Assembly: GCA_963828165.1 (NCBI GenBank)
Contig: CAWHDR010000001.1
Span: 2,304,001-2,368,000 of the forward strand
Length of the DNA: 64,000 nucleotides
Direction: 5' to 3'
From: an uncultured Chloroflexia bacterium
Lineage (GTDB): Bacteria; Chloroflexota; Limnocylindria; Limnocylindrales; CSP1-4
In this document: piece by piece, positions 1 to 64,000 of the stretch
Layout: every line of letters begins with the position of its first letter
Numbering within the stretch: the stretch's first letter is position 1
The notes under the pieces: model-generated
Seen by the model: the letters and a program-made list of their open reading frames with translations, nothing else
Database searches by the model: none
Told to the model about the DNA's origin: nothing
Position numbers and translations under genes: made by a program

Positions 1-1983
1 ATCGACGTAACGAACGCGACGCCCCTCGCTGGCGACGACGCCGCCGCCGTCCATCACGGCGAGACGCTCACCGTTGCGGCTCCCGGGGTCCTCGGCGACG
101 ACACCGACGCCGACGGTGACGCGCTCGTCGTGGACCTTGTCGCCGACGTTGCCGACGGCACGCTGACCCTCGACGCCGACGGCGGCTACGTATACGTGCC
201 GGACCCGGGCTTCGTCGGCACGGATGCCTTCACGTACACGGCCACCGACGGTATCGCGACCTCTGCGACGGCGACGGTGACGATCGACGTCACGGACGCC
301 GCGCCGACCGCCGGCGACGACGCCTGGTCGGTCTCGCATGACCACACCCTCGTCGTCGCGCCACCCGGCGTCCTCGCTGACGATGGGGACGCAGACGCAG
401 ACGCGCTGACGGCCTCGCTGGTCGCTGGCCCATCGAACGGCAGCCTGTCCGGCGGCGCGATCGGCGAGGACGGGGGCTTCACGTACACGGCTGATCCGTC
501 GTTCGTCGGGACCGACACGTTCACCTACCAGGTCTCGGACGGTGCGCTGACGGCGACGGCTACGGTCACCATCGACGTGACGAACGCAGGACCGGTCGCG
601 AACGACGATGCGCTGGCCGCGCATCACCGCGGCACCGCGACGGGGACGGCGCCGGGTGTGCTGGCCAACGACACCGATGCCGACGGCGACCCCCTGGATG
701 CGGTCGTGGTCGACGATGTCGACCATGGCACCCTGGTCCTCGCGGCCGCCGGCTCGTGGGGATATACGCCGCACGCGGGCTTCGTGGGCACCGACAGCTT
801 CACGTACACCGTGACGGACGGACTCGCGACGTCGGCGCCGGCGACCGTGACCATCACCGTGGGCGACACCGCACCGAGCGCCGTCGACGACAGCTGGACG
901 GTCGTGCACGACCGGACGCTCACGATCCCGGCGCCCGGGGTCATCGCGAACGACGACGATGCGGATGGCGATCCCCTGGTCGTCTCGCTGGCGACTGCCC
1001 CCGCGCACGGTACGGTCATCCTCGGCTCGGCCGGTGGGTTCACCTACGTGCCGGACGCCGGATACGTCGGAGCGGACGGCTTCACCTACACGCTGACGGA
1101 CGGGGCGATGACCGACAGCGCGGTCGTGGCCATCGACGTCGTGAACCTGAGCCCGGTCGCGGTGCCGGACGCCTACGAGGTCACGAGTGGTGCTGCGACG
1201 ACGGTCGGTGCCGCGCAGGGCGTCCTCGCCAACGACAGCGACCCGGACGGCGACACTGTCACCGCCACCTGGGCCTCCGGCCCGGCCAACGGCACGCTCA
1301 CCCTGCTGCCAGACGGCAGCTTCACCTACACGTCAGATCCGGGCTTCGTCGGCACCGACTCGTTCACGTACCGACCGACCGACGGCGTCGCCTTCGCAGG
1401 CGCGGTGACCGTCACGGTCGTCGTCAAGGAGGTCCCCACGCCGGGGCCGACCCCGGGGCCCACGCCCACGCCCACACCGACGCCGACGCCGACGTCGGCG
1501 CCTGCGCCGACCCCGACCGCGTCGCCGCCGCCCGATGACAGCGCGCAACCCGGGCCCGATCCGACTTCCGCCCCGACCCCGTCGCCAGATCAGGAGGAGC
1601 CGACTCCGGAGCCGAGCCCCTCCCCGGCCGCGGTGCCGAGCCCCGTGCCGAGCGCATCACCGCAACCGCCGGTCGTGCCACCGCCCGATCCACCGCTGGA
1701 GGGCGGTGGGGACGGTCCGTGGTCGATCGGGTCCGGTGAGGAGGGCGCCGGTGGGACGGACCTGCCGATCGCGAATCTCGCGGCGAGTCTGCTCGGGCTG
1801 TTCGGTCAGGCGTTCGACTGGCTCGTGCCGGGCGCGCTGGTCGGGATGCCCGGCCTGCTGCTGCTTGGAGCCGTGTTTGCCCAGACGTTCGGGGCGTTCG
1901 CGTGGCTGCCTCTGGTCCGCCGGAAGATCGGCGGTTTCGGCTTCGGGGAGCGCCAGGGCAGCGGTGTGCCACACTCGAGCTGA
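1..1983 (+). CDS. Ig-like (Big_9/cadherin-like, tandem-95) repeat surface protein with Pro/Thr linker and C-terminal membrane anchor; 5' truncated by window edge
   Basis: Frame is open from base 1. About five ~95-aa repeats (GVLANDxDxDGD...GxFTYxPxxGFVGTDSFTY), then a (PT)n linker, a hydrophobic C-terminus and RRK. Confidence 0.9.
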   Translation: MDVTNATPLAGDDAAAVHHGETLTVAAPGVLGDDTDADGDALVVDLVADVADGTLTLDADGGYVYVPDPGFVGTDAFTYTATDGIATSATATVTIDVTDAAPTAGDDAWSVSHDHTLVVAPPGVLADDGDADADALTASLVAGPSNGSLSGGAIGEDGGFTYTADPSFVGTDTFTYQVSDGALTATATVTIDVTNAGPVANDDALAAHHRGTATGTAPGVLANDTDADGDPLDAVVVDDVDHGTLVLAAAGSWGYTPHAGFVGTDSFTYTVTDGLATSAPATVTITVGDTAPSAVDDSWTVVHDRTLTIPAPGVIANDDDADGDPLVVSLATAPAHGTVILGSAGGFTYVPDAGYVGADGFTYTLTDGAMTDSAVVAIDVVNLSPVAVPDAYEVTSGAATTVGAAQGVLANDSDPDGDTVTATWASGPANGTLTLLPDGSFTYTSDPGFVGTDSFTYRPTDGVAFAGAVTVTVVVKEVPTPGPTPGPTPTPTPTPTPTSAPAPTPTASPPPDDSAQPGPDPTSAPTPSPDQEEPTPEPSPSPAAVPSPVPSASPQPPVVPPPDPPLEGGGDGPWSIGSGEEGAGGTDLPIANLAASLLGLFGQAFDWLVPGALVGMPGLLLLGAVFAQTFGAFAWLPLVRRKIGGFGFGERQGSGVPHSS

Positions 1984-2115
1984 CTCGAACGCCACGCACG
2001 TCAGCGCTGACACCGTCGCTCTCGCGCGCGTAGGTGACCGCCGCGCTCGGACGCCAGCGGCTTGACGGGTCCGATCTCCGATCATGCCTGTTCGTCACGA
2101 CGTGGAGGTGCCGGT

Positions 2116-2322
2116 TTGACGGGTCCGCCCGAGGCCGCTGCGGGCAGGACCGGCCCGCAGCCCGGCCTGTGCGGCGTGTGTCGCCACTCGCGGCTGATCC
2201 GGACCGCCCGAGGCTCGATCTTCCGGCTGTGCGAGCGCTCGGCCTCCGATCCTCGATTCCCGCGCTACCCCAACCTCCCGGTCGTGCAGTGCGTCGGCTT
2301 CGAGCCGGCGCTCGGGCCCTGA
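2116..2322 (+). CDS. Small Cys-rich hypothetical protein (CxxC...C...C, possible metal binding)
   Basis: SD GGAGGTG at 2104-2110, TTG start at 2116. Sequence GLCGVCRHSRLIRTARGSIFRLCERSASDPRFPRYPNLPVVQCVGFE. Confidence 0.7.
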   Translation: MTGPPEAAAGRTGPQPGLCGVCRHSRLIRTARGSIFRLCERSASDPRFPRYPNLPVVQCVGFEPALGP

Positions 2323-2356
2323 CCGCCAGGATGACGTGCCGTGGGACCATCGTCGC

Positions 2357-2385
2357 TTGACGCCCGCCGGTGAGCCTGCCATCCT
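2357..2385 (+). promoter_or_regulatory. Sigma70-type promoter of trp operon
   Basis: TTGACG-N17-CATCCT with a TG extended -10, directly upstream of the T-box leader. Confidence 0.6.
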
Positions 2386-2404
2386 CCGCCGACATCACGA
2401 AGAA

Positions 2405-2697
2405 CGGGCTGTGAACGGGACGAGTACACGTCGAGCGTCGGCAGAGAGACCCGGTGGCTGGTGGAAACCGGGGCGACGACGGCAGGGAATGGACCCGGGA
2501 GCCTCCGGACCGAACGCGACGGCCGCACGCGCGGCACCAGCCAGTAGGCTCCGGCGCAGAGCGCCAGCGATACAGGGCAGCGCCGATCGCCAGGTCCCAC
2601 GACCGGGCCGTCGGTCACGCAGAGTGCGGCATCGCCGAATGAGGGTGGCACCGCGGAAGGCACGACCTTTCGTCCCGGGACGATAAGGTCGTTTCTG
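2405..2697 (+). promoter_or_regulatory. T-box riboswitch, Trp specifier
   Basis: GA/AGUA motifs and AGAGA box, specifier GAA-TGG-A (TGG 2490-2492), T-box GGGTGGCACCGCG (2643-2655), and an antiterminator overlapping a terminator. Confidence 0.92.
2662..2697 (+). terminator. T-box leader intrinsic terminator
   Basis: ACGACCTTTCGTCCC/GGGACGATAAGGTCGT hairpin followed by TTCTGATT. Confidence 0.8.
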
Positions 2698-2714
2698 ATT
2701 CTCGAGGCCGAGCG

Positions 2715-4355
2715 ATGAGCACCGCCGATCCGATCAGCCTGACGCAGGCCAAGCGATACGCCGCCAACGCCGACACGATCCTGCTGCGCGCGACGCGCCC
2801 GGCCGACCTCGAGACGCCCATCGGCGCGTTCCTCCGCCTCGACGACGGTGGTCCGGCCTACCTCCTCGAGTCGGTCGAGGGGGGCGAGCGGCTCGGCCGC
2901 TATTCGTTCCTGGGCGTCGGTCCGCGCCGACTGCTCGAGGTGCGCGACGGCGAGGCCCGCATCCAGACCCGACCCGTCACGGTCCCGACCTACACGCCGG
3001 ACCTGCCGTTCCACACGGTCGATGGTGGCGACCCGCTGGCCGCGATCCGCGCCTTCGTCCCACGCCGCCGCGTCCAGCCGACCGAGGGGATGCCGCGATT
3101 CACGGGCGGCGCGGTGGGCGCCCTTGCGTACGACGCGAGCTCCATGTTCGAGCCGTCCGTGCCGCTGCCCGAGCACGACCCGGTCGGCGTGCCGACCGCG
3201 GCGTTCATCGAGACCGACCTCGTGCTCGTCTTCGACCACCTCACCCACACGCTCTCGGCCATCGCCTCGCTCCACACCGAGCCCGCCGACCTCGAGGGCC
3301 GCTACAAGATCGCCGAGGCCGCCATCTTCGAGGCGCTCGAGCGCACGTCACGTCCGAGCGCGGCCGAACTGCGCGGCCCGGCCGCGCGTCCCGCGTCCGG
3401 CACCACGATCGCGGGACCGATCGACACGAGCCTCGGCCGCGAGGAGTACATGCACGCCGTCGAGGTCGCGAAGGACGCGATCGCCTCGGGCGAGGCCATC
3501 CAGGTCGTGCTGGCGCGCCGGCAGTCGTTCGACCTGCCGCTCGATCCTGCGACGGGCGCCGCCCTCGACGGGATCGGGCTGTACCGGTCACTGCGGCGCG
3601 TCAACCCCAGCCCGTACCTGTTCTTCGTGCGCACCCCCACCTTCGAGGTCGTGGGTGCCTCCCCGGAGCTGCTCCTGCAGGCAGAGGGCGACAAGCTCAC
3701 GACCCACCCCATCGCCGGCACCCGGCCGCGCGGCGCCGACGAGCGCGAGGACGCGCTGCTCGCGGAGCAACTCCAGCGCGACCCCAAGGAACGCGCCGAG
3801 CACGTGATGCTCGTCGACCTCGGCCGCAACGATCTCGGGCGCGTGTCGCGGGCGGGCACCGTGACCGTCAGCAAGTACATGGAGGTCGAGCGCTACAGCC
3901 ACGTCCTCCATCTCGTCTCGCACGTCGAGGGGCGGCTGAAGCCGGAGCTCGATGCGCTCGACGCGCTCAAGGCGGTGTTCCCCGCGGGCACGCTGTCGGG
4001 CGCGCCCAAGGTCCGCGCCATGCAGCTGATCGCCGCCGCTGAGGGCGAGCGGCGCGGGCTGTACGGTGGGGCCGTGGGCTACCTCGGCTACGACGGCAAC
4101 CTCGACACGGCGATCACGATCCGGAGCGCGGTCCTCAAGGACGGCCAGGCACACGTGCACACGGGCGCGGGCATCGTGGCAGGCTCCGTGCCGGAATCGG
4201 AATTCGAGGAGACCGAGCACAAGGCGGCGGCGCTGCGCCGGGCGATCGAGATGGCCGCCGGCGTCCCGGAGACACCGCGCCCTGGCTCGACCGCAGTGGC
4301 GGACGCCGATGCCGACACGGAGGCTGCGCCGGCATCGTCGGGCGTCCCGTCATGA
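2715..4355 (+). CDS. trpE: Anthranilate synthase component I
   Basis: LLESVEGGERLGRYS, NPSPY, PIAGTRPRG, EHVMLVDLGRND, GTLSGAPKVRAM motifs. Confidence 0.96.
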   Translation: MSTADPISLTQAKRYAANADTILLRATRPADLETPIGAFLRLDDGGPAYLLESVEGGERLGRYSFLGVGPRRLLEVRDGEARIQTRPVTVPTYTPDLPFHTVDGGDPLAAIRAFVPRRRVQPTEGMPRFTGGAVGALAYDASSMFEPSVPLPEHDPVGVPTAAFIETDLVLVFDHLTHTLSAIASLHTEPADLEGRYKIAEAAIFEALERTSRPSAAELRGPAARPASGTTIAGPIDTSLGREEYMHAVEVAKDAIASGEAIQVVLARRQSFDLPLDPATGAALDGIGLYRSLRRVNPSPYLFFVRTPTFEVVGASPELLLQAEGDKLTTHPIAGTRPRGADEREDALLAEQLQRDPKERAEHVMLVDLGRNDLGRVSRAGTVTVSKYMEVERYSHVLHLVSHVEGRLKPELDALDALKAVFPAGTLSGAPKVRAMQLIAAAEGERRGLYGGAVGYLGYDGNLDTAITIRSAVLKDGQAHVHTGAGIVAGSVPESEFEETEHKAAALRRAIEMAAGVPETPRPGSTAVADADADTEAAPASSGVPS

Positions 4356-5017
4356 TCCTCGTGGTCGACAACTACGACAGCTTCACGTTCAACCTGGTGC
4401 AGGCACTCCAGGCCGCCGGCGCGGATGTCCGTGTGCTGCGCAACGACGCCATCGATCGGGCCGGCGTGGAGGCCCTTGCCGACGACCCCGAGGCGCACCT
4501 GCGCGGGATCGTCATCTCACCGGGACCCGGCGACCCGGACGCCGCCGGCGTCTCGGTCGATACGATCAAGGTCGCCGCCGAGCGGAAGCTCCCGCTCCTC
4601 GGCGTGTGCCTCGGCATGCAGTCGATGGCCGCGGCCTACGGCGCCACCATCGTGCGGGCGCCGACCCTCGTCCACGGCGAGGCATCCGAGGTGACCCACG
4701 ACGGGACGGGCCTGCTCGAGGGGATGCCGCCCTCGTTCATGGCCGCCCGATATCACTCGCTGGCGATCGATCCGGCGACGCTGCCCCCGGAGCTGCGAGT
4801 GACGGCGATGAGTGAGGTCGATCGGGTGATCATGGGAATCCGCCACGTCGCCCTGCCGATGGAGGGCGTCCAGTTCCACCCCGAGAGCGTGCTGACCCCG
4901 CAGGGTCCGCACCTGCTCGCGAACTTCCTGCGCCAGGCCGGGGAAGGCGAGGCGTCACTCCTGGACGACGCGACCGGATCGTTCGCGACCGCGGGCCTCG
5001 CGGAGACGGGGCCGTGA
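4352..5017 (+). CDS. trpG: Anthranilate synthase component II (glutamine amidotransferase)
   Basis: DNYDSFT, SPGPG, GVCLG, RYHSL, QFHPES motifs; ATGA overlap with trpE. Confidence 0.95.
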   Translation: MILVVDNYDSFTFNLVQALQAAGADVRVLRNDAIDRAGVEALADDPEAHLRGIVISPGPGDPDAAGVSVDTIKVAAERKLPLLGVCLGMQSMAAAYGATIVRAPTLVHGEASEVTHDGTGLLEGMPPSFMAARYHSLAIDPATLPPELRVTAMSEVDRVIMGIRHVALPMEGVQFHPESVLTPQGPHLLANFLRQAGEGEASLLDDATGSFATAGLAETGP

Positions 5018-6081
5018 GCGAGCACGTCCGAACCGCCCTCACGACGATCGTCGAAGGCGGCACTTTGACCCTGGACGAGGCGCGCCTGGCGATGGGCGCC
5101 GTGATGGACGGCGATGCGACGCCAGCCCAGCTGGCAGCGCTGCTGATGGGGCTGCGGATGCGCGGCGAGACCGTCGACGAGCTGGCCGGCTTCGCGACTG
5201 CCATGCGCGAGCGGGTCGTGCGCGTCGAGGCGCCCGAGGGGACCGTGGACGTCGTCGGCACCGGTGGCGATGGAAGCGGCACGTTCAACATCTCGTCGGC
5301 CTCCGCGCTGGTGCTCGCCGCCGCCGGCGTTCCGGTGGCCAAGCACGGGAACCGGGCGATCACCTCGAAGGCGGGCTCGGCGGACGTGCTCGATGCGCTC
5401 GGGATCCGGATCGATCACGACGCGACGTCCGCGGCCGCCGCCCTCGGCGAGCTCGGCTTCGCGTTCCTGTTCGCCCCGAACTTCCACCCGGCGATGCGCC
5501 ATGCGGGCCCGACCCGCAAGGAGATCGGGGTGCGGACGGCGTTCAACCTTCTCGGACCACTCACGAACCCCGCCGGCACGCGCCGGCAGCTGCTCGGCGT
5601 CGGCGATGCCGGGGCCGCGGGCCGGTTCGCGGAGGTGGTCCATCGACTGGGTACGGAGCGGACGCTCGTGGTCCATGGAGCGGGGGTCGACGAGCTGCCG
5701 CTCGACGGCACGGGCGTCGTCTACGACGTGACGACGGACGGCGTCGAGCAGCGCTTCGTCGACGCCGAGGCGCTCGGCCTGCGGCCGGCCGCGACCTCGA
5801 AGCTCGCCGGTGGCGATGCGGCCACGAACGCGCGCTACGTGGAAGCCGTCCTTCGCGGCGAGCCCGGGGCGCGGCGGGACGTGGTGCTGCTCAACGCCGG
5901 AGCCGCGTTCATCGCCGCGGGCTCGGTCGAGACGCTCGAGGACGGCCTCGAGCGGGCGGCGCTGACCATCGATGCCGGGCTGACCGCCGAGCTTCTCGGT
6001 CGGCTCCGGGCGGAGCGCACGGCGGCCGAAGCGGCGACGAAGGCCACCACCGCCCCATCCGAGGCCGGGGCGCCGGCATGA
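5014..6081 (+). CDS. trpD: Anthranilate phosphoribosyltransferase
   Basis: GTGGDG, NISS, KHGNR, GSADVL, FNLLGPLTNP motifs. Confidence 0.96.
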   Translation: MSEHVRTALTTIVEGGTLTLDEARLAMGAVMDGDATPAQLAALLMGLRMRGETVDELAGFATAMRERVVRVEAPEGTVDVVGTGGDGSGTFNISSASALVLAAAGVPVAKHGNRAITSKAGSADVLDALGIRIDHDATSAAAALGELGFAFLFAPNFHPAMRHAGPTRKEIGVRTAFNLLGPLTNPAGTRRQLLGVGDAGAAGRFAEVVHRLGTERTLVVHGAGVDELPLDGTGVVYDVTTDGVEQRFVDAEALGLRPAATSKLAGGDAATNARYVEAVLRGEPGARRDVVLLNAGAAFIAAGSVETLEDGLERAALTIDAGLTAELLGRLRAERTAAEAATKATTAPSEAGAPA

Positions 6082-8957
6082 CCGTGACCGAAGCTCGGGC
6101 TCGAGCGGGAACGTCGCCGAGCCAGAACGTCGTCGAGCAGATCGCCGCCCGGAGACGCGAGGACGTCGCGGCCGAATTCGCCGCCCATCCGACCAGGCCG
6201 GATCAGCAGGTCCCCGAAAGGCCCGAGCCGCGATCCTTCATCGAGCCATTCACGCGGCCCGGCCTGCACCTGATCGCCGAGGTCAAGCGCTCCTCGCCCT
6301 CGGCCGGGCAGATCGCGGCCGAGCGGCTGGACATCGTCGCGCAGGCGCGGGCGTATGCCGCCGGTGGGGCGGCGGCGATCTCCGTGCTGTGCGAGCCCCA
6401 CTGGTTCGGTGGCTCGGTCGACGACGTTCGACGTGTCCGAGATGCCGTCAGCATCCCGGTGTTGGCGAAGGAATTCGTCGTCGATCCGAGGCAGTTCGGA
6501 TCGCTTCGTGCCGCCGGTGCCGACGCGGTGCTCATCCTGGTCGTCCTGCATCCGAACAAGCGCCGTCTTCGCGAGCTCGTCTCGCTGGCGACGGACCTGG
6601 GCCTGGAGCCGCTGGTCGAGGCCCACGACCGGCGGGAGCTCGAGCTCGCGCTCGAGTCCGGCGCTCGCGCGATCGGCGTCAACAATCGCGACCTGCGGAC
6701 CCTCGACGTCGACGTCGAGCGTGCCGACCGTCTGCGGTCGCTCGTGCCCGACGACCGCGTCGTCATCGCCGAGTCTGGCGTCCGCGATCCATCCACCGTT
6801 GCGCGATGGAGAGCGCTCGGTTTCGACGGCGCCCTGGTGGGCGAGGCCCTGATGCGAGCGGCCGATCCGGCGGCAACGGTGCGCTCGTTCGTCGCCGCAG
6901 GGCGGCAGCCGGAAGATCCGGCAAACGTCGCCCGGCGACCCTTCGTGAAGATCTGCGGTGTGACCGACGCGGATGGCGTCGCTGCGGCGGTCGCGGCCGG
7001 GGCGGACGCCATCGGCCTGAACGTGGTCGCTGGCACGCCCCGCGAGCTCGGGTCGACCGAAGCCGGCGAGCTCGCAACGATGGTTCGCTCGATCGCGCCA
7101 CCGGCCCGACGGCCGGGCGTCGTGCTCATCACCGCGGATGCATCGACGGAGCTGATCCGCGAGACATCGCTTGCCGTGGACCCCGACGCGATCCAGGCGA
7201 GCGGCCACGAAACGATCGCCGCGGTCAGCGCCCTGCCACGGCCGTGCTGGAAGGTGCTGCACCTGCCGGTGAGCGATGGCGGGCAGCCCACCCGGGTGGC
7301 CGGCGGCACGGTCGAGGCGGCCGGAGCCTATCTCGCCACCGGCGCGGAGCGCATCCTCCTCGATACGGCAGGTGGCCTGCATCCGGGTGGCACGGGCCGG
7401 CGCGTCGCGGTGTCGCTGGCCGCGGCCGTGGCGCGGGAGGTGCCGGTGATCCTGGCCGGCGGCCTGACCGCGGCCAATGTCGCGGGGGCCCTGCGCGAGA
7501 TCCCGGCGGTCGGCGTGGACGTGGCCAGTGGCGTCGAGGCGCCTCGAAACCCCGGGGAGCGGCCGCGCAAGGACCCCGTCAAGGTCGCGCTGTTCGTCAA
7601 ACGCGCAAAGGCGTCGCGTGACGACCGTCCCAACGTGCCGTTCGGGCCGACGCCCGTCCATGCCGGCCTGCTCGCCGCCGATGGAGCGGGGCGCTGGGGC
7701 ATGGAGCGCGACTTCGGCGGCCGGTACGTTCCCGAGACGCTGATGGCGGCGCTGGCCCAGCTCGAGACCGCGTACGACGCCCTCCGCCACGATCCCGTGT
7801 TCTGGTCCGACCTCCGCGAGCTGCTGGAACGGTTCGCGGGCAGGCCCACCGCGTTGTATCGTGCCGACCGGCTGGCCGAGGCCGTCCGCGGCGAAGCCAT
7901 GCGCCTCGCCGGCGCCGTGGCCCGCTCGACGGAGCCCATCCCCGCGCTGCGCCTCTACCTGAAGCGCGAAGACCTCGCCCACACCGGGGCCCACAAGATC
8001 AACAACGCCCTTGGCCAGGCGCTGCTGACCCGCCGCCTCGGCAAGACCCGAGTGATCGCCGAGACCGGTGCCGGCCAGCATGGGGTGGCGACGGCGACCG
8101 CCTGCGCGCTGCTCGACCTGCCCTGCGTGGTGTACATGGGCGCCGAGGACATCGAGCGGCAGGGGCCCAACGTCCTGCGCATGAACGCGCTCGGCGCGGA
8201 GGTTCGCAGCGTCACATCCGGCACGGCCACGCTCAAGGATGCGGTCAACGAAGCCATGCGCGACTGGGTCACGAACGTCGAGACGACCCACTACGTCCTG
8301 GGCTCGGCGATGGGGCCGCACCCGTACCCCACGATCGTCGGCGACCTGCAGCGCCGCATCGGCGACGAGGCCGCCGCGCAGCTCCAGGACGTGGAGGGCC
8401 GCCTGCCGGACCTCGCCATCGCCTGCGTGGGTGGTGGCTCGAACGCGATCGGGCTGCTGGCGCGGTTCATCGGAGAGCCAGGCGTGCGCCTGGCCGTTGC
8501 AGAGGCGGCGGGCGACGGCATGGAGACCGGCCGCCATGCCGCGGCGATCCTGGGTGGCACGCCCGGCATCCTCCACGGATCGCGCTCCTTGATGCTCCAG
8601 GACCGCGACGGCCAGGTCGTCGAGGCCCATTCGGCCTCGGCGGGTCTCGATTACCCCGGGATCGGCCCGCAGCTCGCTGCGCTGGCGGAGGCTGGGCGGA
8701 TCGAGGTCGCGGCGGCGACCGATCGCGAGGCCGTGGCCGCCATGAAGGCGACGACTCGCACCGAAGGCATCCTGCCGGCGCTCGAGACCGCGCACGCGAT
8801 CGCGGCCTTGCCCAAGGTGCTCGCCGGCGTCGATGGCCTCGGGGGCGGATTCGGTGAGGAAGTCGTCGCCCTGCTCGGGTTCTCCGGGCGCGGCGACAAG
8901 GACCTCGCGGCGCTCGTCCGCTTCGACGACGTGGAGCCGTGGGACAGCGTGCGGTGA
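6078..8957 (+). CDS. trpCFB: Trifunctional indole-3-glycerol-phosphate synthase / PRA isomerase / tryptophan synthase beta fusion
   Basis: One 959-aa ORF with TrpC (IAEVKRSSPSAG, GVNNRDL), TrpF (VKICG, LAGGL, VDVASGVE) and TrpB (KREDLAHTGAHKINN, ETGAGQHG, GGGSNA, GLDYPG, SGRGDKD) motifs. Confidence 0.93.
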   Translation: MTVTEARARAGTSPSQNVVEQIAARRREDVAAEFAAHPTRPDQQVPERPEPRSFIEPFTRPGLHLIAEVKRSSPSAGQIAAERLDIVAQARAYAAGGAAAISVLCEPHWFGGSVDDVRRVRDAVSIPVLAKEFVVDPRQFGSLRAAGADAVLILVVLHPNKRRLRELVSLATDLGLEPLVEAHDRRELELALESGARAIGVNNRDLRTLDVDVERADRLRSLVPDDRVVIAESGVRDPSTVARWRALGFDGALVGEALMRAADPAATVRSFVAAGRQPEDPANVARRPFVKICGVTDADGVAAAVAAGADAIGLNVVAGTPRELGSTEAGELATMVRSIAPPARRPGVVLITADASTELIRETSLAVDPDAIQASGHETIAAVSALPRPCWKVLHLPVSDGGQPTRVAGGTVEAAGAYLATGAERILLDTAGGLHPGGTGRRVAVSLAAAVAREVPVILAGGLTAANVAGALREIPAVGVDVASGVEAPRNPGERPRKDPVKVALFVKRAKASRDDRPNVPFGPTPVHAGLLAADGAGRWGMERDFGGRYVPETLMAALAQLETAYDALRHDPVFWSDLRELLERFAGRPTALYRADRLAEAVRGEAMRLAGAVARSTEPIPALRLYLKREDLAHTGAHKINNALGQALLTRRLGKTRVIAETGAGQHGVATATACALLDLPCVVYMGAEDIERQGPNVLRMNALGAEVRSVTSGTATLKDAVNEAMRDWVTNVETTHYVLGSAMGPHPYPTIVGDLQRRIGDEAAAQLQDVEGRLPDLAIACVGGGSNAIGLLARFIGEPGVRLAVAEAAGDGMETGRHAAAILGGTPGILHGSRSLMLQDRDGQVVEAHSASAGLDYPGIGPQLAALAEAGRIEVAAATDREAVAAMKATTRTEGILPALETAHAIAALPKVLAGVDGLGGGFGEEVVALLGFSGRGDKDLAALVRFDDVEPWDSVR

Positions 8958-9310
8958 CCGGAGACGAGGTCCGCGCGCTGTGCCTCGGCCTGCCCGAGAC
9001 GACCGAGAAGGAGACCTGGGGCGACGAGTCGACCCCGGGTCACCCCACGTTCCGGATCCGCGACAAGATCTTCGTGATCATGGCCGACGACGGCTCGGGC
9101 GGAAGCATCCGCACGTCGATGGGCGAGCAGTCCGACCTGATGAGCTCGTTTCCGGAAGCGGCACGAAGCGCGGCGTACGTCGGACGGTTCGGATGGGTGG
9201 ACGTCGACTTCGGCGGGATCCCGGACGAGGTCCTGCGCGAGATCATCGAAGCCGCCTGGGCGCGGACCGCGCCGAAGAAGCTGGCAGCGGCCTGGCGGGA
9301 GTCGCGGTGA
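8954..9310 (+). CDS. MmcQ/YjbR family protein
   Basis: RALCLGLPETTEKETWG...PTFRIRDKIF...YVGRFGWV signature; GTGA overlaps at both ends. Confidence 0.85.
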   Translation: MTGDEVRALCLGLPETTEKETWGDESTPGHPTFRIRDKIFVIMADDGSGGSIRTSMGEQSDLMSSFPEAARSAAYVGRFGWVDVDFGGIPDEVLREIIEAAWARTAPKKLAAAWRESR

Positions 9311-10161
9311 GCACCCTCGTCGCCGCGCGGCCGAGCGCCGCCGGGACGAACGACACGCCCGGTGCCCGCCGGATCGCGGCCGCCTTCGCCCGCGCTCGCG
9401 GCGAGGGGCGGGCCGCGTTGATGCCGTACGTGGTCGCGGGCTATCCCGACGCCGACACGAGCCTCGAAGTCGCGCTGGCCGTGGCCGACGCCGGTGCCGA
9501 CCTGCTCGAAGTCGGCCTGCCGTACTCGGACCCCCTCGCGGACGGTGCCACGCTCCAGCGTGCCTCGCAGGCCGCGATCAAGGCCGGCGCAACGCTGGAG
9601 GGCTCGCTCCGCCTGATCGAGCGGATCGGTGCCGCCCGGCCGGACCTGCCGCTGGTGCCCATGGCCTACGCGAACCAGGTCCTCGGCGGTGGGGACGGCG
9701 AGGCCGTGGCGCGGCGCCTCGCGGCCGCTGGTGCCGCCGGCATCATCGTCGCCGACCTGACACCCGACGAGGGCGGCGCGTTCGAAGCCGTCGCGCGCGC
9801 GGTCGGCCTGGCCGTGGTGTACCTCGTCGCGCCCACGACCCCGGCGGATCGTCGTGCCGAGATCGCGGCGCGCAGCGGCGGGTTCCTGTACTGCGTGTCG
9901 CTGGTCGGGGTGACGGGCGCCAGAACGTCGCTCCCGAAGACGGTCGGGCGACTGGTCAAGGACGTTACGGCGGCGTCACCGGTCCCCGTGGGGGTCGGGT
10001 TCGGCGTCAGCAAGCCGGCCCACGTGCGGGCCATCGCGAGGGCCGGCGCCGACGGGGTCATCGTCGCCTCGGCGCTCGTGGACGCGCTGGGGCCGGACGG
10101 TCGTGACGTGGAAAGCCTCCGTCGACTCGTGGAAGAGCTGCGGGCTGCGACCGCTCGCTGA
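9307..10161 (+). CDS. trpA: Tryptophan synthase alpha chain
   Basis: EVGLPYSDPLADG, VSLVGVTG, VGFGV, GADGVIV motifs. Start moved to the GTG overlapping the upstream stop. Confidence 0.95.
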   Translation: MSTLVAARPSAAGTNDTPGARRIAAAFARARGEGRAALMPYVVAGYPDADTSLEVALAVADAGADLLEVGLPYSDPLADGATLQRASQAAIKAGATLEGSLRLIERIGAARPDLPLVPMAYANQVLGGGDGEAVARRLAAAGAAGIIVADLTPDEGGAFEAVARAVGLAVVYLVAPTTPADRRAEIAARSGGFLYCVSLVGVTGARTSLPKTVGRLVKDVTAASPVPVGVGFGVSKPAHVRAIARAGADGVIVASALVDALGPDGRDVESLRRLVEELRAATAR

Positions 10162-10196
10162 CCTGACGACCAGGACGGCTCGTCTATCCTCGGAGC

Positions 10197-10859
10197 ATGG
10201 CGAAGCTCGATATCGGTGAAGAGGTCGCCCCGAAGAAGGCGTTCGTCTGGGCGATCGATTGGCCCGGCTGGTGCCGCTGGGGCAGGGACCGGGACCTCGC
10301 GATCGAGGCATTCATCGCGGCGCGCGGCCGGTACGCGAAGGTCGCCCGGCAGGCCGGCCTCGAACTCCCGCAAGTGGAGGCCGAAGACCTCCGCGTTGCC
10401 GAATCAGGCGGTGGTGGAGGCGGCACGGACTTCGGCGTCCCGTCGACGATCACGAAGCTTGACCGACGGCGCGTCACGAAAGCAGAAGCCGAGCGCCTGG
10501 CGAGCATCGTCGAGGCGGCCTGGGTCATCTTCGACCGGGTCGCCGAGCGCTCGCCGGCAGCGCTGCGCAAGGGGCCGCGGGGCGGTGGCCGAGACCGCGA
10601 CAAGATGATCGGGCACGTCATCGAGGCCGACCACGCGTACGCCCGCGAGATCGGCGTCCGGATGCCGGAGCCGTCCTTCGCCGACCGCGAGGCCGTCGAG
10701 GCCGAACGCGCCGCGGTGCTCGACGCCCTCCGCCAACCGTCCGACGGCTCTCCTCTCGCCGACCGGAGATGGACCACACGTTACGCGGCCCGCCGGATCG
10801 CCTGGCACGCGCTCGACCACGCCTGGGAGATGGAGGATCGCGCGGAGGCCGGACGGTGA
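10197..10859 (+). CDS. Conserved hypothetical protein (possible HicB-like N-terminus, DinB-like C-terminus)
   Basis: AIDWPGWCRWG and RRIAWHALDHAWEMEDR motifs; TATCCT -10 box 6 nt before the ATG. Confidence 0.7.
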   Translation: MAKLDIGEEVAPKKAFVWAIDWPGWCRWGRDRDLAIEAFIAARGRYAKVARQAGLELPQVEAEDLRVAESGGGGGGTDFGVPSTITKLDRRRVTKAEAERLASIVEAAWVIFDRVAERSPAALRKGPRGGGRDRDKMIGHVIEADHAYAREIGVRMPEPSFADREAVEAERAAVLDALRQPSDGSPLADRRWTTRYAARRIAWHALDHAWEMEDRAEAGR

Positions 10860-12239
10860 TCAGGTACCGGGCAGGTGGACGAGGCGCGTCGATCCGGTCA
10901 GTGCGGTCACGGCCGAGACGAAGACGGACTGCAGGTCCTCGGACCGTGGCTGACAGTAGAAATGATCGCCATCGGTGTTCTCGGCCGCGATGCACCCGTT
11001 GTCGATGGAGGTGTTCGCCATGTCCGCGAGCACCCTGGTAACCGACTTGTTCTTGTAGAAACCGGTCGAGTCCGGGCACAGGTCCGCGCTCGTGACCCCG
11101 AAGCCGACCGTGAAGATCTCGATCCCGGCGGTCTTTGCCGCGGTCGACTCGGTGTTGGCCGCCAGGCACGTGAAGTCGGCGGCGGTTCCGGCGCTGTTGT
11201 AGTTGGGCGTGCCGTCCGTCTCGAACAGGATCGCCTTCGCGACACCGGCGCGACCGTTGGCCAGGAGATACTGGCGGGCCATCTTGATAGGCGTGGACAG
11301 GTTCGTACCGGTACTGGACGAGCTCATGCAATTGATCGCCTTGACGATCAGGCTGCTGGGATTCGCGGCGCCGGCGGCGTTCAGGTACGACTCGTTGACG
11401 GGGGCGCCCGTTCCGGTCAGCCCGACCGGGATCCACTTCGGGAGGTCGACCGGATAGGTGGACCCGTATTCGGGCGCGCTTCCGCCGACGCCCTTGGCCG
11501 GGGTATTGACGCCGCTGCACGTCGACGTGGTCTTGCTGGGGCCGAGTAGCCCCATGCCGACGTGCTGGATCGCCGGGTCGAGATACGTGAGCAAGGACTT
11601 GGCGGCGTCCTTCGCGTTCGTCATGTCGGCGGCGCTCATGCTGCTCGTCCGGTCGATGATGACGACCAGATCGAGCGGCACGGTCGGCGCAGCACCGCAG
11701 GGGCCACGGCAGGCGGCGGAGGTGACGATCTGGGTGGTGCCGCTCGTCACGCCGACGGCTGGGCCGAAACGGAACGGGACCGTCGCCGTCGAGGTGAGGA
11801 CGATGGTGTTGCAGGTGTCGCCTTCCGCCGGGACGCACGGCGCGACGCACACGCCGGCGCTACAGACCCACGCGCCGAAGACGTTACTCCCGGGATTGCA
11901 CACCGATGGAACGTCATTGGCGTCGAACACGCCGTTACCGTCGCGGTCACCGACGAGGCATCGATAGCTCACGGTCACATTCGCGGCCGGCAGCCCCGCG
12001 TAGTTCTTCTGAGCGAACTCCAACGCGACCGTACGCGCGTTGGGACCACTTGCCGGCAGCTGCGATGCGCCCGCCAGCGCGCCGGCGTCAAGGGCACTCC
12101 AGAGTTCCTGGTTCGCGCGCCGCAGCACCCCGACGTCGAGGACGATCGCGGCGAATCCCATCAGGACGCACAGCATCAAGGCGAAGATGACGATCATCTG
12201 GCCGCGCTGCCCGTCGGTCCGTCTCCGCATCTGCCTCAT
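10860..12239 (-). CDS. TadG-like pilus assembly protein with vWA domain
   Basis: N-terminal RGQMIVIFAL...LDAGALAGA Tad motif; vWA MIDAS-like DRTSS, T and TDG residues; many Cys. Confidence 0.85.
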   Translation of the reverse strand: MRQMRRRTDGQRGQMIVIFALMLCVLMGFAAIVLDVGVLRRANQELWSALDAGALAGASQLPASGPNARTVALEFAQKNYAGLPAANVTVSYRCLVGDRDGNGVFDANDVPSVCNPGSNVFGAWVCSAGVCVAPCVPAEGDTCNTIVLTSTATVPFRFGPAVGVTSGTTQIVTSAACRGPCGAAPTVPLDLVVIIDRTSSMSAADMTNAKDAAKSLLTYLDPAIQHVGMGLLGPSKTTSTCSGVNTPAKGVGGSAPEYGSTYPVDLPKWIPVGLTGTGAPVNESYLNAAGAANPSSLIVKAINCMSSSSTGTNLSTPIKMARQYLLANGRAGVAKAILFETDGTPNYNSAGTAADFTCLAANTESTAAKTAGIEIFTVGFGVTSADLCPDSTGFYKNKSVTRVLADMANTSIDNGCIAAENTDGDHFYCQPRSEDLQSVFVSAVTALTGSTRLVHLPGT

Positions 12240-12273
12240 GGTGGTCCCTTCTCCCGAGATGGCCCGTGCGGGT

Positions 12274-12714
12274 CTACTCGAGACGCATCTGAGCAGTCGA
12301 AGACAACTGGAACGTGTTGCCCACGGCAAGCGGCCAGATGAATCGGTACAGGTAGTTCACGGTGACGATCACCGAATCTCCGGCCTGCCACGACGCGAGC
12401 GTGCAGGTCGACGGGATCGAACCGACCGGTCGGGCGCAACTGCTCGAGACCGTGAGGTCGGTCTGATTCAAGCCGGTTGCCATGCCCCGCACCCTGGCCT
12501 CGATGGCCGCCGCATTGGGGTTGACGGTGCCGAGGCGGGCGCCCTCGCGGGCGGCGTTGGTGACGGTGATGGAAGAGTTCAGGCCCATGCCCATGTCCAC
12601 GATCCCCGCGATCAGCAACAGGAATAGCGGGAGGACGAGAGCGAACTCGACGAGAGCCTGACCGCGCCCGCGATCTGGGACGCGTTGAGACCGGTGCGAT
12701 CGTTCGATCGACAC
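12274..12714 (-). CDS. TadE family pseudopilin
   Basis: RGQALVEFALVLP...AAREGAR; GTG start preceded by a GGAAGGTG SD. Confidence 0.88.
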   Translation of the reverse strand: MSIERSHRSQRVPDRGRGQALVEFALVLPLFLLLIAGIVDMGMGLNSSITVTNAAREGARLGTVNPNAAAIEARVRGMATGLNQTDLTVSSSCARPVGSIPSTCTLASWQAGDSVIVTVNYLYRFIWPLAVGNTFQLSSTAQMRLE

Positions 12715-12926
12715 GGTTCGGCCACCTTCCCCGGTGATCCCCGATGTTGGCATCGGACCGACCTGCGATCCGATGCCGGGGACGTGGCGATACCTTGTCC
12801 CGCGCCCCTCGCCTTCGCAATGGGATATTGGTACGGAACGTTTGGCCGATGCGTTCGTGGACGGTGTCCCGACGCCCCACAACGGCCACGTTCCGGAGGC
12901 GTCTTTCGCCGGCGGTCGGCGCCAGA

Positions 12927-13790
12927 TCAGCCGACCGGCGGCTCCCAGCCGGAGGCCGCGGCCGCCGTCGCCAGGACGTCCTGGCGCGTCAGCCCGGCCG
13001 CCCGCAGCTCGCGCACGCCGGTATCGCCGGACGACTTCGAGAGCTTCCGGCCGTCGGGCCGTCGGATCAGCGGGTGGTGCAGGAACGTGGGCGGCTGCTC
13101 CCGACCGAGCAGGCGTCCGAGCCGGATCTGGGTCGGCGTGGCGTGGATCAGGTCGCGGCCACGAATGACGTGGTCGACATCCTGGCGGAGGTCGTCGACC
13201 ACGACGCTGAAGGGATAGGTCCAATTGCCGTCGCGATCGAGGATCGGCGGGTCACCGGCCGGCGCCACGTCACCAGCGCAGGGCCCCACCGCCGTGTCCA
13301 TCCACGTCTCGCGGCTGGCGCCGATCGCGGCCCGCAACATCGGCCCATCGAGCCCGCGCTCGCGGCAGCGACCCGGACAGCCGGGTCCAGTCCATGGGCT
13401 GGTGTTGGCCTCCGCCCAGTCCGTGAAGGTCGAGCGCGTGCAGTCGCAGCCGTACAGCAGGCCATCCGCACGAAGGCGCGCCAGCGCCGCCTCGTAGGCC
13501 GGCGCGACGTCGGGGTCCGCCTGCCGTGTCGGGCCCCGATCGGCCGCGAATCCCAGCCATGCCAGGTCCTCGATCAACGCCGCGTCGTACTCGGGCCGCG
13601 ACCGCACCCGATCGTGATCGTCGATCCGCAGCACGACCCGAGCGCCCACCGCCTCGGCGACGCCCCAGACCCAGATCGCGTTGGCGACGTGGCCAAGGTG
13701 GAGGTAGCCCGTCGGCGCGGGCGCGAACCGGGTCCACCCGCCACGCGGTACGCCCGAAAGGTCAGGTCGGCTCGTCGCCCCGGTCCTCAC
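12927..13790 (-). CDS. gluQ: Glutamyl-tRNA synthetase catalytic-domain paralog (GluQ-like); start uncertain
   Basis: RFAPAPTGYLHLGH (HIGH), LRIDD, CDC..C zinc site, VIRGRDL, KLSKS; no anticodon-binding domain. Confidence 0.78.
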   Translation of the reverse strand: MRTGATSRPDLSGVPRGGWTRFAPAPTGYLHLGHVANAIWVWGVAEAVGARVVLRIDDHDRVRSRPEYDAALIEDLAWLGFAADRGPTRQADPDVAPAYEAALARLRADGLLYGCDCTRSTFTDWAEANTSPWTGPGCPGRCRERGLDGPMLRAAIGASRETWMDTAVGPCAGDVAPAGDPPILDRDGNWTYPFSVVVDDLRQDVDHVIRGRDLIHATPTQIRLGRLLGREQPPTFLHHPLIRRPDGRKLSKSSGDTGVRELRAAGLTRQDVLATAAAASGWEPPVG

Positions 13791-14124
13791 GCGCCCGAGC
13801 GCGCTCCCGCTCCCGCTCCCGGTCACGCGACTCGAGCCCCCGCGTGGCCGCGAAGAGCCGCCGATACATGGCGAGCAGGTCCGCCTGCGGCATCGGGCCG
13901 TCGTTCGAGATCGAGACGCGGAGGAGCACCTCGCGCTCCCGGTCCGCATCGCGGATCGCCGTCCGTCCAGCCGCGGCCTTCGCCCGCCCGGCCTCGCGCG
14001 CGAGCTCGGCCCGCTCGTTCAGCATGGCCACGAGCTTGCGATCGAGCGCATCGATGCGCCGACGGAGCCGGCGCAGCTCGGCGGTCTCGGTGGGCCGCCT
14101 TCGGTCGTCAGGCACGGGCGTCAC
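13762..14124 (-). CDS. Chorismate mutase (AroQ class, type II)
   Basis: LRRLRRRIDALDRKLVAMLNER...K...RDADRE motif. Confidence 0.88.
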   Translation of the reverse strand: MTPVPDDRRRPTETAELRRLRRRIDALDRKLVAMLNERAELAREAGRAKAAAGRTAIRDADREREVLLRVSISNDGPMPQADLLAMYRRLFAATRGLESRDRERERERARAREDRGDEPT

Positions 14125-14548
14125 CGAGCCGGCGCGCGATCGACTCCAGCGCCAGGTGGTAGCCGTGGGCGCCCTGGCCGACGATCGACTCGAGCGCGAT
14201 GTCGTGCAGGTAGTTGACGTGCCGGAACGGCTCCCGGCGAGAAGGATCGGAGAGGTGGACCTCGACGAACGGTCGCTCGATCGCAAGCAACGCGTCGCGC
14301 AGCGCCACGCTCGTGTGGGTGAGGCCTCCTGCGTTGACGATCGCGGCGTCGAAATCGCGGGCATGCAGCCGGTCGATCAGCGCGCCCTCGTGGTTCGACT
14401 GGAAGAAATCGATCGCCAGGCCGAGCTCCGCGGCTCGCGCGGCGATCCCCGCGTGGATCTCCTCGAGCGACTCGTGGCCGTAGATCTCCGGCTCGCGCGT
14501 GCCGACGAGGTTGAGGTTCGGCCCCTGGAGGACGAGGACGCGGGTCAT
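14108..14548 (-). CDS. aroQ: Type II 3-dehydroquinate dehydratase
   Basis: GPNLNLVGTREPEIYG, QSNHEG, THTSVALRDA, EVHLS motifs. Confidence 0.95.
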   Translation of the reverse strand: MTRVLVLQGPNLNLVGTREPEIYGHESLEEIHAGIAARAAELGLAIDFFQSNHEGALIDRLHARDFDAAIVNAGGLTHTSVALRDALLAIERPFVEVHLSDPSRREPFRHVNYLHDIALESIVGQGAHGYHLALESIARRLGDARA

Positions 14549-16200
14549 GGTGCGCTCCCGGCGGCCAGCATGGACCCGGCTGCGGCGGCGACCACCTCGT
14601 CCGGGACGTCCGTGCGCACCTCCACGCCCTGAGCCGTCGGCAGGACCCAGCGCATCCGTCCGCCGCTGTGCTTCTTGTCCGTCCCGAGATGCTCGAGCAC
14701 CTGCTCCAGGGAGTAGGGGAGGGGTTCGCGGGCGAGACCCAGCGAGTCCAGCAGGCCCGTGATGCGGGCGGCCCGCTCCGGCGGCGTGTCCCCGGTCGCG
14801 AGGCCGATCCGGCACGCGGCTCGAAGGCCGTAGGCCACGGCCTCACCATGGAGCAGGTCGGCGTACCCCGCCGCCGCCTCGACGGCATGCCCAAGCGAGT
14901 GACCGAGGTTGAGCGTGATCCGTCCGCCGCGTGGGCCACGCTCTCGCTCATCGGCCACGACCACCTCGACCTTCGCCCAGGCGCAGCGTTCGATGAGCTC
15001 CGCCACGTGGCCGTGTTCGACGGCATCGCGCTCCCCAGCGGCGATCGCCTCGCCATGGCGCTCGAGCAGCTCGAACAGCCGCTCATCGCCAAGCGCGGCC
15101 ATCTTCACCGCCTCGCCGAGTGCCGCCCGCCGCTGCCGCTCCGGCACGGTCGCGAGGACGCCGACATCGATGACGATCGCGGTGGGCTGGTGGAACGCGC
15201 CGACGAGGTTCTTGCCCTCCGGCAGGTCGACCGCGGTCTTGCCGCCGATGGAGGAGTCGATCTGGGCGACGAGCGTCGTCGGGACATGCACGATCGGGAC
15301 GCCACGCAGGTACGTCGCCGCAAGGAAGCCTGCGGCGTCGCCCAGCGCCCCGCCACCGACGGCGACGACGGGCTCGTCGCGCTCTGCCCGAAGCTTTGCC
15401 AACTCGCGTGCCGCGGTCTCGATGACCGACAGGCGCTTGGCCGCCTCCCCCCCGGGAAGCATCACCGTCGCGACGGTCCAGCCGGCGCGGGCGAGGCCCG
15501 CGGCGAGACGCTCACCCGTGGCCGCCCACGCCCCAGGTTCCGACACGAGGATCGCGCGTCGCGCCTCCAGCCGGTGAAGTGTCTCCTCGACGGCCATCGC
15601 CGCGATGCCATCACCCAGCACGATCCGGCCGATCGGCGTGGCCGTGCGTAGCAGCGTGGTCGGGTGGTCGCCGGTCGTCGTGCTCCGTTCCGCGAGGTCC
15701 CGTTCCACCCGCGCCACCACTTCCTGGACCTCCGCCACGCCCGCGACGTGTACGTCGGCCGCGGCGTAGAAGCGTTCGCGTCGCGCAGCGAGATCGCGGA
15801 GCGTGCCGATCGGGTCGCGGCCCGTGACCAGCGGCCGGACATGCGGGGAGCGCCGGAGCCGCTGGGCGAGGACCTCCGGCCGGCTGTCCAGCCAGACGCT
15901 CAACCGCCCGCGGTACAGCGCCCAGCGGTTGCGCGGATCGACGACCGCGCCACCCCCCGTCGCGACGATGCGCCGGAGCTCCGGGTCGGGGTCCGGAGGC
16001 CCCAGGTCCGCGACGGCGCGGCGTTCGAGGATGCGGAATGCCGCTTCCCCATCCTCTTCGAAGATCCGCGGGATCGGGCGCCCGTCCTCGTGTTCGATCC
16101 GCTCGTCGAGGTCGATGAAGACGGCACCGTGCCGGTGGGCGAGGCGCTTGCCCACGACGCTCTTGCCGCTCCCGGGCAGCCCGACGAGCACGACGTCCAT
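14545..16200 (-). CDS. aroKB: Shikimate kinase / 3-dehydroquinate synthase fusion
   Basis: GLPGSGKS P-loop and TGGG; then GGGALGD, PTTLVAQIDSSIGGK, LNLGHSLGH, LHGEAV. Confidence 0.93.
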   Translation of the reverse strand: MDVVLVGLPGSGKSVVGKRLAHRHGAVFIDLDERIEHEDGRPIPRIFEEDGEAAFRILERRAVADLGPPDPDPELRRIVATGGGAVVDPRNRWALYRGRLSVWLDSRPEVLAQRLRRSPHVRPLVTGRDPIGTLRDLAARRERFYAAADVHVAGVAEVQEVVARVERDLAERSTTTGDHPTTLLRTATPIGRIVLGDGIAAMAVEETLHRLEARRAILVSEPGAWAATGERLAAGLARAGWTVATVMLPGGEAAKRLSVIETAARELAKLRAERDEPVVAVGGGALGDAAGFLAATYLRGVPIVHVPTTLVAQIDSSIGGKTAVDLPEGKNLVGAFHQPTAIVIDVGVLATVPERQRRAALGEAVKMAALGDERLFELLERHGEAIAAGERDAVEHGHVAELIERCAWAKVEVVVADERERGPRGGRITLNLGHSLGHAVEAAAGYADLLHGEAVAYGLRAACRIGLATGDTPPERAARITGLLDSLGLAREPLPYSLEQVLEHLGTDKKHSGGRMRWVLPTAQGVEVRTDVPDEVVAAAAGSMLAAGSAP

Positions 16201-16209
16201 CGCCCGGAC

Positions 16210-17532
16210 CTAGTCGTCGCCGCCCGAGCCGGCTTCGTCCGACCCGGTCAGTCCATGCGCCGGTACTCCGGTGTCGGGCCCGGCCACCCCGCCGGTCCGC
16301 CTGCCACCGGCGACGGGTGCTTCCGGTGTCCGCTCGATCCGCGCCCGGTACGTGGCCAGATTCGCGACGACGTCGTCGATCGTGTCGCCACCCATCTTCT
16401 CCATCACGAAGGCGGCGAGGGTCAACATGACCATCGCCTCGGCGACCACTCCGGCAGCCGGCACGACGCTGATATCGCTTCGCTCGTAGTGCGCCTTGTC
16501 GACCGCCTCGCCGGTGATGAGGTCGGCCGATGGAAGCGGTCGGGCGAGGGTCGAGATCGGCTTGACCGCGCCACGGACGACGAGCGGCTCCCCGTTGGTC
16601 ACGCCGCCGGTCAGCCCACCGGCATTGTTCGAGCGATGGACCCAGCGCCCGCCGTCATCGCGTCCGGCGATCACGTCGTGCACTGCCGAGCCGAACCGCC
16701 GGGTCTGCTCGAACCCGAGCCCGAACTCGACGCCCTTGACGATGTTGATGCTCATCACCGCCGCGGCCAGCGCCGCATCGAGCCGGCGGTCCCAATGGAC
16801 GTATGAGCCAAGACCGATGGGCAGGCCGTGGGCGACGACCTCGAACACGCCGCCGATCGTGTCGCCGTTCGAGCGTGCCTCATCGATCCGGGCGATCATC
16901 GCTGCCTCGGCGGCCGGGTCGGGGCAGCGCAACGGCGAGGCGTCGGCCTCCTCGCGCGCGCGGGTGCAGTTGGCCGGGTCGACGGCCACGCCGCCCACCT
17001 CGGCGGTGAACGACCAGACCTCGATGCCGAGCTCGTGCAGGAAGGCGCGGGCTACGGCCCCCGCCGCGACGCGGGCCGCGGTCTCGCGCGCCGAGGCGCG
17101 CTCGAGCACGTTGCGGACGTCGTTGAAGCCGTACTTCAGCGCACCGGCCAGGTCGGCATGGCCGGGACGGACGCGCGTGACTGGCGTTGCCCGCTTGTCG
17201 CCGCCCTCAGCCTTGTCACGCAGGGCCTCGGCCGCCTCGTCGTCCAGGGCCCCGACCTGCATGACCGTCGTCCAGTTCTCCCAGTCACGGTTGCGGACGA
17301 GGAGCAGGACCGGCGAGCCGAGCGTGCGGCCGTGCCGGACCCCGCCGAGGATCTCGGCCCGGTCCTGCTCGATCGCCTGACGAGCGCCGCGGCCGTAGCC
17401 CTTCTGGCGCCGTGACAGGTCGATGGCGATGGCATCCTCGCTGAGCTCGAGCCCTGCGGGGACGCCCTCGACCGTGACCCCGAGCGCCGGCCCGTGCGAC
17501 TCCCCAGCGGTGAGGAAGCGGAAGGCGGTCAC
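16210..17532 (-). CDS. aroC: Chorismate synthase
   Basis: TAGESHG, RPGHAD, ERASARETAARVAAG, KPISTL, ERSD motifs. Confidence 0.96.
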   Translation of the reverse strand: MTAFRFLTAGESHGPALGVTVEGVPAGLELSEDAIAIDLSRRQKGYGRGARQAIEQDRAEILGGVRHGRTLGSPVLLLVRNRDWENWTTVMQVGALDDEAAEALRDKAEGGDKRATPVTRVRPGHADLAGALKYGFNDVRNVLERASARETAARVAAGAVARAFLHELGIEVWSFTAEVGGVAVDPANCTRAREEADASPLRCPDPAAEAAMIARIDEARSNGDTIGGVFEVVAHGLPIGLGSYVHWDRRLDAALAAAVMSINIVKGVEFGLGFEQTRRFGSAVHDVIAGRDDGGRWVHRSNNAGGLTGGVTNGEPLVVRGAVKPISTLARPLPSADLITGEAVDKAHYERSDISVVPAAGVVAEAMVMLTLAAFVMEKMGGDTIDDVVANLATYRARIERTPEAPVAGGRRTGGVAGPDTGVPAHGLTGSDEAGSGGDD

Positions 17533-18422
17533 TCCGCCGCGGCCGCCGCCGGTTCGCCGGTGGGTTCGCCCTCGGCCGAGCGCAGACCGCCTGCTCGAGC
17601 CTCGGCGAGCTTTGCCTGCATGAGGTCGAGGGGCGCCGGTTGCCCGGTCCAGAGCGTGAACGCCGCCGCTCCCTGGTGGAGCAGCATCAGCTCCCCGTCG
17701 GCCACGGTCGCGCCGGCCGCATCGGCATCGCGCAGCAAACGCGTGCGGTTGTAGATGAGATCCAGCACGAGCAGCTCGGCATGGAGGGCGTCGGCCGGGA
17801 TCGGGCTGATGTCACTGGTCAGCCCGATCGATGTCGCGTTGACCAGGACCTTCGTCTTCGCGAGCTCGGCCTCGATGATGGATTCGTGCCACGGCATCGC
17901 GCGGAGCTCCATGTGCGCCGCGGTCCGTCCGAAATGCTTCACGAGACCCTCGGCACGGTGCAGGTGACGGTTGAACACGACGATCCGCTGGAAGCCTTCG
18001 CGGATGAGGCCGTACACCACGGCGCGGCCACCGCCGCCAGCCCCCAGGATCACGGCCTGGCGGGGCATCTTCTGGCGACCGACGAGCTTGTCCAGCGCGA
18101 CCTTGAAGCCGGCCACGTCCGTGTTGTGGCCGATGAGTCGCTTGCCCTCGCGGGTGAGCGTGTTGACGGCGCCGGTGAAGGACGCCTCCTCCGTGAGGCG
18201 ATCGACCATCGGCACGACTCGCTCCTTGTGCGGGATCGTGACGTTGGCGCCGAGGAAGTCGTCGCCCCGCAGCTCCCCGATGGCGTCGGCAAGCCCGATC
18301 GGGGGGCGATCCCAAAGCTCGTACTTCGCGTCGATACCGAGCTCGTCGAAGGCGGCCTGCTGCATGGCACCCGAGAGTGAATGGGCAACCGGATGGCCGA
18401 TGAGGACGACACGTTTCGTCAT
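17529..18422 (-). CDS. aroE: Shikimate dehydrogenase
   Basis: [36 protein letters not shown] motifs. Confidence 0.94.
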
Positions 18423-19819
18423 GCTCGCACCCCTTCGAGGTCGCTGAAGAAGCCCGGATAGGAAACGGCGGCCGAGTCCGGTCGCTCGATGGTCATCGGT
18501 CCGGTCGCGACGAGTCCGGCCACCGCGAACGTCATCGCCAGGCGGTGATCGTCGAGGCTGTCGGTCGTCGCACCGCGCAACGACGCACCGCCCTGGATGC
18601 GCAGGTCGTCGCCGTCCACCTCGACGTTCGCGCCCATCGCGCGAAGGCCGGCGACCATACCGGCGATCCGGTCCGACTCCTTGTGCCGCAGCTCGCCCGC
18701 GCCGCGGATGGTGGTCGTGCCGCGGGCCTGGGTCGCGGCGAGGCACAGCACGGGGACCTCGTCGATGGCCGCCGCGACATCCTCCGGAGACAGGTCGATG
18801 GCGCGCAGGTCGGACGACCGCACGATGAGATCGGCCATCGGCTCGCCGACGTCCGGATCGGCGCTGGTGGAATCGGGCTCGACGCCCGCCGTTTTCCCGA
18901 CCGGGTGCTCCTCGATCTCGGCGCCCATGGCCCGCAGCAGGTCGATGACCGCGCGTCGTGTCGGGTTGACGCCGACGTCCCGGAGCGTCAACTCGGCGTC
19001 GGGATGGATGGACCCGGCGACCAGCCAGAAGGCGGCCGCGGACACATCGCCCGGCACTCGCTGGTCGATCGCCTGCACCGCCATCCCTCCTTCAACCGTC
19101 CAGGCCACGCCACCATCCCCATCGGCCCGGTCGACGGGCACCCCCCGGGCCCGCAGCATGCGCTCGGTGTGATCGCGCGTCGCCACCCGTTCCCGGACCG
19201 TCGTCCGACCCTCGGCTCGCAGCGCCGCCAACAGGATGGCCGACTTCACCTGGGCCGACGGCACGGGTGTCGTCACGTCCACCGCCCGGAGCGGGGTATG
19301 CCCGACTACGGTGAGGGGAGGGAGGGAATCGTCGTCTCGAGCGTGGAGCTCCGCGCCCATCCGGCGCAGTGGCTCGATGATACGAGCGACCGGACGGCGG
19401 CGCAACGAATCGTCCCCGTCCAGGACGCCGGTCAGCGGCAGGCCGGCGAGCATGCCGGCGATGAGTCGCAGACTCGTGCCGGAGTTGCCACAGTCCAGCG
19501 TGCGGGCGGGTTGCGTGAGGCCGTCCGCGCCGGGCGAGTGGACCCGGTAGCCAACGTTCCGGCCACGGCCGGGTGCGCCACCGCGCTCCGCTGCGCCCTC
19601 GGCATCGCCGTCCGGCTCCACGCGTGCTCCGAGCGCCCGCATGATCGCGGCCGTCGATCGCACGTCGGCGCCGTCGCCCGCCCCAAGGATCCGGCTCTCC
19701 CCGGCAGCCAGCGTCGCGAACAGGAGCGCCCGGTGGCTGATCGACTTGTCGCCGGGCAGCCGCAGCTCGCCGCGCAATCGGGCGGCGGGTCGGACCGTGG
19801 CGAGATCCGTGTGGATCAC
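18419..19819 (-). CDS. aroA: EPSP synthase (class II)
   Basis: [39 protein letters not shown] motifs. Confidence 0.95.
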
Positions 19820-20901
19820 CGCGGGCCCGATCGATCGCTGGCCCCGACGGCCGTGGCCGCGCCAGCCTGGACCGGCGCACCGTGGAGACCGCGGACCTGC
19901 GCGTGGATGGGCACGAGGTCCGTCATCAGGTCCCGGAACTGGTCCAGAGTGAGCTGCTGCTCGGCGTCGGACAGGGCGTCGTCCGGTGTGGGGTGGACCT
20001 CGACCATGACGCCGTCCGCTCCGACCGCGACACCACCGAGCGCGAGCGGCTTGACGAGCCAGCGCTTGCCGGTGGCGTGGCTCGGATCGACGATGACCGG
20101 AAGGTGGGTCAGGTGGTGGAGCAGCGGGACGGCCGCAAGGTCCATCGTGTTGCGCGTGTACGTCTCGAACGTCCGGATCCCGCGCTCGCACAGGATGACG
20201 TTCGGGTTCCCGGAACTGACGATGTACTCGGCGGCCATCAGGAACTCCTCGATGGTCGCGCCGTAGCCACGCTTGAGCATGACCGGTCGCGCGACCCGGC
20301 CCATCTCGCGGAGCAGCGAGTAGTTCTGCATGTTCCGGGTCCCGATCTGGAGGATGTCCGCGTACTCGGCGACGATGTCGACCTGGGACGGCTCCATCAC
20401 CTCGGTGATGATCGGCAGCCCGGTGCGCTCGCGTGCCTCGGCGAGATAGCGCAGGCCCTCGACGCCCAGGCCCTGGAAGGAGTACGGGCTCGTGCGTGGC
20501 TTGAACGCCCCGCCGCGCAGGATCGTGGCCCCGGCGGCCTTGACCGCATCGGCGGTCTCGAACAGCATGTCGCGGCTCTCGACCGAACAGGGGCCCGCCA
20601 TCATCGTCAGTGAGCCATCGCCGATGACCGCGTCCAGGACCCGGACCACCGTGTCCTCGGGCCGGAACTCCCGGGACGTCAGCTTGAACGGCTGGCTGAT
20701 CGGGGTGACCCGCTCGACGCCAGCCAGCGCCGACAGCCGCTCGACCAGCACCGGCTTGCGTCCGCCGATCTCCCCGACCACGGCGATCACCACGCGCTCG
20801 TCCCCGACGTGATCGAAGGGCGTCAGGCCCTCGGCCAGGATCCTGCTCTTGACTCCGAGGACCTCGGCCTCACTGGCGCCGACGGTCATCACGACGAACA
20901 T
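19816..20901 (-). CDS. aroF: DAHP synthase type I-beta with N-terminal regulatory (ACT-like) domain
   Basis: [36 protein letters not shown] motifs; GAGGAG SD. Confidence 0.94.
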
Positions 20902-20933
20902 CGCGGTGCGGTCTCCTCGTCGGTCGGCCAAAC

Positions 20934-20960
20934 AAAAAAGCAGAGGTGTGACCTCTGCTT
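20934..20960 (-). terminator. Attenuator terminator upstream of aroF
   Basis: Minus-strand AAGCAGAGGT-CAC-ACCTCTGCTT followed by TTTT, about 30 nt before the aroF start. Confidence 0.88.
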
Positions 20961-21008
20961 CGTTTGCCCGGCACGACCTGTGCCCCCGGTCCTATCGACC
21001 GGGAACGT

Positions 21009-21044
21009 TCATGCCGGGCATCGAAAATAGAAGTAGCGGTCCAT
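21009..21044 (-). CDS. Tyr/Phe-rich attenuation leader peptide MDRYFYFRCPA
   Basis: ATG GAC CGC TAC TTC TAT TTT CGA TGC CCG GCA TGA, lying between a promoter and a terminator ahead of the aro operon. Confidence 0.8.
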   Translation of the reverse strand: MDRYFYFRCPA

Positions 21045-21054
21045 GCGTGTGCGG

Positions 21055-21083
21055 AGTGTGCCGAGCGCCGCGCTCGATGTCAA
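21055..21083 (-). promoter_or_regulatory. Promoter of aro operon
   Basis: TTGACA-N17-CACACT; the -10 box ends 10 nt before the leader ATG. Confidence 0.7.
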
Positions 21084-21676
21084 CGCGCGTCGGGCTCCGC
21101 CAGGGCGCGCGACATGATGGCCGCGACCACGTCGGTCTTGGCGTCCGCGTAGTGCTGGACGTATTTCCAGTCCCGCGCCGCCAGGTCGTGCTTCGTTCGT
21201 TCGTACAGCAGGCGGTCCTCGTCGTGGCTGCGGAGCCAATCACGAAACGCCAGCATGCGCTCGATCTCCGTGGTCCCGACGGTGAAGACGTGGATGTTCG
21301 ACGCCGGATCCGATCCCTTGAACAGCCGATGCTCGAACCATTCCGGCTCGCGGATGCGGAGCACGTAGCCCGCGGCCTCCATCGGCGGCACGTAGGCGTC
21401 CTCGTCCGTCGAGTCCGGGACCGCCAGCACGATGTCGATGATCGGCTTGGCCGAGAGCCCGGGGACCGACGTCGATCCGACGTGCTCGAGGAGCCTGACC
21501 TGATCGCCCAGCGCGTCCCGAATGCGTGTCGCCTCCTCTTCGAAGGCAGTCGCCCAAGCCGGGTCGTAGTCGTCGAGGAGGACCGGACCCGCCAGGACCA
21601 CGAGCTCCCCGATCGTCACGTCGCGCAGGGCCTCCTCGCTGGCCGCCTGGGACATCGGTGGTCGCTCGTGAGTCAT
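21080..21676 (-). CDS. GrpB/UPF0157 family nucleotidyltransferase-like protein
   Basis: YDPAW, EHVGSTSVPGLSAKPIIDI, FRDWLR, Y..AK motifs. Confidence 0.9.
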   Translation of the reverse strand: MTHERPPMSQAASEEALRDVTIGELVVLAGPVLLDDYDPAWATAFEEEATRIRDALGDQVRLLEHVGSTSVPGLSAKPIIDIVLAVPDSTDEDAYVPPMEAAGYVLRIREPEWFEHRLFKGSDPASNIHVFTVGTTEIERMLAFRDWLRSHDEDRLLYERTKHDLAARDWKYVQHYADAKTDVVAAIMSRALAEPDAR

Positions 21677-21688
21677 GCGCGCTGCGGC

Positions 21689-21846
21689 CTACTCGAACCG
21701 GTCGAGCAGCGCCTCGGCCTGGAGCTTGCCCCAGCCGCGGAGGCTGGCTCGGTCGAAATAGACCGAGACGGCCATGTACAGGTGGTGGGCGCTGAGCTCA
21801 CTGCCGATCTGGGCGATGACAGCTTGCGCAGGTCGCCACTGATCAC
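21689..21846 (-). pseudogene. Ferritin remnant (frameshifted, internally deleted)
   Basis: SD GGAGG + GTG gives MISGDLRK; after a frame change it reads AVIAQIGSELSAHHLYMAVSVYFDRASLRGWGKLQAEALLDRFE*, like ferritin helix A (Q...EL....Y..M..YF). Confidence 0.65.
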
Positions 21847-21940
21847 AATGGTCCCTCCGAATCTGGCGAGTGCACGTGGCCGGATCGGTGGGTCCGGCCG
21901 CTCGTCGGCCTCATGATAGGATGGCGCCCGCCGTATCGAC

Positions 21941-22032
21941 GGAGAGGTCGCATAGAGGTCTAGTGCAGCGGTTTGCTAAACCGCCATGTGGGGCAACCTG
22001 CATCGAGGGTTCGAATCCCTCCCTCTCCGCCA
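21941..22032 (+). tRNA. tRNA-Ser(GCT)
   Basis: GGAGAGG/CCTCTCC acceptor, GCGGT-TTGCTAA-ACCGC anticodon arm, long variable arm, CCA. Confidence 0.95.
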
Positions 22033-22055
22033 GACCTCTCCGGTCCCGGCATCAT

Positions 22056-22131
22056 GCGCCCGTAGCTCAGTGGATAGAGCGTTAGGTTGCGGACCTAAAG
22101 GTCGTGAGTTCGAGTCTCGCCGGGCGCGCCA
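22056..22131 (+). tRNA. tRNA-Arg(GCG)
   Basis: GCGCCCG/CGGGCGC acceptor, TTAGG-TTGCGGA-CCTAA arm (anticodon GCG at 22089-22091), CCA. Confidence 0.95.
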
Positions 22132-22142
22132 ACAATGCTTGA

Positions 22143-22568
22143 TCACCGCGGTGGCTGGCCGTCCTTGAACTGCGCCCAGGTCTGCGTGGCGAGGTCGCGG
22201 ACGGCGTCGTCGTCGATCTGCTCGGGCCTGGTGATGTTGATGCAGCTCCGGCCGATCTTCGTGCCCGGAAACCGGTGGTGCAACGTCTCCACGAGATAGC
22301 CGCCCGAGCCGGTCGCCATCGAGAAGAGCGAGATGTAGCTCTTGCGGCTGGCCAGCCCGACCGAGAACCACTCGCCGACAGGGCCCTTGCTGTTCGAGTA
22401 GGTGTACGTCCCGTAGCCGATGAGCGGACCGCCGTAGTCCCACATCCGGACGTCCGCGGCAGGTAACGCCGCCAGCAGCAGGTCGTGCAGACGCTGCATG
22501 TGCGACCGTCGCGGCTCCGGCAACGATTCGATGTGCGCCTGCGCCTTGTCCTTGTCATCCGTCGTCAT
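22143..22568 (-). CDS. DUF1801 (YdhG-like) protein
   Basis: IGYGTYTY...WFSVGLASRKSYISL...GRSCI pattern. Confidence 0.8.
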   Translation of the reverse strand: MTTDDKDKAQAHIESLPEPRRSHMQRLHDLLLAALPAADVRMWDYGGPLIGYGTYTYSNSKGPVGEWFSVGLASRKSYISLFSMATGSGGYLVETLHHRFPGTKIGRSCINITRPEQIDDDAVRDLATQTWAQFKDGQPPR

Positions 22569-22619
22569 CCAACCCTCCCGTGTCGCGATGGTAGCGCGGC
22601 TCTGATGCGGCGAGCCGCG

Positions 22620-23858
22620 TCAGGAGGCGACGACCGGTGATCGTTTGCGAGGGTTCGAGCGGAGTGCCGCGTCGGACACGGTGATCGCCGCCGCCCCGGC
22701 GACGCCCACGAGGCTGAGGAGCATCGTCACCTCGAAGCCGAAGACCGCCACGACCGGAGCACCGCCGATGCTGCCGATGACCAGGGCCACCGCCAGCGCC
22801 GCCGAGAACAACGAGAAGGCGCTGCCACGGTCCGCGTCGGCGCTGCGTCGTGACAGCTCCACGAGCATCGGCGTCATCACGAGTCCGCCCCCGGCGCCAC
22901 TGAGGAGTCCCGCAGCGACGAGCAGGGGCGTCGTCGGGGGGAGTGCCACCAGCAGGACCGCCAGCGCCGTCGCCGCGAGGCCGGCAAGCATCAGCAATGC
23001 GGGTCGCATCCGGTCGGCGAGCCAGCCCGACGGGACGCGGCTGAGCAGGATGGCTACGCCGTCGGCAGCGAAGAAGAGGCCGATGTCGGCGCCCGCGGCC
23101 TCCGCGCGCTGGGGGAGGTAGGCGATGATCACCCCCCAGTGCACGATGAACAGGATGACGATCGCGATGATCGGCGCCCAGGTCCGTCGGAAGGCGAAGC
23201 CAAGCCGCCGGCGAGCCTCGCGCAACGGACGCTCATCGTGGCCGCCCGCTCCCGTGCCGGAGCGGAACCGGAAGGTTCGGATCCAGACCAGGGTCAGGCC
23301 GATCAGGACCGAGACCGTCATCACCAGCGCGACCCCATGCAGTGACGTCACCGACAGCACGACCAGGGACAGCGGCGGGATCGCCACGAGGGTCAGGTTG
23401 TGGGCACTGCCCATGAACGCCAGGGCGAAGCCGCGCCGCGCGGGTTCGGTCAGATGCGGGACGAGCGACAGCGCCGCCGGCAGCGTCCCGGCGATCCCGA
23501 TGCCCTGGAAGATCCGGGCGACGACGAACGGCCCGGCCGGCCCGCCCGGCTCGACGCCGGGGAGCAGGAGGATCCCGCAACCGACGAGGTAGGCGAGCCC
23601 CCCGATCGTGAGCATCCGGAGCCCACCCAATCGATCGACGATGACGCCCGCCAGGAACGCTGCCGGCACCTGGACGAGCGCCGCCACGCCGACGATGAGC
23701 CCGATCTCGGGATCCGGCACGCCGGCTCGAGCAAGCGCCACCGGTAGCGACGCGGTGAAGCCGTGGAACCCGGCCTGGACGGCGAACAACGCGAGCGCGA
23801 GTCGGAGCACGCCCCAATCATCCCGGTGTTGCCGCCATCGCGCGCCACCATCGCGCAT
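22620..23858 (-). CDS. MFS transporter (start uncertain; alternative GTG at 23810)
   Basis: About 12 hydrophobic helices; AGVIVDRLG and SGWLADRM motif-A repeats. Confidence 0.88.
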   Translation of the reverse strand: MRDGGARWRQHRDDWGVLRLALALFAVQAGFHGFTASLPVALARAGVPDPEIGLIVGVAALVQVPAAFLAGVIVDRLGGLRMLTIGGLAYLVGCGILLLPGVEPGGPAGPFVVARIFQGIGIAGTLPAALSLVPHLTEPARRGFALAFMGSAHNLTLVAIPPLSLVVLSVTSLHGVALVMTVSVLIGLTLVWIRTFRFRSGTGAGGHDERPLREARRRLGFAFRRTWAPIIAIVILFIVHWGVIIAYLPQRAEAAGADIGLFFAADGVAILLSRVPSGWLADRMRPALLMLAGLAATALAVLLVALPPTTPLLVAAGLLSGAGGGLVMTPMLVELSRRSADADRGSAFSLFSAALAVALVIGSIGGAPVVAVFGFEVTMLLSLVGVAGAAAITVSDAALRSNPRKRSPVVAS

Positions 23859-23893
23859 GGCGCCGTCGATGTCGAAGCCCGTACCATCGCGAG

Positions 23894-24775
23894 ATGCAGC
23901 GCGTGGCATTCCTCGGTCTCGGGACGATGGGCGCAGCGATGGCCGCGAACCTGGCTCGTGCCGGCTTTCCGGTCGCCGCGTGGAACCGGACCCCCGACCG
24001 CGCCCCGGAACTGCAGGAGCTCGGCGTCACCACGGCGTCGAGCCCCGCGGATGCGGCCTCGAACGCCGAGATCGTCGTCATCTGCGTGTCGGATACGCCC
24101 GATGTCGAGGCCGTGCTGTTCGGGCCGGAAGGCGTCGTCGAAGGCGCCGAGCCCGGCACCCTGATCGTCGACTGCTCGACCATCGCCCCGTCTGGCAGCT
24201 GGGACTTCGCCGCTCGACTCCGGGAGCGCGACCTGCGCATGGTCGACGCGCCGGTGTCGGGCGGTTCGGAGGGGGCGCGCAACGCGACCCTCACGATCTT
24301 CGTCGGCGGCGCCGAGCGCGACGTCGAGCACGCCCGACCCGTGCTCAACGCGCTCGGCCGGACGATCACCCACGTCGGACCCATCGGCGCGGGGCAGGCG
24401 GTCAAGGCCGTCAACCAGGTCATCCTCGCGGGCACCTACCTCGGCGTCGCGGAGGGCATCGTCCTCGCCATCAAGGCCGGTCTCGACGTCGAACAGGTCG
24501 TCGAGGCGCTCGGCGGGGGAGCGGCCCAGAGCTGGGTCCTCGCCAATCGCGCCGGCCGGATGATCGACAACGAGTACCCGCTGGGCTTCAAGGTCGCGTT
24601 GCACCGCAAGGACCTCACGATCGCGCTCGAGCTCGCCGCCCAGCTGGGTGCCGCGCTACCGGTCAGCGCCCTGGCCGCCCAGCTCGAGTCGGGGCTCATC
24701 GCCCGGGGACATGCCGATGACGACATGTCGGCCCTCGCGCGCGCGATCCGCGGTCTGTCCGGCCTCGACGACTGA
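23894..24775 (+). CDS. NAD(P)-dependent beta-hydroxyacid dehydrogenase (3-hydroxyisobutyrate / tartronate semialdehyde reductase family)
   Basis: FLGLGTMG, DAPVSGG, catalytic K in VKAVNQ, KDL motifs. Confidence 0.92.
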   Translation: MQRVAFLGLGTMGAAMAANLARAGFPVAAWNRTPDRAPELQELGVTTASSPADAASNAEIVVICVSDTPDVEAVLFGPEGVVEGAEPGTLIVDCSTIAPSGSWDFAARLRERDLRMVDAPVSGGSEGARNATLTIFVGGAERDVEHARPVLNALGRTITHVGPIGAGQAVKAVNQVILAGTYLGVAEGIVLAIKAGLDVEQVVEALGGGAAQSWVLANRAGRMIDNEYPLGFKVALHRKDLTIALELAAQLGAALPVSALAAQLESGLIARGHADDDMSALARAIRGLSGLDD

Positions 24776-24796
24776 CCGGACGGGCCGCCCAACGAC

Positions 24797-25975
24797 TCAG
24801 TCCAGGCCCACCAGCAGCATCGGGTCGCCGAGCTTGCCCTCGTAGCGCGGCCGGAAGCGCTTCGCGTTATACATGACCGGGACATCGACCTTGCGCGGGC
24901 CGAGGGCCGGATTTGGCAGGTCCGTGTGCGCGTATTTCCCATCCTGGATCGCGACCATGCGGCCGGTGACACCGTCCATGATCAGGTCCATGGCCACGTT
25001 CGCGAAGGTCGTCGCGACCATCGAATCGATGGAGTCCGGCTCGCCCGACCGCAGGTCGTAGGTCAGCTCGGAGGCGAGCGTCTCGATCCCGGTCCGGACG
25101 TGCAGCTCGTAGGCCAGCGCCTCGCCGACATTGGCCTTGTGGCGGTGCCCGAAGGCGTCGGCCTCGCCGACATCGGACACTTGGGCACCCTTCCAGATCG
25201 CACCTTCGGCCGTGATGACGAAGGTGTAGTGCGACGGGTTCGCGGCATGGTCGGCCGCGAGGAGGGCCGCCAGGGCCTCGAGGTCGTAGGGCGCCTCCGG
25301 GATCACGCATCGCGCCGACGTGACGTACGCCGTGTAGAGCGCCGAGAAGCCGGCATCGCGCCCGAAGATCCGGAAGACACCGATCCGTTCGTGTGAGCCG
25401 AGCGTGGTCCGCTGCCGGTTGATCGCTTCCTTCGCGCGCGTGATCGCGGTCGAGAAGCCGATGCAGTACTCGGTTCCCTGGACGTCGTTGTCCATCGTCT
25501 TGGGGATGGCAACCAATGAGACGCCCGCATCAGCGAGGACCTGCGAGTACGACAGGGTATCGTCCCCGCCGATCGTCACCAGGACATCCACGTCGAGGGC
25601 GGCAAGGTGGTCCAGGACGAGCGGCGTGAGGTCGTGGAGGTCGTCGCCCACCGCAAACTTCGCCCGATCGGCCTCCGGCAGCCAGGGCGGCAGGGCTCCA
25701 GCACGCATCTTGCGGGGGTTCGTTCGCGAGGTATGAAGGATGGTCCCGCCGGTCCGGTCGATCGTCCGGGTGTTGATCCGGTCGAGCGGACGCAGGTAGC
25801 CGCCGCCCTCGGGCAGCTCGGGCTGGACGTGGGTCAGGCCTTCCCAGCCGCGCCGGATGCCGAGCACCTCGTGGCCGGCCTCGGTCGCTCGATACACGAC
25901 GCTCTTGATGACCGCGTTGAGGCCGGGAACGTCGCCACCGCCCGTCAGGATGGCGATCCGCTTCGTCGTCGACAT
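24797..25975 (-). CDS. pfkA: 6-phosphofructokinase family protein, PPi-type signature
   Basis: TGGGDVPGLN, GGTILHTSR, GGDDT, PKTMDND motifs. Confidence 0.85.
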   Translation of the reverse strand: MSTTKRIAILTGGGDVPGLNAVIKSVVYRATEAGHEVLGIRRGWEGLTHVQPELPEGGGYLRPLDRINTRTIDRTGGTILHTSRTNPRKMRAGALPPWLPEADRAKFAVGDDLHDLTPLVLDHLAALDVDVLVTIGGDDTLSYSQVLADAGVSLVAIPKTMDNDVQGTEYCIGFSTAITRAKEAINRQRTTLGSHERIGVFRIFGRDAGFSALYTAYVTSARCVIPEAPYDLEALAALLAADHAANPSHYTFVITAEGAIWKGAQVSDVGEADAFGHRHKANVGEALAYELHVRTGIETLASELTYDLRSGEPDSIDSMVATTFANVAMDLIMDGVTGRMVAIQDGKYAHTDLPNPALGPRKVDVPVMYNAKRFRPRYEGKLGDPMLLVGLD

Positions 25976-26067
25976 GCGCACGCCATGCTATCGCGTCGAC
26001 TCGGCCACGACCGTTGCGGTTGGGTGGCGCCAACGGAGCGCGCGCGACCGTCTGCTAGCATCGTCCC

Positions 26068-26508
26068 ATGAACTACGAGCTCTTCATGGGCGAGGCACTG
26101 GCGGAGGCGGAGCTCGCCATCGAGCGCGGTGAGCGGCCGATCGCCGCCGTCGCCGTCGTCGATGAGGCCATGGTGGCCAGGGCTCACGACCGAGTCGAAT
26201 CGACGAACGACCCGACCGCCCACGCGGTCGTCGTCGCCCTGCGCGAAGCCGCCCGCCGCCTGGGCCGTGGCCGCCTTGCGGACGCCACGATCTTCACGAC
26301 CCATGAGCCGTGCGCGATGTGTGTCGGGGCCCTCCTGGCCAGTGACGTCGAGGCGCTCGTCTTCGCATTCGAGGACACCAGAGAGGGCGCAGCGGGCACG
26401 GTCCTGCAGCTGGCGCAGCACCCGGGTCTGCCGCGACGAATCAAGGTCGTGAGCGGGATCCGGCGCGACGAAGCCGAAGCGCTGCTCGCCGGAGCGCCGA
26501 CCGCCTGA
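26068..26508 (+). CDS. tadA: TadA-like nucleoside deaminase with degenerate active site (HAV instead of HAE)
   Basis: FMGEALAEA..A...GERP, DPTAHA, EPCAMC; position upstream of SRP RNA-dnaX as in Bacillota. Confidence 0.8.
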   Translation: MNYELFMGEALAEAELAIERGERPIAAVAVVDEAMVARAHDRVESTNDPTAHAVVVALREAARRLGRGRLADATIFTTHEPCAMCVGALLASDVEALVFAFEDTREGAAGTVLQLAQHPGLPRRIKVVSGIRRDEAEALLAGAPTA

Positions 26509-26695
26509 CCGGGGGTCGCCTGCTGGTCACGTCCAGTGACCCCTATCCCGATGAACACGCGGGCGTGCCGATCAGATCCAGCGGTTTTGCGGGTCACCCC
26601 AGCGTGTTCATCGCGACCGTGTCACTGAGCGAGGCATGCGCGGTCCGAGGCGCCTGTCACCGGACAAGGACTCGCGCTTTGGTATCCTCTCCCGC

Positions 26696-26781
<86 letters not shown>

Positions 26782-26983
26782 CAACCGCCCGCCGGTCGCG
26801 ATGGCGGCCGATGCGTGCGTTGTCGCCTCCGGTCCTCGCTCACGCACCTTGGGTGCGCTCGCTCCGGTGCTCGGACGGCGCCATCGCCTCGACGCCCATG
26901 GCGGCGGGCTGACGTCATGGGCCGGACGGTCCGCCGGGGAACGCGGTGCGCGCCGGGTGGCATCCCGTTACCCTGCCCCCTCG

Positions 26984-27071
26984 GGAGAGGTCGCCTAGTG
27001 GACTATGGCGCCGCACTGGAAATGCGGTTTGGGGCAACCCATCGCGGGTTCGAATCCCGCCCTCTCCGCCA
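26984..27071 (+). tRNA. tRNA-Ser(GGA)
   Basis: CCGCA-CTGGAAA-TGCGG anticodon arm, long variable arm, CCA. Confidence 0.95.
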
Positions 27072-27116
27072 CACCCGGCCGCCGGCTGACATTCCGCGCA
27101 CGAGTAGGTCACGCTC

Positions 27117-27803
27117 ATGACCCAGACCCTCCTGCCGAGCATCACGCCGTTGCTCCTGTCGGAGTTCCGGTTTCCGGATCCGGCGCTGGCCGACCGGGTC
27201 GGCGTCGTCGTCGGCTATGTCGTCCGCCACGAGCGCGGGATCCTGCTGTTCGATACCGGGTTCGGGTTCGGAAACGCGGAGCTGGAGGCTACGTACCATC
27301 CGGTCGCCCGACCGATCGGCGAGGTCCTGGCGAGCGTTGGCATCGAGATGGGCGAGATCACCGAAATCGTGAATTGCCACCTTCACGCGGATCACGCCGG
27401 ACAGAACGCCGCGTTTCCAGGGACGCCGATCTTCGTCCAGCCCGTCGAATGGGAGCTGGCGCACACGCCGGATCACACCATCCTCGAGTGGGTCGACTTT
27501 GCCGGAGCTCGATATCGACAGATCGCGGGGGACCACCAGGTCGCACCCGGCGTCCGTGTCGTCGCGACCCCGGGCCACACGCCAGGTCACCAATCCCTGG
27601 TCGTCGACGGACCCGACGGCTCCATCGTCCTCGCCGGCCAGGCCTGCTACACCGTCGGCGAATGGACGGGTGATCCGGATGCCCTCGAAGGGCGGAGCGG
27701 CGCCCCCGACAAGGCCGCGTACGATCGCTCGATCGAGCGCCTGCGCGCGCTGGATCCGGCCCAGGTCCTCCTCGGCCACGACCGCGAGCGATGGACGGCA
27801 TGA
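27117..27803 (+). CDS. Metallo-beta-lactamase fold hydrolase (N-acyl homoserine lactonase-like)
   Basis: LFDTG, HLHADHAG, TPGHTPGH, GHD motifs. Confidence 0.88.
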   Translation: MTQTLLPSITPLLLSEFRFPDPALADRVGVVVGYVVRHERGILLFDTGFGFGNAELEATYHPVARPIGEVLASVGIEMGEITEIVNCHLHADHAGQNAAFPGTPIFVQPVEWELAHTPDHTILEWVDFAGARYRQIAGDHQVAPGVRVVATPGHTPGHQSLVVDGPDGSIVLAGQACYTVGEWTGDPDALEGRSGAPDKAAYDRSIERLRALDPAQVLLGHDRERWTA

Positions 27804-27830
27804 CGGATCGGTCCGGGGTATCCTTCCCGG

Positions 27831-28097
27831 GCCGTGCTAGGCGGGGAACTAGCGGTGCCCTGTAGCCTGCAATCCGCTCCAGCAGGGCCGAATCCCCTCT
27901 CGAGGTCTCCGTTCTCGGACGCCGCCCGACGGTGCGACGTTGAGGACCGGGTCCCGCGCAGCGGCGAACCGCGAACCGTGTCAGGTCCGGAAGGAAGCAG
28001 CACTAAGCGATCCTCGTCGGGTGCCGCGGAACGGCCTGGTCCGAGCCGCCCGTCATGGTGGGCCCGAGCGACGGTCGATCGACGGAGGGTGCACGGC
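27831..28097 (+). ncRNA. ffs: Large bacterial SRP RNA (with Alu domain)
   Basis: 5' GCCGTGCTAGGCGGGGAA..AGCGGTGCCCTGT..CTGCAATCCGCT Alu-like part; helix 8 GTCAGGTCCGGAAGGAAGCAGC; closing GCACGGC; TATCCT -10 at 27819. Confidence 0.93.
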
Positions 28098-28131
28098 AAT
28101 TGATCCCGCTTGCCCCCGACCGGAGGAGGTC

Positions 28132-42163: not shown

Positions 42164-44641
42164 ATGGATCGCTTCGACAAGTTCACGGATCGTGCGCGCA
42201 AGGTCCTGACGCTGGCTCAGGACGAAGCGCAGCAATTCAACCACAACTACATCGGCACGGAGCACCTGCTCCTCGGCCTCGTCCGCGAGGGCGAGGGTGT
42301 CGCGGCGCGCGTCCTCGAGAACATGAACGTCGAGCTCGCCAAGGTCCGGACGGCGGTCGAGTTCATCATCGGACGGGGCGACCGCCCGGTCGTCGGTGAG
42401 GTCGGGCTCACCCCTCGCGCGAAGCGCGTCATCGAGCTCGCCATCGACGAGGCTCGTCGCCTCGGCCACAACTACATCGGCACGGAGCACCTGCTCCTTG
42501 GTCTCGTCCGGGAGGGGGAGGGGATCGCCGCCGGTGTCCTCGAGTCGCTCGGGGTCAACCTCGACAAGGTCCGCCACGAGGTCATCCGGGTCCTGTCGCA
42601 GAGCTCGTCCGCCGGCCCCAGTGCCCAGGAGACGAAGCGCGCCAGCAAGACACCCACCGTCGACCAGCTCGGCATCAACCTGACCGAGGCAGCCCGCGCC
42701 GGCAAGCTCGATCCCGTCATCGGCCGCGAGAAGGAGATCGAGCGGGTCATCCAGATCCTCGGGCGCAAGACGAAGAACAACCCCGCCCTGATCGGCGAGC
42801 CGGGCGTCGGCAAGACCGCGATCGCGGAGGGCCTGGCCCACCGGATCGTGGCCGGCGACGTGCCCGACATCCTGCTCAACAAGCGCGTCCTGACGCTTGA
42901 CATCGGCTCACTCGTGGCCGGCACCAAGTACCGCGGCGAGTTCGAGGAGCGCCTCAAGAAGATCATCGAGGAGCTGCGCAACACCAACGACGCGGTCCTG
43001 TTCATCGATGAGCTGCACACGCTCGTCGGGGCCGGCGCGGCCGAGGGTGCCATCGATGCCGCCAACATCCTCAAGCCGCCGCTGTCCCGGGGCGAGCTCC
43101 AGTGCATCGGGGCCACGACGCTCGACGAGTACCGCAAGTACATCGAGCGCGACGCCGCGCTGGAGCGCCGCTTCCAGCCCGTCATGGTCGAGGAGCCCAC
43201 GCTCGAGCAGACCATCGATATCCTGATGGGCATCCGTGAGCGCTACGAGCAGCACCACAAGGTCACGATCACGGACGAGGCGGTCAAGGCCGCTGCTGAC
43301 CTGTCGATCCGCTACATCACGGATCGCCACCTTCCGGACAAGGCCATCGACCTGATCGACGAGGCCGCTTCGCGCGTGCGTTTACGCCATGCGTCCGCTC
43401 CGCCCGCCCTGCGCGAGGCCCAGAAGGACCTCGACCGGGTGACCAAGGAGAAAGACGCCGCGATCAACAACCAGGAATACGAAGAGGCGGCCACGCTGCG
43501 CGAGACGGAGGCCACCGCCAAGGAGAAGGTCGACGAGCTCCGCGCCGAGTGGCAGACCCAGGTGTCCGGCGACCAGCCGACCGTCGGGGAAGAGGAGATC
43601 GCCCAGGTCGTCGCGATGTGGACCGGTATCCCGGTGACGCGCATCGCCCAGGAGGAGTCCGAGCGGCTGCTCCACATGGAGGACGCCCTCCACAATCGGG
43701 TCATCGGCCAGCAGGAAGCCATCGAGATCGTCTCGAAGGCCGTCCGCCGCGCCCGCGCCGGCCTGAAGGACCCGAAGCGCCCGATCGGCTCGTTCATCTT
43801 CCTCGGCCCGACCGGCGTCGGGAAGACGGAGCTGGCGAAGGCCCTCGCCGAGTTCATGTTCGGCAGCGAGGACGCGCTCATCAAGATCGACATGAGCGAG
43901 TTCATGGAGCGCCATAACGTCAGCCGGCTCGTCGGGGCGCCCCCCGGCTACGTCGGGTTCGACGAGGGCGGCCAACTCACCGAGGCCGTACGCCGCAAGA
44001 GCTACGCGGTCGTGCTGCTCGACGAGGTCGAGAAGGCCCACCCGGAGGTGTTCAACATCCTCCTTCAGATCCTCGAGGACGGGCACCTGTCCGACGCGAA
44101 GGGTCGCCGGGTCGACTTCCGCAACTGCATCATCATCATGACCTCGAACCTGGGCGCGAAGCAGCTCCAGACCAACTCCAGCCTGGGCTTCCGGGTCCAG
44201 GGCACCACCGACGAGTCGCGTGCGGAGAGCTCGTACGAGCTCATGAAGGAGAAGGTCGCGACCGAGCTGAAGAACGCGTTCCGGCCCGAGTTCCTCAACC
44301 GGATCGACTCGACCGTCGTGTTCCGCTCGTTGACCGTCGAGGAGATCGCCCAGATCGTCGACCTGATGCTCGAGCGGGTCCGAGACCAGCTGAAGGCCCA
44401 GCAGATGTCGCTCGTCGTGACGGAAGCGGCCAAGGAGCACGTCATCAAGCTCGGGTACGACGTGGCCTACGGCGCCCGGCCGTTGCGCCGGGTCATCCAG
44501 AACATGATCGAGGACGTGCTTGCGGAGCACCTCCTGCTCGGGCGATACGAGCCCGGCACGACCATCGTGGTCGACAAGGATCCCGAGGCCGGCCTCGACA
44601 TCCACGCCGAAGAGGCGCGCACGCCGGTCGAGGCGCACTAG
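42164..44641 (+). CDS. clpC: ATP-dependent Clp protease ATPase subunit ClpC
   Basis: Two Clp-N repeats, GEPGVGKT and GPTGVGKT Walker A motifs, UVR coiled coil, LGF loop. Confidence 0.96.
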
Positions 44642-44647
44642 CCGTCC

Positions 44648-46069
44648 GTGGCGCGGCCGACGAGCCGCTTCGTCTGCCAGGGTTGCGGCGAAGCCTTCCT
44701 GCGCTGGGAGGGCCAATGTCGAGCCTGCGGAGCCTGGAACAGCCTGGTCGAGACGGTCGTCCGCGACACCCCGCGAGCCAGTCGCGGGCTGCGCGTCGCT
44801 CCTGATGGTGGAGCGGCGCCGGTAGCCCTGACCGATATCGGCGAGTCCGACGTCCCGCGCCTCGCCACCGGCATCGCCGAGCTCGATCGGGTCCTTGGCG
44901 GCGGCGTGGTGCCTGGATCCCTCGTCCTCGTCGGCGGTGAGCCGGGGATCGGCAAGTCCACGCTCCTGCTCCAGGCCGCGGCAGGCCTCGGCCGTCCGGT
45001 CCTCTACGCAACGGGAGAGGAGTCGGCCGCGCAGGTGCGGATCCGCGCCGGGCGGCTGGGCTTGCTCGGCGCACCGGCCGGGACCGCGATCGAGGTCCTG
45101 GCCGAACACGACATCGGGCGGATCGTGGATGTCGGGCGCTCGATGCGGCCCGCGCTGGTCGTCGTGGACTCGATCCAGACCGCCACGGTCGACGAGCTCG
45201 ATGGGGCTGCCGGCAGCGTCGGACAGGTTCGCGAAGCCACGTTGCGGCTGATGGAGTTCGCCAAGGGCGAGTCGATCGCGGTCGTGCTGGTCGGCCACGT
45301 CACGAAGGACGGCTCGATCGCCGGGCCCAAGACCATGGAGCACCTGGTCGATGCCGTCGTGTCGCTCGAGGGCGAGCGATACGCGGCGCTCAGGTTGGTG
45401 CGCGCCTCGAAGAACCGGTTCGGATCCACCGACGAGGTCGGGGTGTTCGAGATGGCCGGCGAGGGCCTCGTCGAGGTCTCCGATCCGGCCCGGGCCTTCC
45501 TCGCGGATCACGCCGAGCCCGCAGCAGGCAGCGTCATCGCGCCGACGATGGAGGGCAGTCGGCCGCTGCTCGTCGAGGTCCAGGCCCTCGTGTCGCCGGC
45601 GGGCTACGGGACGCCAGCGCGGAAGGGGAGTGGCATCGATCCGAACCGCCTGGGGCTCCTCGTCGCCGTGCTCGCGCGCCGCGCTGGTGTGGCGCTGGGA
45701 TCGCACGACGTGTACGCGAACCTGGCCGGCGGGTTGAGCGTGGGCGAGCCGGCCCTCGACCTGCCGTTGGCCCTCGCCCTGGCGTCCTCGCTGCGGGACC
45801 GGCCGTTGCCGGCGAAGAGCGTCGCGATCGGGGAGGTCGGCTTGCTCGGGGAGCTTCGATCGGTGGCTGGCGTCGAACGACGGCTGCGGGAAGCGGTGCG
45901 TCTCGGCTTCGAGATGGCGATCGTGCCTCGGCCGACTCGCGGTGCGGGCCCGATCGAGTCCCATGGGCTGCGGATCATCGAGGTCTCGACCCTGCGCGAC
46001 GCGGTCGAGGCCGCACTGACGGGGGAAGCCGGGCGTCATGGCGACGCTGTCCCGGCCCTGCTAGGCTGA
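44648..46069 (+). CDS. radA: DNA repair protein RadA/Sms
   Basis: C4 zinc finger, GEPGIGKST, KNRFG. Confidence 0.96.
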   Translation: MARPTSRFVCQGCGEAFLRWEGQCRACGAWNSLVETVVRDTPRASRGLRVAPDGGAAPVALTDIGESDVPRLATGIAELDRVLGGGVVPGSLVLVGGEPGIGKSTLLLQAAAGLGRPVLYATGEESAAQVRIRAGRLGLLGAPAGTAIEVLAEHDIGRIVDVGRSMRPALVVVDSIQTATVDELDGAAGSVGQVREATLRLMEFAKGESIAVVLVGHVTKDGSIAGPKTMEHLVDAVVSLEGERYAALRLVRASKNRFGSTDEVGVFEMAGEGLVEVSDPARAFLADHAEPAAGSVIAPTMEGSRPLLVEVQALVSPAGYGTPARKGSGIDPNRLGLLVAVLARRAGVALGSHDVYANLAGGLSVGEPALDLPLALALASSLRDRPLPAKSVAIGEVGLLGELRSVAGVERRLREAVRLGFEMAIVPRPTRGAGPIESHGLRIIEVSTLRDAVEAALTGEAGRHGDAVPALLG

Positions 46070-46124
46070 CGCCCGGTTCCCGTCCCCCGGCCGGTGGACG
46101 CCGGGACCATCCACCGAGGAAGAC

Positions 46125-47186
46125 GTGATCCGCTACATCCGTGTGCTGGGCGCCGCGCTCGGGGGCTTGACCGGGCTGGTGCTCGCCGAGGCGGGCCAAG
46201 GCCTGTTCGAGGACGCCACGTATGCCGGCTTCCTGCTCGCGGCCTGGGTCATCGCCTGGGTGATCGTCGGCTTCGCGATCCTCCCGTACCTGACGATCGT
46301 GCCCGCCATCTGGCTGATCGCGCGCGTAGAGGACCTGTCCACCGCCGAGTTCATCACGGCGGTGATCGGCTTGCTGCTGGGCCTGCTGATGGGGCTCCTG
46401 CTCGGTTTCCCGCTGTCGGCCTTCCCGCCACCGTTCGGATCGCTGCTGCCGCTCGGGGTGTCGCTCTTCCTCGGGCTCGGGATGCTGGGGCTGACCGTGG
46501 CCAAGCGCAAGGACCTCGTCGGGGCGGCCGAAACGGTCGGTATCCTCCGCCACTCGGAGGACACGTCGATCCCCGCCGCGACCAGTGGCGAGCCACGGAT
46601 CGTGGTCGACACTTCGGCGATCATCGACGGTCGCATCGCCGAGATCGTCGAGTCCGGGTTCATCTACGGCACGCTGGTGATCCCCCGGTTCGTGCTTGAC
46701 GAGCTACAGCACATCGCGGACTCCTCCGACTCCCTGCGCCGGAATCGCGGCCGTCGTGGACTCGAGATCCTGGCCCGCATGCAGAAGCAGCCGGGGACGC
46801 CCGTCGAGATCGTCGAAGACGCGGTGCCGTCCGAGACCGAGGTGGATGCCAAACTCGTGGCGCTCGCCCGGACGCGGAGTCGGGTGATCCTCACGAACGA
46901 CTTCAACCTCAATCGGGTTGCCGAGCTCCAGGGCGTTCGGGTCATGAACATCAACTCCCTGGCCAACGCCGTGAAGCCTGCGGTCCTCCCCGGCGAGGAG
47001 CTGCGGGTCCGGGTGATCCAGGAGGGCAAGGAAGCCGGGCAGGGCGTCGGGTTCCTCGACGACGGGACGATGATCGTCGTCGAGGGCGGGGCCCGTCATA
47101 TCGACAAGGATCTCGACGTCGCGGTCACCCGCGTCCTTCAGACCGTGGCCGGTCGCATGATCTTCGCCCAACCGCGGCTCGATTGA
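46125..47186 (+). CDS. yacL: PIN/TRAM domain membrane protein (YacL family)
   Basis: 4 TM helices, DTSAIIDGRI, TNDFNLN, QGVGFLDDGTMIVVE. Confidence 0.92.
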   Translation: MIRYIRVLGAALGGLTGLVLAEAGQGLFEDATYAGFLLAAWVIAWVIVGFAILPYLTIVPAIWLIARVEDLSTAEFITAVIGLLLGLLMGLLLGFPLSAFPPPFGSLLPLGVSLFLGLGMLGLTVAKRKDLVGAAETVGILRHSEDTSIPAATSGEPRIVVDTSAIIDGRIAEIVESGFIYGTLVIPRFVLDELQHIADSSDSLRRNRGRRGLEILARMQKQPGTPVEIVEDAVPSETEVDAKLVALARTRSRVILTNDFNLNRVAELQGVRVMNINSLANAVKPAVLPGEELRVRVIQEGKEAGQGVGFLDDGTMIVVEGGARHIDKDLDVAVTRVLQTVAGRMIFAQPRLD

Positions 47187-48373
47187 GGTCCCCGACAGCG
47201 CGCGCCGACGCGATCGTGGTCGCGGCCGGCGGCTCGGCGCGGATGGGCGGCACCGACAAGCTCCTCGCCAGGATCGGCGGGCGGCCGCTGCTCGCCCACG
47301 CCGTCGCGGCGCTGCTGGCGGCACCGGATGTCGCGTCCATCGTCGTCGTGACGTCGGCGGATCGACGGAAGGAGCTCGAGGCCGGTCCGTGGCTGCCGGA
47401 CGGCGGTGCGATCACGTTCGTCGATGGCGGGGAGCGGCGGCAGGATTCGGTCCGAGCGGGGTTCGACGCGCTCGAGCGCACGGCGCCCGACAGCGACGGT
47501 GAGCGGGTGGTCCTGGTCCACGACGGGGCTCGGCCCGTGCTGTCGACGGCGCTGATCACGGCGGTCGTCGAGGCGACGGCGGCGCACGGTGCGGCGATCC
47601 CGGTCGTGCCCGTATCCGAGACGCTCAAGCGCATCGAGGGCGAGCGGATCGCCGCGACCGTGGACCGCTCCGGGCTCGCGGCGGCACAGACCCCGCAGGG
47701 CGTCCGCCGGGGCATCCTGCGCACGGCGCTCGCCTCGGACGAAGCCAGCCAGGGGACCTGGACCGATGAGGCTGCGCTCCTGGAGGCTTGTAGAATCCCC
47801 GTCCATGTCATTCCCGGCGACCCCGCCAACCTCAAGGTGACCGTGCCCGCCGACCTCGCCCGCGCGGCCAGCCTGATCGCCGGCCCGGACCCTTCGCGCC
47901 GGACCGGGATCGGGCACGACGCGCATCCGTTCGGTCCCAGCGAGCCGCTGCGACTGGGCGGCGTCGAGATCCCGGGCGCTCCGCGACTGCACGGTCATTC
48001 GGACGGCGACGTCGTCCTGCATGCCCTCGCCGATGCGTTGCTGGGTGCCGCCGGGCTCGGCGACCTTGGCCGCATGTTTCCCGCCGATGCCTCGACGCCC
48101 GCCGGGATCGACAGCCGCTCGTTGCTGGCCGACGTCGTCTCGCGACTCGCGGACGGTGGCTGGCGGGCGGCCGGTGTCGACCTGACGATCGTGGCGGCAC
48201 GGCCACGGCTCGGCGGACATCTCGATGCGATCCGTGCCTCGATCGCCGGAGACCTGGGTCTCGCGCTCGATGCGGTCAACATCAAGGCCTCCACCGGAAA
48301 CTTCGACGGTTCCGAGGGAGCCGGACGGTCGATCTCGACCCTCGCGCTCGCGACCATCGAGGCCGGGAGATGA
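47183..48373 (+). CDS. ispDF: Bifunctional IspD/IspF
   Basis: AAGGSARMG, GGERRQDSV, HDGARP, QTPQ; then GIGHDAH, GHSDGDV, GDLG. Confidence 0.93.
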   Translation: MRSPTARADAIVVAAGGSARMGGTDKLLARIGGRPLLAHAVAALLAAPDVASIVVVTSADRRKELEAGPWLPDGGAITFVDGGERRQDSVRAGFDALERTAPDSDGERVVLVHDGARPVLSTALITAVVEATAAHGAAIPVVPVSETLKRIEGERIAATVDRSGLAAAQTPQGVRRGILRTALASDEASQGTWTDEAALLEACRIPVHVIPGDPANLKVTVPADLARAASLIAGPDPSRRTGIGHDAHPFGPSEPLRLGGVEIPGAPRLHGHSDGDVVLHALADALLGAAGLGDLGRMFPADASTPAGIDSRSLLADVVSRLADGGWRAAGVDLTIVAARPRLGGHLDAIRASIAGDLGLALDAVNIKASTGNFDGSEGAGRSISTLALATIEAGR

Positions 48374-49785
48374 GTCAGATCCGGCTGCTGGACACGCTGA
48401 CCGGCGAGAAACGGCCGGTCGTGCCGCTGCACGATGACCGCATCGGCGTGTACTCGTGCGGCCCGACGGTATACGGCCCCGCGCACATCGGCAATTTCCG
48501 CTCATTCCTCTTCGCCGACCTCCTCGTTCGTCACCTCCGGTGGCGTGGCTACACCGTCCGTTGGGTCATGAACATCACCGACGTCGACGACAAGATCATC
48601 CGTGGCGCGGCCGCTGCCGGGATCGGGATCGAGGAGCTCGCGAACCGGTACCTCGATGGCTTCCTGGCCGATGCCGACGCGCTCCGGATGACCCGACCGG
48701 ACGTCCTGCCGCGGGCCACCGAGCACATCGACGAGATGGTGACGCTCATCGGGACGCTGCTCGAGCGCGAGCATGCCTACCGGACCGACGACGGCTCGAT
48801 CTTCTTTCGGATCGCCTCGTGGCCCACCTACGGCCGGCTGGCGCGGCTGGACCCCGAGCAACTCCGCGTCGGCGAACGAGTGGAGGCGGACGAATACGCC
48901 AAGGACGATGTCCGCGACTTCGCGTTGTGGAAGGGCCCCAAGCCTGGCGAGCCGTCGTGGACGACCGCCATCGGCGAAGGCCGACCCGGCTGGCACATCG
49001 AATGCTCCGCGATGAGCATGGCCCACCTGGGGACCTCGTTCGACATCCACACGGGCGGCATCGACCTGATCTTTCCGCATCACGAGGACGAGATCGCGCA
49101 GAGCGAGGCTGCGACCGGCCAACCGTTCGTCAATACGTGGCTGCACTGCGCACATCTGCAGTCGAGCGGCACGAAGATGGCCAAGTCGACGGGGAACATC
49201 GCCCGGCCGGGCGAGTTGTTCGAAGCGGGTGTGTCCCCGCGGGCGCTGCGCTACGCGCTCCTCGCCGTGCACTATCGAGCCGCCCTCAATCACTCGGACG
49301 AGTCGCTGGCCGCGGCGGCCGCCGCCGTTTCACGCCTCGACGCACTCGTCGCGGCGCTGGCCGCCTACCGCCAGGATCGCGAGGACGACGAAACGCTGAC
49401 CGCGCTGCTGGGCGACGCTCGGGAGGCCTTCGGTGCCGCCCTCGATGACGATCTCAACGTGTCCGAGGCGCTGGCCGCGACCTTCGACCTGCTGCGCGAC
49501 CTGAACCGGCGCATCGAGGCGCGCTCCATCTCGACCGACGACGCGGCCCGGGCGCTCGAGCTGATGCGCGACCTGGATCTGGTGTTGGGCGTGCTGCCGG
49601 ACGCCGACGAGGCGCTTTCCACGGAGCTGCGCTCGATGCTCGACGAACGGGCCGCGGCTCGGGCCGCGCGGGACTGGGCCGCGTCGGATCGCCTGCGGGA
49701 CGAGTTGCTCGCGCAGGGCATCGCGGTCGAGGACACGCGGGACGGTCAACGCTGGCGCCGCCTCGTGGAGGTGGGTCGTGGCTGA
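48370..49785 (+). CDS. cysS: Cysteine--tRNA ligase
   Basis: CGPTVY, HIGN, GRPGWHIECS, FPHHE, KMAKS. Confidence 0.97.
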   Translation: MSQIRLLDTLTGEKRPVVPLHDDRIGVYSCGPTVYGPAHIGNFRSFLFADLLVRHLRWRGYTVRWVMNITDVDDKIIRGAAAAGIGIEELANRYLDGFLADADALRMTRPDVLPRATEHIDEMVTLIGTLLEREHAYRTDDGSIFFRIASWPTYGRLARLDPEQLRVGERVEADEYAKDDVRDFALWKGPKPGEPSWTTAIGEGRPGWHIECSAMSMAHLGTSFDIHTGGIDLIFPHHEDEIAQSEAATGQPFVNTWLHCAHLQSSGTKMAKSTGNIARPGELFEAGVSPRALRYALLAVHYRAALNHSDESLAAAAAAVSRLDALVAALAAYRQDREDDETLTALLGDAREAFGAALDDDLNVSEALAATFDLLRDLNRRIEARSISTDDAARALELMRDLDLVLGVLPDADEALSTELRSMLDERAAARAARDWAASDRLRDELLAQGIAVEDTRDGQRWRRLVEVGRG

Positions 49786-51820
49786 TCGACCGAGAGACGA
49801 CCGTCGTCGCGCAAGCGGGTGGCGACCGGACGGCCCGCGCCAGGGCGGGCCGGGGCCACGCCGAGACGGGCCTCGGAGCGGGCCACGCCGGGACGGGCCG
49901 CCGCGCGACGACGGGCCGCCGCGGGACGGGCCGCCGCGCGACGACGGGCCGCCGCGGGACGGGCCAGCTTTCGACGGGCCACGGGGCCGCCCACCGTTCG
50001 ATGGCCCTCGAGATGGCCCGCGGCCCGACGGTCCGCGAGGCGCTCCACCAAATAGATTCGAGCGCCGCCCCAGCGGCTCGCGCGGTCCCCAGGATCATCG
50101 GGGACCCGGAGGCCCGCGGCCCGATCGGGGCGGTCCAGGCGGGCAGGAAGCCTGGCGGCCATCAAGCCCGCGACCGGATCGGGGTGGTCCGCGGCCGGGA
50201 CCCGGCGATCGATCTGGACCAGGGTCGCGGCCACGGCCGTGGGAGCGGGGGCCGGATGAACGGAGCGACGGCCCGCGCGACGAACCGTGGCGGCCGAGCG
50301 ACCAGCGGCCGGCCCGGGATCGGGGCGTTGGCGATCGATCGGGACCGCGCCCGGGCGACCGGCCGGGCTATGGACCGCGCGGGGGAGGCCCACCCGGCCG
50401 GCGGCCCTTCACCGGACCGCCCGGCGGTGGCGGTCGCCCTGCCGATCGGCCGTACCGCCCGCGTCCCGCGAGCGGACCGTACCAGCGGACCTCGTTCGAG
50501 CCCCGCTACGGCGGCCCGCCGCGGCCGTCGGCCCTGCCATCGCCGGAGGCGCTCGGCCCCGAGGAAGAGCTCGTCGCTGGTCGACGCCCCGTCGAGGAAG
50601 CGTTCGTCGCCCGCCGTCCCGCCATCCGCCTGCTGGTCGTCCCGCAGCGGCGTGCCGCTCTCGAGAAGCTCGTGCTCCATGCCACGAACCTGCGGATCCC
50701 GATCGTCGAAGTCGAAGGCGGCTCGCTCACGGCTCTCGCCGGCTTTGACGGACACCAGGGGGTCGCGCTCGTCGTCGAACCGCGCCAGTTCGCGACCCTG
50801 GACGACGTCCTCGCGCGGGCCGCCGAGCGCGACGAGCCACCGTTCATCCTGGTGCTCGATTCCCTCGAGGACCCGCACAACGTCGGCACGCTCCTGCGCA
50901 GCGCCGAGGCCGCCGGCGTGCACGGCGTGCTCTTCCCGACCCATCGCCAGGCGCCCCTCAGCCCGTCCGCGGTCAAGGCGTCGGCCGGCGCCATCGAACA
51001 TCTCCTGTTATGCCCGGTCGACGACCTGCCCGGGGCCCTGAGCGATCTCCACACGCGCGGCGTGCGGATCGCCGGCGCCGAGGGGGACGCCCCGATGACC
51101 GCGCGTCAGAGCGATCTCCGTGGCCCGCTCGCGATCGTCGTCGGTAGCGAGGGCCAGGGTCTGGGGCCCGCCGTTCGCCGCCGCGCGGACCTGTTCATGC
51201 GCATCCCGATGAAGGGCGCTGTCGGCTCGCTCAACGCGGCCGTGGCGGGATCGATCCTGCTCTTCGAAGCGCTGGCGCAACGCGATCCGAACGCGACGCC
51301 ACGCGTCACGCCGGCACTCGGGAGCGGCGGCGGGGAAGGACCGACGACGAAGGCCCGCGTCAGCAAGGTCGCCAAGGGCAGTCCCCCGGCGCCGGCGGAG
51401 GCCGCCGACACGCCCGCCGAAGCATCCGCCGACACCCCCACCGAAACGTCCGCCGAGGCCGACGAAGCCACACCAGCCGCGAAGAAGCCGAAGCCGAGAG
51501 CGCGCAAGGGCCTCTCCACCGAGCCCGACGATGCCCCCGCGCCGCGGGCTGACGATAACGACGCCGCCGCGACCGGCGAAGGGAAGCCGAAACCAAAGCC
51601 ACGGGCCCGCACGGCCCCCGCCACCCCGCCTCCGGAGGTCGCGTCAGAGGCGCCCGACGGCGCGGCGGCGAAGGCCACCGTCAAGCCCAAGCGGGTCCGC
51701 CGCGCTCGGTCGGTGACCAACGAGCCCGCCGATTCACGTCCCGCGGCCGGAACGGAATCGCCGGAGGAGGACCTGCTCCCGACCGATGGACCGAAGAAGC
51801 GCACCTCGCGGACTGGATAG
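49778..51820 (+). CDS. rlmB: 23S rRNA (Gm2251) methyltransferase RlmB with long N- and C-terminal low-complexity extensions
   Basis: Core at about 50561-51283: HQGV, DPHNVG, GSEGQG, SLNAAVA. Confidence 0.9.
   Translation: MADRPRDDRRRASGWRPDGPRQGGPGPRRDGPRSGPRRDGPPRDDGPPRDGPPRDDGPPRDGPAFDGPRGRPPFDGPRDGPRPDGPRGAPPNRFERRPSGSRGPQDHRGPGGPRPDRGGPGGQEAWRPSSPRPDRGGPRPGPGDRSGPGSRPRPWERGPDERSDGPRDEPWRPSDQRPARDRGVGDRSGPRPGDRPGYGPRGGGPPGRRPFTGPPGGGGRPADRPYRPRPASGPYQRTSFEPRYGGPPRPSALPSPEALGPEEELVAGRRPVEEAFVARRPAIRLLVVPQRRAALEKLVLHATNLRIPIVEVEGGSLTALAGFDGHQGVALVVEPRQFATLDDVLARAAERDEPPFILVLDSLEDPHNVGTLLRSAEAAGVHGVLFPTHRQAPLSPSAVKASAGAIEHLLLCPVDDLPGALSDLHTRGVRIAGAEGDAPMTARQSDLRGPLAIVVGSEGQGLGPAVRRRADLFMRIPMKGAVGSLNAAVAGSILLFEALAQRDPNATPRVTPALGSGGGEGPTTKARVSKVAKGSPPAPAEAADTPAEASADTPTETSAEADEATPAAKKPKPRARKGLSTEPDDAPAPRADDNDAAATGEGKPKPKPRARTAPATPPPEVASEAPDGAAAKATVKPKRVRRARSVTNEPADSRPAAGTESPEEDLLPTDGPKKRTSRTG
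49889..49965 (+). repeat. Perfect 33-nt coding tandem repeat x2.3 (RDGPPRDDGPP)
   Basis: CGGGACGGGCCGCCGCGCGACGACGGGCCGCCG at 49889 and 49922, partial copy at 49955. Confidence 0.9.
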
Positions 51821-52086
51821 CCAGCGTCGACGCTCACCAGGTGTTCATTTCGGGGCCATACGTGTCGATATGCCTGGGAGGTTCGCCCGCTAGGCCCCCA
51901 TGCGACCTGCAATGCTCATGCCCTGTGCATGCGCGCGTGGAGGGCCCGCCGCCGCGGCCCGCCGAGATCGTTAGCGCGATCTATGTCATCGAGATGAACA
52001 CGGTGCGTGCGGGCGAGGCGTCAACCTGGGCTCGACGATTGGCGCTGGCGCAGACCCAGGCGGCGCGACGGCCACACCCCCCACGC

Positions 52087-52116
52087 TTGACCCGATCCGG
52101 CGGGCGGCCCTATCAT
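52087..52116 (+). promoter_or_regulatory. Promoter of tRNA-tuf operon
   Basis: TTGACC-N18-TATCAT. Confidence 0.65.
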
Positions 52117-52161
52117 TCCCCGGCGCCGAAGGGTCTTCTGCGGTAAGGCCCTGCCCGTCGC

Positions 52162-52237
52162 GCCGACGTAGCTCAATTGGTAGAGCAGCTGTTTTGTAAA
52201 CAGCAGGTTTCGGGTTCGAGTCCCGCCGTCGGCTCCA
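52162..52237 (+). tRNA. tRNA-Thr(TGT)
   Basis: GCTGT-TTTGTAA-ACAGC arm, CCA. Confidence 0.96.
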
Positions 52238-52303
52238 GTGACATCCATACGGCAGCCGGATCCACCACGCGACCGCAGGCGCATCCGGAGCCGAGCCTTC
52301 AGT

Positions 52304-52388
52304 GGGTAGGTTGAGCAGGTGGTGAGCTCAGCTGGCTGTAGACCAGCCGCCTTCGGCTATGGGGGTTCGATTCCCTCCCTGCCCACCA
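52304..52388 (+). tRNA. tRNA-Tyr(GTA)
   Basis: GCTGG-CTGTAGA-CCAGC arm, long variable arm, CCA. Confidence 0.93.
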
Positions 52389-52419
52389 CTTCATAGCGAA
52401 CCCTCGCGATCGGATCCGG

Positions 52420-52495
52420 GCCCACATAGCTCAGCTGGCAGAGCACTTCCTTGGTAAGGAAGAGGTCATCGGTTCGAGTCCGATTGTGGGCTCCA
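52420..52495 (+). tRNA. tRNA-Thr(GGT)
   Basis: CTTCC-TTGGTAA-GGAAG arm, CCA. Confidence 0.96.
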
Positions 52496-52554
52496 TCGCC
52501 CGTCATCGAAATCCCAGCGGCGAAGCCGCGCCTGTCAAGGAGTGAACTGGTCAC

Positions 52555-53751
<1,197 letters not shown>

Positions 53752-53758
53752 GGACGAC

Positions 53759-53923
53759 ATGGCGAGGGTAGAAGCGCGTCCCACGATCCAGCTCGCGTGT
53801 ACCGAGTGCAAGGAGCGGACATACACGACGCGCAAGAACAAGAAGAACGATCCCAACCGGATCGAACTGCAGAAATACTGCCCGCGCTGCCGGCGGCATA
53901 CACTTCACCGCGAGGCGAAGTAG
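53759..53923 (+). CDS. rpmG: 50S ribosomal protein L33 (Zn-binding form)
   Basis: LACTEC...KNKKN...KYCPRC..HTLHRE. Confidence 0.96.
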
Positions 53924-53942
53924 GGACGACCGGCCTCGCCGC

Positions 53943-54018
53943 AGGGGTGTAGCTCAATTGGCAGAGCACTGGTCTCCAAAACCAGCGGTTGTAGGTTCGA
54001 GTCCTATCGCCCCTGCCA
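53943..54018 (+). tRNA. tRNA-Trp(CCA)
   Basis: CTGGT-CTCCAAA-ACCAG arm; ends in G-CCA. Confidence 0.96.
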
Positions 54019-54113
54019 AATCCTCAGGCTGATGGCGCGCAGGAGCGTCGCCTCAGCCCTTCGGAGCGGAAAATGCAATTGCGTCATCACCTAGCTACGA
54101 GAAGAACGAGAAC

Positions 54114-54302
54114 GTGAAGCGACTCCGCCGATATTTCGATGAGGTCTGGTCCGAGCTGAGGAAAGTCAGCTGGCCGACGCGCGAGCAGGTCCGCAACCTG
54201 ACCGTGCTGGTCTTTGCGATCAGCTTCGTGGTCGGGCTGTACATCACCGTCCTCGATCAGGTCTTCCAGGGGCTCCTGCGAGTCCTGACCCCGAGCGCAT
54301 GA
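54114..54302 (+). CDS. secE: Preprotein translocase subunit SecE
   Basis: [12 protein letters not shown] plus one TM helix. Confidence 0.95.
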
Positions 54303-54877
54303 TGACCGACCTGACCGGAACCGAGATCAAGGCGCCCGAGAAGCGCTGGTACGTCATCCATACCTATTCGGGATACGAGAACAAGGTCAAGGCCAATCTC
54401 GAGCACCGCATCGAGTCGATGGGCATGGAGGACAAGATCTTCCAGGTCCTCGTTCCGATGGAGGATGAGATCGAGATCCGCCAGGGCCAGCGCCACACGG
54501 TCCAGAAGAAGGTCTACCCGGGCTACGTGCTCGTGGAGATGATCCTGGACCCCGACAGCTGGTTCGTGGTCCGCAACACGCCGGGCGTCACCAGTTTCGT
54601 CGGTGGCGCGAACATCCCAGGCGTCCGCAGCGAGCCGATCCCGCTCGACGAGACGGAGGTCAAGCAGATCCTGCGGCACATGGGCGTCGAGACGCCCAAG
54701 TACCGTGTCGCATTCACCAAGGGCCAGAGCGTCCGGGTCACCGACGGGCCGTTCGCCGAGTTCATCGGTACGGTCGAGGAGATCAACCCCGAGCGCAACA
54801 AGGTCAAGGTCCTGGTGAGCATCTTCGGCCGCGAGACCCCGGTCGAGCTCGACTTCCTGCAGGTCGAGAAGCTCTAA
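54299..54877 (+). CDS. nusG: Transcription factor NusG
   Basis: [25 protein letters not shown] domain, [10 protein letters not shown]. Confidence 0.97.
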
Positions 54878-54914
54878 GGCTCTCGCAGCCGCTCAGAAAG
54901 GCACCGAACCACCC

Positions 54915-55340
54915 GTGGCAAAGAAGATCCGCATCGTCCTGACCCTGCAGCTCCCGGCCGGCAAGGCGACTCCCGCCCCGCCCGTTGGGACCGCGCTCGG
55001 TCCGCACGGCATCAACATCGTCGAATTCACGAAGTCCTACAACGAGAAGACCGCCGACAAGACGGGCCAGATCATCCCGGCCCAGATCACGATCTTCGAG
55101 GATCGCTCGTTCTCGTTCATCCTCAAGACCCCGCCCGCGGCCGACCTGCTGCGCAAGGCGGCCGGTGTCGAGAAGGGCTCGCAGACCCCGAAGCGCGAAG
55201 GCGTCGGTCGCGTGACGCGGGACCAGCTTCGCGAGATCGCCACCATCAAGATGTCCGACCTCAACGCCAACGACCTCGAGGCCGCGGCCAGGCAGATCGA
55301 AGGTACCGCCCGCTCCATGGGCATCGAGGTCGTCGGCTAG
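54915..55340 (+). CDS. rplK: 50S ribosomal protein L11
   Basis: [26 protein letters not shown]. Confidence 0.98.
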
Positions 55341-55434
55341 CCCTCGCCCTCACAACGTCGCGGCTGCACCCCGGGCCGCGGACACGGGATCGACGGGGGA
55401 GGTCGGTCCAGCCGACCGATAAGGAGAACGACAC

Positions 55435-56142
55435 ATGCCCAAGCACGGCAAGAAATACCAGGAAGTCTCCAAGCTCGTGGACCGCGAGCAGGTCTACACC
55501 CCCGAAGAGGCCGCCGAGCTCGCGAGGCAGACGACGACCGTCTCGTTCGATGCGACGATCGAGGCGCATCTCCGGTTGGGTGTCGATCCGCGCCACGCCG
55601 ACCAGATGGTGCGCGGGACCGTCGTCCTGCCGCACGGCACGGGCAAGGTGGTCCGCGTCGCCGTATTCGCCCAGGGTGAGAAGGCGCAGGAGGCGCTCCG
55701 GGCCGGCGCCGACGAGGTCGGTGGCGACGACCTGGTCAAGAAGATCGAGGCCGGCTGGCTCGAGTTCGACGTCGCCCTCGCGACGCCCGACTCGATGGGC
55801 ATGGTCGGCAAGCTCGGCAAGATCCTCGGCCGCCGTGGGCTGATGCCCAACCCCAAGGCTGGGACCATCACGTTCGATCTGGACCGTGCCGTCCGCGAGG
55901 TCAAGGGCGGCCGAGTCGAGTTCAAGGTCGACAAGTCGGCGATCATCCACGTCGCCTTCGGCAAGAGCAGCTTCGAAGCGACGGCGCTGGTCGAGAACCT
56001 CGCCGCCCTCGTCGACGCGATCAACCGCGCCAAGCCGACCGGAGTGAAGGGCCAGTACCTGCGCTCGCTGTCGATCGCGAGCACGATGGGGCCTGGCATC
56101 AAGGTCGACGTGCCGGCCACGCTCGCGGCCGCAGTCGCCTAG
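55435..56142 (+). CDS. rplA: 50S ribosomal protein L1
   Basis: [31 protein letters not shown]. Confidence 0.98.
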
Positions 56143-56217
56143 ACTGCCCCTTCGCCGGCGGGTCGCCGGCACTGACGCGATGACGGCCGAGAGGCGCGTC
56201 ATCTGACAAGACAGACG

Positions 56218-56430
56218 GACCGCCGCAGACAGCCTGCGCCCTACCGCCGCCGCCGACCGCGAGGTCGATGACGGACCGGGCTTGATCCGTCGAACGGACC
56301 GGACACTCCGCCCGAGAGGGCAGGGACGCCGGGGACGACGACGAGCACGCCGAGGCAGTCGGTGCCTCCACCTTCGCGGGTGGGCGCGCCCCTGCGAGCC
56401 GGGGTCATGCCTCCTTCGGGAGGCAGCCAT
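56218..56430 (+). promoter_or_regulatory. Probable L10 leader (autogenous regulatory RNA)
   Basis: CCGCAGACAGC...GCCGAGG elements resembling the L10-leader kink-turn; TGCCTCC-TTCG-GGAGGCA hairpin; upstream of rplJ. Confidence 0.5.
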
Positions 56431-56512
56431 GGGATCCGTCGCAGGGGAGTCCGGTCCAAGGCCGGTCAGCCCACCGCCGCACGCCGGTCCGCGTGCCGTA
56501 GTCGGAGGCACT

Positions 56513-57046
56513 ATGCCGACAGAGGCCAAACGGGCGACCGTGGCCGAGCTGCGCGAGGAACTCGCGAACGCCCGGACGATGATCGTGTCCGAATACCGCG
56601 GCCTCAGCGTGAAGGAGATCGCCGAGATCCGGCGCGCTCTGACCAAGAGCGACGTCCGCTATCGCGTGATCAAGAACCGACTGCTGCGCATCGCCGCCGA
56701 GGACTCGGTCGGCGAGGCGCTCAGCCCCCTCCTCACCGGTCCGACCGCGATCGCCTTCGGGGCCGACGAGGCCGGTACGGCGAGAGCCGTCCTGGACGCG
56801 ACCCGTCCGTACAACAAGATCGTGCGGATCAAGGGCGCTGTCCTGGGCGACAAGGCGATCGACGCCGACGCCGTCACCCGCCTGGCGGCCCTGCCGTCAC
56901 GCGACGTCCTCCTGGCCAAGCTGGCCGGCGGGATGCAGGCGCCAGTGGCGACCCTGGCGGGTCTGTTCTCCGCGCCGCTGCGCAACCTGGGCTATGCCCT
57001 GGCGCAGGTCGCCGAGCAGAAGCAGAACCAGGCGCCCGAGGCGTGA
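56513..57046 (+). CDS. rplJ: 50S ribosomal protein L10
   Basis: EYRGLSV, VIKNRL, LTGPTAIAF, LAALPSR; GGAGG SD. Confidence 0.95.
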   Translation: MPTEAKRATVAELREELANARTMIVSEYRGLSVKEIAEIRRALTKSDVRYRVIKNRLLRIAAEDSVGEALSPLLTGPTAIAFGADEAGTARAVLDATRPYNKIVRIKGAVLGDKAIDADAVTRLAALPSRDVLLAKLAGGMQAPVATLAGLFSAPLRNLGYALAQVAEQKQNQAPEA

Positions 57047-57088
57047 CGACCACCTTCACCTTCCACGACATTCGATAAGGAGACATCC

Positions 57089-57484
57089 ATGGCTGTACTC
57101 ACCCAGGACGACCTGCTTGAGGCGATCGACAAGATGACCGTTCTCGAGCTGTCCGAGTTCATCAAGCGTTTCGAGGATCGCTACGGCGTGACCGCCGCAG
57201 CCCCTGCCGCTGTCGCGGCCGCCCCGTCCGGCGGTGGTGACGGCGCCGCCGCGCCCGCCGCGCCCGAAGAGCAGTCCGAGTTCAGTGCCGTCCTTACCGA
57301 GGTCGGTCCCAACAAGATCCCGGTGATCAAGGTCGTTCGCGAGCTGACCGGCCTGGGCCTCAAGGAGGCCAAGGACCTCGTCGACGCATCGCCCAAGCCC
57401 GTCAAGGAAGGCGTGGCGAAGGACGAAGCCGACAAGATCAAGGCCGCCCTCGAGGAAGTCGGGGCAAAGGTCGAGATCAAGTAG
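57089..57484 (+). CDS. rplL: 50S ribosomal protein L7/L12
   Basis: [26 protein letters not shown]. Confidence 0.98.
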
Positions 57485-57595
57485 CTCGGCCGCCTCTTCG
57501 GCCGGGGCTGGGGCGGCGCATCCGTGCGTTGCCCCGCTCCGCCGGGTAGACCGTCAATCGACAGGGCGTTCGGGCCCTACCACTTTCAGGAGCGT

Positions 57596-57623
57596 TTGAC
57601 AAGATAGAAATTCGCGGTATCCT
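57596..57623 (+). promoter_or_regulatory. Promoter of rpoBC
   Basis: TTGACA-N16-TATCCT in an AT-rich patch. Confidence 0.7.
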
Positions 57624-57684
57624 ACTCCTTCTGTGAGCGCGGCCCCCCTTTTCCCTCTTAACCTCCGTCAAGGAGTGGTGCTTC

Positions 57685-61161
<3,477 letters not shown>

Positions 61162-61275
61162 TCGTCATCAGCACCACCCCACGTTTCCCACGGGGTCGCG
61201 TCCCGGCCGGCACGCCCCCGTTCGCCTTCGCGCCGCATCGCAACGTCGTGCCAGCCGACGCTGCGGAGGAGAACC

Positions 61276-64000
<2,725 letters not shown>

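Follow-up and report, generated by a model that had tools for sequence, protein, structure and literature searches.

To our knowledge, worked examples of leader-peptide attenuation come almost entirely from Proteobacteria, with a few from Actinobacteria. In pheL and trpL, a leader open reading frame (ORF) contains a run of cognate codons and shares its end with a hairpin, and an intrinsic terminator precedes the first biosynthetic gene. Leaderless short regulatory ORFs are represented by the polycysteine upstream ORFs of mycobacteria. The pheL-pheA and trpL systems of Escherichia coli are named as classical attenuators (PMC11802643, PMC3082878). In Corynebacterium glutamicum, a leader peptide containing Phe-Tyr-Phe is encoded ahead of aroF (PMC4046766), and read-through was reported to go up under Phe but not under Tyr limitation (PMC11802643 citing Neshat 2014; PMC7356990). 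Leader peptides made without a ribosome-binding site, the ilvB leader for example, are also on record for C. glutamicum in a title cited in PMC4046766.

An element of related build was analysed in a 64,000-nt stretch of DNA from an uncultured Chloroflexia bacterium (the window), where it precedes aroF, the first gene of a putative shikimate operon. It is a real, conserved cis-regulatory element in which a known principle is realized in an unusual build. As in aroR-aroF of C. glutamicum, a short Phe-Tyr-Phe ORF is located directly upstream of a DAHP synthase gene, the FYF order being found in the window peptide and in 21 of 30 aroF-derived leaders. The two differ in phylum and were compared by published description. 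The window aroF encodes a ferredoxin-like domain (Pfam); the C. glutamicum DAHP synthase belongs to another subclass.

With pheL and trpL the window shares the run of cognate codons, the hairpin over the end of the ORF and the terminator before the first gene. In contrast to these, it has no third segment for the terminator 5' arm and hence no 2:3 antiterminator, its regulatory codons are placed just before the first helix rather than inside it, and this helix abuts the terminator. Furthermore, the window leader is leaderless, it mixes Phe and Tyr codons (with Trp in relatives) and it has no Rfam leader match. The leaderless regulatory ORFs of Actinobacteria resemble it in starting at the 5' end without a Shine-Dalgarno sequence and in having cognate codons that report supply, whereas the amino acids, the lineage and the RNA structures differ. 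The preliminary description of the locus had considered such control undescribed for this lineage. This stands in so far as nothing was found in print for Chloroflexota, but the principle itself is known from C. glutamicum aroR.

Promoter, leader and RNA structure upstream of aroF

The features of the element and of the genes behind it are collected in Table 1. The promoter and ORF first described (TTGACA-N17-CACACT followed 10 nt on by an 11-codon ORF with four aromatic codons and no Shine-Dalgarno sequence) were seen on the minus strand, and the ORF coordinates given at that time proved correct within a base or two. The codons of the ORF are ATG GAC CGC TAC TTC TAT TTT CGA TGC CCG GCA TGA. 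The CACACT hexamer was not called by a promoter consensus scan and matches TATAAT at 3 of 6 positions; at matching spacing in relatives the hexamers CACACT, TACCGT, TAGAGT or TAGGGT are found. TTGAC itself is unchanged across 30/30 aligned relatives and its spacing to the leader start is 35–44 nt in 104 of 105 loci. No Shine-Dalgarno sequence was found before the leader ATG, where the room is too short, and as the ATG follows the −10 hexamer by 10 nt the ORF is leaderless or nearly so. In a related family with small genomes the hexamer ends 6–7 nt ahead of the ATG, which would put the 5' end of the transcript on the start codon or immediately beside it. The upstream gene, of the GrpB family, is located at 21080-21676 on the minus strand, and it is its TGA that the −35 box of the leader overlaps.

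Table 1. Positions of the regulatory features and genes, counted from the first nucleotide of the window.
Feature	Position	Strand	Remarks
−35 box TTGACA	21078..21083	-	overlaps TGA stop of upstream GrpB gene
−10-like hexamer CACACT	21055..21060	-	17-nt spacer behind −35 box
Leader ORF MDRYFYFRCPA + TGA	21009..21044	-	11 codons; ATG 21044-21042, 10 nt past −10 hexamer
Regulatory aromatic codons TAC TTC TAT TTT	21024..21035	-	four consecutive
P1 5' arm UGCCCGGCAUGA	21009..21020	-	last three sense codons and stop
P2 hairpin GUUCCCGGUC-GAUAG-GACCGGGGGC	20982..21006	-	10 bp, nested in P1
P1 3' arm UCGUGCCGGGCA	20965..20976	-	pairs with P1 5' arm
Intrinsic terminator, stem GAAGCAGAGGU/ACCUCUGCUUU, loop CAC, then U6-G-U3	20930..20961	-	fold and site scan
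aroF, DAHP synthase with N-terminal ferredoxin-like domain	19816..20901	-	Pfam PF00793, PF18152; first operon gene
aroA, aroE, aroC, aroK-aroB fusion, aroQ, chorismate mutase type II, GluQ-RS-like	12927..19815	-	Pfam; rest of putative operon

The 3' end of the leader had been noted to be complementary to a downstream segment. This was borne out by the pairing of UGCCCGGCAUGA with UCGUGCCGGGCA (helix P1), which encloses a 10-bp hairpin (P2). The minimum free energy (MFE) of the region is −63.1 kcal/mol (z = −6.5), and none of 200 shuffled sequences folded as well. In the window, AAC separates the P1 3' arm from the stem of the terminator, which as DNA reads GAAGCAGAGGT-CAC-ACCTCTGCTTT plus TTTGTTT (20961-20937 and tail). 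The U-tailed hairpin reported just ahead of aroF was thus found, and it is the sole terminator-like site in 20000-22000, where 0.4 were expected from shuffles. In the whole 3.3-Mb genome, 12 hairpin-plus-T-run sites were found, the aroF-leader terminator among them, and canonical intrinsic terminators accordingly seem rare in this lineage of 68% GC. Searching 20400-21600 against Rfam at E-values up to 10 returned 9 weak matches, all with E≥2.6 and far below gathering scores, with no leader, T-box or riboswitch family among them.

The gene order aroF-aroA-aroE-aroC-aroKB-aroQ-CM-gluQ-like read initially from the sequence agrees with the Pfam assignments. Judged by their close packing, the eight genes are presumably controlled as one transcript. 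Past the operon, on the same strand, Flp-pilus-type TadE-like and Tad/VWA-domain genes are found at 10860-13224 (Pfam). A scan of the whole genome returned no other leader-peptide attenuators of like build; under strict criteria, the aroF leader is the only combination of promoter, short ORF and terminator in the genome.

Conservation of the element within the class

In an AroF search the gene was found in 33 of 41 related genomes. The layout upstream of aroF is common to all 30 loci aligned, of which the genus contributed 17 and a second family of the order 13; it consists of TTGAC, 35–42 nt, a 10–12-codon ORF ending in TGA, P1, P2 and the terminator, in that order. The short ORF rich in Tyr and Phe was kept in 30/30 loci and the stems carry changes on both sides. 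The terminator stem GCAG(A/G)GG...CCUCUGC is likewise identical in 30/30 aroF-derived loci. Beyond these loci the constancy of this stem is partly a matter of construction, since the motif and the covariance model described below both favour the same stem.

A strict motif consisting of the P1 5' arm, the stop codon and the terminator stem was present in exactly one copy each in 115 of the 401 genomes of the class. By family, matches were obtained in 101/137 genomes of f1, 13/16 of f2, 0/92 of f3, 0/153 of f4 and 0/2 of f5, and the reversed motif, used as a control, gave 0 matches in the class genomes. The f1 genomes missed by the motif carry variants with a TAA or TAG stop, with a longer terminator loop or, in one case, with the leader MSQYWYFI, behind which both P1 and the terminator differ. 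The class includes two sister-like families with genomes of ~3 Mb and ~1.1 Mb, together with two larger outgroup families, a pattern also described for CSP1-4, Limnocylindraceae, QHBO01 and P2-11E (PMC13212565). No aroF leader was found directly upstream in three genomes of other class families (L132, L133, L134), in which aroF overlaps the end of the preceding gene; the C-terminus encoded by this gene presumably resembles an AroH-type chorismate mutase. One genome (G267) has two aroF copies (L128; L130/L131), of which one is located behind another gene and has no leader and the other is preceded by the MSQYWYFI variant. The aroF behind MSQYWYFI matches in two overlapping pieces, possibly owing to a frameshift or an assembly error.

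The persistence of the element next to aroF bears on the simplest reading of the region, namely a terminator of the GrpB gene with an ORF formed by chance. The hairpins are indeed located 60–150 nt past the GrpB stop codon. The element, however, keeps its own TTGAC promoter, accompanies aroF whatever gene is located further upstream and, as noted above, is the sole combination of its type in the genome under strict criteria, leaving this reading with a practically negligible probability.

Structural conservation was evaluated across the distinct sequences. The P1 3' arm, which is outside the search motif, was found in 103/103 of these, and the 12 positions of P1 make standard pairs in 83 to 103 of 103 sequences, with one position changing from A-U (91) to C-G (7). 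P2 has 78 distinct interiors among 103 relatives, at a mean ΔG of −13.6 kcal/mol and a mean z of −2.5. In an alignment of 60 sequences, 88.2% of cells were paired, compared to 37–48% with slid partners, and changes on both sides were observed at 14 of 32 pairs, 8 of them in P2 (8/10 P2 pairs). Of 500 shuffles, 0 to 4 equalled the structure statistics of this alignment. In P2, the apical loops (20992-20996 in the window; L001-L106) very often contain UAG, UGA or UAA, as in GAUAG, CUAG, CUGA and GUAA.

A phylum-wide RNA family

A covariance model, R1, was built on the 60-sequence alignment. Matches to R1 were obtained in 41 of the 151 Chloroflexota genomes sampled, a count that takes in G451, which is flagged unpublished. 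These include families far from the class of the window (f25 8/8, f22 7/7, f14 4/4 and f17 4/5), and further searches gave matches in f8 (4/4) and f4 (6/41, a count that takes in the unpublished G131). As a specificity control, R1 was searched against 151 genomes of the phylum of a Streptomyces record, among which Corynebacterium may be missing, and gave no match (0/151).

Of the R1 matches, 39 were fetched and 27 clear elements were examined. In all 27, an aromatic run is encoded in a short ORF, P1 is GC-rich and the terminator has a U tail. The runs read YYYF, FYYWF, YWFYF, WYYDF, YTFAF, YFAF, WYY or W..WYW, and the leaders of f4 include MNQNWFYG and MNHPFWYYA. The genes behind the matches encode DAHP synthases with the ferredoxin-like domain; among L150:1-730, L167:1-717, L151:1-719 and L172:1-718, a prephenate dehydrogenase, a class I Trp/Tyr-type tRNA synthetase and two DAHP synthases without the ferredoxin-like domain were found instead. 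This suggests that one RNA family serves an aromatic regulon in other Chloroflexota. The core of P1, GGCAUGA with its partner UC(A/G)UGCC, is kept throughout the phylum (21009-21016 in the window; L140-L178), which places AUG or GUG on both P1 arms.

The aromatic run as a coding feature

In 104 distinct relatives the aromatic codons are concentrated at codons 4–8, and 102 of 103 distinct leaders of relatives have 2–5 aromatic residues. The run is kept with a varying order (FYF, YFY, FFFY, FWY, YWF, WYY, YYYF) in leaders of 8 to ~25 codons, and it is the only constant feature of the leaders across the phylum, as its internal order, the residues that follow it and the position of the stop all vary. 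The stop is located just before P1, within the P1 5' arm or ~28 nt past the start of P1. Depending on lineage, the GGCAUGA core is read in three frames, as GCA-UGA, GGC-AUG-A or CGG-CAU-GA. The P1 core is thus a feature of the RNA, and the aromatic run a feature of the coding sequence.

Codon choice within the run was also unusual. Leader Phe codons are TTT in 99 cases and TTC in 100, and leader Tyr codons TAT in 32 and TAC in 102; in aroF, aroC and aroKB of the window taken together, TTT accounts for 0 of 27 Phe codons and TAT for 1 of 18 Tyr codons. Of 103 leaders, 65 have TTT as the last aromatic codon. A stalling sensor would be expected to use rare codons read by wobble at a fixed position, and an aromatic run of changing order with rare codons fits a ribosome-read sensor of charged Phe- and Tyr-tRNA, and possibly of Trp-tRNA.

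The same leaders could in principle encode a TnaC-like arrest peptide, in which free Phe or Tyr together with the nascent peptide would hold the ribosome at the stop codon such that P1 is melted and the terminator active. The stop codon within P1, the Pro-Ala/Val-UGA ending of leaders order-wide (an ending partly fixed by the search motif) and a logic that is right for feedback repression are in line with this. Across the phylum, however, neither the C-terminus of the leader nor the stop position is conserved, leaders ending for example in FSPPA, FSCGMTGLRAT, FAFMRPARLGAHVM or WYYV, and the three reading frames of the GGCAUGA core also count against a conserved peptide. As only the aromatic run is constant, and as it contains rare codons, decoding speed rather than peptide sequence appears to be what is read, and we consider an arrest peptide highly improbable.

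Taken at the level of the sequence, the element is thus likely to be a ribosome-mediated leader-peptide transcription attenuator of the aromatic amino-acid pathway. The near-leaderless Phe/Tyr attenuator before the shikimate operon that the preliminary description put forward is strongly supported by the 30/30 loci, the phylum-wide R1 matches, the kept aromatic run and the rare codons.

Folding of the leader with a ribosome in place

The switch was investigated further by folding the RNA at equilibrium while a ribosome footprint masked one codon position after another. No classical antiterminator was found, the probability of the terminator remaining at 0.87–0.94 under every footprint. Masking the leader codons stepwise, as initially suggested for revealing competing structures, therefore never removed the terminator and no switch made of RNA only is visible. 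When the RNA was cut before the terminator 3' arm, the 5' arm was unpaired with the ribosome on codons 4–6.

The only partner found for the terminator 5' arm is the leader itself. P1 could be extended such that the aromatic codons (CUUCUAUUUUCG in the window, CUUCUACUUUCG in most of the genus) pair with the terminator 5' arm CGAAGCAGAGG, and the position of the ribosome would decide between the structures. In RNA cut before the terminator 3' arm, the MFE fold contains this pairing in 17/17 loci of the genus and 6/13 loci of the second family, and in f8, which has Trp-rich leaders, ACCAG in the terminator is accompanied by UGGU in the leader. The duplex is, however, no better than that formed by shuffled leaders (mean z +0.10, 3/104 at p<0.05) or by shuffles of codon order (mean z +0.15, 4/104 at p<0.05). 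Moreover, it is weak or absent in YFY, IYRF and MTTYRYF leaders and, by eye, in f4 and f25, and at equilibrium the full terminator always wins over it. The logic would also be inverted, as a stalled ribosome hides the codons and would favour termination in starvation. Being no better than shuffles and absent in several lineages, the pairing was rejected as a general switch, and its extension of P1 is an unlikely explanation of control. Of the competition between leader and terminator 5' arm originally proposed, the pairing in truncated RNA therefore stands, while its role as the switch does not. Two further pairings were discarded by eye: a hairpin between the spacer after P2 and the P1 3' arm (GGCAC/GUGCC), which is present in the genus and not kept in other genera, and pairing of the G-rich P2 3' arm or of P1 GGUC with the terminator 3' arm or loop, which is not conserved.

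The failure of footprint folding to reveal an RNA antiterminator is consistent with an external factor, that is, with P1/P2 being a site for a protein or small ligand that controls the terminator, and with the ORF being incidental or a helper. The retention of the P1 core GGCAUGA/UCRUGCC phylum-wide beyond the needs of pairing points the same way. A ligand is on the other hand difficult to reconcile with the Rfam result (best E = 2.6, no riboswitch or T-box) and with the freedom of P2 in both sequence and length. In addition, the distance from the promoter to the start of the ORF is fixed, the reading frame is open in every case and the aromatic run is kept as amino acids, which together make control by such a site very doubtful.

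A possible role for P1 in antitermination

In contrast to the P1 interior and the distance to the gene, which vary widely, two spacings are constant. The first runs from the last aromatic codon to the CCCGG core of P1 and is 5 nt in 90 of 104 sequences. In the window the CCCGG core is also 5 nt away and the fold has P1 starting 3 nt after the last aromatic codon. In other classes the distance from the aromatic codon to the first pair of P1 is 2–8 nt, or 12 nt in L167, as read off the folds, the scripted figure being unusable in about half the rows. The second is the gap between P1 and the terminator, which is 0 nt in 61 of 104 sequences and ≤5 nt in all 104; of the 27 elements of other classes, 24 have no gap (0 nt) and the remaining 3 a gap of 1 nt. 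The window is looser than most relatives, its gap measuring 3 nt when counted to the extended stem of the terminator and 6 nt when counted to the G-C core. Opening of the 5 basal P1 pairs costs 13.3 kcal/mol, which exceeds the −12.7 kcal/mol of the whole terminator core.

The base of a terminator hairpin forms inside the exit channel of RNA polymerase, which the 5' strand of the hairpin can leave only with a few free bases. We tentatively propose, from this general knowledge of terminator formation and from the geometry, that P1 may block the terminator by abutment, with the stalled ribosome at its foot; the balance of probability is at present against this model in its full form. Transcription would start a few bases ahead of the leader ATG and the ribosome would read the 11-codon leader straight from the 5' end. 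In a shortage of charged tRNA-Phe or tRNA-Tyr, the ribosome would wait at codons 4–7, the last of which is the rare UUU, and would reach only the foot of the GC-rich P1, leaving it intact. Established ribosome footprints are the basis for placing the stalled ribosome at the P1 foot. At good supply, the ribosome would move on to the stop codon inside the P1 5' arm and melt P1, upon which the U-tailed terminator would end most transcripts before aroF. Intact P1 would then be an antiterminator without bases in common with the terminator: with the P1 3' arm running straight into the terminator 5' arm, the base of the terminator would not be drawn into RNA polymerase. P2 may be a pause or nucleation hairpin.

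That the response raises the genes when Phe or Tyr is short is inferred by analogy to aroR of C. glutamicum; should the sign be as in that system, intact P1 must prevent termination. Two points count against the abutment model: it predicts read-through even without translation, unlike classical attenuators, and the gap in the window is looser than in most relatives.

Leader transcripts in RNA-library assemblies

Parts of the stretch are covered by contigs in soil RNA-library assemblies from four studies. These contigs cannot give levels, strands or true ends, and DNA carry-over is possible. One contig identical to the window covers 21038-20906 with adapter at both ends, one from a relative covers 21039-20675 with adapter at 21039 and another covers 21009-20859. 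The RNA-library contigs thus extend from the leader through the terminator to the beginning of aroF. In two studies the contigs end 6–7 nt inside the ORF (21038, 21039), joined directly to adapter, which weakly hints at a nearby transcript start. The X2, X3 and X5 contigs stop at or before 21039 and the X6 contigs reach 21064; none covers 21065-21300. No contig ending cleanly at the terminator was seen.

Significance

Entry into the shikimate pathway appears to be under the control of one compact element in a large phylum of soil and freshwater whose members are mostly uncultured. The genes that follow this element in relatives also include tyrA, a Trp/Tyr-type tRNA synthetase gene and other DAHP synthase genes, and R1 could be used to annotate genes of the aromatic regulon in thousands of metagenome-assembled Chloroflexota genomes. 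It is conceivable, at rather less than even chance, that aromatic genes of Chloroflexota are under an undescribed RNA family in which P1 is a non-overlapping antiterminator. As no alternative hairpin is present, the element offers a testable system for the override of an intrinsic terminator by a ribosome in the absence of an overlapping antiterminator. If true, abutment would represent a new coupling of ribosome position to termination.

What the first reader, a model, noticed from the sequence alone, without database searches (positions are those of the whole stretch)
26068..26508. Catalytically dead TadA retained next to a tRNA-Arg that no longer needs inosine
Seen: the ORF is intact and keeps the Zn ligands (His, PCxxC), but the catalytic HAE reads HAV (CAC GCG GTC at 26221-26229), and the tRNA-contacting Asn of GxN is Asp (AHD). 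It has its own extended -10 leaderless promoter and occupies the B. subtilis tadA position (tadA-scr-dnaX-yaaK-recR). The tRNA-Arg 4 kb upstream has G34. Known: the Glu is essential in CDA-superfamily deaminases, TadA's substrate is tRNA-Arg(ACG), and eukaryotic Tad3/ADAT3 is a pseudo-enzyme with the same HxV change. Inference: a bacterial pseudo-deaminase repurposed for RNA binding or as a partner subunit after an ACG-to-GCG decoding switch.
Basis: partly seen in the sequence, partly recalled or inferred. Interest (0 to 1): 0.8.

Follow-up and report, generated by a model that had tools for sequence, protein, structure and literature searches.

The report
Glutamate-less TadA kept after tRNA-Arg switch
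A group of uncultured soil and freshwater bacteria changed their arginine tRNA so that it no longer needs A-to-I editing, yet still keep the editing-enzyme gene in its old place, without its catalytic residue and under clear selection, so the dead enzyme probably does something else.

Summary
ORF 26068-26508 (+) encodes a 146-aa TadA-fold protein that keeps His52 and PCAMC. It reads HAV (CAC GCG GTC, 26221-26229) where TadA has HAE, and Asp41 where TadA has the adenine-binding Asn. tRNA-Arg(GCG) lies 4 kb upstream. The assembly holds no tRNA-Arg(ACG) and no second CDA-fold gene.

This is not an error or a decaying gene. All 80 related loci carry Val (77) or Ile (3), with synonymous Val codon turnover and no stops. 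dN/dS is 0.22, similar to neighbouring housekeeping genes and to genuine TadA in sister families (0.29).

Within the class (Candidatus Limnocylindria, 151 genomes), two families have HAV plus Arg(GCG). One streamlined family has Arg(GCG) and no TadA. One family (f3) keeps HAE with tRNA-Arg(ACG); a single f5 genome keeps HAE, but its Arg tRNA is unsettled. The dead clade also lost the C-terminal FFxxxR helix end and several anticodon-loop contacts and became acidic, as eukaryotic ADAT3 did. It has no catalytic partner.

My reading is a stand-alone bacterial pseudo-TadA with an unknown non-editing role. RNA binding or a partner role is untested. The scan noted this clade before on another genome. 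I found no paper describing it.

The parts
26068..26508 (+). Pseudo-TadA ORF, 146 aa (stop included): TadA fold, Zn ligands kept, catalytic Glu replaced by Val
   Evidence: AF2 pLDDT is 96.4. Foldseek top hits are TadA structures with TM 0.94.
26221..26229 (+). His52-Ala53-Val54 (CAC GCG GTC), in place of the TadA HAE motif
   Evidence: Codon 54 across 81 sequences: GTC 46, GTG 27, GTT 4, GTA 1, ATC 3.
26188..26190 (+). Asp41 (GAC), in place of the adenine-N3-binding Asn (S. aureus N42 / E. coli N46)
   Evidence: The role of N42 is taken from PMC8216470.
26308..26322 (+). Pro81-Cys82-Ala-Met-Cys85, the retained zinc-binding PCxxC
   Evidence: EPCxMC in 80 of 80 loci.
26482..26505 (+). Short Ala/Pro/Thr tail (LLAGAPTA) where TadA has the (D/E)FFxxxR end of the C-terminal RNA-binding helix
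26053..26061 (+). TGcTAGCAT, an extended -10-like element ending 6 nt before the ATG; probably a leaderless mRNA
   Evidence: a -10-like element in 77 of 80 loci. The consensus scan did not call it.
22056..22131 (+). tRNA-Arg(GCG), anticodon loop UUGCGGA, CCA encoded
   Evidence: Identical or near-identical in relatives.
21941..22032 (+). tRNA-Ser(GCT), conserved neighbour of tRNA-Arg(GCG)
26696..26781 (+). tRNA-Ser(CGA), about 190 nt downstream of the ORF; conserved synteny
26984..27071 (+). tRNA-Ser(GGA)
27832..28096 (+). Bacterial large SRP RNA (ffs/scr)
   Evidence: 173.2 bits, gathering score 60.
27940..29955 (+). dnaX ORF as listed. The listed start overlaps the SRP RNA, so the true start probably lies after 28096.
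30030..30335 (+). ybaB/yaaK
30343..30960 (+). recR
24797..25981 (-). Phosphofructokinase, transcribed divergently from the pseudo-tadA gene
   Evidence: Found in the flanks of 59 of the 80 related loci (60 sequences counting the window).

Best explanation
The gene is the positional orthologue of tadA, turned into a pseudo-enzyme.

Proposed history: in the common ancestor of at least two Limnocylindria families, tRNA-Arg(ACG) was replaced by tRNA-Arg(GCG). A tRNA-Arg(UCG) already existed, and tRNA-Arg(CCG) is present. With those three tRNAs, all four CGN codons (CGC 45%, CGG 32%, CGA 10%, CGU 9% of Arg codons here) are read without inosine.

On the same branch TadA lost:
- the proton-shuttle Glu (to Val);
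- the adenine-N3-binding Asn (to Asp in most members);
- Arg93 (to Asp);
- the conserved Lys105 and the LNH motif;
- the FFxxxR end of the C-terminal helix.

It kept the His/Cys/Cys zinc site, the fold and the residues of the dimer interface. Since then it has evolved under purifying selection as strong as that on real TadA.

Shown: the loss of catalytic and substrate-recognition residues, the co-distribution with the tRNA switch, intactness and constraint, and secondary loss of the gene in a genome-streamlined family.

Inferred: the protein does not deaminate A34 or anything else, and it works as a zinc-bound homodimer with a remodelled pocket that binds a ligand or partner.

My split for the retained role: binding of an RNA or nucleotide ligand without catalysis about 35%; a protein-protein or other structural role about 35%; something else, including residual chemistry, about 30%.
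For: Motifs: HAV and PCAMC in the window. Of the 120 closest database homologues, 120 are HAV. Of 80 genome loci, 77 are HAV and 3 HAI, with no stops. Val codons turn over synonymously.

Selection (pairwise NG86 dN/dS medians): pseudo-tadA 0.216 (81 sequences); ybaB 0.244; recR 0.145; pfk 0.296. The f4 HAV genes give 0.246 and the f3/f5 HAE TadA genes 0.293.

tRNA set: the assembly has Arg GCG, UCG, CCG, UCU and CCU and no ACG. tRNA-Arg(GCG) lies in the flanks of 49 of 80 loci, and ACG in none.

Class survey of 151 genomes, as family tallies without the window's own genome:
- ACG-type pattern: f1 0/44, f2 0/6, f4 0/50, f3 40/49, f5 1/1.
- GCG-type pattern: f1 39/44, f2 6/6, f4 47/50.
- TadA-family match: f1 39/44, f2 0/6, f3 46/49, f4 49/50, f5 1/1.

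Sampled loci: 9 f3 loci, 1 f5 locus and one G088 contig are HAE with Asn and a (D/E)FFxxxR tail (the f5 tail reads EAFQRLR). All 9 f4 loci are HAV with short tails.

No second copy: one TadA-family match and one PF00383 match in the assembly.

Columns conserved in 92 HAE cluster representatives but changed in 35 HAV ones: V23R, G26A, N41D, E54V, Y76F, A86V, R93D, K105 variable, N122P, H123R. The roles of N42, K106, N123 and the alphaC helix are from PMC8216470, and that of R94 is from PMC3711424.

Structure: AF2 pLDDT 96.4 and TadA fold at TM 0.94. The homodimer model scores ipSAE 0.85 against a best control of 0.00. That mark was reached by 20 of 30 proteins solved as pairs and by 1 of 23 solved as single chains; the runs agree in at least 100% of contacts and the partner's pLDDT is at least 92. 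TadA dimers are solved, so this pass may be from memory.

Tree: the Glu-less clade (31 of 69 rows) is monophyletic, SH-aLRT 99, on a 0.72 stem branch, in a quick tree.
Against: - No biochemical data exist, so inactivity is inferred from the role of the Glu in other CDA-fold enzymes.
- No transcript evidence for the ORF was obtained.
- The HAV/GCG co-distribution reflects essentially one evolutionary event plus one later loss, not many independent ones.
- The assembly is 87.7% complete, so a second deaminase or an ACG tRNA could sit in the missing part. None was seen in any f1 or f4 genome by the pattern search, though.
- A few relatives carry extra, distant CDA-fold genes at 29-40% identity.
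- dS is about 0.8 in a 70% GC genome, so the NG86 values are approximate.
- The retained function itself is unidentified. Family f2 lost the gene entirely, so the role is dispensable in at least one lineage.
Confidence: 0.75

Rival explanations
1. The protein is still an enzyme. It deaminates or hydrolyses some other substrate using a different general acid/base, for example the new Asp41 next to the zinc-bound water, or it retains very slow A-to-I activity on rare mRNA or tRNA sites.
For: The zinc triad and the pocket-lining residues (DPTAH, EPCxMC, GAAG) are invariant. New residues near the pocket are themselves conserved: Asp41 in 70 of 81 sequences, plus Arg23 and Arg122/123. Constraint is as strong as on real TadA.
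Against: Asp41 is not universal in the clade. Asn is kept in 6 of 81 sequences, and Glu or His occur; the f4 loci sampled have D, R or Q at this position. Nor is it universal among the HAV representatives (S, E, N, R). No conserved replacement carboxylate is therefore evident. The equivalent Glu is described as the essential proton shuttle, and its replacement by Val as one basis of ADAT3 inactivity (PMC8216470). The genome has no A34 tRNA to edit.
Confidence: 0.12
2. It is the non-catalytic half of a hetero-oligomer, as ADAT3 is for ADAT2. It would present substrate to, or stabilise, another enzyme encoded elsewhere.
For: It carries the same set of changes as ADAT3: Glu to Val, a shortened C-terminal helix, lost tRNA determinants and an acidic surface (PMC8216470). 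The interface residues are conserved.
Against: The assembly has no second CDA-fold gene. Additional CDA-fold genes appear only in some relatives and are not orthologous to each other. No recurrent fusion was found: 11 longer forms, each a one-member cluster on one contig, 3 of them with a Pfam domain of the adjacent dehydrogenase gene, which looks like gene-calling artefacts. The protein lacks the ADAT3 N-terminal domain. A partner of a different fold cannot be excluded.
Confidence: 0.1
3. It is a relic on its way out. The gene lost its function with the tRNA switch and only looks conserved because little time has passed, or because the DNA serves another purpose, such as a promoter or leader for the tRNA-Ser genes downstream.
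For: Family f2 lost it completely. One genus member has the gene split into two frames (G007). The tRNA-Ser genes follow at a conserved distance.
Against: The clade spans at least two families, down to about 55% protein identity, with dS about 0.8. Even so, 80 of 80 loci are intact. dN/dS is 0.22, not near 1, and equals that of neighbouring housekeeping genes. Val54 is kept through synonymous changes. A DNA-level constraint would not give a protein-level dN/dS signal.
Confidence: 0.03

Closest known systems
Bacterial TadA, tRNA adenosine(34) deaminase (NCBIfam NF008113; structures 1Z3A, 2B3J, 7CPH)
   Same: Same fold (TM 0.94, rmsd 0.7-1.0 A, 36-40% identity). Same zinc ligands, same predicted homodimer interface, and the same genomic position next to tRNA-Ser, SRP RNA, dnaX, ybaB and recR. 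It is nested among bacterial TadA sequences in the tree.
   Different: Glu59 (E. coli numbering) is Val, Asn46 is Asp, Arg98 is Asp, LNH is LPR, and the FFxxxR helix end is missing. It scores below the family's equivalog cut-off, 119.9 against 150 bits. The substrate tRNA-Arg(ACG) was not found in the assembly. Net charge is -7 against about -1 for TadA of sister families.
Eukaryotic ADAT3/Tad3, the pseudo-catalytic subunit of ADAT2/ADAT3
   Same: The same Glu-to-Val replacement with the zinc triad kept, a shortened C-terminal helix, loss of anticodon-loop recognition determinants, and a negative surface over the pocket (PMC8216470, passages read, compared).
   Different: The origin is independent, inside bacterial TadA. 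There is no N-terminal ferredoxin-like domain, since the whole protein is 146 aa. No catalytic ADAT2-like partner is in the assembly. The tail has no conserved acidic residue that could cap the zinc as ADAT3 Asp348 does.
Lineages that lost TadA outright: Mollicutes (PMC3711424), and, as listed in PMC8007984 and PMC6063277, Thermotogae and Spirochaetes
   Same: The same decoding outcome: tRNA-Arg(ACG) replaced by GCG alongside a UCG tRNA. In the Mollicute model, gain of UCG precedes the ACG-to-GCG change. Here the sister family f3 already has UCG next to ACG.
   Different: Those lineages are reported to have lost the gene; I read passages, not the whole papers. Here the gene is kept, intact and constrained, without its catalytic residue. 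Only family f2 of this class followed the full-loss route.

Membership tests
TadA (tRNA adenosine(34) deaminase) | CDA-fold zinc site: His of H(A)E plus the two Cys of PCxxC | tested here: met
   H52, C82 and C85 are present and are kept in all 80 related loci.
TadA (tRNA adenosine(34) deaminase) | Catalytic proton-shuttle Glu of HAE | tested here: not met
   Val54 (GTC) in the window; Val or Ile in 80 of 80 loci.
TadA (tRNA adenosine(34) deaminase) | Asn that hydrogen-bonds adenine N3 (S. aureus N42) | tested here: not met
   Asp41 here. N in 91 of 92 HAE representatives against D in 24 of 35 HAV representatives. The role is taken from PMC8216470.
TadA (tRNA adenosine(34) deaminase) | C-terminal helix needed for anticodon stem-loop binding, with the FFxxxR motif | tested here: not met
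   The helix ends at residue 142 and the tail reads AGAPTA. Sister-family HAE proteins keep (D/E)FFxxxR.
TadA (tRNA adenosine(34) deaminase) | Score above the NCBIfam equivalog cut-off (NF008113, 150 bits) | tested here: not met
   119.9 bits. Only 5 of 151 class genomes exceed the cut-off; 4 are f3 genomes and 1 is the mixed-signal G088.
TadA (tRNA adenosine(34) deaminase) | The substrate tRNA-Arg(ACG) is encoded in the genome | tested here: not met
   ARAGORN calls no ACG tRNA in the 87.7%-complete assembly. The ACG pattern hits 0 of 44 f1 genomes.
TadA (tRNA adenosine(34) deaminase) | Homodimer | tested here: inconclusive
   The model passes at ipSAE 0.85 against a best control of 0.00. That mark was reached by 20 of 30 proteins solved as pairs and 1 of 23 solved as single chains; the runs agree in at least 100% of contacts and the partner's pLDDT is at least 92. 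TadA dimers are solved, so the pass may reflect likeness only.
TadA (tRNA adenosine(34) deaminase) | A-to-I activity on A34 | not testable with these tools
   Needs an enzyme assay.
ADAT3/Tad3-type pseudo-deaminase | Glu replaced by Val with the zinc triad retained | tested here: met
   The ADAT3 description is from PMC8216470.
ADAT3/Tad3-type pseudo-deaminase | Heterodimer with a catalytic paralogue (ADAT2) | tested here: not met
   Only one CDA-fold gene in the assembly.
ADAT3/Tad3-type pseudo-deaminase | N-terminal tRNA-binding ferredoxin-like domain | tested here: not met
   The protein is 146 aa and consists of the deaminase domain only. No recurrent longer form was found.
ADAT3/Tad3-type pseudo-deaminase | C-terminal residue caps the zinc pocket | not testable with these tools
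The tails show no conserved acidic residue.
ADAT3/Tad3-type pseudo-deaminase | Common descent with eukaryotic Tad3 | tested here: not met
   The clade branches within bacterial TadA and its sister families hold normal TadA. The likeness is convergent.

The most novel reading that the evidence does not exclude
The TadA fold has a second role that does not depend on editing, and it became visible only once editing was unnecessary. In this reading the Limnocylindria pseudo-TadA is a stand-alone bacterial counterpart of ADAT3 that evolved convergently. It would use its zinc pocket as a reader rather than an enzyme. The Asn-to-Asp change would switch the pocket from donating a hydrogen bond to adenine N3 to accepting one from the guanine 2-amino group. 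The protein would then bind G34 of the new tRNA-Arg(GCG), or another guanine-bearing RNA or nucleotide, as a chaperone, protector or regulator. Scattered Glu-less TadA-like sequences outside this clade (P0168 HAV, P0217 HPI, P0255 HAA) and an earlier scan note on another phylum would make this a recurrent outcome of inosine loss.
Probability: 0.15. Interest if true: 0.85.

Novelty: new variant of a known kind. Interest (0 to 1): 0.62.

Why it matters
Loss of wobble inosine in bacteria has been described as loss of tadA together with replacement of tRNA-Arg(ACG). Here the gene survives the loss of its job. It has been kept for a long time (protein identity down to about 55% within the clade) under the same constraint as the working enzyme.

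That gives three things:
- a natural, stand-alone pseudo-deaminase in bacteria, which I did not find described in print;
- a convergent parallel to ADAT3, which may show which changes inactivate a TadA-type pocket;
- a concrete handle on whether TadA has a function besides A34 editing.

It also matters for annotation. Some sources name these proteins 'tRNA(adenine34) deaminase' and NCBI names them 'nucleoside deaminase', which would wrongly predict inosine in these organisms.

Tried and rejected
- **Expression.** One RNA-run search and one laying of four runs. All runs held small shares of the stretch (0.15 or less). The three true RNA runs covered only the tRNA-Ser genes, plus in X3 a short piece under pfk. 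The ORF was covered only in a run that is probably DNA, by a relative about 91% alike. This says nothing either way about transcription.
- **Independent Glu-less lineages.** A metagenome scan with P0255 (HAA) returned only 4 ordinary HAE TadA loci with no tRNA nearby. A protein search with P0255 found 11 proteins; two of them, P0271 and P0272, are HAV, and P0272 falls inside the Limnocylindria clade. I could not link the outlying Glu-less sequences to an organism or to a tRNA set.
- **Related-loci search.** The first attempt with a 9-sequence alignment failed for lack of a conserved stretch. A 5-sequence alignment worked.
- **Domain fusions.** A search for longer forms gave 11 proteins, each a one-member cluster on one contig. 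Three carry a Pfam domain of the adjacent dehydrogenase gene, so they are probably gene-calling artefacts.
- **Apparent absences in f1.** For G118 the contig ends inside the neighbouring pfk, so the gene's position is simply off the contig. G019 could not be resolved.
- **Consensus promoter/terminator scan.** Nothing was found in 25800-27200.
- **Careful maximum-likelihood tree.** It did not finish, so the quick tree is what I cite.
- **Literature.** Six searches found no description of a bacterial Glu-less TadA. The library holds only open-access papers and preprints, and I opened no supplements.
Full report
**What is in the window**

The ORF at 26068-26508 (+) is intact and encodes 146 aa. 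It matches the deaminase families PF14437 (90.7 bits) and PF00383 (77 bits) above their cut-offs. Its best NCBIfam match is TadA (NF008113) at 119.9 bits, below the 150-bit equivalog cut-off.

Aligned with E. coli TadA (query position n corresponds to E. coli n+5 and S. aureus n+1):
- His52, Cys82 and Cys85 are the zinc ligands.
- Val54 (GTC, 26227-26229) replaces the catalytic Glu59.
- Asp41 replaces Asn46.
- The protein stops where TadA continues with DFFRMR.

An AlphaFold model is confident (pLDDT 96.4). It superposes on solved TadA structures at TM 0.94 and rmsd 0.7-1.0 A.

tRNA-Arg(GCG) lies at 22056-22131. Downstream of the ORF come tRNA-Ser(CGA), tRNA-Ser(GGA), an MBL-fold gene, SRP RNA (27832-28096), dnaX, ybaB, recR and an rRNA operon.

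The promoter claim is half checked. The consensus scan calls nothing. However, a -10-like element sits 5-9 nt before the start codon in 77 of 80 related loci, with no room for a ribosome-binding site. That fits a leaderless mRNA.

**The rest of the genome**

The assembly is 3.31 Mb in 6 contigs, 69.6% GC and 87.7% complete. ARAGORN finds Arg tRNAs with anticodons GCG, UCG, CCG, UCU and CCU and none with ACG. Two further over-long (95-97 nt) Arg calls look spurious.

The TadA profile and the general CDA profile each find one match in the assembly, this gene. In 1,232 long high-GC3 ORFs, Arg codons are CGC 44.7%, CGG 31.5%, CGA 10.5%, CGU 9.1%, AGG 3.4% and AGA 0.8%. By standard wobble rules G34, U34 and C34 tRNAs cover all four CGN codons without inosine.

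**Not an error and not decay**

- In the genus, 21 of 24 other genomes have an orthologue at 75-96% identity, and every one reads DPTAHAV. One of them (G007) is split over two frames.
- All 120 closest database homologues are HAV.
- Of the 150 best 50%-identity cluster representatives, 45 are HAV and 91 are HAE. The other 14 could not be aligned at the motif or read otherwise. Nearly all representatives above about 50% identity to the query that align at the motif are HAV (P0218 reads HAP). All HAE ones are at or below about 53% identity and keep the Asn, except one with Asp (P0164).
- A scan of one genome per species returned 563 relatives. The best 80 are almost all labelled Limnocylindrales, Limnocylindria or Chloroflexota. 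They carry Val (77) or Ile (3), and none carries Glu or an internal stop.
- Codon 54 across 81 sequences is GTC 46, GTG 27, GTT 4, GTA 1 and ATC 3, so the residue is held while the codon drifts.
- Median pairwise dN/dS (Nei-Gojobori) is 0.216 for this gene, against 0.244 for ybaB, 0.145 for recR and 0.296 for pfk in the same loci.
- Nine f4 orthologues give 0.246. Nine genuine HAE TadA genes of sister families give 0.293.

These pairs are not independent and dS is about 0.8, so the values are approximate. The like-for-like comparison is nonetheless clear.

**Where the change happened**

I surveyed 151 genomes of the class. The tallies below exclude the window's own genome. They include seven genomes flagged as unpublished (G102, G122, G126, G131, G139, G145, G156), and no conclusion depends on those.

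| Family | TadA-family match | ACG-type pattern | GCG-type pattern |
|---|---|---|---|
| f1 (own family) | 39/44 | 0/44 | 39/44 |
| f2 | 0/6 | 0/6 | 6/6 |
| f3 | 46/49 | 40/49 | 13/49 |
| f4 | 49/50 | 0/50 | 47/50 |
| f5 | 1/1 | 1/1 | 1/1 |

The patterns combine the tRNA-Arg D-arm with T-ACG or T-GCG. All but two of the f3 GCG-pattern hits, and the f5 hit, differ from the f1/f4 tRNA sequence and are probably chance matches.

In twenty sampled loci:
- The nine f3 genes, the f5 gene and one G088 contig are HAE. They keep Asn and a (D/E)FFxxxR tail (the f5 tail reads EAFQRLR).
- All nine f4 genes are HAV with short Ala/Thr-rich tails.
- tRNA-Arg(GCG) lies in the flanks of 7 of the 9 f4 loci.

ARAGORN confirms tRNA-Arg(ACG), with the canonical loop CUACGAA, in 13 of 14 loci fetched from these sister genomes. 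In 11 of the 14 loci, most of them the same ones, a tRNA-Arg(UCG) lies about 1 kb away.

The f2 genomes are about 1.1 Mb and belong to the same order as the window's family. They have the same tRNA-Arg(GCG) but no TadA-like gene, only a cdd-type cytidine deaminase elsewhere.

In a quick maximum-likelihood tree the Glu-less sequences of f1 and f4 form one clade (31 of 69 rows, SH-aLRT 99) on a long stem of 0.72 changes per site.

The simplest history has three steps. UCG was already present. Then came one switch from ACG to GCG together with inactivation of TadA. Later the dead gene was lost in the streamlined family. This is one event, so the perfect co-distribution is not statistical proof of linkage.

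The GCG tRNA is not simply the ACG tRNA with one base changed. Its loop is UUGCGGA (U32, G37), its anticodon stem differs, and it encodes CCA, which the sister-family genes do not.

**What else changed in the protein**

I compared 92 HAE with 35 HAV cluster representatives. The columns that are conserved in real TadA but replaced in the dead clade are V23R, V25 variable, G26A, N41D, E44 variable, E54V, A57 (T or V in 11 of 35), L75I, Y76F, V77T, A86V, A92S, R93D, G100A, D103N/D, K105 variable, S111T, L121 (poorly aligned), N122P and H123R.

- N42 binds adenine N3.
- I26 and H53 stack on the base.
- K106 and N123 recognise the 32-38 pair.
- The C-terminal helix is required for stem-loop binding (PMC8216470, passages).
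- R70 and R94 contact the backbone at G37 and G36 (PMC3711424, passages).

In query numbering these are D41, I25, R105, P122 and D93. The residues that recognise the substrate are therefore the ones that changed, while the zinc site and the DPTAH / EPCxMCxGA segments stayed invariant.

Those invariant segments make up the interface in a homodimer model. The model scores ipSAE 0.85 against a best control of 0.00. That mark was reached by 20 of 30 proteins solved as pairs and by 1 of 23 solved as single chains. The runs agree in at least 100% of their contacts and the partner's pLDDT is at least 92. TadA dimers are solved, so this may reflect likeness only.

The dead proteins are also more acidic. 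Median net charge is -5 (80 loci) and -6 (f4), against -1 for the sister-family TadA.

Several of the new residues are themselves conserved: D41, V54, F76, V86, D93, A100. That looks like re-specification rather than erosion.

**Comparison with what is known**

Loss of the inosine system with replacement of ACG by GCG is in print:
- for Mollicutes (PMC3711424, abstract and passages);
- as a list of phyla (PMC8007984, passage);
- as repeated loss events across bacteria (PMC6063277, passages).

In those accounts the gene is lost. Here it stays.

The closest functional analogue is eukaryotic ADAT3. It has Glu to Val, a shortened C-terminal helix, lost tRNA determinants and a negative surface over the pocket (PMC8216470). 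ADAT3, however, has an N-terminal tRNA-binding domain and works only with catalytic ADAT2. This protein has neither, and its origin is independent.

I found no paper describing a bacterial Glu-less TadA (searches; open-access library only; no supplements read).

The scan itself has noted this clade before on another genome (e1-3328326). I refine that note: the trait is not class-wide, since f3 and f5 keep working TadA. The scan also noted an analogous case in another phylum (e1-5218687), which I could not verify.

**Verdict**

This is a real, conserved, catalytically dead TadA orthologue, retained after a change in how CGN codons are read. Its present role is unknown. The evidence argues against editing, against a same-fold catalytic partner, and mildly against canonical anticodon-loop binding. 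It leaves open a re-specified binding pocket or a structural role.

Noticed in passing
G000 whole assembly (the window is C1:2304001-2368000): The pseudo-tadA is the only PF00383 (CDA-fold) match in the 87.7%-complete assembly. No RibD-type deaminase domain and no cdd-type cytidine deaminase was detected, whereas the streamlined sister family has a cdd-type gene.
   Followed up: partly
L167-L180 (sister-family loci) compared with window 22056-22131: The tRNA-Arg genes of the window's genome (GCG, UCG, CCG, UCU, CCU) encode the 3' CCA. The tRNA-Arg(ACG) and (UCG) genes of family f3 do not.
   Followed up: no
L157 and L158 (G088, contigs C60 and C56): One f4 genome holds both an HAE TadA (184.5 bits, the best in the class) and an HAV pseudo-TadA. 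They sit on separate short contigs, each next to tRNA-Ser(CGA). Neither the ACG nor the GCG tRNA-Arg pattern was found in it. It is either a mixed bin or a genuine intermediate.
   Followed up: partly
L169:1485-1545 (G052, the only f5 genome): The ACG-pattern match lies in a tRNA-Arg(ACG)-like sequence that has acceptor, D and anticodon arms but no T arm. ARAGORN does not call it a tRNA. The tRNA state of f5 is therefore unsettled.
   Followed up: partly
L053, L054, L060 (family f2): In the about 1.1 Mb genomes the interval between tRNA-Arg(GCG) and tRNA-Ser(CGA) is only about 1.3 kb. It holds just the 3-hydroxyisobutyrate-dehydrogenase-like gene and a small ORF. pfk and the pseudo-tadA are both gone from this position.
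   Followed up: partly
G000:C1:910674-910751, C1:1715771-1715869, C1:1547823-1547920: ARAGORN predicts a tRNA-Ile(UAU), a tRNA-SeC(UCA), and a 98-nt tRNA-like sequence with a four-base anticodon (gccg). All lie outside the window.
   Followed up: no
window 27940-28096: The longest dnaX ORF (TTG start at 27940) overlaps the SRP RNA (27832-28096) on the same strand, so the real dnaX start is probably downstream.
   Followed up: no
P0168, P0217, P0255 (50%-identity cluster representatives): These are scattered TadA-like proteins outside the Limnocylindria clade that also lack the Glu: HAV with an intact DFLAARR tail, HPI, and HAA with EPTPMC. They may be independent losses or sequencing artefacts. 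P0255 comes from a single 703-bp contig.
   Followed up: partly
L022/L025 (G007:C3): In one genus member the pseudo-tadA is split over two reading frames, by a frameshift or an assembly error. The same genome has an extra CDA-fold gene with an HGE motif at 40% identity (L030).
   Followed up: no
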